This document shows, in pieces, positions 1 through 64,000 of a stretch of 64,000 nt of DNA (positions are counted from its first letter, which is position 1; every line of letters starts with the position of its first letter). The notes under the pieces were generated by a model that did no database searches, was not told the DNA's origin, and saw only the letters and a program-made list of their open reading frames with translations. The translations under genes and the position numbers were made by a program. This stretch comes from a virus: IMG/VR virus record IMGVR_UViG_3300002334_000124, positions 1 through 64,000 of that record. The stretch is one strand, 5' to 3'.

Positions 1-4
1 TTTT

Positions 5-68
5 CAAGCAGAAGACGGCATACGAGATCGTGATGTGACTGGAGTTCAGACGTGTGCTCTTCCGATCT
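5..68 (+). other. Illumina TruSeq P7 adapter + index CGTGAT (assembly artefact)
   Basis: CAAGCAGAAGACGGCATACGAGAT-CGTGAT-GTGACTGGAGTTCAGACGTGTGCTCTTCCGATCT exact. Confidence 0.99.
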
Positions 69-440
69 CCTCTATAGATTAGATGATGGATGTGCAAGTG
101 TTTACTCGTAATGGGGATCTGCAAGTGTTCGTTTGCAGTGCAAGCTCGGCACCGAGGTTCTAACTCCAGATGTTCGGACCTCATTAATTTCCAATGAGGT
201 CCATTTGCCAAACTCATCGCCGGATGCTAACATGTTCGTGATGAGTCTGTCAAGTCACAAAATCCACTGCAGTCATTTCAACCAGATGCTCTTCACTAAC
301 AAGTATGCTTACTGCAAGCATTGTGAGATGCACTGGATTCGTGGTGAACGTGGTTGGATTCCAGACGATGACAGTCGAACCTACAGGGGTCCGAAGCAAA
401 AACACACCTATAAGAGCAAAAAGAATTGGAAGAGGAAAAC

Positions 441-791
441 ATGAAAACGAAGCGAAGGGTGTTGCTAGTGGAGCTAGATGCGCCATTGAACCATCCCACT
501 AGACAGACCTGGTCGGCACGAGAGGTCGAGAAGGACCTTCAGGAGAAACTTGGGTCAGAGTATGGCGAGATCAAATTGTGGGGGTCTGTGGGTGGTATCG
601 ATGGGGCATATCGAAAACTCCGACAGTTGAGTGCCGAGACCGAAAAAGACAGAAGTAAGAATGATCGCGTTCATTCGGCTCACAAGGCGCTGTCGTTCTT
701 CCGAGATATGTTTCCTCAGAGATTCTGGGAAGAGAAGAGGATTGGTGGATCTCACCCTACTCGGGAAGAAAGACCAATAGCGGGGAGATAA
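441..791 (+). CDS. hypothetical protein
   Basis: ORF with GAGG RBS, coupled to the next gene. Confidence 0.6.
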   Translation: MKTKRRVLLVELDAPLNHPTRQTWSAREVEKDLQEKLGSEYGEIKLWGSVGGIDGAYRKLRQLSAETEKDRSKNDRVHSAHKALSFFRDMFPQRFWEEKRIGGSHPTREERPIAGR

Positions 792-793
792 TT

Positions 794-1150
794 GTGGAAG
801 AACGTGAACTGATCGTCTCTGTGACCAGGAAGGATTGCGACCGTCAGACCTTTAGGGGGTCGGGTCCTGGTGGTCAGCACAGGAACAAGCGCGATACGGG
901 GGTTCGTTGGATCCATCGTGAATCAGGTGCCAGAGGCGAGGCTAGCGAGAAGAAGTCGCAACATCAGAACGAACGGGTCGCGTGGCGCCGTATGGCAGAG
1001 TCACCCAAGTTTCAGCTGTGGCTAAAGATGCAGGGAGGGATGGCAGCCGTAATTGACGCGAACGTAAAGACGGCTATGAGGCCCCGTAATCTTCTGGTTG
1101 AAGGGAAAGACGAAGATGGTCGCTGGTCAAGCGAGGCCGTGGATCGATAG
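794..1150 (+). CDS. RF-1 domain peptidyl-tRNA hydrolase (ArfB/class I release factor-like, GGQ domain only)
   Basis: TFRGSGPGGQHRNKRDTGVRWIH...KSQHQN motif of the GGQ domain. Confidence 0.9.
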   Translation: MEERELIVSVTRKDCDRQTFRGSGPGGQHRNKRDTGVRWIHRESGARGEASEKKSQHQNERVAWRRMAESPKFQLWLKMQGGMAAVIDANVKTAMRPRNLLVEGKDEDGRWSSEAVDR

Positions 1151-1513
1151 GTTGCCTTCTAACTTTAGATCTGCGTGCGTTTCTAGAACGTAGCGATACG
1201 AGACGGAAGGCTTGACTATCGTCGTTTGGGTGTCGGCATGGACGAGGGAGCCAGCCGAGTCGTAGAACCAGATTGTGATCGGGAACCGCATGTCTGTACG
1301 GTGATACGCTTTGTCGACGTCTGTGTCGTAGAGGAACAACATACCGTCTTGTGGCATTTCACTTCTTTCCGCAAGCCCAGCCATTCGTGTAGTCATACTA
1401 GAGGCCGCTTCGACTTCCAGTTCTGTGTCCCCGACAGAGATGTCCAGGATCCTTTCGTCTACGGAAGCAAGAACTAGGTCCTGCATTGCCTTTTCCCATG
1501 CTGCTGTTTCCAT
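1127..1513 (-). CDS. DUF192-like protein
   Basis: LEVEAA..RMAGL..R.EMPQDGMLFLY...MRFPI.I.F...YVLET pattern; ATG at 1513 overlaps the upstream stop. Confidence 0.7.
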   Translation of the reverse strand: METAAWEKAMQDLVLASVDERILDISVGDTELEVEAASSMTTRMAGLAERSEMPQDGMLFLYDTDVDKAYHRTDMRFPITIWFYDSAGSLVHADTQTTIVKPSVSYRYVLETHADLKLEGNLSIHGLA

Positions 1514-1824
1514 TATGAACCTTTTAGGATGTTGTGAATGCTGTCTTCGGATCCGCGCTCGTCGATACCCATAGCGTAACCCCAATCTTCTTCTGCTTCT
1601 TCTATCGCATCGTGCAGTATGTACTCGAAGAGGATCTTCAGAACAGCGCGCAGTGCGATTTCGGCTTCTACGTCGAGGCTTCCGAGAATTCGGTATTCAT
1701 CGTCAAGCGACTTGCACTCGGCGTGTAGCATCTGACCGCCCTTGTGCCGTTTGGTTCGGTCCTCTATCGCTGCGATAGCGACTGCCTTTTGCTGTAGGCT
1801 CTCTAGTTCTGAATGCTTTCCCAT
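1513..1824 (-). CDS. hypothetical protein
   Basis: ORF with AAGGAG RBS, coupled to the DUF192 gene. Confidence 0.6.
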   Translation of the reverse strand: MGKHSELESLQQKAVAIAAIEDRTKRHKGGQMLHAECKSLDDEYRILGSLDVEAEIALRAVLKILFEYILHDAIEEAEEDWGYAMGIDERGSEDSIHNILKGS

Positions 1825-1861
1825 GATGTCTCCTTCGGTATGCCTGAGGGTAGGATACAGT

Positions 1862-1888
1862 TAAACTGACCTCCGGGTATGTCGATAG
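1862..1888 (+). promoter_or_regulatory. sigma-28/WhiG-type promoter TAAA-N15-GTCGATAG
   Basis: near-consensus FliA/WhiG promoter upstream of ORF 1970. Confidence 0.65.
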
Positions 1889-1969
1889 ACAAACATCGGA
1901 TGTCCACCGGATTTCCCACCGCCCACCTCCGGTTGAGGTTATCATTCAATTGAGCCACCGAGGAGGGCT

Positions 1970-2221
1970 ATGGAATTACTTGAGGAGTTCGAGGAAGCTA
2001 CCATGGGGAAAGGGTCAAGGATCGATCAGATCGTTAACGGATTCGCTTTGCCATCTGAGGGATCTGAAGGGCTTTCCGAATCGGAACGCAAAGAGCTTCA
2101 TGCTCACGTTACGAATACCAAGTTTGGTACAGCGGCGATCGCGAAGGTACTTCGGAGGCGTGGCTACGAGATCGGCGAGAGCAGTGTTCGTCGCTATCGT
2201 CAGAAACATGACACCAGATAA
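1970..2221 (+). CDS. small HTH-like DNA-binding protein
   Basis: GGAGG RBS; TAAIAKVLRRRGYEIGESSVRRYR helix-turn-helix pattern. Confidence 0.65.
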   Translation: MELLEEFEEATMGKGSRIDQIVNGFALPSEGSEGLSESERKELHAHVTNTKFGTAAIAKVLRRRGYEIGESSVRRYRQKHDTR

Positions 2222-2243
2222 CAACTACAAAGAGGTTTAACGT

Positions 2244-3494
2244 ATGACATTGTCTGATGAGATTGAAGAGCTACAGGTTGTCCAGGACGAAACCAAAGTG
2301 GTCGAACAGAAAAAGCGTGACACGAAAGAGCATGCGAAAGGCTGGGAGCGGGGAGTTGAGATTACAGATGGCGCGGGCTACATCTATAGTGGCCCTGTGG
2401 ACACTCCTCCCGGTGAGGGTGAGTGGGATGGAATTCTTGGCGAATTAGGTCTAGACCAAGAGAAGTACGAGATCAACCCCGACGCGGTTCTTGACATGCG
2501 TGTCTGGGATATGGCTGTGGGTTCGGGGATTGTGCAGCGAATGCATTATTACCGTGCGCCCGTTCATTTACGTGGTCGATACAAGTGGATGCCTGAGAAA
2601 GAGTTCACCGAGGGGTTGAAAGCGGTTAGACCCCCAACGAAGAAGATCATGGAGGCCAAGTATGCCGACCCCAATGGATTTGTGGTTTGCCTTGCAGACT
2701 GGCAGATTGGTAAAGCCGAATCTGATGGCACTGTGGGGATTCGTAACCGAATCATGGCGAGCGCTCACGCATCTCTTCACCGCCTGAAACAACTTCGCAG
2801 GATGGGCATCCAGATTGAGACTGTCTACATCGTTGGTATGGGTGACATGGTTGAGGCCTGTGATGGGCATTACGCCATGCAGACGTTCAAGACTGATCTA
2901 AATGAGCGCCAGCAATTCAGACTTGCGGCGCGTCTGTTTAGAAACATCATTGTGATGTTCGCTGCTGAATCCACCAGATTGGTGGTTGTTTCGGTGGGTG
3001 GTAATCATGGTGAGAATCGCAAGAACGGCAAGGCTTACACTGATACGGGAGACAACAAAGACACCCAGTTGTTGGAAGTGACTGCTGATCGTCTTGGTGA
3101 GAACGAAGAAGCTTTCGGCCATGTTCATTTTGTTCCACTGGAGAACAAGCTCTGGTGTACTCTTGACATCTACGGGACTTCTGTGGGATTTTCTCATGGT
3201 CATTTGCCTGGTGGCGGAGCGGCTGGCCAGCCCGAAGCCAAGCAGAAGAAGTGGATCTCAAGCCAGGCTTTGGCTAAGTCCGACATAGGCGACGTCGACC
3301 TCTTTGTCACTGGTCATTATCACAGTTTCCAGGTATCCGATTGGGGACCGCGAATGTGGATGCAGTGCCCTACGCAGGACGGTGGTAGTGAATGGTTTGA
3401 AAACATGACGGGGTCTAATTCCACAACAGGGACTCTTACGTTTGTGTGTGGTCCAGCATCGAAGACTCAAGCTGATTTCATAAGAGTTGTGTGA
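2244..3494 (+). CDS. calcineurin-like metallophosphoesterase / phage exonuclease
   Basis: LADWQIG, GMGDMVE, GGNHGE, SHGH, TGHYH motifs. Confidence 0.85.
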   Translation: MTLSDEIEELQVVQDETKVVEQKKRDTKEHAKGWERGVEITDGAGYIYSGPVDTPPGEGEWDGILGELGLDQEKYEINPDAVLDMRVWDMAVGSGIVQRMHYYRAPVHLRGRYKWMPEKEFTEGLKAVRPPTKKIMEAKYADPNGFVVCLADWQIGKAESDGTVGIRNRIMASAHASLHRLKQLRRMGIQIETVYIVGMGDMVEACDGHYAMQTFKTDLNERQQFRLAARLFRNIIVMFAAESTRLVVVSVGGNHGENRKNGKAYTDTGDNKDTQLLEVTADRLGENEEAFGHVHFVPLENKLWCTLDIYGTSVGFSHGHLPGGGAAGQPEAKQKKWISSQALAKSDIGDVDLFVTGHYHSFQVSDWGPRMWMQCPTQDGGSEWFENMTGSNSTTGTLTFVCGPASKTQADFIRVV

Positions 3495-3637
3495 CAATCT
3501 CTTCTCTGTCTGTGCGATGTAGACAAGACCAGTAGATATATGGGCCAGAAGGCATTTTGACTGGTGTAGTTATTGCATCACATGGATCTCTCTACCGATG
3601 TATTATTAGAACTACAAATACACCGAGGAGAACCCCC

Positions 3638-5647
3638 GTGTCAGACTTTCTGAGCTTCCGCCTTCCGGATGAATTCCTGGAGGAGTTCAAGAGTCAAACA
3701 CCAGAGTGGGGATTCCCGATAGGTGGAGGAAACTCTCTAGCCGAACTAACTTTCATCACCAAGTATTCTCGTCTTAAAGACGATGGATCTAAAGAGCGGT
3801 GGTGGGAAGTTTGTCGTCGTTGCGTCGAGGGTTATTACTCCATTTTGAAGGATCACTGTCTGGCAAACCGAACCCCATGGAACGACCACAAGGCACAGCG
3901 TTCAGCGCGTGACGCCTATGAGCGAATGTTTGTTTTCAAGTGGATGCCCCCAGGTCGCGGTCTTTGGATGATGGGCACAAGTTTTGTGAACGAGCAAGGC
4001 AATTCAGCCTCTCTGCAGAACTGCAGTTTCATCAGCACAGAGAAGCTCAGCACTCATAGTTTTGAGGCAGCCACTCTTCCGTTCACTCGTCTGATGGAAA
4101 TGTCTATGCTTGGTGTAGGTGTGGGCTTCGACACTAGAGGTGTGGGCAAATTGACGTTCCATCAGCCTGAAGGTGACGCTGACACATTTGTCATTCCGGA
4201 TAGTCGCGAGGGTTGGTGTGATTCAGTTGGGGCTTTGTTGGCTTCATGGTTTTTCAAGGGTCGCAGACCAGTGGAGTTTGATTACAGTGAGGTTCGACCT
4301 GCGGGTGAGCCGATCAAGGGTTTCGGTGGCATAGCTGCTGGTCCTGATCCGTTAGAAGACTGTCACATCAAGCTGAACGAGATCTTCACGGAGAGGACAG
4401 GAGATTCAATATCGTCTACTGACATCACAGATATTTGCAACCTTATTGCCAAGTGTGTGGTTAGCGGTAACGTACGACGCTCTGCTTTGATAGCTCTCGG
4501 TGATTCAGAGGATGAGGACTATCTGAACCTCAAGAATTCCGAAGTAAATCCAGAACGGATGGGTCCTGATGGATGGGGCTGGACTTCCAACAACACAGTG
4601 TTTGCTAATGTTGACGGTGACTACGAACATCTCGTGAAACTGATTAGTGACAATGGTGAGCCTGGTTTGTTCTACATTGATCTGGCGCGCACTCACGGCC
4701 GTCTTGCGGATGTAGCGGACAATAAAGACACACGAATCAAAGGTTGCAATCCGTGCGGTGAGCAACCTTTGGAGCACATGGAATGTTGCACTCTCGTTGA
4801 GACTTTCCCTCATCACCACGAAAACGCGGAAGACTTCAGACAGACTCTGAAACATGCCTATCTGTACGGCAAAGCCGTCACTTTGTTGCCTACGCATTGG
4901 CCAGAAACTAATGAGGTAATGCAACGCAATCGTCGTATTGGTTGTTCTGTTTCGGGTCTCGCCCAGTTTGTCGAGGATCGTGGCTGGACTGAGCTTCGCA
5001 AGTGGCTCGACGAAGGGTACAAGGCAATCAAGTCACGCGACATCCAGTACAGTGAGTGGCTGGGAGTGCGAGAATCAATCAAAATGACGACGGTTAAGCC
5101 GTCAGGCACTGTCTCGCTTGTTGCAGGTGCCACTCCTGGCGTACATTGGCCTATAGCTTCAGAAACCTACATTCGTAGGATGCGTTTCTCTAACGTAGAC
5201 CCATTACTCGTCGCGATTGTAAAGGCTGGATACTTCACTGAACCCGACGTCATGAATCCGAAGACCACTACGGTTGTGGAATTTCCAACCACAGGGCCAA
5301 ACGTTCGGACTCAGGAAGATGTCAGTGTTTGGGAGAAAGCTGAACTTTCGGTACTGCTTCAGCGCTGGTGGTCCGACAATATGGTCTCCTGTACTCTTAG
5401 TTTCGCGGAGAGTGAGATAGGTCAACTTCCTGCGTTGGTAGCAGCCAAGGCTGGTCAGCTGAAGACAATGTCAATGCTTCCTATCGACACTGGTGCATAT
5501 GCCCAAATGCCGTATGAACGCATCGACGAGAAGGCGGCGGCTAAGCTTCAGAATGAGGTAAAGCCTTTGGATTGGGAGCTAATTTACAACTCCGCTCTTG
5601 AAGCTGAAGGAGAAAGGTATTGCACAACAGATACTTGTGAGGTATAG
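3638..5647 (+). CDS. nrdJ: class II (B12-dependent) monomeric ribonucleotide reductase
   Basis: PPGRGLW, LQNCSF, GNVRRSA, GCNPCGEQPL..ECC, TTVKPSGTVS, C-terminal YCTTDTCEV; GTG start after GAGGAG. Confidence 0.93.
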   Translation: MSDFLSFRLPDEFLEEFKSQTPEWGFPIGGGNSLAELTFITKYSRLKDDGSKERWWEVCRRCVEGYYSILKDHCLANRTPWNDHKAQRSARDAYERMFVFKWMPPGRGLWMMGTSFVNEQGNSASLQNCSFISTEKLSTHSFEAATLPFTRLMEMSMLGVGVGFDTRGVGKLTFHQPEGDADTFVIPDSREGWCDSVGALLASWFFKGRRPVEFDYSEVRPAGEPIKGFGGIAAGPDPLEDCHIKLNEIFTERTGDSISSTDITDICNLIAKCVVSGNVRRSALIALGDSEDEDYLNLKNSEVNPERMGPDGWGWTSNNTVFANVDGDYEHLVKLISDNGEPGLFYIDLARTHGRLADVADNKDTRIKGCNPCGEQPLEHMECCTLVETFPHHHENAEDFRQTLKHAYLYGKAVTLLPTHWPETNEVMQRNRRIGCSVSGLAQFVEDRGWTELRKWLDEGYKAIKSRDIQYSEWLGVRESIKMTTVKPSGTVSLVAGATPGVHWPIASETYIRRMRFSNVDPLLVAIVKAGYFTEPDVMNPKTTTVVEFPTTGPNVRTQEDVSVWEKAELSVLLQRWWSDNMVSCTLSFAESEIGQLPALVAAKAGQLKTMSMLPIDTGAYAQMPYERIDEKAAAKLQNEVKPLDWELIYNSALEAEGERYCTTDTCEV

Positions 5648-5668
5648 TCTCACTGCGACACCTCTGTC

Positions 5669-5715
5669 CCGGCCGGGATCCGTGCAGCCCCCCTTCTGTC
5701 ACGGATCCCGGCCGG
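5669..5715 (+). terminator. 16-bp perfect inverted repeat after nrdJ (terminator-like, no U-tract)
   Basis: CCGGCCGGGATCCGTG / CACGGATCCCGGCCGG. Confidence 0.6.
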
Positions 5716-5807
5716 TGCCGTGTTACACTGCAATTGTGTTTGAGACTCAGATTGCACGCATCTCGGATTGGGTTGTCGGGAGATTCCCGACGTCGCCAGG
5801 CAATGGG

Positions 5808-6125
5808 ATGATCTGGGGGTTCGTGGATAAGCACGGTAGAGTCGGCAAGCTCAAGATGGTCGAAGGGGGCAGAGCTTTAACTGTTACTACTGCCTCTGAT
5901 AGGGAATTGACCAGAATCCCTATCGGTAAGGTTCTGATTGCTCTTCCTTTCATTGGAGCAGAGCTGTTTGCCCGTTACGTGCTAAGTCGCATATGGCATG
6001 TGTTTGCAGCTAACAGTATGCGTCGTTATGACGACCGCCAGCCGATTGAACCTTTGAGTGGGCTGTGGAAGTACGGAGTCATTGTGACTGGAAGACCCTA
6101 TGTGAGAAAGGAAGAAGATGAGTGA
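5808..6125 (+). CDS. hypothetical protein
   Basis: ORF overlapping the next start; start uncertain. Confidence 0.45.
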   Translation: MIWGFVDKHGRVGKLKMVEGGRALTVTTASDRELTRIPIGKVLIALPFIGAELFARYVLSRIWHVFAANSMRRYDDRQPIEPLSGLWKYGVIVTGRPYVRKEEDE

Positions 6126-6603
6126 CGGAAACGAGAGCCATACGACTTGGACGAGTGTCCCTAGACAATCTAGTCCTGTAGATTTGGATAAATCCGACCA
6201 ACGGGTGGCGCTAAGGTTTAATGACGACAAGTTACCTTTGCATTACTGGGATTTGTATCCGACATGCGCCAAGATGATCGCGTGGGTGCAGGCCCGTGGT
6301 GAGGACAAGTATGGCTACGGGAACTGGATGCTCGGTGGGAAGCCAGACCGCGAATATCGGGACTCAGCTAAACGACATCAGACGGAATTCAACGAGGGGG
6401 TTGATTACGACGAAGATACCGGTTCTTTTCATCCAGCTCAGGAGCTGTGGAATCTGATGAATCTGATCGAACGTAATTACAGTGACATTCCGCTCCGTGA
6501 TCCAGATTTCGACCTGGACGCTTACGTCGAGAAGTGGAGAGACTCTCCGAAGAACGAAATAGACCCTCGTGAGATTCGCAAAAGTCAACGAGGTCTCAGT
6601 TAG
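6118..6603 (+). CDS. dATP/dGTP diphosphohydrolase (DUF5664-like)
   Basis: ALRFNDDKLPL...GEDKYGYGNW..G......DSAKRH......D.DTG..H.A...WN pattern. Confidence 0.75.
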   Translation: MSDGNESHTTWTSVPRQSSPVDLDKSDQRVALRFNDDKLPLHYWDLYPTCAKMIAWVQARGEDKYGYGNWMLGGKPDREYRDSAKRHQTEFNEGVDYDEDTGSFHPAQELWNLMNLIERNYSDIPLRDPDFDLDAYVEKWRDSPKNEIDPREIRKSQRGLS

Positions 6604-6645
6604 AGAGTCCTTTGCGCCGATGTTCTTAGAGAACAGGAGGGCGTT

Positions 6646-6900
6646 ATGTTGCTCTGTAAAGTTTGTGATGACTCTAAGTGGGGGGTTTCGCAAGAAGCTG
6701 ACGGAGTTCATCTCACATGTTGTTCGATGAGATTGATGAAATACCGGATTGGTGAGGGTTTCGCAGCCGAATTGGACGATACTGAAGTGGTCATGAAGTT
6801 AAGGCAGTCGGCTGAGGAGCAGTTTGCTTTGGTTCGTTGTCGCTATACGATCGTTCTCCCCCACTGCACAGCGGTCGTCCCAACACAGGTGCTGAAATGA
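6646..6900 (+). CDS. hypothetical Cys-containing protein
   Basis: AGGAGG RBS; preceded by GCCGATGT -10 element. Confidence 0.6.
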   Translation: MLLCKVCDDSKWGVSQEADGVHLTCCSMRLMKYRIGEGFAAELDDTEVVMKLRQSAEEQFALVRCRYTIVLPHCTAVVPTQVLK

Positions 6901-7208
6901 ACATTCAAGAACATGAAGGTAAGTTCCACGTGATGGAAGAGGACGACGTCCTTGGTGTGTTTCTTACTCGCCGTGGAGCGCTGGCCTTTGTAGCGACAGA
7001 GGAACAAGAGCCTGGTGTGGGTCCGTGGGCCGACGCCGCTAGACGTCAACAGGCTGCGCGAGAGGTACACGTCCACAATCCTATTGAGGAAGGTCTGAAG
7101 CAGCTAACCCACATTCACGAATTCGATAAAGTGAGTCACACACATCCTGGCTACGGTCCAGGTAGATTCCCAGACAATGACAATACAACTAGTACTAGCG
7201 GGAAATAG
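6897..7208 (+). CDS. hypothetical protein
   Basis: ATGA overlap with the previous gene. Confidence 0.55.
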   Translation: MNIQEHEGKFHVMEEDDVLGVFLTRRGALAFVATEEQEPGVGPWADAARRQQAAREVHVHNPIEEGLKQLTHIHEFDKVSHTHPGYGPGRFPDNDNTTSTSGK

Positions 7209-7471
7209 ACGAGAATACGAATCGTTCATCGTTTGGCAACGGCGAGCCAATCCTCTTGTGCATCCTGTATCCGCTAATATTGGGTATTGTTTTGTGAGCA
7301 AGTCATCCGACCTCGACGGGCGCTCTGAGACCGTGCTTCATTTGTACGGATCGGCTCGCTGGCGTCGTGACTACGACAACATACTTTCAGAAGCGAAGCT
7401 TCGTGGTATTCGTATCGTGGATTATTGGCACCCTCGTAGTACCATTACTATGCCCGCTATGGAGATCGCAC

Positions 7472-8200
7472 ATGATTACGCAGACAGATTGGGAATTAGC
7501 CCAGAATGGAGATTTGGAGGTTCGAAATCGAATCGTCTTGGAATTCCAGAATCTAGTTGAGTTCTGCGCCAACGCGATGAGCAAGGGAATGCCCTCTCAC
7601 ATCGACAAGAATGATCTCATTTCTTCAGGCCAGTTTGGCTTGATCGATGCGGTGTCTCGCTTTGATTATTCCAGGGGTTTGCGATTCGAGACCTTCGCTG
7701 TACGACGAATTAAGGGTGCGATCCTAGATGAGTTACGCTCTCAGGATTGGGTGCCTCGTTCTGTTCGTAGTCGTGAGCGTAGGCTGGCACAGGCTATAGA
7801 GTCGGATTCGAAATCGCCTTCTATGGCCGAGTTGATAGAGATGACAGATATGACCGAAGAAGAAATACTGAAGACTCGGTCGGGTTCTGAATTGTCTCAG
7901 ATCCATACGCTCGACATGCAATTGGAGTCTCGTCGTCCAAACGACTCTGGTTCTGTTTCGCTCGCCGATACCGTCACTCGTGATATTGGTGGATTGTCAG
8001 AGATGTTTGAGAATCTTGACCCGGAGGCAGTAGTAACGGCGATCGACGATCTTGGCAACCGCGAGGTGATGGTCATAACGATGCATTACTATCTAGGGAA
8101 ATCTTTGAAAGAGATCGGCCGTGAGTTTGGAGTCACAGAGAGCAGGGTCTGTCAGATTCACACCAAAGCCCTGAAGAAGATTCGTGAGGGATTGAAGTGA
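7472..8200 (+). CDS. RNA polymerase sigma factor, FliA/WhiG (sigma-28) family
   Basis: DLISSGQFGLIDAVSRFD.SRGLRFETFA..RIKGAILDELRSQDWVPRSVR; region 4 SLKEIGREFGVTESRVCQIHTKAL. Confidence 0.93.
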   Translation: MITQTDWELAQNGDLEVRNRIVLEFQNLVEFCANAMSKGMPSHIDKNDLISSGQFGLIDAVSRFDYSRGLRFETFAVRRIKGAILDELRSQDWVPRSVRSRERRLAQAIESDSKSPSMAELIEMTDMTEEEILKTRSGSELSQIHTLDMQLESRRPNDSGSVSLADTVTRDIGGLSEMFENLDPEAVVTAIDDLGNREVMVITMHYYLGKSLKEIGREFGVTESRVCQIHTKALKKIREGLK

Positions 8201-8757
8201 ATTACTGGGATACTCAAGCATCGGATTTTGGGGTTTTGTCGCTCGGAGCTGACAATTGGGAGAGGGTCCACGACTATCAGGTACGGCTTCTACAAGAGAG
8301 ATTGCCCGACAAGCATGGTAGGGTGCTCGAAATTGGTGGCGGCGTGGGTCGACTGGGCATTCCTCTTGCTAAGGAAAATCCTGATCTCTTCTTCACGAAT
8401 TACGATACGTCTGAGGAGATGCTCAAGGAGTTCACTAAACGCAGTAAGGATGTTGAGAACATCGTGGGCTGTGACACTTTGACGACCGGGCTAAGGTTTG
8501 ATCTGGTTTTTTGTGTCCTAGTGATTCAGCACAACGACCTTGACAGTGTCAACAAGTTGATGTCTTTGATCGTTCTGGCATCCAGACCGTATGCACGGAT
8601 CCTTGTGCAGTTTGTCCGAGGCGACAAGTACACAGCTCATGGTCCGCGCTCATTCGATTATTCGATGGAGCAGATTGAGACCTTTTTGCCAGGGGCCAAG
8701 TTCTTCAAGGATGAGTCAGGTTATGCAGATTCTTGGTGGTGGGCAGAAATTCAATAG
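8197..8757 (+). CDS. class I SAM-dependent methyltransferase
   Basis: VLEIGGGVGR, YDTSEEML, FDLVFC..VIQH. Confidence 0.85.
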   Translation: MNYWDTQASDFGVLSLGADNWERVHDYQVRLLQERLPDKHGRVLEIGGGVGRLGIPLAKENPDLFFTNYDTSEEMLKEFTKRSKDVENIVGCDTLTTGLRFDLVFCVLVIQHNDLDSVNKLMSLIVLASRPYARILVQFVRGDKYTAHGPRSFDYSMEQIETFLPGAKFFKDESGYADSWWWAEIQ

Positions 8758-8764
8758 GTTTGAC

Positions 8765-8793
8765 TTGCATTGTTGTTAGACGTGGTGTAGTGT
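8765..8793 (+). promoter_or_regulatory. sigma70-type promoter for the RNA array (TTGCAT-N17-TAGTGT)
   Basis: 17-nt spacing, directly upstream of the non-coding region. Confidence 0.55.
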
Positions 8794-8796
8794 TCA

Positions 8797-9122
8797 TCTC
8801 GTAGCTCGGAGCGCGACTTTCGGTCAGGGTGGTCGCTGCATACGAGCCGCAGAGGACTGGGTGTGGAAATTAGCAGCCCACCCAGTTCTCAGTTCTCAAG
8901 GAAGGAAAAGCTACAAGAGGTGGTTATACTGCCGAAGAAGCATGTAGCAGTCAAGTCGAGAGGAGGCTCCCGCAATGTATGTGAAAGATTTTACAGAACA
9001 GAATCGGTTGAAGTCGACGACCAGTGTGGTCGATCCTCGGCATTCCCAGCGACCGGGTCGCGGGATCTGCGGTGGCACCACAGTCTGGGGCTGGCAAGCG
9101 TAACACCTTCGGGTGGCCTCTA
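8797..9122 (+). ncRNA. candidate large structured ncRNA leading the tRNA array
   Basis: no credible ORF; multiple helices, e.g. GAGGACTGGGTG/CACCCAGTTCTC, GCCGA/TCGGC, AGAGGT/GCCTCT, UUCG tetraloop. Confidence 0.55.
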
Positions 9123-9126
9123 TCTT

Positions 9127-9197
9127 AGGGGTGCTGATTGGTCAGACTGAGGTCTCCAAAACCTCAAGGCGGGGTTCGATCCCCCGTACCCCTGCCA
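9127..9197 (+). tRNA. tRNA-Trp(CCA), no 8-9 linker
   Basis: cloverleaf, loop CTCCAAA, TTCGA, 3' CCA. Confidence 0.85.
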
Positions 9198-9202
9198 AAT
9201 AT

Positions 9203-9278
9203 GCCGGTCACGCAGGTGTGGACTTGCACTTCTCTTGTAAAGAAGACTGACGGGGTTCGACTCCCCGGTCCGGCTCCA
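9203..9278 (+). tRNA. tRNA-Thr(TGT)
   Basis: CTTCT-CTTGTAA-AGAAG, TTCGA, CCA. Confidence 0.88.
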
Positions 9279-9291
9279 AGTAAGTAAGTAT

Positions 9292-9366
9292 GCGACTATA
9301 GTGTAGTTGGTAACATCTCTGCCTTCCAAGCAGATGTCGTCGGTTCGAGTCCGTCTAGTCGCTCCA
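9292..9366 (+). tRNA. tRNA-Gly(TCC)
   Basis: TCTGC-CTTCCAA-GCAGA, U73, CCA. Confidence 0.92.
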
Positions 9367-9375
9367 ACTGAATAT

Positions 9376-9447
9376 TGCTCCCTAGCATAACGGTAGTGCT
9401 ACTGGTTCTGATCCAGTCAAGTCCGAGTTCGACTCTCGGGGGAGCAT
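9376..9447 (+). tRNA. tRNA-Gln(CTG)
   Basis: ACTGG-TTCTGAT-CCAGT. Confidence 0.88.
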
Positions 9448-9453
9448 CGAAAG

Positions 9454-9495
9454 GTCTACTAGCTGGTAGACAATTGAACATTGAGAACTGAATAG
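9454..9495 (+). promoter_or_regulatory. boxB-like hairpin + rrn-type boxA antitermination element
   Basis: GTCTACT/GGTAGAC hairpin followed by CATTGAGAACTGAATAG. Confidence 0.5.
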
Positions 9496-9570
9496 ATCTG
9501 CCATAATTAGTCAGTAGATCCCTACTTGCGCCCTGTATGGGTCTCAAGTGGTACTCTACTGACTAAATAA

Positions 9571-9641
9571 GGTCCTGTGGTGTAACGGTAACACGCCAGC
9601 TTGTCAAGCTGTAGTCGGGGGTTCAACTCCCCTCAGGACCG
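9571..9641 (+). tRNA. tRNA-Asp(GTC)
   Basis: loop TTGTCAA, acceptor GGTCCTG/CAGGACC. Confidence 0.9.
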
Positions 9642-9644
9642 CTA

Positions 9645-9750
9645 ACGGGAAGTACTGGGTTCGATTCCCAGCACGCGAGCCTCATAGTCTGCAGACTTTG
9701 GGGTGGTATCTATAGGTGCCTGCTGCGAGGTGTAATGGCTGCACGCCCGT
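9645..9750 (+). ncRNA. circularly permuted tRNA-like RNA (T-arm, closed acceptor, D-arm)
   Basis: ACGGG/CCCGT closing stem; T-arm CTGGG-TTCGATT-CCCAG precedes D-arm GTGT-AATGGCT-GCAC. Confidence 0.65.
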
Positions 9751-9755
9751 GTTCT

Positions 9756-9828
9756 GCCCTGACCTGTGGATTCAGGCACCGAGATTACGAATCTTGGCTG
9801 CGGGGTTCAATTCCCCGTCGGGGCACCA
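9756..9828 (+). tRNA. tRNA-Arg(ACG), no 8-9 linker
   Basis: CCGAGA-TTACGAA-TCTTGG, CCA. Confidence 0.85.
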
Positions 9829-9835
9829 TACTACT

Positions 9836-9909
9836 GGGGCAGCATGTACCAAGGCTGGCGAGTCTCTCTTGCAAAGAGACTGTGAAGGGTTCGATTCCCT
9901 TCTGCTCCA
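9836..9909 (+). tRNA. tRNA-Ala(TGC)
   Basis: TCTCT-CTTGCAA-AGAGA, G3:U70. Confidence 0.85.
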
Positions 9910-9933
9910 CAACTTCTGTGTTACTATTCGGAT

Positions 9934-10320
9934 GTGATTTTCAGTCCGTATGACAAACATGGTTACACGCAGGGATCAGTGCAGGCAATCCTTGATCGGA
10001 AGCACGAAATGATGAGGGGTGGGCGCTCGAACAACATGAGCTACAAGATGGCTTACTGTGAGTGGCGAGACGGGTCGTTCTGCTACTGGTGCAATCGTGA
10101 ATTAGACATGTTGGATAAGAAGTCATTGATCCGCCCTACTCTCGACCATTTCCTCCCTGCCTGCCATGGCGGTCATAAGGTAGTCGAAAATCTTGTGCTC
10201 GCTTGCTACTACTGTAATCTCTACAGGGGTTCGACGCCTGCTTCGGCGACCTGCCTCTACTTGAAACATCGACAGGTGATCATGTGGATCATCCGAAGAA
10301 TGCGAAGACAGTTCAGATAA
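9934..10320 (+). CDS. HNH endonuclease
   Basis: RDGSFCYWC...TLDHFLP..HGG....NLVLACYYCN. Confidence 0.85.
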   Translation: MIFSPYDKHGYTQGSVQAILDRKHEMMRGGRSNNMSYKMAYCEWRDGSFCYWCNRELDMLDKKSLIRPTLDHFLPACHGGHKVVENLVLACYYCNLYRGSTPASATCLYLKHRQVIMWIIRRMRRQFR

Positions 10321-10321
10321 A

Positions 10322-10434
10322 TGTCCTTGCGCCAGGCAAGGTGAGCGTCCTGAGGTTCATGGCCTACAGGAAACTAAACGAGAGCACCGCATCGAGCCAC
10401 CCTTCGGGGCATGGGGACAAGGGACTCACCTGGC
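10322..10434 (+). ncRNA. candidate structured/pseudoknotted RNA after the HNH gene
   Basis: TGTCCTT/GGGGACA, GGTGAG/CTCACC, CCTG/CAGG, UUCG hairpin. Confidence 0.45.
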
Positions 10435-10439
10435 AGTAA

Positions 10440-10511
10440 GCCCCCATGGTCTAATGGCGAAGACGTCAGATTCTCAGTCTGAAGATCCGGGTTCAACTCC
10501 CGGTGGGGGTA
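10440..10511 (+). tRNA. tRNA-Glu(CTC)
   Basis: TCAGA-TTCTCAG-TCTGA. Confidence 0.9.
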
Positions 10512-10632
10512 CGCATATTAGCTAACGCTGGGGTTCCGCCCTAGTGCCACGGGATAACTTAATTTGCTGGCCTCGGCCCGCTGTTATCCGCGGCGGCAGT
10601 TCGACTCTGTGTGTGGATGCCGATAGATAGAT

Positions 10633-11151
10633 ATGGCACGACCACTTTCCAGTAACGATGGACACATAGTCCGGTTGGCTCCTTCGTTGGTCCCGATCGG
10701 AGACGTAAAGGCTGCCCTCGGTGAAGAACCGACATGGGCCGACTATAAGACCTGGATTCTTACCGGTCCAGCTATCTGGTACGACAAGGACGTCGGCTAC
10801 GTCACGGTACCTTCGGGGTTCATGACAGACTTCGCTTCGATACCGTTCTTCTTCAGGTGGTGGCAAACAGGCGGAACTGGTCCTCAAAGGATCGCTTCCT
10901 ACTTCCATGACTACATGTATTCGGAGCAGCTTTTCTCCAAGAAGGATGCTGACCGGATATTTCGTGAGGTCATGCAGGCCGCTAGACCTAAGGGCGGCAG
11001 GATACGTCATTTCCGTTCGATGTTGCGCCGCAATGTTATGTGGTTGGCGCTGAGAGTCGGAGGTATCTTTGCTTGGCGTTCTAACGGCAAGAAGCTGGCT
11101 AGTCTAGGTACTGGTTGGCGAGTAGCTTCGGAGTGTGGCGCAGCTTGGTAG
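10633..11151 (+). CDS. DUF1353-domain protein
   Basis: VTVPSGFMTDFASIP...ASYFHDYMY.....KDADRIFREVM; leaderless after GCCGATAG. Confidence 0.85.
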   Translation: MARPLSSNDGHIVRLAPSLVPIGDVKAALGEEPTWADYKTWILTGPAIWYDKDVGYVTVPSGFMTDFASIPFFFRWWQTGGTGPQRIASYFHDYMYSEQLFSKKDADRIFREVMQAARPKGGRIRHFRSMLRRNVMWLALRVGGIFAWRSNGKKLASLGTGWRVASECGAAW

Positions 11152-11205
11152 CGCACTTGATTTGGGATCAAGGGGCCGAGAGTTCGAATCTCTCCACTCC
11201 GACCA
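11129..11205 (+). tRNA. tRNA-Pro(GGG)
   Basis: CTTGA-TTTGGGA-TCAAG region, canonical body; overlaps the 3' end of the DUF1353 gene. Confidence 0.9.
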
Positions 11206-11217
11206 TTTAAGACCTAC

Positions 11218-11403
11218 GGTTATTCAGAGGACCCACCATGAGTCTCCACCTAGGTGAGACAAGGAAATGTGGAAAAGGCTTTGAACGTTCCAGGACTATC
11301 TACATGAACGCATAAACTGTGGTGGTGCAGTGGGAACTCTCGTGAGGTCACCGCGGTGACAACTCCTTCTCGGCAGTGAGGCTTGAGGTAGCTGCTGAAC
11401 AAC
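11218..11403 (+). ncRNA. candidate multi-stem RNA between the two tRNA-Pro genes
   Basis: GTTATTCAG/CTGAACAAC closing helix, CACCAT/GTGGTG, GTCTC/GAGAC, GTCAC/GTGAC. Confidence 0.45.
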
Positions 11404-11480
11404 TGGATGAGGACCATGAGGAAGGTCACCTGGTTTGGAGCCAGGATATCGTGTGGGTTCGAATCCCACCATCCAGACCA
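11403..11480 (+). tRNA. tRNA-Pro(TGG)
   Basis: CCTGG-TTTGGAG-CCAGG, CCA. Confidence 0.85.
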
Positions 11481-11496
11481 AACACAAAGGAGAAAT

Positions 11497-11646
11497 ATGT
11501 TAGGTCGGCTAATCAAGACCATCACAAAGACTGCGACGAAAACAATAACGGAGCTTCCAACTACCGTGATCGGAGTCGTTGAAGGAACTATCGAAGGAGT
11601 CGAAGAGGGTTTGAAGACTCTCGGCGACAAGATCGAAGGTAAGTAG
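11497..11646 (+). CDS. small hypothetical protein (49 aa, amphipathic)
   Basis: AAGGAG RBS. Confidence 0.6.
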   Translation: MLGRLIKTITKTATKTITELPTTVIGVVEGTIEGVEEGLKTLGDKIEGK

Positions 11647-11831
11647 AGTCTCCCGCCAGGGGGAGGGTTTGAACCAAATCCTGGCAGCATGCAAAACTCA
11701 CGTCGGAGTAACTGCCCGACATCATGTGAGACTCTTCCCATTCTTTGCCGATTAGTAACCGTCGAATGAATGGGCTATACGCACCCGTGCCTCGCTGGGG
11801 TCCTTTGGCTCCTGAGGTTGCGGGTGCACTT

Positions 11832-11905
11832 TGTAACCGGGCCCTCTGGGCGGGGGCGCGTGACTGTTAATCACGATGCGCTGGGTTCGAATCCCAGGGT
11901 TACAG
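11832..11905 (+). tRNA. tRNA-Asn(GTT)
   Basis: CGTGA-CTGTTAA-TCACG; acceptor TGTAACC/GGTTACA. Confidence 0.85.
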
Positions 11906-11961
11906 CTTTGGTAGTCGGTGGACTTGGACAACAGTATGTCATTCTGTCGATTACCAATCAT

Positions 11962-12038
11962 GGGGCGAAAGGCAAAGTCGGTGCGCCGCCAGGATGTGGC
12001 CCTGGTGCAAGCGGGTTCAACCCCCGCTCGTCCCTCCA
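11962..12038 (+). tRNA. tRNA-His(GTG)
   Basis: CCAGG-ATGTGGC-CCTGG, CCA. Confidence 0.82.
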
Positions 12039-12042
12039 ATTT

Positions 12043-12118
12043 GCCCCGGTGCTGTGCTGGTTCGGCAATCAGGTTTTCAACCTGGTGAACGCGGGTTCGA
12101 TTCCCGTCCGGGGTTCCA
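12043..12118 (+). tRNA. tRNA-Glu(TTC)
   Basis: ATCAGG-TTTTCAA-CCTGGT, CCA. Confidence 0.85.
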
Positions 12119-12206
12119 AACGAATAGCTGAGACTATGCGAATAGGCCTAGCTTGGATAGGCATTCCTTACCAAAGGTGCTATATTCACAGCTGTTGTAA
12201 ATAACG

Positions 12207-12338
12207 GTGTTCTGGTAAATCTAGCGCAGTCTGGAATATGGCTGTCTCTCTTCCCTTCGGGAGAGCTTATATCATAGGGCCGGGGTGGTTACCCGTGTGC
12301 CCAACGTTTGAGGCTGTATGCGTTTCACCAACGAACAC
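12207..12338 (+). ncRNA. candidate structured RNA
   Basis: GTGTTC/GAACAC closing helix, TCCC-TTCG-GGA hairpin; extended -10 TGCTATATT upstream. Confidence 0.4.
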
Positions 12339-12348
12339 GAAGGGACAT

Positions 12349-12425
12349 GATCGTATAGCTCAGATGGCTAGAGCGCTTCCTTGACGTGGAAGAGGCCGCA
12401 GGTTCAAGTCCTGCTATGATCACCA
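12349..12425 (+). tRNA. tRNA-Val(GAC)
   Basis: CTTCC-TTGACGT-GGAAG, CCA. Confidence 0.92.
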
Positions 12426-12430
12426 AATAT

Positions 12431-12507
12431 GGGCGTGTAGTTTAGTTGGCTAAAATACCTCTTTTACAAGGAGAAGATCGTGGGTTCGAGTCCCACTTCG
12501 CCCACCA
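12431..12507 (+). tRNA. tRNA-Val(TAC)
   Basis: loop TTTACAA, CCA. Confidence 0.85.
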
Positions 12508-12519
12508 ATTTAAGTTCGA

Positions 12520-12593
12520 TGCGCGGTAGTCTAACGGTACGACGGGGGACTCATAATCCTCAGATCCGGGTTCAATTCCCGGCTGCGCCACCA
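12520..12593 (+). tRNA. tRNA-Met(CAT), initiator-like
   Basis: loop CTCATAA, 1:72 mismatch, G-rich anticodon stem. Confidence 0.85.
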
Positions 12594-12639
12594 TCTAGTA
12601 GCGGTGTTTTCCTAGTGACACGCACCGCTACTAGAACTT

Positions 12640-12712
12640 TGTGCCATCGTCCAATTGGCTAGGACGCTTCATTCATACCGAAGAAATTCGGGTTCAATTC
12701 CCGGTGGCACGA
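12640..12712 (+). tRNA. tRNA-Met/Ile2(CAT)
   Basis: loop TTCATAC, TTCAA T-loop. Confidence 0.78.
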
Positions 12713-12773
12713 CAACAAATCTGGGGCTGGTCACAGCATCGTCCACGTCAATGTGGCTCGGCCAGCTCCTCTT

Positions 12774-12849
12774 GTGCGTATAGTGTTAGCGGCAAGCACA
12801 TGACCTTGCCAAGGTCAAAGGATGGGTTCAAATCCCATTACGCGCTCCA
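12774..12849 (+). tRNA. tRNA-Gly(GCC)
   Basis: TGACC-TTGCCAA-GGTCA, U73, CCA. Confidence 0.92.
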
Positions 12850-12850
12850 C

Positions 12851-12933
12851 GGGTCGACTGGGCATTGGAGAGCCCACCTGGCTGTAAACCAGACGTTTCG
12901 ACTGTGGCGGTTCAACTCCGTCTCGACCCACCA
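12851..12933 (+). tRNA. tRNA-Tyr(GTA)
   Basis: CTGG-CTGTAAA-CCAG, variable arm, CCA. Confidence 0.88.
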
Positions 12934-13006
12934 GAAGTCAATCAGGGAGACGCGGTTCGTTGCTCCGCTCCTTGCAACGAGAGGCCCTGGTTGACTTCGT
13001 TCACGA

Positions 13007-13081
13007 TCCTCTATAGTGTAATGGCCAGCACCCGAGTTTTTGGCGCTCGTAGTTTGGGTTCGAATCCCAATGGAGGTACCA
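13007..13081 (+). tRNA. tRNA-Gln(TTG)
   Basis: CGAGT-TTTTGGC-GCTCG, CCA. Confidence 0.85.
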
Positions 13082-13243
13082 ATGGCACCACAAGATAGAA
13101 TTCTCATCTGCAAAGAATGTCTGCCCATGTTCGATCTTCGCCCTATGGAGCGTGTCGATCTGGGCATATGTGTCGAATGCGACTTGAAAGAAGTCGGCTA
13201 CATGTACGAATCGGCCCTCGTCAAGAAAAGGGGAACCGAGTGA
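13082..13243 (+). CDS. small Zn-finger-like protein (CxxC...CxxC)
   Basis: GGAGG RBS lies in the 3' end of the tRNA; CKEC/CVEC. Confidence 0.55.
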   Translation: MAPQDRILICKECLPMFDLRPMERVDLGICVECDLKEVGYMYESALVKKRGTE

Positions 13244-13344
13244 TAGTTCTACCTAACGCCATTATCGGGATCATCATTGGAATAGTGGCTGCCTTTTCTC
13301 TCTCTAGGATTATCCGATCTCGTTCATCTGATAGTGAAGACTAG
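13240..13344 (+). CDS. small membrane protein
   Basis: GTGA overlap; single hydrophobic segment. Confidence 0.45.
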   Translation: MIVLPNAIIGIIIGIVAAFSLSRIIRSRSSDSED

Positions 13345-13420
13345 CCTGCGTAGCCTAACTGGTAAAGGCGATGGATTTAAGATCCATTATTTGTGGGTTC
13401 GATCCCCACCGTGGGCTCCA
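13344..13420 (+). tRNA. tRNA-Leu(TAA), short variable loop
   Basis: ATGGA-TTTAAGA-TCCAT, CCA. Confidence 0.88.
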
Positions 13421-13437
13421 ATCAACAAAAGGAAATC

Positions 13438-13719
13438 ATGAAAACAGTAGATCAATTTAAGTCACTAATACTGACGAATCACCCGGACTGTCCTTACACC
13501 AGAGTACGCAATCATGTGTTTTGCGACCCGAAGGGTGAGAGGATTCTGCGACAGTATCTTTTGGACCTTAATGACGAGGGTGAGTATCCAGACTTGGAGT
13601 TCTCCAACGCAGATGACGAGCTGTACGTTGTCACTCGGCATGGTGGCGAGATTCATTTCTTCGATGTTGTGGCTGGCGTTGAAGTAGATCGCAATTCAAG
13701 ACAGAAGAATCAAGATTAG
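13438..13719 (+). CDS. hypothetical protein
   Basis: AAGGA RBS. Confidence 0.6.
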   Translation: MKTVDQFKSLILTNHPDCPYTRVRNHVFCDPKGERILRQYLLDLNDEGEYPDLEFSNADDELYVVTRHGGEIHFFDVVAGVEVDRNSRQKNQD

Positions 13720-13795
13720 GCCTCCGTATCCCAACGGTAGAGGAAACTGGCTTAGACCCAGTTCAGTGTGAGTTCGACTCTCACCGGGGGCTCCA
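13720..13795 (+). tRNA. tRNA-Leu(TAG), short variable loop
   Basis: ACTGG-CTTAGAC-CCAGT, CCA. Confidence 0.88.
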
Positions 13796-13799
13796 AAAT

Positions 13800-13885
13800 G
13801 GTAGGTTGACAGAGCCAGGTAATGTCCCTGGTTGCTAACCAGAGCGAGCCGAAAGGTTGCGGGGGTTCGAATCCCTCACCTACCG
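13800..13885 (+). tRNA. tRNA-Ser(GCT)
   Basis: CTGG-TTGCTAA-CCAG, long variable arm. Confidence 0.88.
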
Positions 13886-13952
13886 CGGATGGTGCTGCGA
13901 AACCCGCACCTCAGGCTGTTCGACAGGGCCGATGTAAATTGACTGTCGACAA

Positions 13953-14037
13953 GGTGGGTGGACTGGCGACGGGCCAGCCCTGTTTTGAACGCAGGTACTG
14001 TGAAAGCAGACGAGTTCGATTCTTGCACCCACCGCCA
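13953..14037 (+). tRNA. tRNA-Ser(TGA)
   Basis: CCTGT-TTTGAAC-GCAGG, variable arm, CCA. Confidence 0.82.
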
Positions 14038-14039
14038 AT

Positions 14040-14206
14040 CTAGGTTGTCCACGTCCTAGCAGCTGCGCCTAACGCGGGATTAAACCGTTAGGCGCCAGGT
14101 ACCAAAATCGTGGAAGAGCGTTGGTTCCCCAGGATGATTGACATGGGAACATCTGGCCCGGTATTGCGTGGAGTCCTCCCTAGCCGGGGAATAAATGAGG
14201 ACCTAG
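14040..14206 (+). ncRNA. candidate multi-stem pseudoknotted RNA
   Basis: CTAGGT/ACCTAG ends; GCGCCTAACG/CGTTAGGCGC; GTTCCC/GGGAAC; GTCCTC/GAGGAC. Confidence 0.55.
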
Positions 14207-14217
14207 ATCATCCACTT

Positions 14218-14303
14218 GCGTCTTGCACGTCGTAGTGCTATTAGTCTGAGGGCCATGGCTACCAAAGATGAAAAGCAGGGTTAGAGTCCCTGAGGGCGCT
14301 CCA
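14218..14303 (+). ncRNA. aberrant tRNA-like element (Gly-like acceptor, 10-nt anticodon loop)
   Basis: GCGTCTT/AGGGCGC-T-CCA; GCAC/GTGC; T-arm CAGGG-TTAGAGT-CCCTG. Confidence 0.5.
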
Positions 14304-14304
14304 T

Positions 14305-14380
14305 GCTGACGAACCGAATTGGCTAGGAACCGGATTGCAACTCCGGTATTATGGGGGTTCGAGTCCCTCCGTCAGCTCCA
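14305..14380 (+). tRNA. tRNA-Cys(GCA)
   Basis: CCGGA-TTGCAAC-TCCGG, U73, CCA. Confidence 0.88.
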
Positions 14381-14381
14381 T

Positions 14382-14459
14382 GGGTGTGTAGCAAAAGTTG
14401 GTTTTTGCAGCGGCCTTTTAAGCCGACAAACGCGGGTTCGATTCCTGTCACGCCCACCA
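14382..14459 (+). tRNA. tRNA-Lys(TTT)
   Basis: CGGC-CTTTTAA-GCCG, CCA. Confidence 0.88.
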
Positions 14460-14460
14460 T

Positions 14461-14532
14461 GGGTCACTATGTTAAATGGAAAACGGCAAGACTCTTAATC
14501 TTGAATTCGGGGTTCGATCCCCCGGTGACCTA
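14461..14532 (+). tRNA. tRNA-Lys(CTT)
   Basis: CAAGA-CTCTTAA-TCTTG. Confidence 0.85.
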
Positions 14533-14545
14533 CGAAATACAACTA

Positions 14546-14933
14546 GGGGCTGAATAGGCTTTCGACGTTGGTGAATAGATTGTTGACCGCAATCGGAGTT
14601 GCTCAGACTCTTGAAACAGGGCACCAAAATACACGGCGAACCAACATTCACCGTTGCTACCAGCGAGGACATCTGGTCTGCTTTCGAGCAGACTGAGCTT
14701 GTCTCTGTCTAGTAGCAGAGGGCTCAGCTGGCCCTTAGAACCCAACAGCTTGACTTCTAGCAAAGACTAGGTGGAGCACTGGACATACCATTGCAAGACT
14801 GTCAGGAGAGACTGACTGGTGGACGGCATAGACGGGTAACCGACTAGCCCCATAGTGGCCACTCACAGTGGCATGATTGTATCGGTCATCATGATGCATG
14901 CAACGGACGGGGGTTCGACTCCCCCCAGCTCCA
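14546..14933 (+). ncRNA. ssrA: tmRNA; tag ORF 14635-14712 (A)GEPTFTVATSEDIWSAFEQTELVSV*
   Basis: 5' GGGGCTGAATAGG..TTCGAC, 3' GACGGGGGTTCGACTCCCCCCAGCTCCA, G3:U70, PK1 GAGT/ACTC then AAAATA resume context. Confidence 0.93.
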
Positions 14934-14943
14934 CAATTTATTT

Positions 14944-15029
14944 ACTCCCGTGGCGGAATGGTAGACGCGCTAGGTTGAGGGCCTAGTGACCGCAAGGTCG
15001 TGTGGGTTCGACTCTCACCGGGAGTACCA
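14944..15029 (+). tRNA. tRNA-Leu(GAG), long variable arm
   Basis: CTAGG-TTGAGGG-CCTAG, CCA. Confidence 0.92.
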
Positions 15030-15032
15030 CGT

Positions 15033-15109
15033 GGGCGTGTAGCATAACGGGTAAATGCACCCAGCTTATATCTGGGAGACAATGGGTTCAAGCCCCATTT
15101 CGCCTACCA
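15033..15109 (+). tRNA. tRNA-Ile(TAT)
   Basis: CCCAG-CTTATAT-CTGGG, CCA. Confidence 0.85.
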
Positions 15110-15110
15110 A

Positions 15111-15184
15111 CGGCATAGACGGGCTGGTTGCCCTGGTGATTCTGATAAGATTACTGCGCTCGGTTCGATTCCTAGTATGCCGAC
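15111..15184 (+). tRNA. tRNA-Ile(GAT), non-canonical
   Basis: GTGATT-CTGATAA-GATTAC; CGGCATA/TATGCCG. Confidence 0.75.
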
Positions 15185-15189
15185 AACAT

Positions 15190-15265
15190 GGGTCTTTGGT
15201 GTAGTTGGATGTCACATGAGTTTGAAAAGCTTAAGGCCGGGGTTCGAGTCCCCGAGGACCCACCA
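15190..15265 (+). tRNA. tRNA-Phe(GAA)
   Basis: TGAGT-TTGAAAA-GCTTA, CCA. Confidence 0.88.
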
Positions 15266-15280
15266 ATCGAAAGGGAAGAC

Positions 15281-16384
15281 ATGACAGAAGATATTGATAT
15301 CGGCAAGTTGCTGGTTGAGGCCAACGAATGTGAGGATGATTTCCGTAGATGTTTTTCCCTCGACACTGACTACGCCTTTTCTCTGATTTCCCAGAACCAG
15401 ACGTATTTCTGGGAGTACGGTCTGAAACATCGCATCAAGTCTTCGTTCAAGGGTGTCCCTAGTTTCAATCTCGATTCCTTCATGAAGCTTCACGATCTGG
15501 AACTAACTTGTTCCTACATGTTGAAGACCGCGTCGGACTATCTAGTTCTTGCAAAAGATCGAACATGGTGTGCTAACGTCGATGTTCGTGGTGATGAGAT
15601 ACAGGTTACTCTTGATGCTGTAACAGCAGAGCGTGCTGTCGACCTTATGGTGGCCTGCGATTTCAGTTCCTATATTTCCCCCGTTAAAGACAATCACACC
15701 TCCATGCGGTTCTGGATGATGGGGCAACACGGCATGGAGCTTCACTCTAGAGATCTAGACTTTCCCATTTTCGAGGACATCGTCAAAAGTTACCCGACTG
15801 GAGTACGCAATGCCCTCAATGAGTTGGTCAACACTCCTTTCGGAGAGTCTGGCAACATCATTCTCTTTCACGGTCCTCCAGGCACAGGCAAGACTACGGC
15901 TATTCGCGCTCTTGCTAGACACTGGAGTAAAAACATGGTCTTCAATGTGATCATCGAACCTGATGTCGTCTTCGGTTCCTATTCCAACATCTACCAAATG
16001 AAGAATGGTGACTCTGATGACGAGGACAAGAAACTGATGTTCGTAATTGAGGACAGCGACGAACTAATCAGCGAGGACAGCAAGGCGCGTACTGGTCAAG
16101 CTTTAGCGAAATTGCTCAACATGACTGATGGCTTGATTGGACAGGGAGTGAGTTTCAATGTTATCATCACCACCAATGAACCGATCGACAAGCTACACCC
16201 TGCGCTTATCCGTCCAGGTCGTTGTTTGGCTGATATCCATTTCCCTCCTCTCACAAGAGAAGAGGCTGAGGAGCGATTCCCGGATAAGGAATTCAAAACC
16301 AAGGAAGTAACCTTGGCCGAAGCCTTTGCTCCACCACCAATTCGTTCAGAGAAGAAGGACCACCGTACTGGAACCTACCTCTAG
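15281..16384 (+). CDS. AAA+ ATPase (BCS1-like/DUF5925-associated type)
   Basis: GPPGTGKT, VIEDSDE, LLNMTDGL, TTN...LHPALIRPGR. Confidence 0.88.
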   Translation: MTEDIDIGKLLVEANECEDDFRRCFSLDTDYAFSLISQNQTYFWEYGLKHRIKSSFKGVPSFNLDSFMKLHDLELTCSYMLKTASDYLVLAKDRTWCANVDVRGDEIQVTLDAVTAERAVDLMVACDFSSYISPVKDNHTSMRFWMMGQHGMELHSRDLDFPIFEDIVKSYPTGVRNALNELVNTPFGESGNIILFHGPPGTGKTTAIRALARHWSKNMVFNVIIEPDVVFGSYSNIYQMKNGDSDDEDKKLMFVIEDSDELISEDSKARTGQALAKLLNMTDGLIGQGVSFNVIITTNEPIDKLHPALIRPGRCLADIHFPPLTREEAEERFPDKEFKTKEVTLAEAFAPPPIRSEKKDHRTGTYL

Positions 16385-16389
16385 GACAG

Positions 16390-16461
16390 GCCTCCGCTAG
16401 CGGATCTAGACTCGACCTTCCGAAGGTTGATGAAGGAGTTCAATTCTCCTCGGGGGCTCCA
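16390..16461 (+). tRNA. tRNA-Arg(CCG), no 8-9 linker
   Basis: TCGACC-TTCCGAA-GGTTGA, CCA. Confidence 0.83.
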
Positions 16462-16467
16462 AGATTT

Positions 16468-16541
16468 GCCCTCGCCAGTGGATTCTGGCCGCGAGATTCC
16501 TAATTTTGCTGGTTCGGGTTCGATTCCCGACGAGGGTACCA
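16468..16541 (+). tRNA. tRNA-Arg(CCT), no 8-9 linker
   Basis: GCGAGA-TTCCTAA-TTTTGC, CCA. Confidence 0.83.
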
Positions 16542-16542
16542 G

Positions 16543-16615
16543 GCCCTGCGCACTGGATGTGCAGTCGATGCTTCTAACTTCGACGTGTCAGGTTCGATTC
16601 CTGGGTGGGGCACCA
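16543..16615 (+). tRNA. tRNA-Arg(TCT), no 8-9 linker
   Basis: GTCGATG-CTTCTAA-CTTCGAC, CCA. Confidence 0.8.
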
Positions 16616-16663
16616 CAAGGCAGATCTATTCAGTATGCTCACTCACAGAAAAGGGAGGGAACC

Positions 16664-17173
16664 ATGATGACTACCGGAGTTCTGGTCCTCAACGCCACAT
16701 TTGAACCGATCAACGTCATTCACCTTCATCGCGCTGTATGTCTCGTCGTACAGGAAAAGGCTGACGTGATTGAGTCTGTGGACGGTAAGACTTTCCGTTC
16801 GGCTAACACCGAGATTCCTTGCCCTTCTGTTGTGAAGCTTCGTTACTTTGTGAAGATTCCGTGGAAGCGAAGGCGTCCTGCAGTCACGAATCGTAACGTT
16901 CTTGGTCGTGACAATGATACGTGTGGCTACTGCGGTGGTGAGGCGTCTACCATTGACCACATTCACCCTCGCGCCCATGGTGGTACGAACGACTGGATGA
17001 ACGTGATTGCTGCTTGTTCGCCCTGCAATAGCACGAAGAGCGACCTAACCCTTGAACAGCTTGGTTGGGAACTACTCTTCAAGCCGACTATCCCAGCTGA
17101 TAAGACATGGCTGGTGGTGGGTTGGGCTGAGCGCGAACAACAGGCTAAGTATTTGCAGCACGCGACCATATAG
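16664..17173 (+). CDS. HNH endonuclease (McrA-like)
   Basis: VLVLNATFEP...RDNDTCGYCG..ASTIDHIHPRAHGG...W.NVIAACSPCNSTK. Confidence 0.9.
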   Translation: MMTTGVLVLNATFEPINVIHLHRAVCLVVQEKADVIESVDGKTFRSANTEIPCPSVVKLRYFVKIPWKRRRPAVTNRNVLGRDNDTCGYCGGEASTIDHIHPRAHGGTNDWMNVIAACSPCNSTKSDLTLEQLGWELLFKPTIPADKTWLVVGWAEREQQAKYLQHATI

Positions 17174-17179
17174 AGGCCT

Positions 17180-17254
17180 GCTCCTGTACCCCAATTGGTA
17201 GAGGGACCGCATTCAAAACGCGGCAACGTGAGGGTTCGACTCCCTCCAGGGGCA
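17180..17254 (+). tRNA. tRNA-Leu(CAA), short variable loop
   Basis: loop TTCAAAA. Confidence 0.82.
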
Positions 17255-17259
17255 CTGCT

Positions 17260-17332
17260 GCCTGTGTAACTCAGTTGGTAGAGTACTTCCATGGTAAGGA
17301 AGAAGTCCGGGGTTCGACTCCCCGCCCAGGCC
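17260..17332 (+). tRNA. tRNA-Thr(GGT)
   Basis: CTTCC-ATGGTAA-GGAAG. Confidence 0.9.
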
Positions 17333-17357
17333 CTCAGAAAAACAAATGACAATTAGT

Positions 17358-17384
17358 TGAATAAAACGTATATCCATCCGATAC
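17358..17384 (+). promoter_or_regulatory. sigma-28-type late promoter TGAA-N15-TCCGATAC
   Basis: start of the packaging module. Confidence 0.6.
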
Positions 17385-17405
17385 TGTTCTGGATGGAGGT
17401 ACGTT

Positions 17406-18956
17406 GTGGCTGTTCCAACTGATGAGATTACGGTAATAGGTCCTGCTGGTGGCGTGTTTGTCGTGCTGACGACAGACGAGCAGGAGTATTTCGAGAATCT
17501 TTGCGATCGATACACTAGAGACTATGCGTTCCAGAACGTTTCAGATCTTGCTGACTTAGAGCGTGTGATTCAGAACGAAGTTCTTTCACAGCGGTTTAAC
17601 CGTTTTCTGGGTACGGGCTTTGATTACTGGGGTGATCCGGTCTCGACTAAAGAGTTTACGGATGCAGTCAAAGGCCTGTCTCTCGAATTGCGCGGACTCA
17701 AGAAGGCTCTTGGAATTGATCGCATATCTCGCAAGCATGATTCGTCAGAATCCGTGTCGGATTATGTAACCAAGCTATTAGAGCGTGCTCGTGAATTTTC
17801 CGTAATGCGAAACGAGCAGACCACTAAAGTGTTAACGGTCTTCATGGAGTTACGCGCATTGGTTACCTTGCATGATAACTGCTTGAGTGGAGATACAGAA
17901 GTTTTGACTAGCAATGGTGTGGTTCCTATTGCTACGTTGGCCGACCTCAAGGCTACCGTTCTGAGTAAATCTGGATCCGGTAGGTGGGTTGAAGCCGAAT
18001 TCAAAAGCTTTGGAATGCAGCCTCTTATGGAAATTGTCTTAAAGAGAAATGGTGCAACGAAATTAGTGCGAGCCACGCCTGGGCATCGTTGGTATGTTAA
18101 CGGTCGAATCGTACGCACTGATGAACTGGATCCGGGCATGCGTTTAGATTCTTGTTGGGGTTCGCGTAAATCTGTGAGACCTTCACCACAGGGCGTGCAG
18201 GCGGGGATCGTGTATGGGGATGGGAGTTTAGACAAAAGACAAAAGTCAGGTTCGTTTGTAGTTCTCTGTGGTCTCAAGAATGAAGAACTTCTGAAGTGGT
18301 TCCCCAACAATGAAGTCAAACAAACTAAGGTGGGATTGAAGATCTGTGATCTTCCGCGTTCGTTTAAGTCTCGACCCTCTCTTGATGAATCGAGATCGTA
18401 TCTGTATGGGTGGCTCGCTGGATATTTTGCAGCTGACGGAACTGTGGACCGTAATGGATCACCTTCACTGTCTTCGACATCCTTTGAGTCATTGAAGATT
18501 GCCAGAAATGTTTGCTATCTGCTTTCGATCCCAACTTTGGGTATCTCGTCTGTTGATCGGATTAGCAACCTCACTGGCGAATCTTCAATACTTCACAGGC
18601 TTTCATTCCCAAAAGGTGCACTCGATCGAGAGTTCTTCTTGATTGAAGAACACAGGAATCGGTGGTCAGCCAGGACTCGGCTGGTCAAATCCTATGTTCC
18701 CGATTATGAAGTCGTCACGGTGCTTCCAACTGGTGAGGTGGAAGAGGTTTTCTGTGCCGTTGTTCCTGAATTCCAGAACTTCACTTTGGCTGACAATCTG
18801 CTTTCTGGTAACTGCACGGAGGAAGAACGTCGTACCCAAGGGGCCGAGATAGACGACATCTTGCAATGGCTTCGTGATTACGCATTTCCAGAGTTTGACA
18901 CCATAGACGCTGAGTTCATTAACTCCAGTCAGCGTTATTGGGTCCAGGAAATGTAA
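17406..18956 (+). CDS. intein-containing helical protein upstream of terminase (possible small terminase subunit)
   Basis: GGAGG RBS; 205-aa extein; position in the packaging module. Confidence 0.65.
   Translation: MAVPTDEITVIGPAGGVFVVLTTDEQEYFENLCDRYTRDYAFQNVSDLADLERVIQNEVLSQRFNRFLGTGFDYWGDPVSTKEFTDAVKGLSLELRGLKKALGIDRISRKHDSSESVSDYVTKLLERAREFSVMRNEQTTKVLTVFMELRALVTLHDNCLSGDTEVLTSNGVVPIATLADLKATVLSKSGSGRWVEAEFKSFGMQPLMEIVLKRNGATKLVRATPGHRWYVNGRIVRTDELDPGMRLDSCWGSRKSVRPSPQGVQAGIVYGDGSLDKRQKSGSFVVLCGLKNEELLKWFPNNEVKQTKVGLKICDLPRSFKSRPSLDESRSYLYGWLAGYFAADGTVDRNGSPSLSSTSFESLKIARNVCYLLSIPTLGISSVDRISNLTGESSILHRLSFPKGALDREFFLIEEHRNRWSARTRLVKSYVPDYEVVTVLPTGEVEEVFCAVVPEFQNFTLADNLLSGNCTEEERRTQGAEIDDILQWLRDYAFPEFDTIDAEFINSSQRYWVQEM
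17880..18812 (+). mobile_element. intein with LAGLIDADG homing endonuclease (311 aa)
   Basis: N-term CLSGDTEVLT, block B ATPGHRW, WLAGYFAADG, block F EVFCAVVP, C-term LSGN/C. Confidence 0.92.
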
Positions 18957-19487
18957 ATGAGTCGTCGAACGAAAGAATGGCAGGACACTCTTGATCGAAT
19001 TGAACGAGACGTTCCTGGAACCAAAGAAGTTGATTGGGCTGCCTTGTTTAGTGCCGATCGTTGGATTCTTGGTGATCTAATCAATGACGTTATCAAGATC
19101 AACATCTCTGAGAAGGGCAGGCCTGGTAAGCGTTCAGCTCAAAATGTCGGTGATATCGAAGCTGATCTAAAGAAACTGACCGGTGAAGACTACGCAGTGA
19201 GACCGTTCCCTGATGCCCTCCGAGAGGCCATGGGTGGTAGGTCTATTAGACGCGTGGCGTCTCAGTCCTACCTGGACAAGATGACTGTACATAGGCTCTT
19301 AAACGGCAAGGGCGCCCCCGCTACGGCAGAACAGATGGAATGGTTGGCGATAGCAGTACGAAAAGACCCAAGCTTCTTCATGGAGTATCGGGTTCTTTAC
19401 GTGTGCTCTGTGATCTATCAGATGATGATGTCGTCTTCTGAGGCTGCCACCATACAGTTCAACAAACTAAGGAAGGTAACGAAATGA
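18957..19487 (+). CDS. XRE-like HTH protein
   Basis: SIRRVASQSYLDKMTVHRLLNG...MEWLAIAV. Confidence 0.7.
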   Translation: MSRRTKEWQDTLDRIERDVPGTKEVDWAALFSADRWILGDLINDVIKINISEKGRPGKRSAQNVGDIEADLKKLTGEDYAVRPFPDALREAMGGRSIRRVASQSYLDKMTVHRLLNGKGAPATAEQMEWLAIAVRKDPSFFMEYRVLYVCSVIYQMMMSSSEAATIQFNKLRKVTK

Positions 19488-19732
19488 TGAAGTGGTTCAA
19501 GAAACAACAGATGATTCGGAAGTCTCGCATCATCTCTGCGATCCGTCCAAAAGTGACCGAGGCTATAAGTATTACTAAAGACGAAATTGGAATAAGCCGG
19601 AAAGACAGAGCTGGGATTTCGGCGTCGGATGACGATAGCTCCATTTTTCGTTTCGGCTCACTCGATCAACGTCAAAAGGCACGCCAAAGGATTACGTCGC
19701 AAGGTTCAACTCAAGAAGGAGAAGGTAAATGA
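19484..19732 (+). CDS. hypothetical protein
   Basis: coupled ORF with RBS. Confidence 0.55.
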   Translation: MMKWFKKQQMIRKSRIISAIRPKVTEAISITKDEIGISRKDRAGISASDDDSSIFRFGSLDQRQKARQRITSQGSTQEGEGK

Positions 19733-19995
19733 TTATCCTCAAGAAGCGTCGCACTCGTAAGTTGATAGCAGCCAAGAAAGAGCTTGGCTTACTTCCAAAA
19801 GTGTCTGAGATCGGACTTGCTTGTCGTGATGTCGATTTAGTTGAACTTCTCGAACGGATTCCGGGGGCTGAGGATTATTTAGAGTCTACAAAAACGCCGG
19901 GTATTTGGCAGGAGGAATTCAAGAAGGGGTGGGGGCCGTGGTCGTCCGGATCATGGGAAGAAATGAATAAGATCTCACACTCACAGGTTGGATAG
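19729..19995 (+). CDS. hypothetical protein
   Basis: coupled ORF with RBS. Confidence 0.55.
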   Translation: MIILKKRRTRKLIAAKKELGLLPKVSEIGLACRDVDLVELLERIPGAEDYLESTKTPGIWQEEFKKGWGPWSSGSWEEMNKISHSQVG

Positions 19996-21623
19996 TGGCG
20001 GTACTTGAGAAGCTCTCCGAGGAAGAGATGGCCCTTGTTGCCATCCTTACCGACGAGAGCGGCCTAGATCAGGCAGAGTTTTTGTGGTACGAGCCCGACC
20101 ATGAGGAGACCTTTGGGTGTTTTCGTGCATGGCCGTTTCAGCATGCGTGGTGGAGGTGCAGCGACAAACAGCAAATCGATCAAGCTGCTAGGTCGGTTGG
20201 TAAGACTTTATCTCTGCAGATCAGGGCCTGTGCTTTCCCTACCCTGTTCCCGGCTCAGGAAATGCTTCTGACTGCTCCCGAAGAAAAGCACCTCAAGGTC
20301 TTCACTGACAAGATTGTTGGACGTCTTAAGAGTGTCCGGTTTTACCGAGAGATGCTTGTCAGTGGCACCAGTCGAGGGGTGACGCAGCGCCCATTTTCGA
20401 TCAAGTTCCGTAATCGTGCTGAAATTCTTGGGCGCATTCCTAAACGTGATGGCTCGGGCGTGAAGGGCATGCACCCTCTTTGGTTGGAGATGGACGAAGC
20501 TCAGGACTACCCATCTCCAGGTTGGACTGAACTGTTTGAAACTCTCAAGAGCGGCAAGAGAGGCGCCTGTTGGCGAAGCCATGGGGTAACTCGTGGTGTA
20601 CGCGACGAGTTCTATCGTTTCACTCAGGATGAATCTGACTGGACAGTGCATCGCATCACGGCAATGCATCGTCCTACCTGGACCCCGCAACAACGTGTTG
20701 AAGCGGTCAATAAATACACCAGCGCTAATCATCCCGACTATCGACGTAACATTCTTGGTCAGCATGGTGACATGACGAATCCCTTGTTCGTGCTGCACCG
20801 TCTGCTTCGTTGTGTTGATATGGAATCGGAGAGCAATTACAACGTCAATGAGTACTACCGCATAGATATCACCGATGAGTGGATTCAGGATATCGGTGGC
20901 AATGTTTTGAATCTGCTTGATCCTCCGACGGCACACAAGAAGTACAAGACTGTATGGATAGGAATGGATGTTGGTCTCACTAATCATCCTTCAGAGATAC
21001 TGGTGTTCGCTGAAGAGAAGGTCAAAGGTGAGGAGGACACGTGTCTTAAACTGTTAGCTCGATATCACCTGGATCGAGTGTCTGCTCCTGATCAAACGAA
21101 GATCGTATTGTGGCTGATCGACTTTTACAACACCAGGGCTTTCGCCATGGACAAGACGGGTCTCGGACTGCCTATCTTTCAGGAACTCCAGGCTCAGGCT
21201 GCTGAACTAGGTATCAAGAACGTTCTCGATAAGATCAAGGGTTACAACTTCGGCGAAAAGCTGCTTGTTGATTTCGACGAGACAATCGACGTGGAGGAGT
21301 TCGGTGGTGACGAGATAGAGGATCGTGCCATCTACAAGAAGGCTCTGGAGTACTCCTCAGACAAGCTTCGTGAATTGGTTGACGATCATCGTCTGTTGCT
21401 TCCTGACGACGACATAGTGAAAGAATTTCAGGGGCAGACGTGGACGATCGACAAGAGTGGTATGAACATGTACGGGAAGAAAACCTATTCTCGCGGTTCG
21501 TTTCACGCCTTGGATGCCGCACGTATGGCTGCTTGTGCTTGGGCACAGTACAAGATAGAAGCCCTCTTGCGCGAGCATCGTAAGGTAGATAAGCAAGAGC
21601 CTGTGTACGACGTGTTCTTTTAA
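19995..21623 (+). CDS. terminase large subunit
   Basis: AARSVGKT Walker A, LEMDEAQD Walker B, IGMDVG and MDKTGLG nuclease motifs, HALDA. Confidence 0.9.
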   Translation: MAVLEKLSEEEMALVAILTDESGLDQAEFLWYEPDHEETFGCFRAWPFQHAWWRCSDKQQIDQAARSVGKTLSLQIRACAFPTLFPAQEMLLTAPEEKHLKVFTDKIVGRLKSVRFYREMLVSGTSRGVTQRPFSIKFRNRAEILGRIPKRDGSGVKGMHPLWLEMDEAQDYPSPGWTELFETLKSGKRGACWRSHGVTRGVRDEFYRFTQDESDWTVHRITAMHRPTWTPQQRVEAVNKYTSANHPDYRRNILGQHGDMTNPLFVLHRLLRCVDMESESNYNVNEYYRIDITDEWIQDIGGNVLNLLDPPTAHKKYKTVWIGMDVGLTNHPSEILVFAEEKVKGEEDTCLKLLARYHLDRVSAPDQTKIVLWLIDFYNTRAFAMDKTGLGLPIFQELQAQAAELGIKNVLDKIKGYNFGEKLLVDFDETIDVEEFGGDEIEDRAIYKKALEYSSDKLRELVDDHRLLLPDDDIVKEFQGQTWTIDKSGMNMYGKKTYSRGSFHALDAARMAACAWAQYKIEALLREHRKVDKQEPVYDVFF

Positions 21624-21649
21624 TAGGTCAAATTAGCCTTGGCGTAGCT

Positions 21650-21676
21650 CGAATTAGGTCTTGGAGATGCCGATGA
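21650..21676 (+). promoter_or_regulatory. sigma-28-type promoter CGAA-N15-GCCGATGA
   Basis: upstream of the portal operon. Confidence 0.65.
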
Positions 21677-22020
21677 AGATAACAACCATACCGGAGACTC
21701 CGGTGCGTTCAGCCCCTCAACCAACAACCGTGAGGACTAAGTTGACTGAGTTTGAAGATGAGATCGACAATTATTACGATGTCATGGTCGAATTCAAGAA
21801 CATGGACAGCTCTGAGATCCTTGAGTCCCTGTCGGCGTTCACTGCCAGGGCAAGTCAAATCAGAGCAAATCTGATTCGTCAAGACAACAGGTCTGTCCAG
21901 GCTTTCAGAACCAAACAGCTTGATCCTTTCATAGCCGAATGTGAGCGTCAATTCAAAGTTTGGTCCAGAGTCATTTCAGTTCGTCAGTTCGAGTGGGAAT
22001 CTAGCAGAGGTCAGAGATAA
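21661..22020 (+). CDS. hypothetical helical protein
   Basis: ORF abutting the portal gene; true start probably GTG at 21703. Confidence 0.6.
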   Translation: MEMPMKITTIPETPVRSAPQPTTVRTKLTEFEDEIDNYYDVMVEFKNMDSSEILESLSAFTARASQIRANLIRQDNRSVQAFRTKQLDPFIAECERQFKVWSRVISVRQFEWESSRGQR

Positions 22021-23700
22021 ATGTCAAGCGAAGAGTGGCACAATACAGACGGGTATAGCGTAACGGTTGTTAAAGATCGAGATGTCGAAGTCTCCGATGA
22101 AGATCTTCATGCAGCTTTTGCAGGTTCGGCCGAACTTCAAACTATGACTGACTGGATCAAAAGCATCCGCCCAGACACAGCAGCGATGGACCCTGAACGT
22201 CGGAATCGTGCGGGTCGTTCTGGTGGGATCTTCGAACGTGATCGCTACGCAACGCCTACGGGGATATTTTCTCAATTCAAAGTGGCGAAAGACGCATCCG
22301 AGAACGACGACATAGTGTCAAATGTTCTCGAAACGACCGAGGCGTTGGTCTTCAATAAGGTGCGTGTTGAGTGTGGTGATGATGACGAAGAGAATATTTG
22401 GGACCAAATCCTTTCAGATATGGAACTGGATCTTCGTTTGCGCGAGATGTGGCGTGACCTGTTTGTGTTCAGCCAGTACTATGTGACCTCATTTTGGGAA
22501 CGGCAAACATACCAGATAGAAGGTAAACGCAGGTCTCGTCGTGCTCGCAAGAAGTTTGATCTCATTGTGCCAACTTCGTTGTCCATGTTGGACCCTATGA
22601 AGATCCTTCCCGTCGGAGACTTTCTTTTCGATAAAGAGAAACTGGTTCTTATTGCTAACGCTGGGACCGAAGCCCAAACAATTGATGATGTGGTTGCTGG
22701 CAAGAACACCACTGATTTAGTAATTCGCGAAATGGTTGTTGGTGCTTACGAACCGACCCCTACTGAAGAGTCTTTGCTTAGCGATCTAACTGGTGGTCGC
22801 GGCGTTGGTCGTAACAATCTGTTCGAGTTAGAGCCTAAACGTGTTTGGCGTCATACGTCGACGCGTCCTACGTATGAACGTTTTGCTCCTGTTCGAATGA
22901 AGTCGATCTTTGAATTGTTAGATCTCAAACATCAGTTACGTCAGATGGATCGCGCTCATCTTTTAGGCGCAACTAACTTCATAGTCTTGGTTCGAAAGGG
23001 GTCGGACAAAAAGCCTGCAACTACGGGTGAACTGGCCAGCCTTTCTGCTTCTGTTCGAACAGTAGCACGTACTCCGCTGATCGTTGGTGATCATCGTTTG
23101 ACCGTCGATATCGTTACTCCGAAGATGGATGCCGTGTTGGATCCCAAGCGTTACAACAACATCGACAGTCGAATTACTGCTCGTCTGTATCAGATCTTTC
23201 ACTTGGGTGGATTTTCAGCAGGCGCCAGTGGTGACGACAGTCTCAAATTAGCCAGGGTGATCGCTCGGGGTCTAGAGTCACGTCGTACGGCCATAGCTCG
23301 TAACCTTGAGAAGAATCTCATCTTGCCTATATGGCGTGAGAACAAGTCGTTGACTCGTCGACCTAAGTTGGTCTTCACCCCTCGTCAAGTGGCTCTCGAT
23401 TTCGATCCCAACTTTGTGAATCTGATGCGCGACCTCTTCTTGCATGGAGATATCAGCCGAGAGACCATGTTGGGGGTTGTGGACATAGAACAAGAAGATG
23501 AAGCTCATCGCCGAGAAGTTGAGAAGGATGTGTACGACAAGTTGTTTCCTGAACGTGAAACGAACAAGGGTCAGAAGGGTCGCGTCCAGGGAGGTAATCG
23601 TGGTGGGGGTGGAGAAAATCCTGATTCTAGAGTTCCGAATCCTGGGGATCGACGTCCTGATTCCGACATTCCGGAGGACGAGCTTAGGGACCGCACCTGA
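22021..23700 (+). CDS. portal protein
   Basis: 559 aa after terminase; C-terminal GDISRETML typical of portals; synteny. Confidence 0.72.
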   Translation: MSSEEWHNTDGYSVTVVKDRDVEVSDEDLHAAFAGSAELQTMTDWIKSIRPDTAAMDPERRNRAGRSGGIFERDRYATPTGIFSQFKVAKDASENDDIVSNVLETTEALVFNKVRVECGDDDEENIWDQILSDMELDLRLREMWRDLFVFSQYYVTSFWERQTYQIEGKRRSRRARKKFDLIVPTSLSMLDPMKILPVGDFLFDKEKLVLIANAGTEAQTIDDVVAGKNTTDLVIREMVVGAYEPTPTEESLLSDLTGGRGVGRNNLFELEPKRVWRHTSTRPTYERFAPVRMKSIFELLDLKHQLRQMDRAHLLGATNFIVLVRKGSDKKPATTGELASLSASVRTVARTPLIVGDHRLTVDIVTPKMDAVLDPKRYNNIDSRITARLYQIFHLGGFSAGASGDDSLKLARVIARGLESRRTAIARNLEKNLILPIWRENKSLTRRPKLVFTPRQVALDFDPNFVNLMRDLFLHGDISRETMLGVVDIEQEDEAHRREVEKDVYDKLFPERETNKGQKGRVQGGNRGGGGENPDSRVPNPGDRRPDSDIPEDELRDRT

Positions 23701-23731
23701 ATAAGAGCTGCGCTTTGACCGAAAGAACATC

Positions 23732-24511
23732 ATGACCGCGATAACCTCAACTCCAACGCACATCATGATGACTGATGCTTGCACTTTGCTTCCACAAGAC
23801 CGTGACATTGCCGGGCATTGGGCGCAGGATTTGGTATCTGGCAATCCTGCGTTTCGGTATATTGTTGGGAAGTACATTGAAGCAGACAATCCGAACCGCA
23901 ACATGCAGCAGTGGGTGTTGGCCGATCTTCCGGAAGCTCAGGGAAGCATCAAGAACTCCCCATTGAATGTGCTCCATCGTCAACAGCACATAGTTGGTTC
24001 TTTCTTGGGAAGTGAGTTGCTCTATCCCAAGGGTGGCGATTCCGCGGACGAAATCAATCCTTTCATTGAGGCTCTATCTGCATTCTGGGCTGCCTGTTTT
24101 CCTGATGAGATGAAAGTCGTCGAGAAGGCTCACAATCAGGGCAGTCTTTTCTACTCGATGGAGTGCATCGGTGAGAGCATGACTTTCATCCGCCCTGATG
24201 GCACCCGCTCAAAAGAGATGCCCTACGTTGGCGCGCATAGCGACAAGTACGGCGAAGACGGAGCAAACCCGGAGAACATTCGGCAGATCAACAAGCCTCT
24301 GTTTCTTGGTGGTGCCCTCATATTCCCACCTAAACGACCTGGGTGGAAAGATGCCAAGATCTACCAGGTGGCGGACCTAGTTGAAGCTAATCAACAGGAA
24401 GCAGAAGACCTGTACATCACGTTCGAAGCGGGTTCCCCACACCTTGATTCGGACGTTTGGGAGTCGATGATGCTTGAGGTGTTGACTTCAGCTAAGGGCA
24501 TTGAAGGTTAA
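23732..24511 (+). CDS. capsid maturation protease-like protein
   Basis: NRN...PLNVLH..IVG...YSMEC...GGALI..P.RP.W..A pattern; synteny. Confidence 0.6.
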   Translation: MTAITSTPTHIMMTDACTLLPQDRDIAGHWAQDLVSGNPAFRYIVGKYIEADNPNRNMQQWVLADLPEAQGSIKNSPLNVLHRQQHIVGSFLGSELLYPKGGDSADEINPFIEALSAFWAACFPDEMKVVEKAHNQGSLFYSMECIGESMTFIRPDGTRSKEMPYVGAHSDKYGEDGANPENIRQINKPLFLGGALIFPPKRPGWKDAKIYQVADLVEANQQEAEDLYITFEAGSPHLDSDVWESMMLEVLTSAKGIEG

Positions 24512-24550
24512 ATACTACAATACATCGAAACACTGCCGAAGATTACAAGC

Positions 24551-25303
24551 ATGAGTTCCATTACAGCAGATGTTAAGAAGAAGCACGACCTTCTTCTGGA
24601 ACACAAGCCGTCCGATGCGTCACATGATGCTTCGACTTGTCCAGTGTGTGAGTTGGGAGACGGACCCCTTTCTCTTGCACACGATGACTCTCCACAAGGA
24701 GGTGCAGTACAAATGAGCGAATATACAGAAGAGCAGGTTCAGGCCCGTGTAGCCGAAGCGATCGCACCAATTCAAGCAAAGTTGGATGAAGTCGTTGCGT
24801 CTCAGGACCAAGCCTCAAACGACGCTCGTATCGCAGAGCTGGTCGAAGCCCATGAAGCGGCAGTAGCCGAACTTCAGGCCGAGGTCGATGCTGCTACCGC
24901 TGCTGCTGGATCTGCATCGAAGGCGTACGAGGATCTCGTTGCCTACCTTACAGAAGAGCAGGAGAAGGCAGACGCAAGCGCTGCGTTCGAAGTTCGGAAG
25001 ACTGAGGTTGCTGAGGTTATCGGCGATCGATTCTCTGATGAATACGTCGAAGCAAATGTTAGTCGCTGGGCTTCTCTTGAAGCCGAAGCGTTCGAAGCCC
25101 TTATTGCCGACTGGGAAGCAGCATCAGTTGCATCCAAGGCAGCAGCAAAGGCAAAGTCAGCCACTTCAGCGTCCGCCCCAGTTACTGCCATGACGGCAGG
25201 AGCTGCGTCGAACGATGACGAGGCTCAAGATGTTGCTTCAATCCGCAAGGGATTGCAACTTAACCGCCAGGCAGTACGTGCTGTCGGCGCTCGCACATAC
25301 TAG
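24551..25303 (+). CDS. capsid scaffolding protein
   Basis: Ala/Glu-rich coiled coil before the capsid genes. Confidence 0.65.
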   Translation: MSSITADVKKKHDLLLEHKPSDASHDASTCPVCELGDGPLSLAHDDSPQGGAVQMSEYTEEQVQARVAEAIAPIQAKLDEVVASQDQASNDARIAELVEAHEAAVAELQAEVDAATAAAGSASKAYEDLVAYLTEEQEKADASAAFEVRKTEVAEVIGDRFSDEYVEANVSRWASLEAEAFEALIADWEAASVASKAAAKAKSATSASAPVTAMTAGAASNDDEAQDVASIRKGLQLNRQAVRAVGARTY

Positions 25304-25315
25304 GAGGTATGACAC

Positions 25316-25891
25316 GTGAGTAACTATGGACGCAATTTCGTCCTCACTGTGCCACCTCATGGTCGCGATCGGAAGGGCCGTTTCTATAACGCACAAGGCG
25401 CAGCGATTCCGATCGGTGTTCCAGTTGTAGCAACTGACGGAACGCCAAACGCGTTGGGCCTAGAGCCTGTCACGTTGGCGACTCTGCCTCAGGCTCCTCC
25501 TCTCGCAGGTCGTGGTGGTATCGCAGTCTACGAGTACGGTCCCAACGCATTCGAGGGTACCGATCCGGCCTTAACGGTCGGTAGTGATTTGGACACTGTT
25601 CCAGATACTAACGCAGTTCAGGTTGTTAGTGGGGCCTATATCAAGGTTCTTCTCATCAACACTGCAGCATCATCTCTCTTCCTCAACACACGGACTTACA
25701 CAGGCCGCGTGATGGTAGCAGGGTTGAATGGTGCAACTAGCTCGATTGCAGTAGGGGATTACCTTACTCCGGGCTCAGGAAACGACACCGACGGATACTG
25801 GAATGAAACCACAACTGCTTCTGAAGCATGGATGGTTGTCACGAAGGTAGACGCTGATCGAGATGAGCTTGAAGCTCAGCTCACTTTCTAA
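25316..25891 (+). CDS. head decoration/cement protein
   Basis: synteny between scaffold and MCP; beta-rich, IAVGDYLT motif. Confidence 0.55.
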   Translation: MSNYGRNFVLTVPPHGRDRKGRFYNAQGAAIPIGVPVVATDGTPNALGLEPVTLATLPQAPPLAGRGGIAVYEYGPNAFEGTDPALTVGSDLDTVPDTNAVQVVSGAYIKVLLINTAASSLFLNTRTYTGRVMVAGLNGATSSIAVGDYLTPGSGNDTDGYWNETTTASEAWMVVTKVDADRDELEAQLTF

Positions 25892-25907
25892 GGAGGAGGT
25901 GAACAAA

Positions 25908-26864
25908 ATGGGAACATCCACATACATCGATAACCTCGGTCGCAACAGCGAAGAGCGTGCAAAGATTCAGGCAGAGATCGCAATGGTCAACGCCGATGCA
26001 GAAGAGAACTGGGACGATCCTGCATGGCGTAAGACCATGGCTCAGGAAATGTCAGAGACAATTCTGCAAGGATTCGAGCACGAAAACCTCCTCCAGATTA
26101 TGAGCCAGGTTGAGAATGCACCGTTCAACGGTCGGATTCTGATTAAGGAAGTCCGTGGTCTCCGCGCTCATTGGGTTGCGCGTGGCGGTTACATCGAAGT
26201 TAGCACGTTGCGTTCAAACGTAATGGAGCTTCCTCGGGACACCATCGGATTCCACGTGATGGACTTCGAAGACAAGATTCGGACTAACTTCGCTGAGACT
26301 CAGAGTGACTTGATTACTCTTGGTCAGGAGCGAATGGATGCTGAGGTAAACCTCCGGGTTCTAGCTCTCTTCCAGTCTGCAATCGGTACTGGTTCTGACT
26401 TCTACGTCAGCGGCGCAGGTCTTAGCCTGTCTGCATTGAACACAGCACTTCGTGAGGTTCGTGACGAAAGCAAGGTCAACGAAGTTGTCATTGTTGGTCG
26501 GTCGACTATGACCGATCAGATTATGGACAACCTCCTCGGCGGCTCTTTCAATGGTTCTGGCTTCCTGCCAGAAACTAACGAACAGCTTGTCAAGCGTGGT
26601 GTCTTGGGCGTTTATCGTAACGCTAGGATCCTCACTCTTGTCAACCACAAGGATGACGCTGACATCAGCTTCTTCCCTGCAAACGAACTTTATGTCGTCG
26701 CTCGCGATGCCAGCAAGTTTGCTTTCTGGGGCGGTCTGATGTTCAAGGAGTACAGCGAACTCGACGCTTGGTACTGGCACTACATTGCCCGCCGTGATTT
26801 CGGTGGCGTAGTTCATCGTCCTGAGCGTATGCGCCGGATGGTCGACACTAGCATCTCAGCTTAG
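25908..26864 (+). CDS. major capsid protein
   Basis: strong AAGGAGGAGG RBS, 318 aa, followed by a terminator; C-terminal DFGGVVHRPE. Confidence 0.75.
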   Translation: MGTSTYIDNLGRNSEERAKIQAEIAMVNADAEENWDDPAWRKTMAQEMSETILQGFEHENLLQIMSQVENAPFNGRILIKEVRGLRAHWVARGGYIEVSTLRSNVMELPRDTIGFHVMDFEDKIRTNFAETQSDLITLGQERMDAEVNLRVLALFQSAIGTGSDFYVSGAGLSLSALNTALREVRDESKVNEVVIVGRSTMTDQIMDNLLGGSFNGSGFLPETNEQLVKRGVLGVYRNARILTLVNHKDDADISFFPANELYVVARDASKFAFWGGLMFKEYSELDAWYWHYIARRDFGGVVHRPERMRRMVDTSISA

Positions 26865-26890
26865 TCGATTGATCTAGCGAAATAGCGCTA

Positions 26891-26923
26891 AAAGGGCCCT
26901 CGGTTTCGACCGGGGGTTCTTTC
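26891..26923 (+). terminator. intrinsic terminator
   Basis: AAAGGGCCCTCGGT-TTCG-ACCGGGGGTTCTTT. Confidence 0.8.
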
Positions 26924-27021
26924 GTCGTGCCCCGAACTTTATTCGAATTGCCATGTATTGTCTGGTTAAGCAAGCTACAGTACTGTTTGCATGCAATCTA
27001 CGTAGATCAGGAGAGAGCAGT

Positions 27022-27582
27022 ATGGCAAGCCAATCGAAAGAACAGTGGAAGAATGTGAGCCGTGGCATCGCATTGGTTAACGTGTACGACTCCACCGGGA
27101 ATCGCGTCGACCAGGAAATAGTCCGCTCCGGTCGCACTGTTGTCTTGTCACCCGAAGAGCGACGTCTTCTCAACCAGGATCGCACAGCTAGTGATTCTTT
27201 GGATATTTTCTCTAATGGGGTTTTGAGGCCTCTGTCTTTGGCAGACGACAGCGAAGACCTTTCTGAGAATCCAAATCACATGACCGAGGGTGACATGCGA
27301 GACATTTTCAGCCTCCGTAACCATCTCAAATTTAAGTCTGCTCTGTCTGAAATAGAGTCGGTACCCGTCCTGCAGCGGCTTTTGTTTCTTGTGGATAACG
27401 ACGACGACGAGGGTGATGAGAGTCTAAACCCGACAGTGAAGCAACGTGAGAGCATCGTCACTCGTCTTGACAAACTTCAGGTTCGTGCTGTGGATGTAGT
27501 CGAGGTCACCAATGTTGGCCATGTGAGTGGGAGCTTCGGCGAAGACGAACGCAGTCAGGTGCAACCTTTCCGCTCCGAATAG
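27022..27582 (+). CDS. hypothetical protein
   Basis: AGGAG RBS. Confidence 0.7.
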   Translation: MASQSKEQWKNVSRGIALVNVYDSTGNRVDQEIVRSGRTVVLSPEERRLLNQDRTASDSLDIFSNGVLRPLSLADDSEDLSENPNHMTEGDMRDIFSLRNHLKFKSALSEIESVPVLQRLLFLVDNDDDEGDESLNPTVKQRESIVTRLDKLQVRAVDVVEVTNVGHVSGSFGEDERSQVQPFRSE

Positions 27583-27637
27583 GACGCTGACAGTAATAGA
27601 TCAAATACCTGTGCGGTAGTTGACGAAGGACGCCCCT

Positions 27638-27664
27638 CAAAGAGGGGCTCTTTCGCGTCGATAA
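27638..27664 (+). promoter_or_regulatory. sigma-28-type promoter CAAA-N15-GTCGATAA overlapping a terminator hairpin; leaderless fibre gene
   Basis: ATG 7 nt after the -10. Confidence 0.6.
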
Positions 27665-27671
27665 GAGGTAG

Positions 27672-30600
27672 ATGAATACTGATATTCCACCAGTACTTAA
27701 AGAGATCACTATCTACGAAGCGGCCACTTACTTTAAGGAGTTTGCTGTCGTTGACGTCGACGGCGCCGTCGTAGACATTTCAGGCTGGACAGGTGAAGCT
27801 CTTGCCGTCACTGCTATAGGTGGAGTCCTTCAGGGTACTTTCGAAGTCCACATCGTTGATGGATCAGCTGGCACCTTCTCTTTGTACATGAGCGAGTCAC
27901 AGACAGCTAACATGTCTGTGGGTGTTTACGACGTCATCTTGACCAGCGATGAAGCTACACCTGGTTTGTACGCTGTCAGGCACGGTCCTCTTGATTTCGT
28001 GAGAGAGGCATCCTATAGCAGCGTTGTTGAGGGTGTCCCTCTCCCCGACGTGGAGAGCCTCAACGATCTCACAGACGTAGTACTCGTCACTCCTCTTAGC
28101 GGGCAGGTGTTGTCGTACAATGGCACCACGTGGGTCAATTCTGCAGCCTCAGGCTTGGGTGACATGCTGGCGTCCACTTACGACCCAGCGACAATTGCGG
28201 AGCAACTGGTTGGTCTCACGGCGACTCAGACGTTAACCAACAAGACGCTGACTGCGCCTGTCATCTCCGGGAACCTGACTACTGACGGTCTGATTGACGG
28301 CGTCGATGTCGCTACAGATGTGGCAGCCAACACCGCGAAGGTGACTTACCCTTCAGCTGATAGCACCAAGCTAGCTGGCATCGAAACAGCCGCCGACGTG
28401 ACGGACGAAACTAATGTGGCAGCGACGGCATCAGTCATAGCTAATACCGCGAAAGTCACGAATGCCAATCACACAGGTGAAGTTACTGGTAGTACCGCTC
28501 TGACGGTTGACAAGACGGTTATCTCGGGACAGACTTTGGTCACGGCTGTAGGAGCTGACCATGTACTCATCGGCGACGCATCTAATGCAGACAATCTGAA
28601 GAGGGCACTTGTTTCTGATTTGACTGGTGGTGGTATCGCCAACATTGTCGAGGACGCAACGCCTCAGCTTGGCGGCAACTTGGATGTCAACGGCTTCACT
28701 GTGGACGGCCGCGATCCATCAGTCGACGGAACCAAGCTCGACGCCATTGAAGACAACGCAACAATAGACCAGACGAATGCTGAGATTCGTACCGCCGTAG
28801 AGGCGGCTACAGACAGCAATGTTTTCACCGATAACGACCACACGAAACTGAACGCGATTGAAGCGCTAGCTGATGTAACTGATGTCGCAAACGTCGGAAC
28901 AGCTGGTGCGCCGATAATTTCAGCTGGCGCTGGTGCGCCCTCGTCCACACCCACTAAAGTCGGCGACGTATACGTTGATACGACTGGTGACAACGTATAT
29001 GCGGCAGCTGGTACTGCGTCCTCAGCCGATTGGAAGCAAGCCACTGGAGCGGGCGGTGGAGACTTGCTCGCTGCAAACAACCTGTCCGACGTTGCTAGCG
29101 CTCCGACGTCACGGACCAACCTAGGTTTGGCAATCGGATCTGACGTACAAGCTCACGACGCCGTGCTTGACGCTACGACAGCGTCGTTCCTTATCGCTGA
29201 CGAGACCAAGCTAGATGCCATCGAAGCTCTGGCGGACGTCACGGATACAACCAACGTCACTGCTGCTGGCGCACTGATGGATTCAGAAGTTGATGCTGAC
29301 ATAAAGACTCTGGCATTGCCAGCCAACACAACAATTACCGCTGCTGCTGCCACCGTTCTGGACGATGCCACTACGGGGGCCATGCTGACTACCTTGGGTG
29401 GTGCCACAGCAGCTCAGGGCACTACGGCCGATTCGGCGATGCAGGACCTGGTTGATGACGTCACTCCGCAATTGGGTGGCGCTCTAGATGTCAGCGGACA
29501 GTCCATTGTGTCTGTGTCGGCTGGTGACATACCACTAACGCCCGACACTACTGGCAATGTAATCATCGACGGAGTCAAGCATCCACAAGCGGACGGATCA
29601 GCAAATCAGTTGATGAAGACTGATGGCGCAGCACAGCTTGCGTTTGCTGACGTCAACAGTCTTCCGGTTTCCCGTATCTCCGGTAGCACATACAGCACGA
29701 TTCAGCACCTCCAAGACATTTTCCATTCTGTAGGTCTTACTTCAGGTGGTGTGATCACCGACGACGGCGACGGGACCATTACTGTAGCTACTGGTACTGG
29801 AGTAATCAGGGCGACTAACTCAGCTGTAGCGGAAATCCTCTTCTTTGACTGGGCAGCCGAGTCGGGTGTGGCTGTCGCTGTAACTGATAATGCGATGAAC
29901 TACGTTTACGCCGAGTACAACTCGGGGTCTCCACAGGCTGTAGCTACGATCTCAAAGCGCACCGATTTGATGACCAACGTTCTTCTCGGTACTGTTTACC
30001 GAGAGGGCACCGACCTTCATATCACTCTGTCTACAGCTCCTGGGGTAGGCAACCATGCCGCTCAGATGGTACAGAGAATGCACGAGACGTTGCCATTCGC
30101 TCGGGCCTCTGGTGGTGTGCTATCTGAAATTGGCACCCGCAACATTGCGATTTCTGCCGGGTCTTGGTGGGATGGATTAACGAACTTTGCAACCAGCGCT
30201 CTAGACACGAGTGTTGCCGGAACATTCAGATATTTCTACTCTGATGGCTCTGGCGGGTTCACTGAGATCACTGCTCAAACGCAGATCAACAACACTCAGT
30301 ATGATGATGGCTCAGGCAGCTTGGCTACGCTTTCAAATAACAGGTATGGGGCTCACTGGGTCTACGTTTCACAGAATGATGCCTATCTGGTAGTGTTCGG
30401 AACCGTTGATGGGACGCTGTCTGTTGCCGAAGATGCCCCTGAACCTTCGTCATTGCCTCCATTCTTTGCAGAAACACATGCTCGTCTCATTGGCAAGATT
30501 ATCATCCTGAAATCAGCGTCAACGTTCCACTCTACACAGTCGGCGTTTGACCTAACATTCAGCCTACAGACAGCCTCAGATCATGGGGGCCTTGTCGGGC

Positions 30601-32648
30601 TCGGTGATGATGATCATTCACAATACATTCTGGTTGATGGTACTCGTGCACTAACAGGCGACCTCGCTACGTCGGGGACGTTCGATGGTCGCGATGTGGC
30701 GGCTGACGGATCAAAGCTAGACGGCATCGAGACCTCTGCGACTGCCGATCAGACAAATGCTGAGATTCGTACGGCGGTGGAAGCCGCTACTGACAGCAAC
30801 ATCTTCACCGATGCTGAGAATACGAAACTCGGTGCCATCGAAGCTAGCGCTGATGTAACGGATGCTACTAATGTAGCGGCAGCTGGTGCTCCGATTATCA
30901 CAGCCCAGGCAGGAGCGCCTTCGTCGACCCCAGCTACTGAGGGTGATATCAACATAGACACCACAGGTGACCGGGTATACATCGCGACTGGCACCGTGTC
31001 ATCTGCAGATTGGGACCTAGTCCCTATCACTGGTGCGCAGATAAAGGCTCTGTACGAAGCTGAATCTAACGCATTTACGGATACTAAGAACACCAAGCTG
31101 GCAGGTATCGAGACGGCTGCAGACGTAACCGACGAAACCAACGTTGCGGCCACTGCATCGGTAATAGCTAACTCGGCAAAGGTGACCAACGCCAATCATA
31201 CGGGTGACGTCACGGGTTCCACAGCTTTGACTGTTGACAAGACTGCCATTTCTGGGCAGGTTCTTGTTACTGCAGTTGGCACAGACCACGTACTGATTGG
31301 AGATGCGTCTGATACAGATAATCTGAAGAAAGCCTTGGTGTCTGATCTAACGGGTAGTGGTATCGCTAACGTCGTAGAAGACACTTCACCTCAGCTTGGT
31401 GGTCATCTTGACGTTAACGGTCAGGTGATTGGTGACGGTACCCGCGAACTTCTGACTTTCGTCGAAGATGGTTCCGCCGTCAATCACGTGGAGATTGAGA
31501 ATCAAGCAACGGGTAGCGGTCCTATCGTCAGAGCTACGGGTGACGATGCCAATGTCGATCTTCATTTGGACACAAAGGGTACAGGCAACATCAAAGCCGA
31601 CGACGACCTTGATGTCACTGGCAACGTTACGGTCACCGGCACCGTCGATGCACGTGATATCGCGACCGACGGATCAAAGCTAGATGGCATCGAGACTTCG
31701 GCAACGGCCGATCAAACTGACGCCGAAATTCGTACCGCGGTTGAAGCAGCAACTGATAGCAACGTCTTCACAGACAACGACCATACGAAACTGAACGCCG
31801 TAGAAGCGTTAGCGGACGTCACTGACACAACTAACGTGACCTCTGCAGGCGCTCTGATGGATTCTGAAGTCGACGTCGACATCAAGACCCTTGTGCTGCC
31901 AGCGAGTACAACAATTACGGCTGCAGCGGCTACCGTCCTAGACGACGCAACAGTAGCGGCAATGGTTGACACCCTTGGCGGGGCGAGCAGCGGAGGCACA
32001 GGAGGCCTCGCACGTCTTGTGTCTCCGAGCTTCACCACACCGGCCTTGGGGACCCCCAGTGCTGCTGTGTTGACGAACGCAACTGGCACAGCCGCTAGTC
32101 TAACAGTAGGAGCCACTACAGGGGTCGAAGCCGGTGCGGATGTAACAGATACAACCAATGTGACTGCAGCAGGCGCTCTGATGGATTCAGAGGTTGATGC
32201 TGATATCAAGACTTTGGCACTTCCGGCTAATACGACCATCTCGACATTTGGCGCGACGGTAATTGATGACGCCAGTGCCGCAGCAGCTCGCGTGACGCTA
32301 GGTACTGATATCACCTCGGCTAGCGATGTTGATGATCTAACCAAGATCGCTGCTGTCAACTACACCGGCACTACCGACACTCTGGCGCTCACTGACGCTT
32401 TTGCGCTGCTGTACTACAGCAACGCTTCGCAGGTGACGGTCACGATACCAACCAATGCTTCGGTAGCGTTCGCTGTGGGTACCAGGATTTGCTTGATGTC
32501 CACAGGAGCGGGTGGAATCACGCTAACAACTACATCTTTGACTCTGTTGGGATCTTCTCCGAACAAGACAGTCGTTCAGAATGAAGCGTTCTACATTGAG
32601 AAGGTCGCTACGGATACCTGGGCGATCATCGGAGGCACAGCAGCATGA
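27672..32648 (+). CDS. long fibre protein (head or tail fibre) built from repeated modules
   Basis: Ala/Thr/Asp-rich; KL.GIE..ADVTD and D..PQLGG.LDV.G repeats; adaptor-like N-terminus. Confidence 0.75.
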   Translation: MNTDIPPVLKEITIYEAATYFKEFAVVDVDGAVVDISGWTGEALAVTAIGGVLQGTFEVHIVDGSAGTFSLYMSESQTANMSVGVYDVILTSDEATPGLYAVRHGPLDFVREASYSSVVEGVPLPDVESLNDLTDVVLVTPLSGQVLSYNGTTWVNSAASGLGDMLASTYDPATIAEQLVGLTATQTLTNKTLTAPVISGNLTTDGLIDGVDVATDVAANTAKVTYPSADSTKLAGIETAADVTDETNVAATASVIANTAKVTNANHTGEVTGSTALTVDKTVISGQTLVTAVGADHVLIGDASNADNLKRALVSDLTGGGIANIVEDATPQLGGNLDVNGFTVDGRDPSVDGTKLDAIEDNATIDQTNAEIRTAVEAATDSNVFTDNDHTKLNAIEALADVTDVANVGTAGAPIISAGAGAPSSTPTKVGDVYVDTTGDNVYAAAGTASSADWKQATGAGGGDLLAANNLSDVASAPTSRTNLGLAIGSDVQAHDAVLDATTASFLIADETKLDAIEALADVTDTTNVTAAGALMDSEVDADIKTLALPANTTITAAAATVLDDATTGAMLTTLGGATAAQGTTADSAMQDLVDDVTPQLGGALDVSGQSIVSVSAGDIPLTPDTTGNVIIDGVKHPQADGSANQLMKTDGAAQLAFADVNSLPVSRISGSTYSTIQHLQDIFHSVGLTSGGVITDDGDGTITVATGTGVIRATNSAVAEILFFDWAAESGVAVAVTDNAMNYVYAEYNSGSPQAVATISKRTDLMTNVLLGTVYREGTDLHITLSTAPGVGNHAAQMVQRMHETLPFARASGGVLSEIGTRNIAISAGSWWDGLTNFATSALDTSVAGTFRYFYSDGSGGFTEITAQTQINNTQYDDGSGSLATLSNNRYGAHWVYVSQNDAYLVVFGTVDGTLSVAEDAPEPSSLPPFFAETHARLIGKIIILKSASTFHSTQSAFDLTFSLQTASDHGGLVGLGDDDHSQYILVDGTRALTGDLATSGTFDGRDVAADGSKLDGIETSATADQTNAEIRTAVEAATDSNIFTDAENTKLGAIEASADVTDATNVAAAGAPIITAQAGAPSSTPATEGDINIDTTGDRVYIATGTVSSADWDLVPITGAQIKALYEAESNAFTDTKNTKLAGIETAADVTDETNVAATASVIANSAKVTNANHTGDVTGSTALTVDKTAISGQVLVTAVGTDHVLIGDASDTDNLKKALVSDLTGSGIANVVEDTSPQLGGHLDVNGQVIGDGTRELLTFVEDGSAVNHVEIENQATGSGPIVRATGDDANVDLHLDTKGTGNIKADDDLDVTGNVTVTGTVDARDIATDGSKLDGIETSATADQTDAEIRTAVEAATDSNVFTDNDHTKLNAVEALADVTDTTNVTSAGALMDSEVDVDIKTLVLPASTTITAAAATVLDDATVAAMVDTLGGASSGGTGGLARLVSPSFTTPALGTPSAAVLTNATGTAASLTVGATTGVEAGADVTDTTNVTAAGALMDSEVDADIKTLALPANTTISTFGATVIDDASAAAARVTLGTDITSASDVDDLTKIAAVNYTGTTDTLALTDAFALLYYSNASQVTVTIPTNASVAFAVGTRICLMSTGAGGITLTTTSLTLLGSSPNKTVVQNEAFYIEKVATDTWAIIGGTAA

Positions 32649-33322
32649 CTCTACTGATCCCTCTTGGAGGGATACTCCAACAGCAGGGCGCCGCTGAGGC
32701 GGACCCACCTGACTTTCGATCTGTTGCAACAGCACAGATTGACAACTCGGAGACCATTACGATCGGGAAACCCGCAGGCACAGTTCAGAATGACGTTATG
32801 ATTTGCCTCATTGGGACTTCATCTGTTACAGCGACACAGCCGACCCTGGCAGGCTGGACTGAAGTGGGCTCGGGTCTATCGGGTTCTAGTATGTCAGGAG
32901 CTTCTTGGTGCTACTATAGAGTAGCGGGTGCGTCTGAGGGCTCTGATTACACATTTGACGGTTTGAGGTCCACCGACGATTCGTCAGGGTTTATCGCTTC
33001 TCTCACGGGTATAGATACCAGTACTCCGTTTGACGCATTTGGCGCCAGTCAGGGGGGTTCCCCAAACACCACCTCTGTCACTACTGTTGTGAATAACGCC
33101 TATATTGTTGGTCTTACGCATTCAGATAGTTCGGGTGCCCAGTCGTATTCTTCTAGTAGTTTCGATGCCGAACGCCTAGATTTTCGCTTCACGAACAAGG
33201 ATCACATAATGGCTATGTACACGGAAGACGATGCAGGAGCGGCCGGGCTAAAGAACCGGACTGTTGCCTTTACAGGGGGTGGGGCCGGACTTTGGGTGGT
33301 TAGTTTCCAGCCAGCATCATGA
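32645..33322 (+). CDS. virion structural protein (fibre-associated)
   Basis: Ser/Thr/Gly-rich beta protein, ITIGKPAGTVQNDVMI. Confidence 0.55.
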   Translation: MTLLIPLGGILQQQGAAEADPPDFRSVATAQIDNSETITIGKPAGTVQNDVMICLIGTSSVTATQPTLAGWTEVGSGLSGSSMSGASWCYYRVAGASEGSDYTFDGLRSTDDSSGFIASLTGIDTSTPFDAFGASQGGSPNTTSVTTVVNNAYIVGLTHSDSSGAQSYSSSSFDAERLDFRFTNKDHIMAMYTEDDAGAAGLKNRTVAFTGGGAGLWVVSFQPAS

Positions 33323-33708
33323 GTTACGCATTTAGTCTCGATGGAACTACGATCGACAAGGTCTCTGACTCTTTGCCTAGAGAGACCTGGGTGGATACCA
33401 CTACTCCTGGCGGGGTTTCCAAAGGAACCTTTGTTGATCTCACGGAAGCGAACAAGAACAGTTACAACTGGTACTTCTTTGACGATACCGTTGTTCAACC
33501 ATCTCTAGATCATGTGTCCAGAGGTGCGGAACGCGTGGGCAATGAGTTCTCTATTGTTTGGGTGTTTGACCAAGGACTGCAAGACAATCGTTTAGCGAAT
33601 GAGGCGAGGAATACTAAACGACTGTCTGACATATCAGACCTTAGAGCGGGAAGGACAAGTGCTGCCGATTTGAGAGATCTAATGGCGGAGATTCTAGAGG
33701 AACTATGA
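33319..33708 (+). CDS. hypothetical protein (possible fibre chaperone)
   Basis: coupled ORF. Confidence 0.55.
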   Translation: MSYAFSLDGTTIDKVSDSLPRETWVDTTTPGGVSKGTFVDLTEANKNSYNWYFFDDTVVQPSLDHVSRGAERVGNEFSIVWVFDQGLQDNRLANEARNTKRLSDISDLRAGRTSAADLRDLMAEILEEL

Positions 33709-33720
33709 GCTACCTCTGTT

Positions 33721-33747
33721 TGATTTATGCTTCCTGATTGCCGATCT
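33721..33747 (+). promoter_or_regulatory. sigma-28-type promoter TGAT-N15-GCCGATCT
   Basis: upstream of the neck genes. Confidence 0.65.
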
Positions 33748-33763
33748 AATAACAGGAGGAATA

Positions 33764-34276
33764 ATGACTGTCTTTCTTTCGGATCTGGTGTCGTCTCTAA
33801 AACGTGAAGTTCAATCGCCGGGAACAAACACGTATCCGTTAGCCACGGTTGAGGATTGGCAGGGCTATCTGGCCGATGCATTTTGGGAAGTAGCCCTCCT
33901 GGGAATAATCAACATTACCGTCTTCACTGAAGCTGATTACGAGGTCTCCCCTGTTACTAGTGGTGGCGCAGATTTGGGTCGTGACTATCAACAGCTTCTC
34001 GTTCTTTGGGCGGGCGCTAGAGTGGTGTCTGCGAAGATCCTGGAGTACAACTCGACTTTCCGTGCCGTAGCTGGCCCAGTGGAGTTTGAACAGCAGAAGG
34101 CCGCGTCGGTCATGACGGCCGTCCTTGAAGGCATCCAAAAGCGTCTTGCTGCTGTTCTAGAACATCTACCCAACAGCGTGAACACTAATACGATCCAGTA
34201 TTTTGATGTAATCACAGAGCGCACGCTCTACAACCATTCTCCGGCTGACTTTTATAACGGCTTTGTGGGGTACTAG
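33764..34276 (+). CDS. head-tail adaptor (putative)
   Basis: AGGAGG RBS, synteny. Confidence 0.5.
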   Translation: MTVFLSDLVSSLKREVQSPGTNTYPLATVEDWQGYLADAFWEVALLGIINITVFTEADYEVSPVTSGGADLGRDYQQLLVLWAGARVVSAKILEYNSTFRAVAGPVEFEQQKAASVMTAVLEGIQKRLAAVLEHLPNSVNTNTIQYFDVITERTLYNHSPADFYNGFVGY

Positions 34277-34279
34277 GTC

Positions 34280-34762
34280 ATGGAGACTGGCAACCCCCTA
34301 CAAGATGGCTTCGATCCTACCGAGTTTCGCACCGCGATCGAATTTGCCATGGCTATGGGTCTTCCTGGAACTCAGAGTGAACGGATCACTTTTCAGTGGG
34401 ATGATGAGAAAACTTTCGCTGACGCTGATGAACGTGGTAGTCCGTATACCTGGACAGATTCCCCAACATCTACTGTTTCGGCGGTTGATATTCCGTCATC
34501 TTTGACTGTGCCTTGTGCTGTCGAGTTCTCGGCTCGTCGCTCGTCTTCGGGTGATACGATCATAGGTTCTTTTGACGCTTCGGCTATCACCCTCACCCTT
34601 CTGGATACTCAGTATGCGTTGATACGGGACGTTAATCTGCAGCTTCCTAACAAGGTCATTGTGGATGGCAATACTTACGACATCAGTTTCTGGGGTCCTC
34701 CTGTTGGTCTCTTCACTGTGACTGTATATCAGGCTCACGCGCAGGCGCGCGACGAGTCTTAG
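34280..34762 (+). CDS. head closure/stopper (putative)
   Basis: synteny; NKVIVDGNTYDI motif. Confidence 0.5.
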   Translation: METGNPLQDGFDPTEFRTAIEFAMAMGLPGTQSERITFQWDDEKTFADADERGSPYTWTDSPTSTVSAVDIPSSLTVPCAVEFSARRSSSGDTIIGSFDASAITLTLLDTQYALIRDVNLQLPNKVIVDGNTYDISFWGPPVGLFTVTVYQAHAQARDES

Positions 34763-34770
34763 GAGTAAGG

Positions 34771-35298
34771 ATGACTATTGTAGGCGGTCTTAGGACCAGA
34801 CTTCTTTTCGACTCGTTGTACAACGAGATAGAGAGAGCGTTGACAGCCCTCGGATGGTTCGACTCTGGTCGTCAGCATCTTCCAATCAATTTCATCAACG
34901 AACCGGTGGATGAGAAAGAAGAAGTTGCTTTTAACACGCTTGTTCTTTATGCGGAAGATGGAGACACCCGCCAGGAAGAGATGGGTAGCGACCTGTCCGA
35001 GCACAGACGTACGTTCTACTTAGACTTCTACGCCGAGAACATCTCGGTGGGGGAGCATTTGATCTTTGATTGTCAGGCGATTCTCGAAGGTCGTATGAGT
35101 TCGGTCGGTCGTTCCTCTCATTTCTTTGACATCTTCGATTATCAGCAGGCTACACCTCCTGTAATCGCTAGTGCAGAGATTGGCGAGGACGTAATCATCG
35201 ATCGAGCCATCACGTACAGTTTTCCGTGGCAGAAGCATTGGTATAGCTGCCAGTTCACTGTTTCGGATTTCTATGGAACGGAAGACGATGACGCATAG
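34771..35298 (+). CDS. tail terminator (putative)
   Basis: synteny; FYLDFYAE motif. Confidence 0.5.
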   Translation: MTIVGGLRTRLLFDSLYNEIERALTALGWFDSGRQHLPINFINEPVDEKEEVAFNTLVLYAEDGDTRQEEMGSDLSEHRRTFYLDFYAENISVGEHLIFDCQAILEGRMSSVGRSSHFFDIFDYQQATPPVIASAEIGEDVIIDRAITYSFPWQKHWYSCQFTVSDFYGTEDDDA

Positions 35299-35309
35299 GA
35301 GCGTGGGTA

Positions 35310-35597
35310 ATGCAGGATGCTGTGAGGGACTTAATCCAGAGCAGATGTAAGAGGACTTGTCGGATCATTTTGGATGCCAAGGAGGAGTTATGTGATGTAC
35401 ACATGAGTCCCGAAGCCTCTGATCGGTTCAGGGAAGTGGTGTTGGATCAGATCAACGACTTCAAGAGTCTGTTTCTGACTTTGCTGGAATCGCTTGACGG
35501 GAGCGACATTCAGCTCAACCAGTTGTGGTTGGATCGTCTTGAGGAAATGTATGAGGTGATTCAATCCATTGCCCCGGATGACGACATTACTGTATGA
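35310..35597 (+). CDS. hypothetical protein
   Basis: AGGAG RBS. Confidence 0.6.
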   Translation: MQDAVRDLIQSRCKRTCRIILDAKEELCDVHMSPEASDRFREVVLDQINDFKSLFLTLLESLDGSDIQLNQLWLDRLEEMYEVIQSIAPDDDITV

Positions 35598-36691
35598 GCA
35601 GTCTTGACGCCATAGCTAGGGGCCATGTCACCCGTCGTGCTGGTTTCGCGCATACGAATCGCGTTATGGCGAAGCTGTATGAGGATGCCGTTGAGGGTTT
35701 GGGTTTCTCTAGCACGTTGTTTGCTAGGGACATCATCAACCAGGCAACTGAAAAGATTACCAGCGAACTAGCTGAAGAGATGCAGCTGTTTGCTATTGCC
35801 ATGTCAGATAGGTCAGCTCGTAACCGTGATGGTCGCGTTACTAGGATCCATCAATTAGCTGGTGAGCGAGCAGTAGAGGCGACCGTACGGTCATACAATC
35901 GCACTAGGGCCAAGAGACGTAAGACTGCTGCCTCGTTCGAGGTTGGATTCATTCGTGATGATGGAGAGGTCGGGGTTCGCAAGGCTAGAGAGTCTATTGG
36001 TGCTTCGGTTAGACGCAAGGATCGTTTTGCCAATGGAAAATTACTTCGTGCTTTAGCCAGTCCTCAGATGTTTGATGCTCGTTGGGACGGCGTGAGCTTC
36101 ATCAACAAGGCATGGTTGGATCGTAATGCGGCCCAATGGTATCGGTTGGCTTTCGGAGCTGGGCCGCGTGGTGCTGGCACTCCTTTACACAAGAATCACA
36201 GTATCCAGTTCTTTGGTCAGACCGCATTCTCGATGAGTTTGCAAGGCTTCGGTCCGTCAGCTGGTTTCTCTATGCCTGCCGGTCTTTGGTTTGGATTTGG
36301 TGGCTCTAATCTTTCTCCTGCCGACAATGACGGACAGTCAGTCAATTACGCACGCGGTGGTGCCCCCAATCCGGCACGTCGTGGTCTTGACCAGTTCATC
36401 CCAGGAGCCGGATCCTTTGCAGGGAGATCATTTCGTGGCCGTCGCACTAAAGGTATCAAGGGTACGGCGTATCTTGATGCTGGTGTATTTGCCCTTACTC
36501 GTGAGTTGGGGCGTGGTTGGTCTGTGATTATGACGGAATGGTTCGAAGAGGCGGCTACTCAGGATACGGGTCCGATTGCTACGATCGGTGTTTCGCCTGA
36601 AGCAGCTGCCACCTCATCGGCGAAACTCAAGAGTGAGCTAGCTTCGATGAAAATTGTCGCGGCTCGATACAGGTCTTCGTTAGCTCTGTAA
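35594..36691 (+). CDS. basic neck/tail completion-like protein
   Basis: Arg-rich; RTKGIKGTAYL motif; synteny. Confidence 0.45.
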   Translation: MSSLDAIARGHVTRRAGFAHTNRVMAKLYEDAVEGLGFSSTLFARDIINQATEKITSELAEEMQLFAIAMSDRSARNRDGRVTRIHQLAGERAVEATVRSYNRTRAKRRKTAASFEVGFIRDDGEVGVRKARESIGASVRRKDRFANGKLLRALASPQMFDARWDGVSFINKAWLDRNAAQWYRLAFGAGPRGAGTPLHKNHSIQFFGQTAFSMSLQGFGPSAGFSMPAGLWFGFGGSNLSPADNDGQSVNYARGGAPNPARRGLDQFIPGAGSFAGRSFRGRRTKGIKGTAYLDAGVFALTRELGRGWSVIMTEWFEEAATQDTGPIATIGVSPEAAATSSAKLKSELASMKIVAARYRSSLAL

Positions 36692-36694
36692 CGC

Positions 36695-36722
36695 TAAAAG
36701 AACCAGGCGTGTTGACCGATAG
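36695..36722 (+). promoter_or_regulatory. sigma-28-type promoter TAAA-N16-ACCGATAG
   Basis: upstream of the major tail gene. Confidence 0.6.
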
Positions 36723-36818
36723 TCCTGATACGTAGATCTTGAAGTTTGTGACGTACCCGATAATACACGTTCGGGCAGAAACGGGCTTTATTTGAAGTAT
36801 TCCTAACAGGAGGCAATA

Positions 36819-38027
36819 ATGGCCATTAAGGCAGGGCAAATCCTTCACGACGTGAATGGTTATGTCATCAACCGTATCCAGTCTGCTGGTCCGGGCAACG
36901 TCAACGTCCCCGAAGAGAAGGTATTCGAGCTTGGTAACTTCGAGTCTGTATGTACGATTCGTGACATCCCCGACCTGAGTTTCGACATGGAGTCTCTCTC
37001 TACCTCAACCGAGGTGGAAGCTCTGCTAACTAACTTGGATCCGGAATTGACTCTCGACGGTCAGGAGTTCGATCTTTCGGATTCTCAGCCCATCGATGTT
37101 CTCTCGCCGTTCAAGTCTGCGACCAATCAGTTCGACATTGTTAACGGCATCATCGTTCCGCACCTCACTCTTGAGCGTGCGAGCTACAGGTTCGGCCTGC
37201 GTCAGAACGCTACGCAGCAATTCACGTTGCGCGGCGATTCGATCTACTACGTTCCGGGAACTCCGTATAAGGAAACTCACGCCCACATCGGCGCGACGAC
37301 TTACACGTTCTCGACTCTACCTACGATCACCTACAGCGAGGCTGGCGATACGTTCTTCGCTTACAACATTACGTTGAAGAGCGGTGCTACGAACCTATTC
37401 AAGCGTCTCTTCCTTGGTACCGACTACACCAACACTTCCACAGGTTTCACTCTGTTGGCTGACGAGTCGGGCACCTACGATCAGATCCACGTGGTTTACG
37501 GTTCGACTACCCCTACGACATATCCTTCTTCAGTCCACAAGGATGCCACTGTGCAGCCTTGTGCCATTCGTGGTAAGGACATTGACGTGTATGTCGGCGA
37601 CGGTGCCGCTACTCAGCTCTTGGTTCGCTGGACAGGCGTTCAGAGTTTCGAGACCACATGGTCAGTGACTTTGGAAAACGATGAGGAATTCGGCAACAGC
37701 AAGCTTGTGTCTACCGACTTCGATGTCCCTGAAGTAACGGGCTCTCTTGGTCTTAAGCCACTTGATGCTGCTGAGCTGTTCACACGTATCGCAAACATCG
37801 CTGGTGTTGCCACCAACGTAACTGCGGGCGCTCTAACCACAGACCCTCTCCCAGTAGAGGTTCGCTTGAGCGATCCGGATACCGGTTCCGTTGTGAAGAC
37901 CTTCTACATCTCGGATGCCCGTTTCACCGTTCCTTCAATCTCAGGTCGGATCCAGACGAAGTTGGAGACAACATTCAACTTCACTTCGGATTCGGGCTCT
38001 CTGAAGATTTACCAGGGTAGCCGATAG
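36819..38027 (+). CDS. major tail protein
   Basis: AGGAGG RBS, followed by terminator, chaperone and tape measure. Confidence 0.75.
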   Translation: MAIKAGQILHDVNGYVINRIQSAGPGNVNVPEEKVFELGNFESVCTIRDIPDLSFDMESLSTSTEVEALLTNLDPELTLDGQEFDLSDSQPIDVLSPFKSATNQFDIVNGIIVPHLTLERASYRFGLRQNATQQFTLRGDSIYYVPGTPYKETHAHIGATTYTFSTLPTITYSEAGDTFFAYNITLKSGATNLFKRLFLGTDYTNTSTGFTLLADESGTYDQIHVVYGSTTPTTYPSSVHKDATVQPCAIRGKDIDVYVGDGAATQLLVRWTGVQSFETTWSVTLENDEEFGNSKLVSTDFDVPEVTGSLGLKPLDAAELFTRIANIAGVATNVTAGALTTDPLPVEVRLSDPDTGSVVKTFYISDARFTVPSISGRIQTKLETTFNFTSDSGSLKIYQGSR

Positions 38028-38041
38028 TAAGTTCTGATAGG

Positions 38042-38066
38042 AGAGGGGCCTTTGGGTCCCTCTCTG
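38042..38066 (+). terminator. terminator-like hairpin
   Basis: AGAGGGGCC-TTTG-GGTCCCTCT. Confidence 0.6.
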
Positions 38067-38143
38067 GATCGCCCTCTAAGGCATGAGGCGATATGGTAAG
38101 GTAGTGTCATACAAAGCAGTACAGGCAAAGAGGAGAAAGAAGA

Positions 38144-38953
38144 ATGAGTTTCGCACGTGCTCTATTGCAGGATCTCTACATCAAGGAAGCCCTTGTTGAG
38201 ATCCCTAGACCCGCAGAACCCGAACTGGACGAAGAGGGTAGTCCGGTTTTGGATGACGACGGTAATGCCGTCATGGTCGACCAGGACCCGATTGTCTTCT
38301 ATGCACGGAAGATGAACCCTCTCCAGCAGGAGTCTGCTGCACGTAGGGCGTCAGCGGCTCAGATTCATATGCGTCGTCTTGTTTTTCGTCCTGATGATCC
38401 CGATTATTCAATCATGGAATCGGCCGTCGACGAAATCGAAGATCTGTCAATGTTTGTTGCCAGAGTCGAAAGCAATAACGACACCGACAAGATGCAACAA
38501 GAGCTCTCGGAAGAAGACGAATGGGCGAAAGACAACTACTACCAGTCGTTGATTGATGCGTGGACTCCCAAGATGAAGAGGGACTGGACCGAAAATACCG
38601 AAGAGGAACGTGATCCAGAGTCGAAAAGGATCTGGGCCGAGCTGAAGCGTTTCGATGACATTCTAGAAGACAAGATGAAGTCGCGTCGTACGAATCGTGC
38701 AGCTGAAGTTGAAGCTAAGCCCGAAGAAGAGCAACGAAAATTGGTCTTCAAGATCCTCTTGGAACAGCAATGCAACGGGGAGTGGATGCGTGTATTCAAT
38801 CTGTGGCGTCAGATTTATGGCATCGTGGACAAGAACAAGGATCGGGTCTTCGAGGATGAAGACGATGCTATGTCGTCACCAATTGAAGCTCAACGGATCT
38901 TCCGCCAGGCCCTTGACCGCATCACCCTTAGCGTCACAGATGTAAAATCCTAG
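38144..38953 (+). CDS. tail assembly chaperone (G)
   Basis: between major tail and tape measure. Confidence 0.7.
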   Translation: MSFARALLQDLYIKEALVEIPRPAEPELDEEGSPVLDDDGNAVMVDQDPIVFYARKMNPLQQESAARRASAAQIHMRRLVFRPDDPDYSIMESAVDEIEDLSMFVARVESNNDTDKMQQELSEEDEWAKDNYYQSLIDAWTPKMKRDWTENTEEERDPESKRIWAELKRFDDILEDKMKSRRTNRAAEVEAKPEEEQRKLVFKILLEQQCNGEWMRVFNLWRQIYGIVDKNKDRVFEDEDDAMSSPIEAQRIFRQALDRITLSVTDVKS

Positions 38954-39282
38954 CGGGTAGCGCCTCTTTCCTTAGCATGGCTAGGGCTGCTCGCGACACT
39001 GGCCATGGGGCCATGCTTTTCCCTGCTGGAATAGATTCAGTGGAAGATATCCATTGGGATCTTGCCTTTGCGATTGAACACGCTAACACGGTAATCAGTT
39101 GGCAACGGAACCTGTCTAAGAAAGAGATGCCTCCACGTTGGATGTGGCCTTTCCCCGACGAGCTAGAGATCTGGTTTGAAGAAGTTGAGATGATCCGCGA
39201 CAAGGAGAGTGGCGGAAGCTCAGATGACGAGTCTATGGATTCGAATGTTTTGGCTAAAGAGGGAGTGAGACAGCAGCTCTAG
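38944..39282 (+). CDS. tail assembly chaperone -1 frameshift extension (T)
   Basis: -1 frame open across GTAAAATCC and the G stop codon. Confidence 0.6.
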   Translation, partial: KILAGSASFLSMARAARDTGHGAMLFPAGIDSVEDIHWDLAFAIEHANTVISWQRNLSKKEMPPRWMWPFPDELEIWFEEVEMIRDKESGGSSDDESMDSNVLAKEGVRQQL

Positions 39283-39284
39283 CT

Positions 39285-39311
39285 TGAACAAATGGTCATA
39301 GATCCCGATGA
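39285..39311 (+). promoter_or_regulatory. sigma-28-type promoter TGAA-N15-CCCGATGA
   Basis: upstream of the tape measure gene. Confidence 0.65.
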
Positions 39312-39338
39312 TTTAGAGAGGATGAGGAGGGAAAAGAA

Positions 39339-42300
39339 ATGGTAGCAGGCACACAACAGTTTGTACTTCAGTTCACAGCTGATACTACGGGAATGCAAAC
39401 TTCTCTGCGCGGGTTTGCAGGCACGGCCAAGACTTTGCTTGCCGAGATCCAGACTATTGCCTCTCGTCCTATTAAGCCTGGCGGTATTTCTCCTGCTGCC
39501 AGTGCTGGCCTGGGAGACATTGGTCCTTTGGCGGGGGTCTCAGCTCCTCTGCTCGGTGGTTTCCAACAGGACATCACTAGTCAGGCCAGGGCTGGTGGCG
39601 CATCTTCGATTGGGGCACGTAGGGCTGGTCAGGAAGCACTTCGTCAAGCTGAAATAGCATTGGCACAGCAGTACAATCTGACTAAATCTGAACAGATCCT
39701 CCTGTCTCGTTCTATTGAGAGGCACATCGGCGCCGAAAACAATGCTGTACGAGCAACCGAGACTCGCGCGCTTCGTGAATTTCAGGCTGCGGAATCTCTT
39801 CGTGGAGATACAGCTCGTGAGCGTGTTGCTTCAGAGAGCGCACTACGCGCCAAGGCTCAGCGTATCGTTGCCGAGCAGCAGGAAGCTGAGGTTCTTCGAC
39901 GTCTGACTCGACAAGAGGCTCGTCTTGCTGGCCTCCGTGGAGCAGAGGCTCGTGCTGCCATATCTCGTGCTTCGCAGTCGGGTGCTGCTGGTGCTGTTGG
40001 TCAACGTCCAGGCGAGTTCTTGGGAGGCGGCTTCAGACAAACGCTTCGTTTTGCTATCCCTTCTGCTTTGTTGTTCGGTGCTGCTGCTGGCATTCGGTCG
40101 ATCGTCCAGGAAGCCGAAGAACTGGAACAGATCAATGTTCGTCTCACTTCACAATTTGAGAACCTTGGTAGTCTAAATGTCTTCGATGACCTGATCAAAT
40201 CTTTCGGCCAGATCCCGGATGAAGCAAATCGTGCTGCTGTCGCCACTGAAGAGCTTAACTCTTTCCGCGAAGCCACTGCTGGAATTGCTCTTGATACGGG
40301 CGTTGCCGCTGATCAGGTGCTGGCTCTCGGTAGTTCATTTGTCGGTTTGTTCGCTTCGTTCGATGGTTCTGACGACAACTTCCGTCGACTGGCTCAAGAG
40401 GCCACAAAGATAACTTCAGAGTTCAGCGTCATTACTGGTCTGAATCCTGAAGAAGCCTTCAATGATCTGGTAGGTGCTGTTCGTACCTTTGCAAATGAAG
40501 CTCCAGATGTCAACGTATTGCTGAAGAATCTGTCTGACGACTTGGTGTCGGTGGCAGACGTTTCTGGTGTTGCTGCTGAAGAGCTTGCTGATTTCGTTGG
40601 CCGTATAGCACCTGTTTCCGAGACAGCTGGGTTCCTCATTGAGGAAGTCGCGGCTATCGGTGGTGCTTTGCTCCAGGCTTCTGGTCTCGGTGGTGCTGTA
40701 CTTGCCGAGCAGTTTGGTCGTATTGTTTCTACCTTCGGTGACGGACTTGACGAAGAGCTTGCCGACCTGGCCATTAACGTCCCTGAAATTGGTCTGAACC
40801 TTGAAGACATCTTCTCGGGCAACACTAAAGATGTCCTCTTTCAGCTGATTGAGGGCTTTGAAGGACTATCCGAGGCACAACAGCGTCAGATCATTTCCAG
40901 TGTAGGTAGTCGTCGTGAAGGTAACACCCTTGCTACTTTGCTTCAGAACAACACTGCGGTCTTCACGGCTTTAGCAGCCCAGCAAGACAATGCGGGCGCA
41001 GCTACGGAACGTTTTGGAAAGATATCCGAAACTCTGACTGTTAGCTTCAATCAGCTCAAGGTCGAACTCGAACTGCTTGGTCAGGAATTGTTGCAAGGTG
41101 GACTTGGCGACATCCTTCAAGATCTCATCGCTGTTGCTAGTACTTTCGCCGACATCCTTGACAAAGGTCTCGGCCCCGCGATTGCCGGGATTTCCAGTAT
41201 TGTTGGAGTCTTCCCTCCTGAACTTCTGGCTCTCAGTGTCGCCATGGCTCTTGGCTCTCGTTCGGCTATAGCTTTGGGTAAGGGCCTCCTTTCTGCACGT
41301 AGTGCAACTACCGGTATCACTACTGAGTTCAGCAAACTTGGAGGATCTGCAGCGGGAGCCTCAACCGCGACAAGTGGTCTAAGAACTGCTGCCCGTGGGC
41401 TCACAGGTGCCCTTGCGGCGGCAATTATCGTTTCTGCCGCATGGAGTGCGGGTTCTGCTCTGTACTCCGCCAATACCGAGAGGGCAAAACGTCAGACAGA
41501 AGAGTTCACGTCTGTTCTTCGTGATTCTGGTTCAGAATTTGTGGCTATCGCTGATCGTGCCCGTGAATTGAATGTAGAACTGGAAGAGACTATTCGTCTC
41601 GAAGGGGCCGCTTCGGCAGGAAGAGGAGGAGGAGGCTCTGTTGATCCAACTGGGTTTGGAGCAGGTCTTGTTAGTTTGGCTCGTGGACGTGATGATCTCG
41701 AAGATATCAACAAGCTTCTTGATTTTGCTGGATTAAACGCTAGTCAATTAGTTGCTGAGTTGATCAAAGTTGAACAAGAGACAGGTCGCCTAAATTCACC
41801 ACAGGTTGCGTCTGTACTCACTAGCGAGAGCGGAAGTTTTGAGCAACTTCTCGGGGACGAACCGTCAAAGAGCCGCGTTGCATTAGTGAATGCTCTTGAT
41901 CGTCTGGCTAAAGATGAAGGTCTGTCACAGGGTCAGATCATTGATGTATTCGACACTCTGTTTGACGCTACCGATGCTGCTGAAGGCACCGCAGCGGCGC
42001 AAGCTGATGCCGTTTCTGATTTCTTAGACACATTACAATCTGCCAACTCACAGAATGATGACATTCGTGCCCAGATTAGTGAACTGAAGTCGATTCGTGA
42101 TGACACTACTGAAGGTGAAATTGATTTTGTAATTGCCGCTGCTCTTGCTTTTCCTGATCTTGCGGAAGCTGCCAATAAAGCTGCTGCTGAAGTACAAGGT
42201 ATTCGTAATGAGATAAATCAAGGTGCTACTGACCTTGCTGTGGTTCGCGCCCAGCTTGAAGCTGGGCTCGCCACACAGCAAGAATTTGCTTCCGCCGCAG

Positions 42301-44516
42301 GTGAACAGGTTGAGAATTTACGTACACAACTTCAGGCTGCGGCGGCGGTGGGCAGTCAAGAACAGGTTCTCCGAATCATTGAGAGTATGACAGCTATCGA
42401 ACAAGAGGTCGCAAAGTTTGCTTTGGACCGCTTTGAGAAGGACCAAAGAATCCTTGCCCTTCTCGGTCAGCCAACCGACGATATCGCTGATCTGCAGGCA
42501 CTCGCTTTAGATCCAGCTATTCAGAAAGATGCTGAGAGATTTCTTGATACTGTCGAGAAATTGGTTGAGGCTGAAAAAGCATTGGTATTTGAAGCAGCCG
42601 AGCGTGTCGGTTCAGCAGAAGAAGCTCGTGTGATCCTCGATGGATTTTCTTTATCCATAGAGACTGGGGATTTATTTGTTGAGGCTCAATTGGGTGCTGA
42701 ATCGGCTTTCCTTGAGGATCTCCTGTCTTTGCAAGGGGCAAGCGAAGAAGAGATTGAGAGCACTTTTGCATTCATCGCGGAACAAATCAATTTAGGACGA
42801 GATCTCGAAAACATCCTGTTCCAGCTTCTGACACAACAAATTGCTGATCTGGAAGTCGTTCTTTCTGAAGGTTCTGAATTTGGTCATATTGTCCAGGATA
42901 TTAGTGCACAAATTGCGGCTATCAAGTCGACGCGAGGATCGTTAGAAACGGCTGACCTTCCTAGCATTGCGCCTGGTTCTGAGGTTGGTCTTGACACCGA
43001 CAAGGTCGCCGATGCAGTTGAAAATCTGAATGATCAGTACGAGCGTGTTCTTGAGGGAATCGAACGTGACTCCAAGATTCTTCGTGCGTTCGGGATTGAC
43101 AACACTCCAGAACAGTTGGCCGACGAAGCTGCTCAGCTCGCCACAATTCTGTCTGACCCAAACTTCACAGATTCCGATGCCCGTTTCGAAGCAGCTGTTC
43201 AACTTGCTGGTGTGTTGCAAGCGATAGCGCTACTTGAGGGTGCAGAACTTATTGCGGCTAGTCAGGCTTTAGAATTGCTGACAAATGCAGCAGACTTGGA
43301 GCAACTGGTTACGGCTGAAGCTGTGTTCGCATCTATTAGCGCTGCTGGTAGTGCGTTTCAGAATTTCCTAAACCAGTATTTAGATGTTGGCGAGGAGACC
43401 CTCAATGCCTTGCTCCGTTCAATCGCCGAGTTTGTGGCTGCGGGTGCAAGTTCAGCGGAGGCCCTGGCCAAGGCTTCTAGCATTGTGTTTGGCGCACAGA
43501 TTGACAGCCTTAGAGGAAACGCGCGACTCCTAAACGAATTGGGTCTCAGTTCAACCATAATTGACAACCAGATCAGTGAACTTTCCACACAGAGCCAGGC
43601 TCTTAATGCCAACTCTGCTGATATTCCGAAGATCAACATTGGTGGAGTCGACATTGCAGATATTGGACCTATTGGGGGGGGTAGTGGAGGAGGAGGCGGA
43701 AAGGATGTTGAAGACGTTGCTTCGGCATTGGCCCAGGCCCGATTCGAAAGACTTCGTGCCCGGTTTGCTCTGGATCCCGTACGTCTAGCTCGTATCGCCC
43801 AGAGAGAAGCTGACCAGGCTCTGGCGGACGCGAAGAATAAGGCCGAACGGATTAGCGCGAAGGCACAGCGGTTGAACGCCGATCGTGAATTCGCGACAGC
43901 TATCCGGGATGTATTCGACGCTCAAACTGAACTTGCTATCTCTCTTGCAGAGATCGCTGGTGACACAGAAGAGGCTCTCTCACTCGGAGTCCAGCAGGCT
44001 ATAGATGCATTGGCGTTCTTGAGGTCTCAAGGGGCAGGTGACGCTTCTGTCGCGAATGCAAAGCAGCAACTGGCCGAAGCACAGGAAAGAGAATTCGAGG
44101 GTCTGATCCAGGATCAGCTGGGAGACCTTGACTTCTTGTTCAATCTGGGAGACCTGACTTCGCAGCAGTACGTAGCTCAGCTGCAGACCGTTCTTGCTGG
44201 TTTGGATCCTATAGCTGACGAGGATCTGTTCAGAGATTTGACTCTACAGATTAAGGATTTGCGTGGACGCACGAACGACCTCTCATCCAATCTAGGTGAC
44301 TTTGACTTCCCTAGCTTGTTCGAGGTTCGACGTCTAGCCCAGACAGGTTTCGGTGGTACCCCAGATCAGGCGGGTCCGGGTGGACGAGTAGACAATAGGC
44401 AGATCAGTGTGGTCTTCAATATTTCTGATGGTGTGAGTTGGGAAGACGCGGTTGACGTGATCAATGACGCTATAGGAACGGACACGCCCGTATCGTTCGA
44501 GACTAGGATTTACTAG
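39339..44516 (+). CDS. tape measure protein
   Basis: 1725 aa, Ala/Leu-rich helical, TM-like segments, synteny. Confidence 0.88.
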   Translation: MVAGTQQFVLQFTADTTGMQTSLRGFAGTAKTLLAEIQTIASRPIKPGGISPAASAGLGDIGPLAGVSAPLLGGFQQDITSQARAGGASSIGARRAGQEALRQAEIALAQQYNLTKSEQILLSRSIERHIGAENNAVRATETRALREFQAAESLRGDTARERVASESALRAKAQRIVAEQQEAEVLRRLTRQEARLAGLRGAEARAAISRASQSGAAGAVGQRPGEFLGGGFRQTLRFAIPSALLFGAAAGIRSIVQEAEELEQINVRLTSQFENLGSLNVFDDLIKSFGQIPDEANRAAVATEELNSFREATAGIALDTGVAADQVLALGSSFVGLFASFDGSDDNFRRLAQEATKITSEFSVITGLNPEEAFNDLVGAVRTFANEAPDVNVLLKNLSDDLVSVADVSGVAAEELADFVGRIAPVSETAGFLIEEVAAIGGALLQASGLGGAVLAEQFGRIVSTFGDGLDEELADLAINVPEIGLNLEDIFSGNTKDVLFQLIEGFEGLSEAQQRQIISSVGSRREGNTLATLLQNNTAVFTALAAQQDNAGAATERFGKISETLTVSFNQLKVELELLGQELLQGGLGDILQDLIAVASTFADILDKGLGPAIAGISSIVGVFPPELLALSVAMALGSRSAIALGKGLLSARSATTGITTEFSKLGGSAAGASTATSGLRTAARGLTGALAAAIIVSAAWSAGSALYSANTERAKRQTEEFTSVLRDSGSEFVAIADRARELNVELEETIRLEGAASAGRGGGGSVDPTGFGAGLVSLARGRDDLEDINKLLDFAGLNASQLVAELIKVEQETGRLNSPQVASVLTSESGSFEQLLGDEPSKSRVALVNALDRLAKDEGLSQGQIIDVFDTLFDATDAAEGTAAAQADAVSDFLDTLQSANSQNDDIRAQISELKSIRDDTTEGEIDFVIAAALAFPDLAEAANKAAAEVQGIRNEINQGATDLAVVRAQLEAGLATQQEFASAAGEQVENLRTQLQAAAAVGSQEQVLRIIESMTAIEQEVAKFALDRFEKDQRILALLGQPTDDIADLQALALDPAIQKDAERFLDTVEKLVEAEKALVFEAAERVGSAEEARVILDGFSLSIETGDLFVEAQLGAESAFLEDLLSLQGASEEEIESTFAFIAEQINLGRDLENILFQLLTQQIADLEVVLSEGSEFGHIVQDISAQIAAIKSTRGSLETADLPSIAPGSEVGLDTDKVADAVENLNDQYERVLEGIERDSKILRAFGIDNTPEQLADEAAQLATILSDPNFTDSDARFEAAVQLAGVLQAIALLEGAELIAASQALELLTNAADLEQLVTAEAVFASISAAGSAFQNFLNQYLDVGEETLNALLRSIAEFVAAGASSAEALAKASSIVFGAQIDSLRGNARLLNELGLSSTIIDNQISELSTQSQALNANSADIPKINIGGVDIADIGPIGGGSGGGGGKDVEDVASALAQARFERLRARFALDPVRLARIAQREADQALADAKNKAERISAKAQRLNADREFATAIRDVFDAQTELAISLAEIAGDTEEALSLGVQQAIDALAFLRSQGAGDASVANAKQQLAEAQEREFEGLIQDQLGDLDFLFNLGDLTSQQYVAQLQTVLAGLDPIADEDLFRDLTLQIKDLRGRTNDLSSNLGDFDFPSLFEVRRLAQTGFGGTPDQAGPGGRVDNRQISVVFNISDGVSWEDAVDVINDAIGTDTPVSFETRIY

Positions 44517-44525
44517 GAGGTAATC

Positions 44526-44915
44526 ATGCCAGTAGGAGTAACCCGATGGACGTTCTTCGACCCGACTGACAGCAGCACGTATGAGTTTGCTATCAACCCT
44601 AACGAAGGCGGTTCCCCTGACTACAGGAAGAACATCACTTACACAAACACGGCGGGCCAGAACGGAAACGTACTAGCTTTCGAGGGTAGGGACGCGCCGA
44701 AACAACATACAATCTCGGGAACTATCTTGACTCAGGTGCATTTGGAAGCGTTTGTCACGTGGTTTGAGAAACGTCATGCCATCACGGTTACTGACGACCT
44801 TCTGCGTACCTTTTCGATATACATTACAGGCTTTGCGCCCCGACGTCAGCGTTCTGCCCTGCATCCGTACAAGCATACATATACGATGACATACGTCGAA
44901 CTAGACTGGCCATAA
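44526..44915 (+). CDS. distal tail protein (putative)
   Basis: follows TMP; YEFAINP...ISGTI pattern. Confidence 0.6.
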   Translation: MPVGVTRWTFFDPTDSSTYEFAINPNEGGSPDYRKNITYTNTAGQNGNVLAFEGRDAPKQHTISGTILTQVHLEAFVTWFEKRHAITVTDDLLRTFSIYITGFAPRRQRSALHPYKHTYTMTYVELDWP

Positions 44916-44927
44916 GGATTTGGAACT

Positions 44928-47213
44928 GTGAGAACGCTCACTACTATTCGAGGACTCTGGGAGTCCAACGACGGAAAAATGATCGGCGACAAGCGACCTC
45001 ATTGTCGCGTCACGGTAGAGGCCAACTGGCAACTGAATCTAACAGGGGCCAGCTACGGGACCTCTGAGAAAGGTCCGTTCCGTTACTGGTTCTTTGCAGA
45101 CCAATCACAGGTTGAGACAGAGGTTCCCCACATCAGGAATGTGGTCATGAACAGCGGTCTTGACAAGGACACGGCAGACTGCACGATCACTATCTTCAAC
45201 ACCTCTCATGAAGACAATGCCAATGCAGAAAATGAACAGCCTGGCGTGCTTGGAAACCCTGGTTATCTCGGTTTCAATTACGGGCAGAGCGACGAGGCCG
45301 CGGCAATATACGGTCAGACAGCTAATTCTTGGGCAGGCGTGCTTGTCCCCAATGCCTTAATTCGTACCTATCAGGGCTACGGTGGTTTTGAGGCTGATGG
45401 TGTCACTCCGAAGTCTATTGTTGATGCGGTGGCTGATGGCAATCTTGCTATTACTGGCACTTGGATGATCGACACGGCGAGGACTGGCACGAGTGGATTA
45501 ATGACCCTCAAATGCAGAGACATGGGTAAGCTGCTCATCGATCAATCCGTTTACCTGCCTCTTGTTCCTGACCGCTATTACCCTCTCAGATATTGTCGTT
45601 TCCTTTACGAACTTGTTCCTGGCTCACCAGCCGTAGATCCGGTTCCGGGGACTCAGAACTCTACGAATACGGAACCGGTGACCCTCACCCATTTCGACAG
45701 CAACGTACAAAGATGGTATCCAAGTCTGGCCGACAATGATCTATATCACGGCCGCAGGGTCAACGCGTGGGTTGATGGTGACAGGAAGACCGAGACGTGG
45801 TCCGTTGGTACTGTCCATCCTTCACGTATCTTCTCTCGCGTTTGGTGGGAAGCAAGAGCACATGGAGCTAGTGTCAGTGAAGTTTACATCAAATCAAGTT
45901 ACAATTCGTTTGGTACCACCTGGATCTCGATCAGAGAAGGTGGTGTTTGGCAAGGGGCTCGGGTTATCCCGTGGGATGACGCAAATGGGGACGGTAAATC
46001 CGACTCGCTCAATGCTTCTCAGAACACAGCAGTAGAAGACACAGACATCAATTACGTGAGACGCGCCTCCGTGTCAAATGCGGGCAGGTGGTACAAGTTG
46101 GATCGGACTTACACGGCGCAGCGGATTCGAATCACCACAATTGAGAATTGGATTTCTCCGATTGGTCCATTCTTCTATCGTGCGGTCCTAAGAGAAGTGC
46201 AGGCTCGCCATGTCAGCGAAAGCATAGATGGTACTCCTGGCACTCCGGGCGTGGATGAGATCCCAGATTCCACGTTGCGTACGGATGGAAACATTCAGGA
46301 CTGGACCGATCCCGTGAAAGACATCTTGTTGTGGTCTGGATTCTTGTTTTATGAAGGAGTTGCTCCTGCTGGAGGGGCTGAGGTGCATGGCCTGATTGAA
46401 ACTGCTGGCAATGCACCTACTGAATGCATGGAAGAAGACTTCTTTGACAAGAAAAGTCCGATGGAGGTCATTACAGCCGTCAAGGAAATATTGGGCTACA
46501 TCTTCTTCATTGATGAACAGGGTGCCGTCAGGTTTCATTCTCCTAACTGGTGGTCGGCAGGCAACACCACTGAACTAGGAGAGCGCACCTCATACATTCC
46601 CGAGTTGTTAGACAGTCAAGTTATTGTTGATTACACATCTGAGCATTCCGACAAGTCTATGCGTTCGGAGATCATTGTAGGGTCAAATGTTCCTAGCGAA
46701 ACAGATGATCGCACACAGTTTGTGCGTCATATTCCTGAGCAGGTGTCTCTACTGAGAGGCATGGTGAAGCCAGCCATGTTGATCAACGAGATATATCAGC
46801 TTGAGATAGAGCAGAGATTGACTGCCGCTCTGATTGGATTGCACATTATGTTCCAGTCGCGGAGTGGTCGCGTGACTATTCTTGCTAATCCAGAGATCCA
46901 GATCAACGACCAGATTCGCATTACAGAACGTAATACTTCTGAGTCTTACATTCACTATGTTCGCAGTATCTCTTCGAACCACAATTTGGACACTAACGAG
47001 TGGACCATGACTCTCGAAACGAACTGGCTAGGAGAAGAAGACGACTGGGTTTTCAATCGTGATTTCTTCATCAGTACGTATTTCCCTGATACTGAGATTC
47101 CACCTCTAGATGGCTTCGATAGCGGAATTCAGAATGTACTACTGGACATCAACACTCCCATCCCAATCGCTTTTGTTCCGGATCCAGGCGGAGACGGAGC
47201 AGGGTCAATCTAA
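44928..47213 (+). CDS. baseplate hub / tail tip protein
   Basis: LKCRDMGK, FFIDEQGAVRF, ANPEIQINDQIRI...YVRSISS. Confidence 0.7.
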   Translation: MRTLTTIRGLWESNDGKMIGDKRPHCRVTVEANWQLNLTGASYGTSEKGPFRYWFFADQSQVETEVPHIRNVVMNSGLDKDTADCTITIFNTSHEDNANAENEQPGVLGNPGYLGFNYGQSDEAAAIYGQTANSWAGVLVPNALIRTYQGYGGFEADGVTPKSIVDAVADGNLAITGTWMIDTARTGTSGLMTLKCRDMGKLLIDQSVYLPLVPDRYYPLRYCRFLYELVPGSPAVDPVPGTQNSTNTEPVTLTHFDSNVQRWYPSLADNDLYHGRRVNAWVDGDRKTETWSVGTVHPSRIFSRVWWEARAHGASVSEVYIKSSYNSFGTTWISIREGGVWQGARVIPWDDANGDGKSDSLNASQNTAVEDTDINYVRRASVSNAGRWYKLDRTYTAQRIRITTIENWISPIGPFFYRAVLREVQARHVSESIDGTPGTPGVDEIPDSTLRTDGNIQDWTDPVKDILLWSGFLFYEGVAPAGGAEVHGLIETAGNAPTECMEEDFFDKKSPMEVITAVKEILGYIFFIDEQGAVRFHSPNWWSAGNTTELGERTSYIPELLDSQVIVDYTSEHSDKSMRSEIIVGSNVPSETDDRTQFVRHIPEQVSLLRGMVKPAMLINEIYQLEIEQRLTAALIGLHIMFQSRSGRVTILANPEIQINDQIRITERNTSESYIHYVRSISSNHNLDTNEWTMTLETNWLGEEDDWVFNRDFFISTYFPDTEIPPLDGFDSGIQNVLLDINTPIPIAFVPDPGGDGAGSI

Positions 47214-47716
47214 TGCCTAGCATTCCCACATTTCCAGGTCCTAGAGACGGATCTGTTGGTAGTAGCACCTCACGTGCTCGTGCGACATCTCTGCCTGCTG
47301 CTACTGCTAGGGGCAAGCAGAACCTACAACGCAATCGTGATGTTCTTCCTGCCGAATACGTTATCAAGGGCAGAACAAGAGTTCTTGGCTTGGGAGAGGC
47401 CACAGTCGATATTAGGTTCCCTGTCATATACATTGAGCCTCCGATCTTCCAATTTGGTGGAGAACTAGCTGAGGGCTCGTCGTTGGTTCAGGGTACGTTT
47501 CCCACAATCAGCGCTATTGTCTCACAGTGGGAGATAGACGAGCCAGACCTTGATTTGTTTGGTCAGTCTCTGCGTATCTGGTATAGGGGTGCAACTCTTG
47601 CAATAGTGACCACAGGCCCACCAGATACAGATGTGTATTTGCATTGGACCTTTACGGGGAGGGCCGTCTCTAATCCAGTGGCAGGGTCGGAGACTGTCCC
47701 GCCGATCACTATCTAA
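47213..47716 (+). CDS. minor tail protein
   Basis: synteny. Confidence 0.55.
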   Translation: MPSIPTFPGPRDGSVGSSTSRARATSLPAATARGKQNLQRNRDVLPAEYVIKGRTRVLGLGEATVDIRFPVIYIEPPIFQFGGELAEGSSLVQGTFPTISAIVSQWEIDEPDLDLFGQSLRIWYRGATLAIVTTGPPDTDVYLHWTFTGRAVSNPVAGSETVPPITI

Positions 47717-47718
47717 TC

Positions 47719-48513
47719 ATGCCGAGCCGACTTGTATACGTACGCAATCGAAACACCGAAACGGTTTCGGCGAATCGTCGTGTCGTCGCGGCTGGAGATA
47801 CCGACCTTTACAGTGCCGTTTTTACGGAAGTAACTGGATCGATTCTTGCTTACAACTCTGACGGAGTGTCTACAGACACCCAGACTTTTACCGTCCCGAC
47901 AGACTTGGAAGACGGGGACTTTTGTTACCACCTGAATCACAAGACAGACAACCTTGACATCCTCTACGCTCGCACAGGTTGGACTGAACATCGTTCGACA
48001 TCTGGATCTGGCGGTTCCCCTGATCGTGGCATCTCGACCCGTTACATGACAGTTACGGATGCAGCTGCAGAGATAGCGGGTGGCACATGGGAGTTTACTA
48101 CGCCTGGTGCAGACGTGAACGTAGGGTTTGTTTGGATAATTAAAGGGGTCAGAGCTACCGGCAACCCCATAGATTCGTCGTTCCTCATCAATACCAGTTT
48201 CAAGAGGAACCCCTTCAGGACTCGGTCTAACACGGTCATCAATGACAATACGATCCTTCTTAGCGCTTCTACGGCAGGTGGCCTGGTTGCGAACACGCCC
48301 GGTGTGAGGACAACTGCACCTCCACCACATGTGTCTGTAGGTAACTATCTTGACAGTCCTGCTGTTGATGGGATCAGCGAAAGGGCTTGGGGGGCGGCAG
48401 TGTTCTGGACTCAAGACTTGAGTGGTGCATCGACACAAGATGACTACACTATGGCAAACACTGGTGTGGACTGGGGCGTCGGCGAATTCACCGTGGCATT
48501 GAGGAAAGCATAA
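47719..48513 (+). CDS. minor tail protein
   Basis: Thr-rich, synteny. Confidence 0.55.
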   Translation: MPSRLVYVRNRNTETVSANRRVVAAGDTDLYSAVFTEVTGSILAYNSDGVSTDTQTFTVPTDLEDGDFCYHLNHKTDNLDILYARTGWTEHRSTSGSGGSPDRGISTRYMTVTDAAAEIAGGTWEFTTPGADVNVGFVWIIKGVRATGNPIDSSFLINTSFKRNPFRTRSNTVINDNTILLSASTAGGLVANTPGVRTTAPPPHVSVGNYLDSPAVDGISERAWGAAVFWTQDLSGASTQDDYTMANTGVDWGVGEFTVALRKA

Positions 48514-48830
48514 TGGCTCTAGTAAGTCGCACCATCACTCTCCAGGAACAAAGCACCATCTTGCTCGTGGGATATGCAAACAACACAACATCTACTTCGC
48601 TCACCTTTGTCATCAATGGAGTGGAGGCGTCCTTGGGTCCTGTCGTTACTTCTCCATCGGGCGCTACGGGTGCGGAACCCGTCATCTTTGGTGTCACTAC
48701 TCTTGCTGCAGGCTGCCACGAAATCGTTATGAGTAGCATCAATGATGACTTGGTAAGTGGATGGCTGTGGGTCGTGGTGGGCCAGGACACCGACAACACC
48801 GATGACAACACTACGTTGAGTTTCCCTTAG
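48513..48830 (+). CDS. minor tail protein
   Basis: beta-rich, synteny. Confidence 0.5.
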   Translation: MALVSRTITLQEQSTILLVGYANNTTSTSLTFVINGVEASLGPVVTSPSGATGAEPVIFGVTTLAAGCHEIVMSSINDDLVSGWLWVVVGQDTDNTDDNTTLSFP

Positions 48831-48845
48831 TAGAATCGATGAATC

Positions 48846-50306
48846 ATGCCTAACGTTATTCGCAACAGAGACGGAGAAGCCGCTCCTTCCGGAAGTCATG
48901 CTTCCGAGGCTGGTGGGGCCATATATGCCATCACGGGTTTGATAAGGGACGGCACGGTCTGGAGGAGCGATCCTGTTAACATCTTTGTGTCTGACGATGC
49001 TGACCTAACTGCTACTGTTTTCATGGTCGCATGCATCACGCCCGAGGTCGATTCGGGTACGCCGGTGAATGCCTACACGCTCTATTTCAATATGGATGGC
49101 GTTCGTTTGACGGACTTTCCACACAGCGGCATTGGCGTTACAGAGAGAATAGGCACGCGTCACGTAACAGGGATGAGGATTCCGGGTGCTGGTTCTCATA
49201 CGATATATGCCGAACTGGATGATCCAGGGTCAGAAATCACTACGTTTCACGGAGAATGGTCAGGGTTCCTCATGTTGGGGACAGACGGAACGTTCATCCC
49301 GGAAGATTGCCCAACTCCGATAGTTTTGCACGACCCAACTTTCTCTACTGACTTCACTATTGGTGGCTCCGTCGGCCTAAGTAGCACTGGCGACCTATTG
49401 AGCTATTCCCGGTCTCTCAGTTCGACTACGAAAGAGCTACGCACACTAGATCTGGTTTCTGGAGTGGATTCTTTGATCGCTTCGATCGGATTTACCAACC
49501 CATTCAACGGCGCTAATAGCGCTGGGATGACCCATGATGGAGTCCCGTACTGGGTAATAGATGGTCATTGGGATGGCAATAGCTCCAACTCGGAATGGGG
49601 TTACGGTTTAGGGGCCTCACCGATAGCAACGTTTGACAGCAACACCTATGGCACTGGACCCGAAATAATGTGGGACGCAACACAGGGTCACTGGTGGGTT
49701 GGGACGTGGGGAGACACAAACAACACCACATGGGGAGATGATGCAACTGCCAGAAACGAAGGCGCGCTGTGGTCGATGACTCTCGGTGGTTCAGCATCGG
49801 AACTCTTCTCGGAGGCAAGTCATGGTGACGAATCATCACCAGCAGCGTGCTTCCTGTCTATGAAACCCGTTGCTCCTGACGGGCAAGGCGGCGTTTATTT
49901 CTCGGTCGGGCATCTCCATCTTAACGAAGTGAGTGGGTCATTCATTTCGTGGGATCATGACCTCAGACACTATTCGCCCACTGATGGCATTACGACTGGC
50001 CTGGGCCACGGTGTTGGCTTCAGATTTAACAACATCCCATTGCTTGTCACCCCTGCAGGCGGTCTCTATGTTTGGAGTGAGACACATCAATGTGTCGCTT
50101 TCATTTCTCCATCACCAGATCTTGTGACCACTATTGTTAAGTGCCTAGGACCAGAGACTTCACCAATCGGCAACAACCAGAACAACAATGCGACTGGGTT
50201 TGCTTTTACTGACACGAGCGGAGAGACATCGATCGCTGCCTTTCCTCAGAGTGACTCAGATCGTGGACCTTGGGGTGTTGAGTCTAGGGTGGAGGTTTCA
50301 ACGTGA
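48846..50306 (+). CDS. tail-associated beta-propeller-like protein (possible receptor binding)
   Basis: Ser/Gly/Trp-rich; VAPDGQGGVYFS, VTPAGGLYVW blade-like motifs. Confidence 0.5.
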   Translation: MPNVIRNRDGEAAPSGSHASEAGGAIYAITGLIRDGTVWRSDPVNIFVSDDADLTATVFMVACITPEVDSGTPVNAYTLYFNMDGVRLTDFPHSGIGVTERIGTRHVTGMRIPGAGSHTIYAELDDPGSEITTFHGEWSGFLMLGTDGTFIPEDCPTPIVLHDPTFSTDFTIGGSVGLSSTGDLLSYSRSLSSTTKELRTLDLVSGVDSLIASIGFTNPFNGANSAGMTHDGVPYWVIDGHWDGNSSNSEWGYGLGASPIATFDSNTYGTGPEIMWDATQGHWWVGTWGDTNNTTWGDDATARNEGALWSMTLGGSASELFSEASHGDESSPAACFLSMKPVAPDGQGGVYFSVGHLHLNEVSGSFISWDHDLRHYSPTDGITTGLGHGVGFRFNNIPLLVTPAGGLYVWSETHQCVAFISPSPDLVTTIVKCLGPETSPIGNNQNNNATGFAFTDTSGETSIAAFPQSDSDRGPWGVESRVEVST

Positions 50307-50803
50307 GAGACATAGTCGTTCTTCGTACCCGTCAAACTGAAGGGGTGTCCTCTGCACGTGCTATAGGTGGTGGCACTCCCATCATCAGGGGTTTCTTCAC
50401 GGACATCTCGGGAGATCCTTCTGAAGATACTCTCATTGGGGAGGACGTAGAAATAGTCCTTGAGAATTCTGCTTCTGTAGTCCTCATTTTCCATGGACAG
50501 CTAACACACAGTGGCGGCTCGGGGAGCGTCTTTACCGCCCAGGCTTATTTCGTAGTGAATGGTACGACCTATTGGGGAGGGCCTGTGGGAGGTCAGAAGT
50601 ACGACGCTTCCGGCGCTGATCATTTCAATCTAGACATGACCGCGACACACTCATTGGGCGCAGGCACTCACACCTTCAACGTCTGGGTACAGACCGACAG
50701 GACCAACTGGACTGCTTCGTATTTGTCGTTTCTTGTCGTTGAAGGTGGGTTTACGGGAACATCAAGTCTAATCACCGGTAGCTCAGCCTTGATATCGGAA
50801 TGA
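50303..50803 (+). CDS. minor tail protein
   Basis: LGAGTHTFNV motif, synteny. Confidence 0.5.
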   Translation: MRDIVVLRTRQTEGVSSARAIGGGTPIIRGFFTDISGDPSEDTLIGEDVEIVLENSASVVLIFHGQLTHSGGSGSVFTAQAYFVVNGTTYWGGPVGGQKYDASGADHFNLDMTATHSLGAGTHTFNVWVQTDRTNWTASYLSFLVVEGGFTGTSSLITGSSALISE

Positions 50804-50816
50804 TATGGACCGACAT
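50790..50816 (+). promoter_or_regulatory. sigma-28-type promoter TGAT-N15-ACCGACAT
   Basis: upstream of ORF 50843. Confidence 0.55.
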
Positions 50817-50842
50817 AGTTAGAAGGACCAGAGGATAGGAAG

Positions 50843-52240
50843 ATGGCTTCAAAAACACTGAACTACGGACTCACTAAGCTCGCTCCTGGTGACAGCCTAA
50901 GCGCGAACGGATACGCATTTGTTGACAGCGATCGTGATCGTATCGATGGATTGCTTGCTCTTGGTAGGGAACACGAGCATACGGGCTCCGCTGTAAGTAT
51001 CGCCGATCCGACATTGGCGCCTACGCTTGTCCTCGACACGGCTTCAGGTGCGTTGACTGCTGGTCAAACCTGGCGATACAGATACAGCTATGTAGACCAG
51101 TTCGGGTCTGAGACGACCGCCTCTCCTGAGGCCACCCTTGCCACAGCTGCTCCTGTAGTGTCTCCTGGTGGCGTTTCGTTGTCATCTGTCACTACAGGGG
51201 GTTCTCTGGCTGGTGGCCTCTACAACTACGCCCTGACGGCTTACGTGGACACTTCGTCTAGGGAGACGCGTCGCGGTACGGTTACGGCTATTTCTATGGC
51301 CTTTGCGACAATCACCAACATAATAACACTCGCTCTACCGTCGTTGCCTTCTGGTGCGACCGGTTTCAACGTCTACCGCAGGGCTCCTGGAGAGGCGAAC
51401 TACAACTTCCTCGCTTCCGTCGACATGTCGGTTGCGACTCCTCCAACCGAATACATTGATAATGGAACGATCAATCCAAACTGTGATCGTCATCCACCGA
51501 TCAGCAACAGCACGAACTCTCAGAACAATATCACCGTCACCCTCCCAGGTGCCACTCCAGTAGTGCCAGCAGGAGCTACGTGGAGGATCTATCGTTCGAA
51601 AACTGCTGGTGTTTGGGAAGCCACCGATCTGGTATCAGTCACCGAAACGGTATCAGACCTGGATCCGACAGTAGTTACCTCATACATCGACGTTGGCACT
51701 CCGACAGGATTCAAAACAGCCCCTGAGGTATCTCAGATCGTTGGACAGCCAGACAAGATAACTCTCACCAATGCTGCGAACGTCGACGGGTACCTCCCTC
51801 CCGGTTTGCTCACGATTCCTTACACCATCACGTGGCAGCAGAAAGGGACCGTGATCATCGATCAGGCTCTTGACATGTGGCGTTGCCCATTTGACAATGC
51901 AGAGATTCAGGAGATAGCAATCACTCTCGGAGATCCGAGCTACGCAGCGGCTAGTCAGTACATCATCACAGATGTGAACTACTACAGCACCAATCAGGCC
52001 ACCCCCGGCTGGACTACGGTGTTCACGACGCAAGCTAATCGTCCTGAGATTCCTATCACGGAGTGGTTCGGATTGGTGACAACGCCTGACGTTATTGCTC
52101 TCACAAAGGGTGACTTGCTCAATTGGGACATAGATCAGGACGGTGGTGGTGCGACTCCAACCGACTTTGATTTGACCATCACGATTTTGCTGCATGTAAA
52201 ACAGGGTTCCGAAACAGTGACCAATGACCTAACAGATTGA
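50843..52240 (+). CDS. tail protein with FN3-like repeats
   Basis: WRYRYSYVD..GSET, YNYALT, GATGFNVYRR, WRIYRS repeats. Confidence 0.65.
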   Translation: MASKTLNYGLTKLAPGDSLSANGYAFVDSDRDRIDGLLALGREHEHTGSAVSIADPTLAPTLVLDTASGALTAGQTWRYRYSYVDQFGSETTASPEATLATAAPVVSPGGVSLSSVTTGGSLAGGLYNYALTAYVDTSSRETRRGTVTAISMAFATITNIITLALPSLPSGATGFNVYRRAPGEANYNFLASVDMSVATPPTEYIDNGTINPNCDRHPPISNSTNSQNNITVTLPGATPVVPAGATWRIYRSKTAGVWEATDLVSVTETVSDLDPTVVTSYIDVGTPTGFKTAPEVSQIVGQPDKITLTNAANVDGYLPPGLLTIPYTITWQQKGTVIIDQALDMWRCPFDNAEIQEIAITLGDPSYAAASQYIITDVNYYSTNQATPGWTTVFTTQANRPEIPITEWFGLVTTPDVIALTKGDLLNWDIDQDGGGATPTDFDLTITILLHVKQGSETVTNDLTD

Positions 52241-52264
52241 TCTCTTGGGTCGCAATGCCGATGA
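52238..52264 (+). promoter_or_regulatory. sigma-28-type promoter TGAT-N15-GCCGATGA
   Basis: 6 nt before GTG 52271. Confidence 0.65.
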
Positions 52265-52270
52265 TGAGGT

Positions 52271-52672
52271 GTGGATAAATCAGCGGATGTCTTGTCAGCC
52301 TCTCTACCAGAGAGTGCTGTCCACGACTTATTTGAGGGGGAACAAGTGATTCCATTTCTAGCTTTGATGAAGATCACTGCATTCCAGAAAGTCATTGCTT
52401 ATGGAATGTATATTTGGGGGATGATGGTGGGGGGTTTGTACACGCTTGCCTCCTCTAACGACCTAGACGCAGTCTTCCTGGGGATGATCGGTGCTGTCGC
52501 TGTGTCGGTCATGTTCGCATTGCGTCGGTTGGTTCTACTGTTGATTCAAATCGGTGAGGCGGCAGCAGAGAAGAAGTTGCGCGACTTCGCAGTCAAGACA
52601 GGCCTGACTGAAGAAGAGATTCATAACATCGTTGCTACGAAGATAGAGGATTACAAATCTGAACTGGACTGA
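52271..52672 (+). CDS. membrane protein, holin-like
   Basis: two hydrophobic segments at the end of the tail module. Confidence 0.45.
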   Translation: MDKSADVLSASLPESAVHDLFEGEQVIPFLALMKITAFQKVIAYGMYIWGMMVGGLYTLASSNDLDAVFLGMIGAVAVSVMFALRRLVLLLIQIGEAAAEKKLRDFAVKTGLTEEEIHNIVATKIEDYKSELD

Positions 52673-52723
52673 TAGTCGCAGTTTGCCTCGCATCATGTAG
52701 TCCGTCTGGCCTATACTCTGGCC

Positions 52724-53281
52724 GTGGACATAGACAAGGTTCTAAACCTAGCCCAAAGCATCCATAAGCGTCGAGTATTTGTAGCCCCTGAGGCTCCTCG
52801 TTCTCTGTCGACAGCTGAAGCTGTGATGGACAGCATGTATGGTCTGGAGCTGGATCTGGATAGCTACGACGACAGGATGGTGCTGAATGTGCGGGATGAG
52901 CGCAACCGTAAGGTGTGTGTTGTCGCGTACAAACGCCCTCCGTTCAGAGTGGATCCTCTGTACGAACAGGATTACGATGTCATTGTCTTCGTTGAGGGTG
53001 ACAGTCTCGATGAAGTAGACATCTTGGGATGGCTTCCTGCAAGCAGGCTTCTTGGTGCCCCTCGGCATCCAATCACTGCGATACAATGGGAATTCGAAGT
53101 TGATCCGGACTTCTTGTTTCCTATGCCTGAGACCTTCGACTTCGGCGAACCTCCTATTGATGAGATTCCTCGTTTGTGGGACTACGATAAGGGTGGGTGG
53201 TGGACTCCGATGGGGTTCTACGTTTATGACGCCGCCGCAATGCTCGAAGTCGCGAGGCTAGACGATGAACTTGCTAGGTGA
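52724..53281 (+). CDS. hypothetical protein
   Basis: leaderless GTG after TATACT. Confidence 0.65.
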   Translation: MDIDKVLNLAQSIHKRRVFVAPEAPRSLSTAEAVMDSMYGLELDLDSYDDRMVLNVRDERNRKVCVVAYKRPPFRVDPLYEQDYDVIVFVEGDSLDEVDILGWLPASRLLGAPRHPITAIQWEFEVDPDFLFPMPETFDFGEPPIDEIPRLWDYDKGGWWTPMGFYVYDAAAMLEVARLDDELAR

Positions 53282-53504
53282 GACGATTAGATACCACCGA
53301 CAGTTAATGGGCATGTCGGCTGCTGCTCTGTCACGTGAGGTCGACATGTCGTCCAGTTACGTGGCCAAGGTCGAGTCAGGGAAGATTGATCCTTCGGTAA
53401 AGGCTTTCTCTAAGATCGCTTTGGTTCTGGGGTTGAAAGATATTGAGATTGCATGGCTGGTCAGAGCGATCGCCGTGGAGAAGGAGACCGATGCAGTATC
53501 GTAA
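53265..53504 (+). CDS. XRE family HTH regulator
   Basis: LGETIRYHRQLMGMSAAALSREVDMSSSYVAKVESGKIDPS. Confidence 0.85.
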   Translation: MNLLGETIRYHRQLMGMSAAALSREVDMSSSYVAKVESGKIDPSVKAFSKIALVLGLKDIEIAWLVRAIAVEKETDAVS

Positions 53505-53781
53505 GAAGCCATTACCAGTGGATGCCTGGCGTGTGAGCGAATTGAATTATGCAGCAGAACATGATTGGCTTGCGCTTCCGAAAGCAGTCAGGGATGCCTA
53601 CGAAAAAGGGGGCTGGGTTTTTGGTGCGCTCAAAGATGACAATACTCGGAGCATCTTCTTACCCACTCTTGAGGGCACTATGGAGGCCAGACACAATGAC
53701 TGGATCATCAAGGGTCTGGTGGGTGAGTTCTACCCATGCAAACCTGATGCATTCGCGGCCGGATTTGAGGCAGTGGTGTGA
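53491..53781 (+). CDS. conserved phage protein (YRKKP...TLEG...DWIIKG..GEFYPCKPD)
   Basis: recognisable widespread phage family motif. Confidence 0.75.
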   Translation: MQYRKKPLPVDAWRVSELNYAAEHDWLALPKAVRDAYEKGGWVFGALKDDNTRSIFLPTLEGTMEARHNDWIIKGLVGEFYPCKPDAFAAGFEAVV

Positions 53782-54611
53782 AATTCTCAGCCAGCATGAT
53801 CAAGAACTGGATGGCCTGCCCTTTGCAGAGCCACTTCAAGGATGTCCTCAAGATTGACGAACCGGTTCACGCGAAGACGGTGTTTGGTTCTTGCATTCAC
53901 GAAGCTCTAGAGCTGTACAATATCACGGGTGACATCAAAGAAGCTAAGGAACATTTCCGTGAGGTTTGGGTAAACCCAAGCAAGCTCAAGCATCCTGCTG
54001 AGATTGGGATGTGGCCACCCAAGATGTCTTGGGGTGAACTAGAAGTCAAAGGCTATGAGTTCCTAGAGAAGTTTCATGAGGAGTGTCGTTGGGAGAAGCG
54101 AAAGATCGTCGCAGCAGAGCACCGTTTCGTCGTTCCTTTCGGCGAACATATCCTAAAGGGCTTCGTGGACTGCATAGAGATCGTCGGCTCGGGTTCAAAC
54201 AAAGAGCTGAGAATAATTGACTACAAGACCTCAAGCTACAGACCCACACATCTTGAGCTTCGTTTTGATATGCAGTTCACTGTTTACCTGTATGCGTCTA
54301 TGCAGCCTGAGTTCTGGGATTCGTTCCCCAATGGTGAAGAGCTGTACGAGCGTTTCAAGAATTACAAACGTCGTGGTGTGTGGCATGCGATTTGGCACAA
54401 CAAGACTTTAGATGTTGGCCCTCGTGAAGAGTTAGACTTCATGCGTATGGCGCGTGTGATCAAAGAGATCGCTCACGCTGAAGAGATGGACGTGCACGTT
54501 CCTGACATCTCTGGGAAATCTTGTATTTGGTGTTCATACACCGATTTGTGTGCAACTACACTACCACTAGAGCATGTAGTTCTTGAGGCCAGGGCTGAGA
54601 GAATCAGATGA
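53778..54611 (+). CDS. PD-(D/E)xK RecB/Cas4-like exonuclease
   Basis: FSAS......CP, GSCIH, GFVD...IIDYKT, QFTVY, C-terminal CxxCx4C. Confidence 0.88.
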   Translation: MKFSASMIKNWMACPLQSHFKDVLKIDEPVHAKTVFGSCIHEALELYNITGDIKEAKEHFREVWVNPSKLKHPAEIGMWPPKMSWGELEVKGYEFLEKFHEECRWEKRKIVAAEHRFVVPFGEHILKGFVDCIEIVGSGSNKELRIIDYKTSSYRPTHLELRFDMQFTVYLYASMQPEFWDSFPNGEELYERFKNYKRRGVWHAIWHNKTLDVGPREELDFMRMARVIKEIAHAEEMDVHVPDISGKSCIWCSYTDLCATTLPLEHVVLEARAERIR

Positions 54612-54853
54612 TCGATGAAGGTCAGATTCTTGAAGAGGGGATTGCCTTAGCCAAGGCGTGTGCTTCTGCAATAATGATGGGCGACCCTAACGTGGTTTAC
54701 GATTTGCTTGACGCTGTTGATGAACCGGAGGTTCTGCATACCGCCTTCATATATTCGGTCACGCAGTGGTCACACGCACTGGAAGTATTCATGGAAGAAG
54801 GAGAGTGGGCACAATGGCTACTAAGCAAGGAGCTGGAAGATGATCAGAGTTAG
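54608..54853 (+). CDS. hypothetical protein
   Basis: coupled ORF. Confidence 0.6.
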   Translation: MIDEGQILEEGIALAKACASAIMMGDPNVVYDLLDAVDEPEVLHTAFIYSVTQWSHALEVFMEEGEWAQWLLSKELEDDQS

Positions 54854-56267
54854 CAGAACCGGGTCCGTTGATTATGGGCCTTGGTGGAATTTCTTGCTTT
54901 CGGGTAGGCCAGGTGTCGGAAAGACTCCTTTTGCTACTACGGCTCCGAATCCGTTGTTGTTGAATGTGGATGCCGGTCTCACATCTATTGCAGACAGGGG
55001 GATACTCGTCTATCCCGCACGTGATGACGATCCAGAGACGCCCAATCGTATCGAGAATTCTGATCAGCTCGAAGAGATTGTCGCGTTCTTATCCAATGGT
55101 CCTGAATTCGTGGAGGAACAGTTCGGTACGCCAGTCAACACCATCATTGTTGACACAATCGATGAAGTGGCGCGGATCCTACAGAATGAGCGCAAGGAAT
55201 CAAAACGCCGTGATGAGATGCAGGCTGGCGACTGGGATTGGCTGGCTACTCAACTCAATGTTTTCACTCGTGCTCTGTGCTCTATGGACTACAACGTCAT
55301 ATTCATCAGTCACATTAAGGATGTTCATGATGGCGAAACAGGAGCGACCAGCTACAAGCTAGACATTTCTGGTGCAGGGGCTCATCAGATACCACAGGCC
55401 GTTGACGTCGCCCTGTTCATGGATGACAGGTCCATAGCTCTGGTGGAGCACCGCGACGAGGACGAAGAGGCCGAATACGAGAAGATCTCTAACGTCTACA
55501 CCCAGAAGCTCGACAAGTTTGAGTGGATCAAGGACCGTACTGAGACTTTGCCAGCATTGATTGAATGCGATTTCGAGACTGGGTTCGTCGACATCATCGT
55601 TCGCATCAATGAACGCATTTCTGAGATGGAAGAGCGAGAAATTATCGATGTAGACTTCGAAGCTGAGGCACCCACGGCTCCACCTCTAGAGCCAACCACT
55701 CAGAGAAGGTCTAAGCCTGAGACAAGCATCCCGACCGTTGAGGATGTCGTAGAGAAAACCGCCGCCGCCGCCGCCAGACTGGCTGCCGCGAAACAGGCTG
55801 CGCTGGAACGTGCGAAAAAGGATGCTCCCACTCCAGCGCCTGCAGCTAAACCCAAACCGGGCGACACTGTGGAACGTGCCACAGTAGTCACAGAAGACGA
55901 CCCTTCTCGATCTTCAGATCAGGCTAAGGTTGATTTAGAGACGCTTAACGATGGTGCGTCTGTCACTGTTGATGAGGGCATGGGTTTCCAATTCTCGAAG
56001 GCCGGTGTTGTCATGCAAATAATGGGTATGCGTTACGTATATGAGGTGGATGGCACCAAGATCCTTAGTAGAGTTAAGCTCCCTGATAGAAGTGTCCGAC
56101 CCATACCAAATGAGTCTATGGATACTGGACTATTCTGTCAAGTCACAGGTGTGGAGATCACACCTAGAGAAGCAAACTTGTCTAGATTGAGGGTACGCAA
56201 GTTCCTCTGTGAAGACGAGTACACCAAAGAAATCAGCCAAGCCAAGAAAAACATGAGTAGGACATAA
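54840..56267 (+). CDS. AAA_24/Sak4-like recombination ATPase
   Basis: GRPGVGKT, LLLNVDAG, IIVDTIDE, VIFISH. Confidence 0.82.
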   Translation: MIRVSRTGSVDYGPWWNFLLSGRPGVGKTPFATTAPNPLLLNVDAGLTSIADRGILVYPARDDDPETPNRIENSDQLEEIVAFLSNGPEFVEEQFGTPVNTIIVDTIDEVARILQNERKESKRRDEMQAGDWDWLATQLNVFTRALCSMDYNVIFISHIKDVHDGETGATSYKLDISGAGAHQIPQAVDVALFMDDRSIALVEHRDEDEEAEYEKISNVYTQKLDKFEWIKDRTETLPALIECDFETGFVDIIVRINERISEMEEREIIDVDFEAEAPTAPPLEPTTQRRSKPETSIPTVEDVVEKTAAAAARLAAAKQAALERAKKDAPTPAPAAKPKPGDTVERATVVTEDDPSRSSDQAKVDLETLNDGASVTVDEGMGFQFSKAGVVMQIMGMRYVYEVDGTKILSRVKLPDRSVRPIPNESMDTGLFCQVTGVEITPREANLSRLRVRKFLCEDEYTKEISQAKKNMSRT

Positions 56268-56268
56268 C

Positions 56269-56838
56269 ATGACAGTCATAAAACTGAAGAGTGGAAATAA
56301 CGACGACGATGATCGTACGCAGATCTCGGAAGAGTCTGTATTTGAAGTGACGGTTCTCGACGTCGCTGAACGAGAGACTCAATGGTACGCCACCGATCGT
56401 GACACCCAGAAACAGCTCCTGAATGCCGACGGTAATCCCTACAAGAATCGCGAATTCAATTTCAAGTTCAAGATCATTGACCCCGACGGACCATACAACA
56501 ACAGATTTGTGTGGGGGACTACAGGCCTGCTGTTGGGAACGTGGCCGACCTGCAAGCTGTCGAACTGGATCAGGGCGATCCTGGACGAACCGGTACTGCC
56601 TGAAGGCTTCGCAATCGACCTCGACGGTTCGGAGAACGATGACAAAGTTGGTGGCCTTGACGGTCTTCGATGCCGTGTTGTCGTGAAGGCCAAGAAACGC
56701 GACAATGGATCCTTCAGCAACTGGGTTTCTGATGTCTATCCCGCCAAAGCCGACCAGACAGTTCAGGAACGAGTTCAGGAACATCTCGCTCCGAACGAGA
56801 ATGCTGGATACGACCCCAACGAAGAGCCTTTTGGCTAG
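56269..56838 (+). CDS. single-stranded DNA-binding protein (Sak4-partner type)
   Basis: FKIID..GPY..R.VW, LDGLRCRVVV, acidic C-terminal EEPFG. Confidence 0.65.
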   Translation: MTVIKLKSGNNDDDDRTQISEESVFEVTVLDVAERETQWYATDRDTQKQLLNADGNPYKNREFNFKFKIIDPDGPYNNRFVWGTTGLLLGTWPTCKLSNWIRAILDEPVLPEGFAIDLDGSENDDKVGGLDGLRCRVVVKAKKRDNGSFSNWVSDVYPAKADQTVQERVQEHLAPNENAGYDPNEEPFG

Positions 56839-56851
56839 ACCCTTTGAGGCC

Positions 56852-56886
56852 CAAGAGGGGTGAGTTAGACCACCCCTCTTCTTTGT
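56852..56886 (+). terminator. intrinsic terminator
   Basis: AAGAGGGGTG...CACCCCTCTT-CTTTGTT. Confidence 0.75.
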
Positions 56887-56914
56887 TGACCTGTCAAGAC
56901 GTTTCGGATATACT
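56886..56914 (+). promoter_or_regulatory. sigma70-type promoter TTGACC-N17-TATACT (leaderless primase gene)
   Basis: near consensus, ATG 8 nt downstream. Confidence 0.75.
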
Positions 56915-56922
56915 AGGACCTA

Positions 56923-58914
56923 ATGAGCAACGTAGTCTCATACCTTGAATCTAAAAACATCGAACTTCATCCAGCTTCGAACGGCAATGTTCGGACTCTG
57001 TGTTGGTTCCATGGTGAAGATGGCGAGGCTAAAACTGGACGGCTATACATCCAGGCCGACTCAGAACACCCCCACTTCGGGCAGTTCTTCTGTCACAGGT
57101 GTGACGAGCGCGGCACGTTCAACAAGATCCGCCATCATTTTGGTGACGCCCCAGACGGTGAAGTCACTCCTGTAGAGAAGTCCAAACGTCTACAGATACT
57201 GTCTCAGGCTGCTCAATACTACCATGAACGTCTGATCTACGGAGAAGGCACTGAGAGTGACCCTCAGCCGAACCTGGAAGCCTTAGAGTACCTGCAGCAA
57301 GAGCGCGGTCTGTCTATGGACGTGATCTTGCGTTTCAAACTGGGCGTGGCAGATGGTCAGCTTGGCGATTACTTATTGATGAACGGGCATCAAAGAGACC
57401 ACATAAGTAGTACTGGTTTGGTGTGGGATACGGGCAAGGACTTCTTCACGCCCGGCATGATCATGATTCCGTACTTCGTGCAGGGTACGTGTGCTCAGAT
57501 CCGCGGTCGAGACCTCGGTGCAGTCAAGAACAAGTACAAGACCCCTCCTGGTCAGCTACCTATTCCTTTCAATATCGACATAGTGCTCGAAGAAAACTCT
57601 TTCATAGTCTTCACTGAAGGTGAGTTTGATGCCATCTTGCTTGAAGATCTGGGCTACTCAGCGATAGGTATACCCGGAGCTAGAAGTTTCCAAGAAGAAT
57701 GGCTGCGTTCGTTCGCCGATGTGCGAAAGGTCTTCATCTGTTTCGACAACGATGAGCCTGGATGTGAGGGGGCAGAGAAGATTGCTGGTTGGCTTGGTGG
57801 TAAATCTCGCATCGTGGAGATGCCCACCCCTCCACTCGGGGAGAAGAAGATAGATGTCACAGACTATTTCATCAAGTACGGCTACAAAGTCGAAGATTTC
57901 GATCAACTCCTCCGACGCGCTTCTTCTGGACAGCTCGTGTCCGTTATGGACGCATTCGAAATGTGGAGAGAGCGAGAAGGAAATCCAACACTCACAGGTG
58001 TTGAGTTGGGCTTTGACCTCCTTGACACTGCCATTCGTCCGGGGCTCTTGCCAGGACAGGTGATGGTAATGCTTGCCCGCACAGGGACAGGAAAGACGAT
58101 AGCTGCGATTAACGTCATACAGCGCCAGGTGAAGATGTACCCCGACCGCACCAAGATTCTGTTTGTGTCTCTGGAGCAGACTCAGAATGAATGGTTCGAG
58201 CGTGCGCGTCGTATCCACGGATTCTACAATCCTCATCTCATTCCGAGTGCGGCAATCGAAGGTGAAGCAAAGGGGAAAACCCTGGAGGATTCAACTGTAG
58301 ATTTCTATCGCAACAACTTCATGATGATCGACAAGAATCGGTTGTCTCCTGATGATCTGCGCACCAATATTCGTCAGGCCGAAGATGAATTGCAAGGCGA
58401 CATCACTATGGTGGTCGTCGATTATCTTGGATACTGGGCACGTGCTTTTAAGGGCGAGCCGTATGTTCGTACATCTGAGGCAATCATGGCCATGAAGGAG
58501 ATTGCCAAGGACATGCAGGTCCCGATCTACGCTCCTCATCAGGTGAATCGCGGATCAGAACCTGGGAAGCCAATCAAGTTGAACGACGCTCGTGAGTCAG
58601 GCGTGATCGAAGAAACAGCAGACTTTGTGATCTCCTTGATGAACGACATGAACGATCCAGGAGTTGGTCCTGCTGAAACTAACGGTTCTTGGGAGATAGA
58701 GTATTTGAAATCTCGTCACGGTGGAGTTGGGGTGAGTGCTGCACTGCGATTCGCTCCGGTTTCCCTTGCGCTTGTGCCGTTGCATGATACTGTGTATGGC
58801 GACGACGATCTTCGAAGGGCCAAAGATGAGTTGCACTTGTGGAAGAAGAGTCATTTTGACTACACGGAAGTCCTGCGTAGGCACAGAGAAGGCGATAGGA
58901 GTTTTGTGCGATGA
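56923..58914 (+). CDS. DNA primase-helicase (Zn finger + TOPRIM + DnaB-like)
   Basis: CWFH..CHRC, TEGEFDA, CFDNDEPG, ARTGTGKT, VVVDYL, HQVNR, KSRHG. Confidence 0.92.
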   Translation: MSNVVSYLESKNIELHPASNGNVRTLCWFHGEDGEAKTGRLYIQADSEHPHFGQFFCHRCDERGTFNKIRHHFGDAPDGEVTPVEKSKRLQILSQAAQYYHERLIYGEGTESDPQPNLEALEYLQQERGLSMDVILRFKLGVADGQLGDYLLMNGHQRDHISSTGLVWDTGKDFFTPGMIMIPYFVQGTCAQIRGRDLGAVKNKYKTPPGQLPIPFNIDIVLEENSFIVFTEGEFDAILLEDLGYSAIGIPGARSFQEEWLRSFADVRKVFICFDNDEPGCEGAEKIAGWLGGKSRIVEMPTPPLGEKKIDVTDYFIKYGYKVEDFDQLLRRASSGQLVSVMDAFEMWREREGNPTLTGVELGFDLLDTAIRPGLLPGQVMVMLARTGTGKTIAAINVIQRQVKMYPDRTKILFVSLEQTQNEWFERARRIHGFYNPHLIPSAAIEGEAKGKTLEDSTVDFYRNNFMMIDKNRLSPDDLRTNIRQAEDELQGDITMVVVDYLGYWARAFKGEPYVRTSEAIMAMKEIAKDMQVPIYAPHQVNRGSEPGKPIKLNDARESGVIEETADFVISLMNDMNDPGVGPAETNGSWEIEYLKSRHGGVGVSAALRFAPVSLALVPLHDTVYGDDDLRRAKDELHLWKKSHFDYTEVLRRHREGDRSFVR

Positions 58915-59426
58915 ATGTAGATGAAGCGATGAGATTGGCGTACATGCAGGCTCGGATGTCTCCCGATCCGTCGACCCAAACGGGAGCAGTGATCCTCAGT
59001 GCTTACGGTCATCTAATCTCAGCATGTCGAAATGATTACCCATGGGGGGTTCGTCAAAGTCCGGAACGTCTGATTCGTCCGCTTAAGTATCAGGTGATCG
59101 AACACGCTGAACGCAATGCCGTGTACAGTGCAGGAGTTAGCGGAGCTTCGTGTGCAGAAGGGACTATGGTTGCCTTGTGGGCAGCTTGCCCTGACTGTGC
59201 ACGCGCTATTATCCAGTCGGGTATCGCCCGTCTTGTTTCCCATTCGTATTACCGTACAGTTGATCTTGATCAGTCAGAAAGCAATCGTCGTAACTGGGCC
59301 GAGTCGATCGACATCGCCTTCATGATGCTCGAAGAGTCTGGCGTGCAAGTCGAATTCACTGATACCCAAGTCATGGGGGAAGACGACCCTCCGCTTCTTT
59401 TCAATGGCGAGTACGTAAGATTTTGA
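58911..59426 (+). CDS. dCMP deaminase
   Basis: SPDPSTQTGA, EHAERNA, ACPDCARAIIQSGI. Confidence 0.9.
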   Translation: MNVDEAMRLAYMQARMSPDPSTQTGAVILSAYGHLISACRNDYPWGVRQSPERLIRPLKYQVIEHAERNAVYSAGVSGASCAEGTMVALWAACPDCARAIIQSGIARLVSHSYYRTVDLDQSESNRRNWAESIDIAFMMLEESGVQVEFTDTQVMGEDDPPLLFNGEYVRF

Positions 59427-59427
59427 C

Positions 59428-60108
59428 GTGCCGCGCCTAAACAACAACAGGCAGAAATTTATCAAGATGATAACACCAGAGGACGTTGTAGATCTCAATT
59501 CGTGGGCTGATTACGCCCATCAGAAGTTAGGCGTCGCTCATCCGACAGCGAAGCTACTTCCAGCTTTGCATAAGATCGCCAATGGTTTCTTTGAAGAATA
59601 CCCTGATGCCACATGGTTAGCTCTGGTTGATGTGGTCAGGTGGGCCAAGCACACTCGTAAGGTGAAGCATTTCGATATTGAGAAGCTGTTGGGTTCCTGG
59701 AAGTATGCCCATCAGGATGGGTACATGAGGATCCTCGCTAGGTTAGGCACCAACGATGAAGAAACCTTACGAGAAATGCTGAAGTCGGTGCATGACAACC
59801 ACTATGCAGATAGGATGAAGATAGCACGGACCGCAACTGAACGCGATGAGGTTTATCAGGAATACCTGACTGCCACGGACGGTGGTGATCTCCCAACGTA
59901 TGAGGATACATCTCCGGTGTTCACCTCTCCCTTGTTGCGAGGCGGGATGGTTGTTCGGTATCGATTGACCGTTGCTGACTATCCAAGAATGGGAACCCTC
60001 TTGCGCCAGGACAATGAGAAGCTGGTGATCTATACTGGTGACAGAGAGGTCGCGCTAGAGGTTAAGCTGCTTCAGGTCAAGATTGATGGGAGTTGGGAAC
60101 CGCTATGA
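59428..60108 (+). CDS. hypothetical protein
   Basis: long ORF in operon. Confidence 0.65.
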   Translation: MPRLNNNRQKFIKMITPEDVVDLNSWADYAHQKLGVAHPTAKLLPALHKIANGFFEEYPDATWLALVDVVRWAKHTRKVKHFDIEKLLGSWKYAHQDGYMRILARLGTNDEETLREMLKSVHDNHYADRMKIARTATERDEVYQEYLTATDGGDLPTYEDTSPVFTSPLLRGGMVVRYRLTVADYPRMGTLLRQDNEKLVIYTGDREVALEVKLLQVKIDGSWEPL

Positions 60109-60443
60109 CAGTCATGTTCGGGCCTTTTGAGCCTTTTGAACCAGAGCTGGGACCACCTATGCCGCTCTGTCCTGTTGGTCCGATCGGGCATAACTGGATA
60201 CTTACGATCGAAGAGGGCCAGGTCCAGTTAGATCCGGACTGCGAACGTTGTCGTGATGAGGTTTTATCCCCGGTTGGCGGAGAAGATATCTTCATGGATA
60301 TTGAAGTTAGAGGTAAGCTTGAGTCTCATCTTGAGACTTATGGGTGGGAAACCCCTGAGTACGACCATTGGTGGAAATTCCAACCAGAGAGTATCAAAGG
60401 ACTAGATCACGAACAGGAGAAGGAGCTAGATAATGGATGCTAA
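60105..60443 (+). CDS. hypothetical protein
   Basis: ATGA overlap. Confidence 0.55.
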   Translation: MTVMFGPFEPFEPELGPPMPLCPVGPIGHNWILTIEEGQVQLDPDCERCRDEVLSPVGGEDIFMDIEVRGKLESHLETYGWETPEYDHWWKFQPESIKGLDHEQEKELDNGC

Positions 60444-60567
60444 TCAGGATATCCGAATGAGAGCAGTGGAACAGGCCGTTCAGAGTTTCATAGGGAGGGA
60501 GGAGGACAGGTCAAACGAGGATCTCGTTCGTAGGGCAGCCGCACTGGCGCAGTTCGTTATGGGATGA
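60433..60567 (+). CDS. small hypothetical protein
   Basis: AAGGAG RBS; fills the operon gap. Confidence 0.45.
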   Translation: MDANQDIRMRAVEQAVQSFIGREEDRSNEDLVRRAAALAQFVMG

Positions 60568-61178
60568 CCTCTAAGCCAGTGATGGCTATATCCGAGGCTA
60601 AGAACAACGCACAGCTGATAGCTCAGTGTGCACAGCTCGGGTATCTTCGAAAGAACTGGACGATTCTGGACCCTACGTATGGCAAGGGCAGGTTCTGGAA
60701 CGATTGGCAACCGAACCGTCTTGTGATTTCTGATCTGGATCCCAATAGCGATGCCACGATCCATCACGATTTCACTGCCTTGCCACATATGGATAGGGTC
60801 TTTGACGCGGTGGTGTTCGATCCTCCCTACAAGCTAAACGGCACCCCGACTAGCAAAGGTCCTGCTTCTGGAGACGAGAGCTACGGTGTCAATAAATACG
60901 TGCCGATTGACGAACGTCATCAACTGATATACGATGGCCTCGACGAGTGTCTACGTGTCCTGAAACCTAAGGGCATGCTGCTCGCCAAGTGTCAGGATCA
61001 GGTGTCTTCTGGTCGAGTTCATTGGCAGACGATGTTGATTACACAACATCTAGCTGATGATGCGACTCTAGTTGATATGCTGCACCTACCTGGCTACAGA
61101 CGTCAGCCTCTGGGTCGTCGACAGATTCATGCTAGACGCAACTACTCGACTCTCTTGATCTTTAGGAAGGACAGATGA
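60564..61178 (+). CDS. N6A/N4C DNA methyltransferase
   Basis: ILDPTYGKGRFW and VVFDPPY motifs. Confidence 0.85.
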   Translation: MTSKPVMAISEAKNNAQLIAQCAQLGYLRKNWTILDPTYGKGRFWNDWQPNRLVISDLDPNSDATIHHDFTALPHMDRVFDAVVFDPPYKLNGTPTSKGPASGDESYGVNKYVPIDERHQLIYDGLDECLRVLKPKGMLLAKCQDQVSSGRVHWQTMLITQHLADDATLVDMLHLPGYRRQPLGRRQIHARRNYSTLLIFRKDR

Positions 61179-61345
61179 AATACTTAGCACGGGTTTGGAT
61201 GACCGTCTTGGTCTTGATAATTTTGTCGACTATCGCTATTGGTCTGGGCGCAGATTCTTTTGAATCATTCGCACTTTTTGTGGCTGCAGAGGTAGCCGTA
61301 TGTGCTGTGGCGGGGATTACGGTATGGGCTTTGGAGGCGATGTGA
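61175..61345 (+). CDS. small two-TM membrane protein
   Basis: hydrophobic 56-aa ORF, coupled on both sides. Confidence 0.5.
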   Translation: MKYLARVWMTVLVLIILSTIAIGLGADSFESFALFVAAEVAVCAVAGITVWALEAM

Positions 61346-62019
61346 TAGGAACCCCCGTACTCGAAGGCATTGTCGGTTCGACCGCGTATGGCCTTGCAAC
61401 ACCTGAGTCTGACATTGATAAGTTGGGGGTCTTTGCTGCCCCCCTCGACACGCTGTTGGGGATGCCGTTCTTCAAGGCGTCCGTGTCTTGTAACGACCCA
61501 GACGTGACGTATCACGAACTCAAGAAGTACATGTACCTCGCAGGAAGAAGTAACCCAGCGGTGTTGGAGTTGTTGTACCTCAACGACTACACGGTCGCGA
61601 CCGATGATATTGGTAAGGTGCTGGTCGAGAATCGTGACATGTTCATCTCTCAGAGGATCCGTGACTCTTATGGAGGCTACGCCCTGCAACAGGTGAGACG
61701 TCTAGAACGTAGAGGTGACGGTTCGTTCAAGTCTAAGCTGCGCAAACGTAAGAATAAACACAAACGCCACATCGCACGATTGGTGGTCCAGTGTGAGCAA
61801 GCCCTAGACGAAGGTTTTCTGCAAGTGCGACTCACTCCCAGTCAGATCGAAGAGGTGCGATTCGTAGAGCAAATGGACGATGATCAACTTTCGATTTGGT
61901 TTGAAATGAAGCTTGTCCGCATCGACAGTACGCCCTCAGGCCTACCAGAAAGCGCAGACTGGGATAAGATCAACGATCTACTTCTTGAATTCAGGAGAAC
62001 ACAATGGCAATCCCAGTAA
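61342..62019 (+). CDS. Pol-beta nucleotidyltransferase (RlaP/YcgL-like)
   Basis: GSTAYGLATPESDID..GVF, NPAVLELL, SYGGYALQQ. Confidence 0.85.
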   Translation: MIGTPVLEGIVGSTAYGLATPESDIDKLGVFAAPLDTLLGMPFFKASVSCNDPDVTYHELKKYMYLAGRSNPAVLELLYLNDYTVATDDIGKVLVENRDMFISQRIRDSYGGYALQQVRRLERRGDGSFKSKLRKRKNKHKRHIARLVVQCEQALDEGFLQVRLTPSQIEEVRFVEQMDDDQLSIWFEMKLVRIDSTPSGLPESADWDKINDLLLEFRRTQWQSQ

Positions 62020-62465
62020 ATATCACCATAGTTGCCAAAGTAGGTGCCGCGTCGTTCGAGATTAATTCGGTGGAAGGTGACGTTTTGCATCACATCACTG
62101 GTCCTGACTTTATGAAGCAGCTCATGGACCTTGCTGGTTTTGTGGCTGCTCCTGATGCAGAGGTCGAACCGCCGAATGCACATAAAGTGACCGAACTGAA
62201 CTCTGCCGCGGTCACAGGAGGTGGGGTTGAGGATGACTCAGCGAGTATGGGTAGTGTTGAAAGTTTCACCCAGCGAGGAGTCCGCACGACTCCACTTGAC
62301 GGAGATGGGGTAATGGAAGAGGAACCAATCTTCTCTCCTGGCTCAAGTAATGCTGAGAAGCCGTTGAAAACATTCGGTGCTGATTACGACAACACCGAAG
62401 AGGGTCGAAAAAAGAGAGAGGCGATGGCAAGCATTCGAGATGAAGGAGGATGGACCAAGACATGA
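62004..62465 (+). CDS. hypothetical protein
   Basis: AGGAG RBS. Confidence 0.6.
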   Translation: MAIPVNITIVAKVGAASFEINSVEGDVLHHITGPDFMKQLMDLAGFVAAPDAEVEPPNAHKVTELNSAAVTGGGVEDDSASMGSVESFTQRGVRTTPLDGDGVMEEEPIFSPGSSNAEKPLKTFGADYDNTEEGRKKREAMASIRDEGGWTKT

Positions 62466-62764
62466 GCATCCTTGGAGACTACATCATCACCAACATATCG
62501 TTTGGGAAGGAAGGTATACGGATCGATTACATGGAGCAGCGCTTCCAGACTGACGGCGCAGGTCTTGAATCCGGATTGACTTTGGTTGACCTGGATGACA
62601 CTAAGACTGCTGTGATTGTTGAGATCCAAGCAGTCTTGAGTGATTTCATTGACGAGTACAAAGAGAACCTTCCCGACCGTAACCGTCCAGATACTCTTCC
62701 TGATAATCGTTTCCAAAGAATTCGAAAGGGTGATGATGGGAACAAAACCGTTGATGAGGCCTGA
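62462..62764 (+). CDS. hypothetical protein
   Basis: ATGA overlap. Confidence 0.55.
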   Translation: MSILGDYIITNISFGKEGIRIDYMEQRFQTDGAGLESGLTLVDLDDTKTAVIVEIQAVLSDFIDEYKENLPDRNRPDTLPDNRFQRIRKGDDGNKTVDEA

Positions 62765-62912
62765 CTGTCAGAATTGTAAGATTCCTACCGTTCATCATTG
62801 TCCTGAGACTCAGATCTGTGACTGGTGGAAGTGCCCTAGGTGTAATTCGTTCGGCAATCTGAAATGCTGGTACGACACCCAGTCTAAGAAACTAATCAAT
62901 GACCCGGCGTAG
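62754..62912 (+). CDS. small Cys-rich protein
   Basis: CQNC, CPRC and further Cys. Confidence 0.45.
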   Translation: MRPDCQNCKIPTVHHCPETQICDWWKCPRCNSFGNLKCWYDTQSKKLINDPA

Positions 62913-63342
62913 GTGTAGTGGATGTCGAGATTATTTCGAGGAGATGTGGCATGTGTCAACCATTGAGGCATTCTGTTCCGAACGTTGCGCGTTGGCGAAG
63001 AGTGATCAGCGTAGGAAAGTTCTTCATGCGCCGAATAAGGACGACATTCCACAGGATGTGCGCGCCGCGGTTCTAAAGCGGGACTCTGTTTGTCAGATGT
63101 GTGAGGAGACATCGAAACTGAATGTTCATCACATATTCTTTCGTAGTGAAGCCCCGATCGAGTGGCGTCACGACCCGTCCAACCTGATTGTTCTATGCAG
63201 GGGGGATCATGATTTGGTTCATTCTGACAAAGAGAAATATCAACGTGTATTGCTAGACAAGATGACTCGTTTGGGTTATGCTGTCGATTACGACACGGCC
63301 ATCGATAATGGTTGCCCCATGCCAGTAGGAGTAAGCTCTTGA
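62899..63342 (+). CDS. HNH endonuclease
   Basis: VLKRDSVCQMC....LNVHHI...NLIVLCRGDH. Confidence 0.85.
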   Translation: MTRRRCSGCRDYFEEMWHVSTIEAFCSERCALAKSDQRRKVLHAPNKDDIPQDVRAAVLKRDSVCQMCEETSKLNVHHIFFRSEAPIEWRHDPSNLIVLCRGDHDLVHSDKEKYQRVLLDKMTRLGYAVDYDTAIDNGCPMPVGVSS

Positions 63343-63755
63343 AGATACGACTAAGCAATCCCGACAATCTCTATGCCTCCACTCTGTACACTGAGGGATG
63401 CGATGTAGAGATCACCGAAGCTTTCATAGGACCGATGCTGACTACCGTGGACGGTGAGAAGATTGGCATCTCGATGCGTGATTCGGGTTTTGAGGTGTGC
63501 TACACCTCACATGATGGAGCGGAACCTCAATGGTTCTCGTTTCAAGGTGGGGCTGTCAAACCCAATCCCAAGAACTACGGAAATGATGATGCAATGATGG
63601 CTGCTTGGCTGTTGATTGCCAACGCATGGGGTGGGAACTGGGACGCTGCTCCTAACGAGTGGAGTGACGCCGCTACCAGATGGCGCGACGAACATCTCAA
63701 TTCGTATTTGGCAGCAACAAAAGAACAACGTCCGATGGAAGATGAAATCAAATGA
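63312..63755 (+). CDS. hypothetical protein
   Basis: ORF; start uncertain. Confidence 0.55.
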   Translation: MPHASRSKLLKIRLSNPDNLYASTLYTEGCDVEITEAFIGPMLTTVDGEKIGISMRDSGFEVCYTSHDGAEPQWFSFQGGAVKPNPKNYGNDDAMMAAWLLIANAWGGNWDAAPNEWSDAATRWRDEHLNSYLAATKEQRPMEDEIK

Positions 63756-64000
63756 AGACACATATAATCAGTCATGGCGGCTGTCCCGACGGATTCACTA
63801 GCGCATGGCTACTGAATCGACATTACGAAGGCCAAGACGTTGTTCATCATTTTGCATACGACCGTCTGAATTCGCCCAAAGAAATTGAGCCAGGAGATCG
63901 GGTTCTCATCGCGGACTGGAGTTACCCACGCCAGGTACTTCTTGATCTGTCTGAGACGACCTATGTGACTTTGCTTGATCATCACAAAACGGCTGAAGCA
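63752..64000 (+). CDS. DHH-family phosphoesterase (partial, runs off the window)
   Basis: IISHGGCPDGFTSAW...IADWS...LLDHHKTA. Confidence 0.85.
   Translation, partial: MKTHIISHGGCPDGFTSAWLLNRHYEGQDVVHHFAYDRLNSPKEIEPGDRVLIADWSYPRQVLLDLSETTYVTLLDHHKTAEA

Follow-up and report, generated by a model that had tools for sequence, protein, structure and literature searches.

The window, a 64,000-nt stretch of viral DNA (positions 1 to 64,000 of the IMG/VR record IMGVR_UViG_3300002334_000124), contains a single long tRNA operon, mosaic in make-up, of an uncultured phage that is probably actinobacterial. Our analysis favours the view that non-tRNA RNA modules, each folding independently, sit in tRNA-like slots of this operon and are probably released by tRNA processing. 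The modules are a double-pseudoknot RNA, a stem plus pseudoknot, an alanine-type minihelix and four to five plain long hairpins. The other gaps contain tRNAs that have decayed or been rearranged, genes for small proteins and for homing endonucleases, and a single cis signal resembling an rRNA leader. We envisage that the entire array would be co-transcribed as a precursor, in which 3'-end maturation of the upstream tRNA would set the 5' end of a module and an RNase P cut at the 5' end of the downstream tRNA would set its 3' end, typically leaving a 4-nt AU-rich tail. The expected products would be compact RNAs of 40–100 nt, stable after excision.

The array spans 9127–17333 and is interrupted by protein genes; all of its features given here lie on the plus strand. 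ARAGORN called 33 tRNAs, which cover all 20 amino acids, and a tmRNA (14546 to about 14934–14936), the latter also matched by Rfam RF00023 with 83.7 bits. Rfam added one tRNA (14305–14377), and two Arg-like sequences called by no tool (16467–16541 and 16542–16617) fold into cloverleaves, have a T arm and NCCA, and carry T arms in register with those of the other tRNAs. The 34 tool-called tRNAs and these two folds bear out the count of a sequence-only reading of the same DNA, which had reported 36 tRNAs for all 20 amino acids and a tmRNA. The comparison with Rfam proposed in that reading confirmed the tmRNA and supplied the additional tRNA, but left the double-pseudoknot RNA unmatched. Neither promoter-like sites (6 versus 7.2 expected from shuffles) nor terminator-like sites (9 versus 8.1) were in excess.

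The double-pseudoknot RNA lies at 14113–14224 (core about 14119–14213) and is the sole copy within the 84.8-kb record. It scores 114 bits (E = 2e-26) against model R1 of an approximately 100-nt double-pseudoknot RNA and represents the short form, without a hammerhead. Its helices are Pa (GTTCCC/GGGAAC), Pb (GGATGAT/ATCATCC), Pc (CCCGGT/GCCGGG) and Pd (GTCCTC/GAGGAC), and the two pseudoknot stacks measure 6+7 and 6+6 bp (about 12–13 bp each). Altogether 39 copies were found (IMG/VR and metagenome contigs, three MAG contigs and two GenBank phages): 34 matches from 62 viral and metagenome sources, three real matches from 79 genome-contig pattern matches, and two in GenBank, in Arthrobacter phage Constance and Microcystis phage Mwe-JY26. 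In an alignment of 25 distinct rows and 25 base pairs, paired cells make up 98.4% of the total of 612, compared with 81.8% in shuffles and 38–52% in slid controls. Both sides have changed in 14 of the 25 pairs, and none of 500 shuffles reached the observed values. Although helix Pa was not included in the model used for the alignment, five of its six pairs covary, and Mwe-JY26 contributes a compensatory change in Pd. More than 40 positions, many of them unpaired, are invariant across phages of different phyla. The RNA of the window is a member of a widespread phage RNA family that is absent from Rfam 15, in which it had no match at E ≤ 5.

Of 37 copies, 23 have a tRNA within 2 kb and 14 do not, so this RNA does not depend on tRNA punctuation. 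The upstream tRNA lies −1 to 834 nt away, often 0–31 nt (81 nt in the window), and in five array copies (L014, L052, L053, L061 and the window) a gap of 3–5 nt separates the RNA from the tRNA or tRNA-like gene downstream; in the window, the tRNA-like sequence 14218–14303 begins 4 nt after the RNA. Ten distinct copies of the family carry a type I hammerhead core (CUGANGA and GAAA, with the cut after GUC, GUA or GUU) in the loop that runs from Pc to the second CGUGG, to which Rfam HH9 gave a weak match (16.5 bits, E = 0.15), whereas the same loop of the window copy is just 7 nt long and lacks the core. This insertion links RNA cleavage to the double-pseudoknot scaffold. The scaffold might even be catalytic itself, as a new ribozyme that cleaves itself or processes RNA, trimming the trailers of neighbouring tRNAs. 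Such a role would suit the invariant unpaired positions within a knotted fold and the frequent start of the RNA shortly past a tRNA 3' end, and theta (HDV-like) ribozymes adjoining phage tRNAs offer a precedent in the sections consulted of PMC10879173. We nevertheless consider it very unlikely, as the window copy matches no Rfam ribozyme family at E ≤ 5, its helix order on inspection has no P3/L3 hairpin of HDV-like ribozymes, its distance from the upstream tRNA varies where the same sections give at most 5 nt for theta ribozymes, and a scaffold that cuts itself would make the hammerhead redundant.

Structural conservation is also apparent for the stem plus pseudoknot at 12934–12998, which begins at the first base past tRNA-Tyr and ends 8 nt upstream of tRNA-Gln. 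It consists of a 14-bp stem and an inner hairpin, and complementarity between the loop of this hairpin and the 5' internal strand makes it an H-type pseudoknot (z = −4.1, 0/200 shuffles as good). Relatives were found with the AAA ATPase encoded at 15281–16384 as query, and one of them, L014, has a homolog (510–576) at the same Tyr-Gln position with conserved core strings. Between these two sequences, on which the comparative support rests, nine of 13 closing pairs and three of seven inner pairs have changed on both sides and are still paired, while the flanking proteins are 63–70% identical. From this comparison, the element appears to be a lineage-specific stem plus pseudoknot of conserved structure. 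Covariation, the check suggested along with the earlier reading, was thus seen family-wide at 14113–14224 and pairwise with L014 at 12934–12998; the hairpins at 9507, 11908, 12594 and 12723 had no relative for comparison. The structured-RNA reading of the spacers is partly supported, at least two of them evidently holding non-tRNA RNAs with compensatory changes, as judged by sequence comparison.

Several strong hairpins share the geometry of a tRNA slot, with a head of 0–9 nt and a tail of 4 nt before the next tRNA. A 60-nt hairpin at 9507–9566 with a 12-bp closing helix precedes tRNA-Asp (z = −8.06, 0/200 shuffles as good), a 50-nt hairpin of 15 bp at 11908–11957 fills the gap between tRNA-Asn and tRNA-His (z = −3.4 to −3.9, 0/200), and a 42-nt hairpin of 14 bp at 12594–12635 separates two tRNA-Met genes (z = −5.6 to −6.2, 0/200); all three have the 4-nt tail. 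The 47-nt alanine-type minihelix at 12723–12769 (z = −3.05 to −3.4) is followed by TCTT without an encoded CCA, and its outer 7 bp (GGGGCTG/CAGCTCC, including G3:U70) reproduce exactly the acceptor stem of the tmRNA of the window (14546–14552 and 14926–14932). These four are single-sequence folds. At 11645–11827, after a small ORF (11498–11646), three successive stem-loop domains (z = −4.03, 0/200) end 4 nt before tRNA-Asn. None of the hairpins of the array was found to be terminator-like, and the plain ones may be nothing beyond processing or insulating units.

The sequence-only reading had gone further, describing spacers closed by an end-to-end helix at 11 positions and a dozen or more structured RNAs. 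Each spacer was compared with 200 dinucleotide shuffles, expressed as z and as the count of shuffles folding as well; the test errs in both directions, the family-backed double-pseudoknot RNA having a nested-fold z of +1.0. Five positions (9507, 11908, 12594, 12723 and 12934) have an end-to-end helix of 10–15 bp that at most one of 200 shuffles matched (z = −3.05 to −8.06), and 11645 proved to be three separate hairpin domains rather than one closed unit. The other five are at chance level: the closing helix is 5 bp at 9645 (equalled by 28/200 shuffles), 6 bp at 10322 (8/200, indistinguishable from shuffles) and 6 bp at 12207 (24/200), and is absent at 11218 and, over the entire spacer, at 14040, where 7 bp across 14040–14206 were equalled by 13/200. 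As whole spacers, seven of 15, starting at 9449, 11647, 11907, 12594, 12714, 12934 and 17334, have z ≤ −3.2 with at most one of 200 shuffles as good, seven fold no better than shuffles, and 8758–9126 is borderline (z = −2.4). With five of 11 positions failing the shuffle comparison that accompanied it, the figure of a dozen or more shrinks to about 7–9 candidates. The minihelices, pseudoknots and tRNA mimics it invoked are nonetheless real objects, in the form of two conserved structures and strong hairpins in tRNA slots. In the other tRNA arrays compared, hairpin spacers are weaker: across arrays, just ten of 41 spacers have an outer helix that reaches 8 bp or more, and all four of 10–15 bp belong to this window.

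Phage tRNAs can counter anticodon nucleases, and the same reading proposed that the released RNAs are possibly decoys or anti-defence RNAs. On this view the double-pseudoknot RNA, perhaps along with the minihelix and the tRNA-like pieces, would mimic the shape or ends of tRNA and soak up tRNA-targeting defence nucleases of the host or occupy tRNA-handling enzymes. In keeping with this idea, 12 of 20 distinct short-form copies sit in tRNA arrays, the two stacks would be about as long as two tRNA arms if the presumed geometry holds, and the G3:U70 minihelix resembles an alanine acceptor arm, a canonical alanine-type minihelix (acceptor stem, T arm and ACCA) being present in L014 and another relative, L013. 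We find it improbable, however, because the double-pseudoknot RNA has no anticodon-like loop, does not resemble tRNA in sequence (RF00005 gave no match at E ≤ 5), is also present in small phages that lack tRNAs, Constance (43.7 kb) among them, and is not consistently adjoined by a defence or counter-defence gene; no conserved protein neighbour was found among the copies examined. We suggest that the double-pseudoknot RNA most probably works in trans, through binding to a partner in the host tRNA or translation machinery that is itself highly conserved.

The remaining gaps are of several kinds, which argues against a uniform set of released RNAs as first proposed. The sequence at 14218–14303 has a cloverleaf as its minimum-free-energy fold (z = −0.5), with an aberrant anticodon arm and an encoded UCCA; no tool called it, it has no Rfam tRNA match at E ≤ 5, and its 3' part (14264–14303) is in register with tRNA 3' halves (family D1). 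The first part of the spacer 9645–9750 is the 3' half of a tRNA (T arm and 3' acceptor strand, 9655–9686; D4, D7). The fold of this spacer is at the level of shuffles (z = −0.9 to −1.2), and the spacer is either what remains of a tRNA or a tRNA-like RNA in permuted form. At 9454–9495, a 7-bp hairpin (9454–9471) is followed by TTGAGAACTGAATAG (9481–9495), which is identical in 14 of 15 positions to a multi-copy 16S-leader motif of an actinobacterium (Paenarthrobacter), where four copies lie at contig ends, one of these being 173 nt ahead of the 16S 5' end. This identity makes a cis-acting signal more plausible, and the element is likely to be one of rrn type. Longer gaps that the earlier reading did not list are coding: an HNH endonuclease gene (9934–10320; Pfam PF01844), a DUF1353 gene (10633–11151; PF07087) whose end overlaps tRNA-Pro (start 11129), the AAA ATPase with DUF5925 (15281–16384) and a second HNH endonuclease gene (16664–17173), the last two identified by protein-family matches. 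A 53-aa gene at 13082–13243 is conserved in L014 (70% identity, E = 2e-28), and a LAGLIDADG-domain gene (Pfam) directly follows the array.

An alternative is that most spacers have no function in their own right, being decayed or rearranged tRNAs, recombination scars of homing endonucleases, inert separator stems or nuclease processing stalks, with the double-pseudoknot RNA as the only gene. The tRNA 3' halves, the degenerate cloverleaf, the endonuclease genes within and right after the array and the seven spacers that fold like shuffles speak for it, as do differences between relatives: the Ser-Cys spacer is 267 nt in the window versus 5 nt in L013 and L014, and L014 has the double-pseudoknot RNA in the preceding slot, whereas L013 lacks it. 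Such presence and absence fits dispensable or mobile modules. Against it stand the double changes through which the structure at 12934 has been kept, perfect stems of 12–15 bp with z down to −8, which are unlike products of decay, and the exact copy of the tmRNA acceptor stem at 12723. We therefore hold this alternative to be possible but unlikely, and retain the mosaic operon with RNA modules in tRNA-like slots as the preferred reading.

Several known systems invite comparison. AlaRS charges G3:U70 minihelices, and 12723–12769 resembles these and the tmRNA acceptor arm in its G3:U70-containing 7-bp stem, but differs from alanine minihelices in its U discriminator and the absence of an encoded CCA and a T arm. 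TTGAGAACTGAATAG is one base off the Paenarthrobacter 16S-leader motif, which we take to be boxA, and thus appears similar to putative boxA-type antitermination signals of rrn leaders, although it sits in a tRNA array and they in an rRNA operon. GOLLD and ROOL RNAs, which often lie near tRNA genes and are present in Rfam, are 500–800 nt long as opposed to 40–110 nt for the elements of the window, and Rfam gave no match to either anywhere in the array. Both are described as phage-associated structured RNAs in the excerpt used of PMC12286853. For type I hammerheads of phages and prophages, the background paper PMC3088659 contains, in its available part, no description of a double-pseudoknot scaffold around the ribozyme, whereas here the core fills the family loop in ten distinct copies, the window copy being without it. 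Theta ribozymes, minimal HDV-like ribozymes reported beside tRNAs of gut phages of Bacteroidota and Bacillota, with a proposed role in tRNA 3' trailer processing, are likewise small pseudoknotted RNAs adjoining phage tRNA genes (PMC10879173, sections consulted). The RNAs of the window differ from them in having no P3/L3 hairpin, no match to an HDV model and a variable distance from tRNAs. Phage T4 encodes eight tRNAs. Its tRNA region also yields two small RNAs of unknown role, RNAC and RNAD, which by their description in the portion seen of PMC3014915 are, like the modules of the window, non-tRNA small RNAs from a phage tRNA cluster. Compared with the two described there for T4, the array of the window holds up to 7–9 candidates, one of them from a family that spans phyla.

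The array is a mosaic: its tRNA genes are interspersed with two structured RNAs that have comparative support, some five to seven additional candidate hairpins that are thermodynamically strong, tRNA debris, small genes and a likely cis signal. ARAGORN called 33 tRNAs and a tmRNA, all on the plus strand, within 9127-17333. Rfam at gathering score confirmed the tmRNA and 25 tRNAs, including one at 14305-14377 that ARAGORN had missed, and two Arg-like genes called by neither (16467-16541 and 16542-16617) have minimum-energy folds that are cloverleaves ending in NCCA. The count of 36 tRNAs for all 20 amino acids plus a tmRNA, made in the sequence-only reading, is thus essentially right. The array is interrupted by genes for two HNH endonucleases, a DUF1353 protein, an AAA ATPase and a 53-aa protein whose counterpart in a relative shares 70% identity with it.

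Some of these genes have individual peculiarities. Three consecutive Arg tRNAs at 16390-16617 (read as CCG, CCU and UCU) depart from the usual form: in Rfam, the first reaches no more than 23 bits, and the latter two (16467-16617), whose anticodon stems are long, seemingly lack the two bases that separate the acceptor stem from the D stem. ARAGORN labels the tRNA at 12431-12507 as Cys with anticodon ACA; a 7-nt loop TTTACAA would read as UAC (Val), and a Cys(GCA) tRNA is present at 14305-14377. Most array tRNAs encode CCA; the tmRNA and tRNA-Ala end in ACAA, not ACCA. For the tmRNA (14546-14934), ARAGORN predicts a long tag, GEPTFTVATSEDIWSAFEQTELVSV, without the Ala-Ala that is usual at its end. 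The DUF1353 frame (10633-11151) extends 23 nt into tRNA-Pro (11129-11205). Directly after the array, a 516-aa ORF (17406-18956) has a LAGLIDADG domain mid-protein (residues 335-387), and its product may be an intein or a fused homing endonuclease.

The virus record is 84.8 kb long and 57% complete according to CheckV; the window, its first 64 kb, has a GC content of about 51%. Megablast of the whole array found no close DNA relative among GenBank phages, blastn of 11206-12348 matched only the tRNA-Glu of phage Myrna, and searches of IMG/VR via the array ATPase and via the sigma factor returned no close relative. At the protein level, the AAA ATPase shares about 30% identity with proteins of Myrna-like Mycobacterium phages, and the relatives of its DUF5925 domain are mostly actinomycete proteins. 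From these likenesses, together with a motif resembling rRNA leaders, we infer an actinobacterial host. An ATPase profile led to L013 and L014, two contigs from JGI metagenomes that encode an ATPase 63% identical to that of the window and keep the window's tRNA order from Gly(GCC) to Phe. The spacers of the three arrays are fluid: the one between Ser(TGA) and Cys measures 267 nt in the window versus 5 nt in both contigs, and the one between two Ser genes 106 nt in L014 versus 5 nt in L013. Beyond an element at 14113, a weak match of a 12934 element to L014 and T-arm likeness, sensitive blastn found no match between the other window spacers and the comparison loci.

A double-pseudoknot RNA (hereafter the knotted RNA) lies at 14113-14224, in the middle of the 267-nt window spacer, a part with homology to the 106-nt spacer of L014. 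Two pattern scans of IMG/VR returned 38 loci (6, then 32, of which 6 repeat the first), and a covariance model, R1, was built from 24 copies. The window copy scores 114 bits (E 2e-26) over model positions 1-111 of 111, partly by construction, being itself a seed; independent copies score 78-124 bits. Searching 62 sources with R1 gave 34 matches, one per locus, at 78-119 bits, with a single copy in the window's own record. R1 confirmed only 3 of 79 pattern matches in contigs of bacterial and archaeal MAGs; the other 76, with no R1 match, were rejected as chance. On 151 sampled actinobacterial genomes, R1 found no match among the top 20 candidates per genome, a result that carries little weight. 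It does match an element in Arthrobacter phage Constance and in Microcystis phage Mwe-JY26, whose copy (record positions 99011-99121) is a short form within an array of 16 tRNAs. The family is absent from Rfam 15 (no match to the window copy at E ≤ 5), and in these GenBank phages it is unannotated or overlaps a tiny predicted CDS. At Constance MH834605.1 42737-42896 (locus L149, 1398-1557), a form containing a hammerhead overlaps annotated CDS 68, a 36-codon "hypothetical protein" that is probably a mis-call.

The helices follow the order Pa5'-Pb5'-Pa3'-Pc5'-Pd5'-Pc3'-Pd3'-Pb3', which forms two interlocked pseudoknots, and all 25 pairs can form in the window copy. Across 25 distinct sequences, 98.4% of cells pair and both sides change in 14 of the 25 pairs, values reached by none of 500 shuffles; sliding the partners lowers pairing to 38-52%. 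In alignment A3, covarying pairs amount to 5/6 in Pa, 7/7 in Pb, 2/6 in Pc and 0/6 in Pd. Because the alignment was made with a model that included Pb and Pc, the counts for these two helices are biased in its favour; the model did not include Pa, yet five of the six Pa pairs covary. Pd is nearly invariant, with one compensatory change supplied by Mwe-JY26. Invariant unpaired strings are CGYGG (twice), ACATCTGG, GRAATAA and CCTAG, the window copy having CGTTGG at the first site. A likeness of conserved strings to the sarcin-ricin loop and the anti-Shine-Dalgarno sequence was dropped, as we take it to consist of 7-nt coincidences. Literature searches found the conserved strings in no relevant paper, only in unrelated primers. 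The many invariant unpaired bases, retained in phages of hosts from different phyla, argue for a conserved partner or ligand of the knotted RNA; a decoy role, a ribozyme role and a role in processing only are the rival explanations.

In ten distinct copies of the knotted RNA, such as that of locus L060, the loop that separates Pc5' from the second CGUGG encloses the core of a type I hammerhead (CUGANGA ... GAAA ... NUH), with variable stems II and III; Rfam HH9 aligns weakly to this core (E 0.15). The window copy has no type I hammerhead: a loop of 7 nt separates Pc5' from the second CGTGG, and Rfam gave no hammerhead-family match at E ≤ 5. Likewise, Rfam matched no HDV-family model at E ≤ 5 in 8600-17500, and inspection of the 14113 and 12934 elements revealed no HDV-like P3-L3 hairpin between two 5' strands and a P1-like 3' strand. 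Among the matches listed by title and abstract in searches on phage hammerheads with tRNA arrays or pseudoknots, none describes such a scaffold; supplements may bear on the point. PMC10879173 places the cleavage site of theta ribozymes no more than 5 nt from a tRNA end; tRNA-Ser is followed after 81 nt by the 14113 element, and the 12934 element starts at the first base past tRNA-Tyr.

Of 37 copies of the knotted RNA, 23 have a tRNA within 2 kb, and the protein neighbours of the tRNA-less copies share no PHROGs family. Loci with at least seven tRNAs account for none of the 10 distinct hammerhead-bearing copies versus 12 of 20 distinct short forms (L032-L063, L149, L150), a contrast that is a lead only, as the loci differ in length, the sequences are related and sampling is uneven. 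In loci L042 (2585-2600) and L044, the knotted RNA begins directly after sequence ending GGTTCGACTCC...GCAGCTCCACC, which looks like the 3' end of a tmRNA or tRNA-Ala uncalled by ARAGORN. The window copy is preceded by two small hairpins and followed, after 4 nt, by a degenerate tRNA-like cloverleaf (14218-14303).

The second comparatively supported RNA, a stem with a pseudoknot, occupies 12934-12998. At the corresponding Tyr-Gln position, L014 holds a 74-nt spacer in which GGGAGACGCGGT and CCGCTCC, complementary to each other, are identical to those of the window. Both sides differ at 9 of 13 compared pairs of the closing helix (13-14 bp) and at 3 of 7 pairs of the inner helix, and pairing of the closing helix is kept, in a comparison of two sequences only. 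Since the bases have changed with pairing retained, and neighbouring proteins are 63-70% identical, the comparison argues for selection on the fold. Rfam contains no match over this element. A pattern scan of IMG/VR for its core returned 7 loci (about three distinct sequences), which were dropped as simple hairpins with no tRNAs, their number being about that estimated by chance.

Every non-coding spacer, and then 11 domains that the sequence-only reading had described as closed by a helix pairing their own ends, were folded against 200 dinucleotide shuffles. End-to-end helices of 10-15 bp, matched by at most 1 of 200 shuffles, were recovered at five of the 11 (9507, 11908, 12594, 12723 and 12934). 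The domain at 11645-11831 folds well but as three separate hairpins, and the remaining five (9645, 10322, 11218, 12207 and 14040) are indistinguishable from shuffles. A 25-codon ORF (11237-11314) with a good Shine-Dalgarno-like AGAGGA, possibly encoding a micro-protein, lies within a 197-nt spacer whose fold is at chance level. Comparing folds with shuffles, as is usual, overlooks the best-supported element (z +1.0) and passes several unverifiable hairpins.

The strong hairpins are not copies of one another, and the direct repeats of the region are all T arms and acceptor ends of tRNAs. The distance from the end of a strong stem to the next tRNA is exactly 4 nt in five of six cases and 8 nt in the sixth, and four of the stems start 0-1 nt past the preceding tRNA; given this spacing, they are placed in the array like a tRNA that follows a short AU-rich leader. 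Across spacers of 35-130 nt from this and the other compared arrays, an outer helix reaches 8 bp or more in only 10 of 41; the window accounts for all four that reach 10-15 bp, and such stems are weaker elsewhere. A terminator role was rejected for the strong hairpins, none of which looks like an intrinsic terminator: GC-rich stems with a T run occur at 9 sites against 8.1 expected, and at none of 9507, 11908, 12594, 12723 or 12934.

Other spacer sequence resembles parts of tRNAs. The outer 7 bp of the hairpin at 12723-12769 equal the acceptor stem of the window's tmRNA, including G3:U70. Directly 3' of tRNA-Cys, both relatives encode a 50-nt minihelix (L014 1268-1317, L013 441-490) with a 7-bp acceptor stem containing G3:U70, an intact T arm and an encoded ACCA, without a D or anticodon arm; it resembles an alanine minihelix that could be charged, or an acceptor module of the tmRNA type. 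In the window, two stretches (9655-9686 and 14264-14303) can be aligned, in register, with the 3' halves of tRNAs. The tRNA model RF00005 gave no match at E ≤ 5 over 9645-9750 or 14218-14303, and ARAGORN was silent there; 14218-14303 folds as a cloverleaf all the same. For 9645-9750, proposed to be a permuted tRNA mimic, the fold is no better than shuffles, and the YrlA/Y RNA-like model RF02553 does not match. The only matches to that model, at 17229-17284 and 12377-12476, cover true tRNAs and reach 20-25 bits, the gathering score being 69.

The segment 9481-9495 (TTGAGAACTGAATAG), which belongs to the first long spacer, occurs in exact form only once in the window. It is one base off a motif that a Paenarthrobacter genome carries four times, at contig ends, with one copy 173 nt upstream of the 16S 5' end; a Streptomyces genome has seven copies of a version with two mismatches. 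Given these matches, the segment is more likely a cis-acting signal of rRNA-operon type than a small RNA. The motif is a putative boxA; searching the literature for boxA strings returned nothing useful. A perfect 16-nt inverted repeat joins 9487-9502 to 16619-16634 in the leader of the second HNH gene (start 16664), a length reached by 2 of 100 shuffles of the region, and the RNAs of the two sites could pair.

According to our working model, the array would be transcribed as one or a few long precursors, RNase P cleavage at tRNA 5' ends and 3' maturation of the upstream tRNA would free the intervening RNA, and compact modules would persist as 40-100-nt RNAs. The initial proposal that tRNA processing releases a dozen or more structured RNAs holds in part: the array and two spacer RNAs with compensatory changes stand, and the remainder includes tRNA debris, genes and a probable cis signal, besides the five positions at shuffle level. 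In large phage tRNA arrays, annotation usually leaves the gaps between the tRNAs empty; in this array, at least two of them contain RNAs with folds that appear to be under selection.

The most valuable item of the array is the double-pseudoknot family, which is uncatalogued, spread across host phyla and testable in the cultured phages Constance and Mwe-JY26. As a conserved, knotted and hammerhead-associated RNA, it is a good candidate for a new functional class. A far-reaching version of this idea, which we consider possible but rather unlikely, is that this RNA (about 100 nt, roughly tRNA-sized, with two coaxial stacks and more than 40 invariant bases) serves phages whose hosts include Actinobacteria and Cyanobacteria as a weapon against a single host target that is universally conserved, be it a tRNA- or ribosome-handling factor, a defence nuclease or a sponged small-molecule signal. 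Delivery would rely on host tRNA processing in large arrays and on the built-in hammerhead elsewhere, and the window array would truly function as a platform for expressing small RNAs, among them a pseudoknot RNA specific to the lineage and a minihelix of alanine type. Among known systems, PMC3014915 describes two small RNAs of unassigned role made from the tRNA region of phage T4, and PMC10879173 describes theta ribozymes adjoining phage tRNAs.
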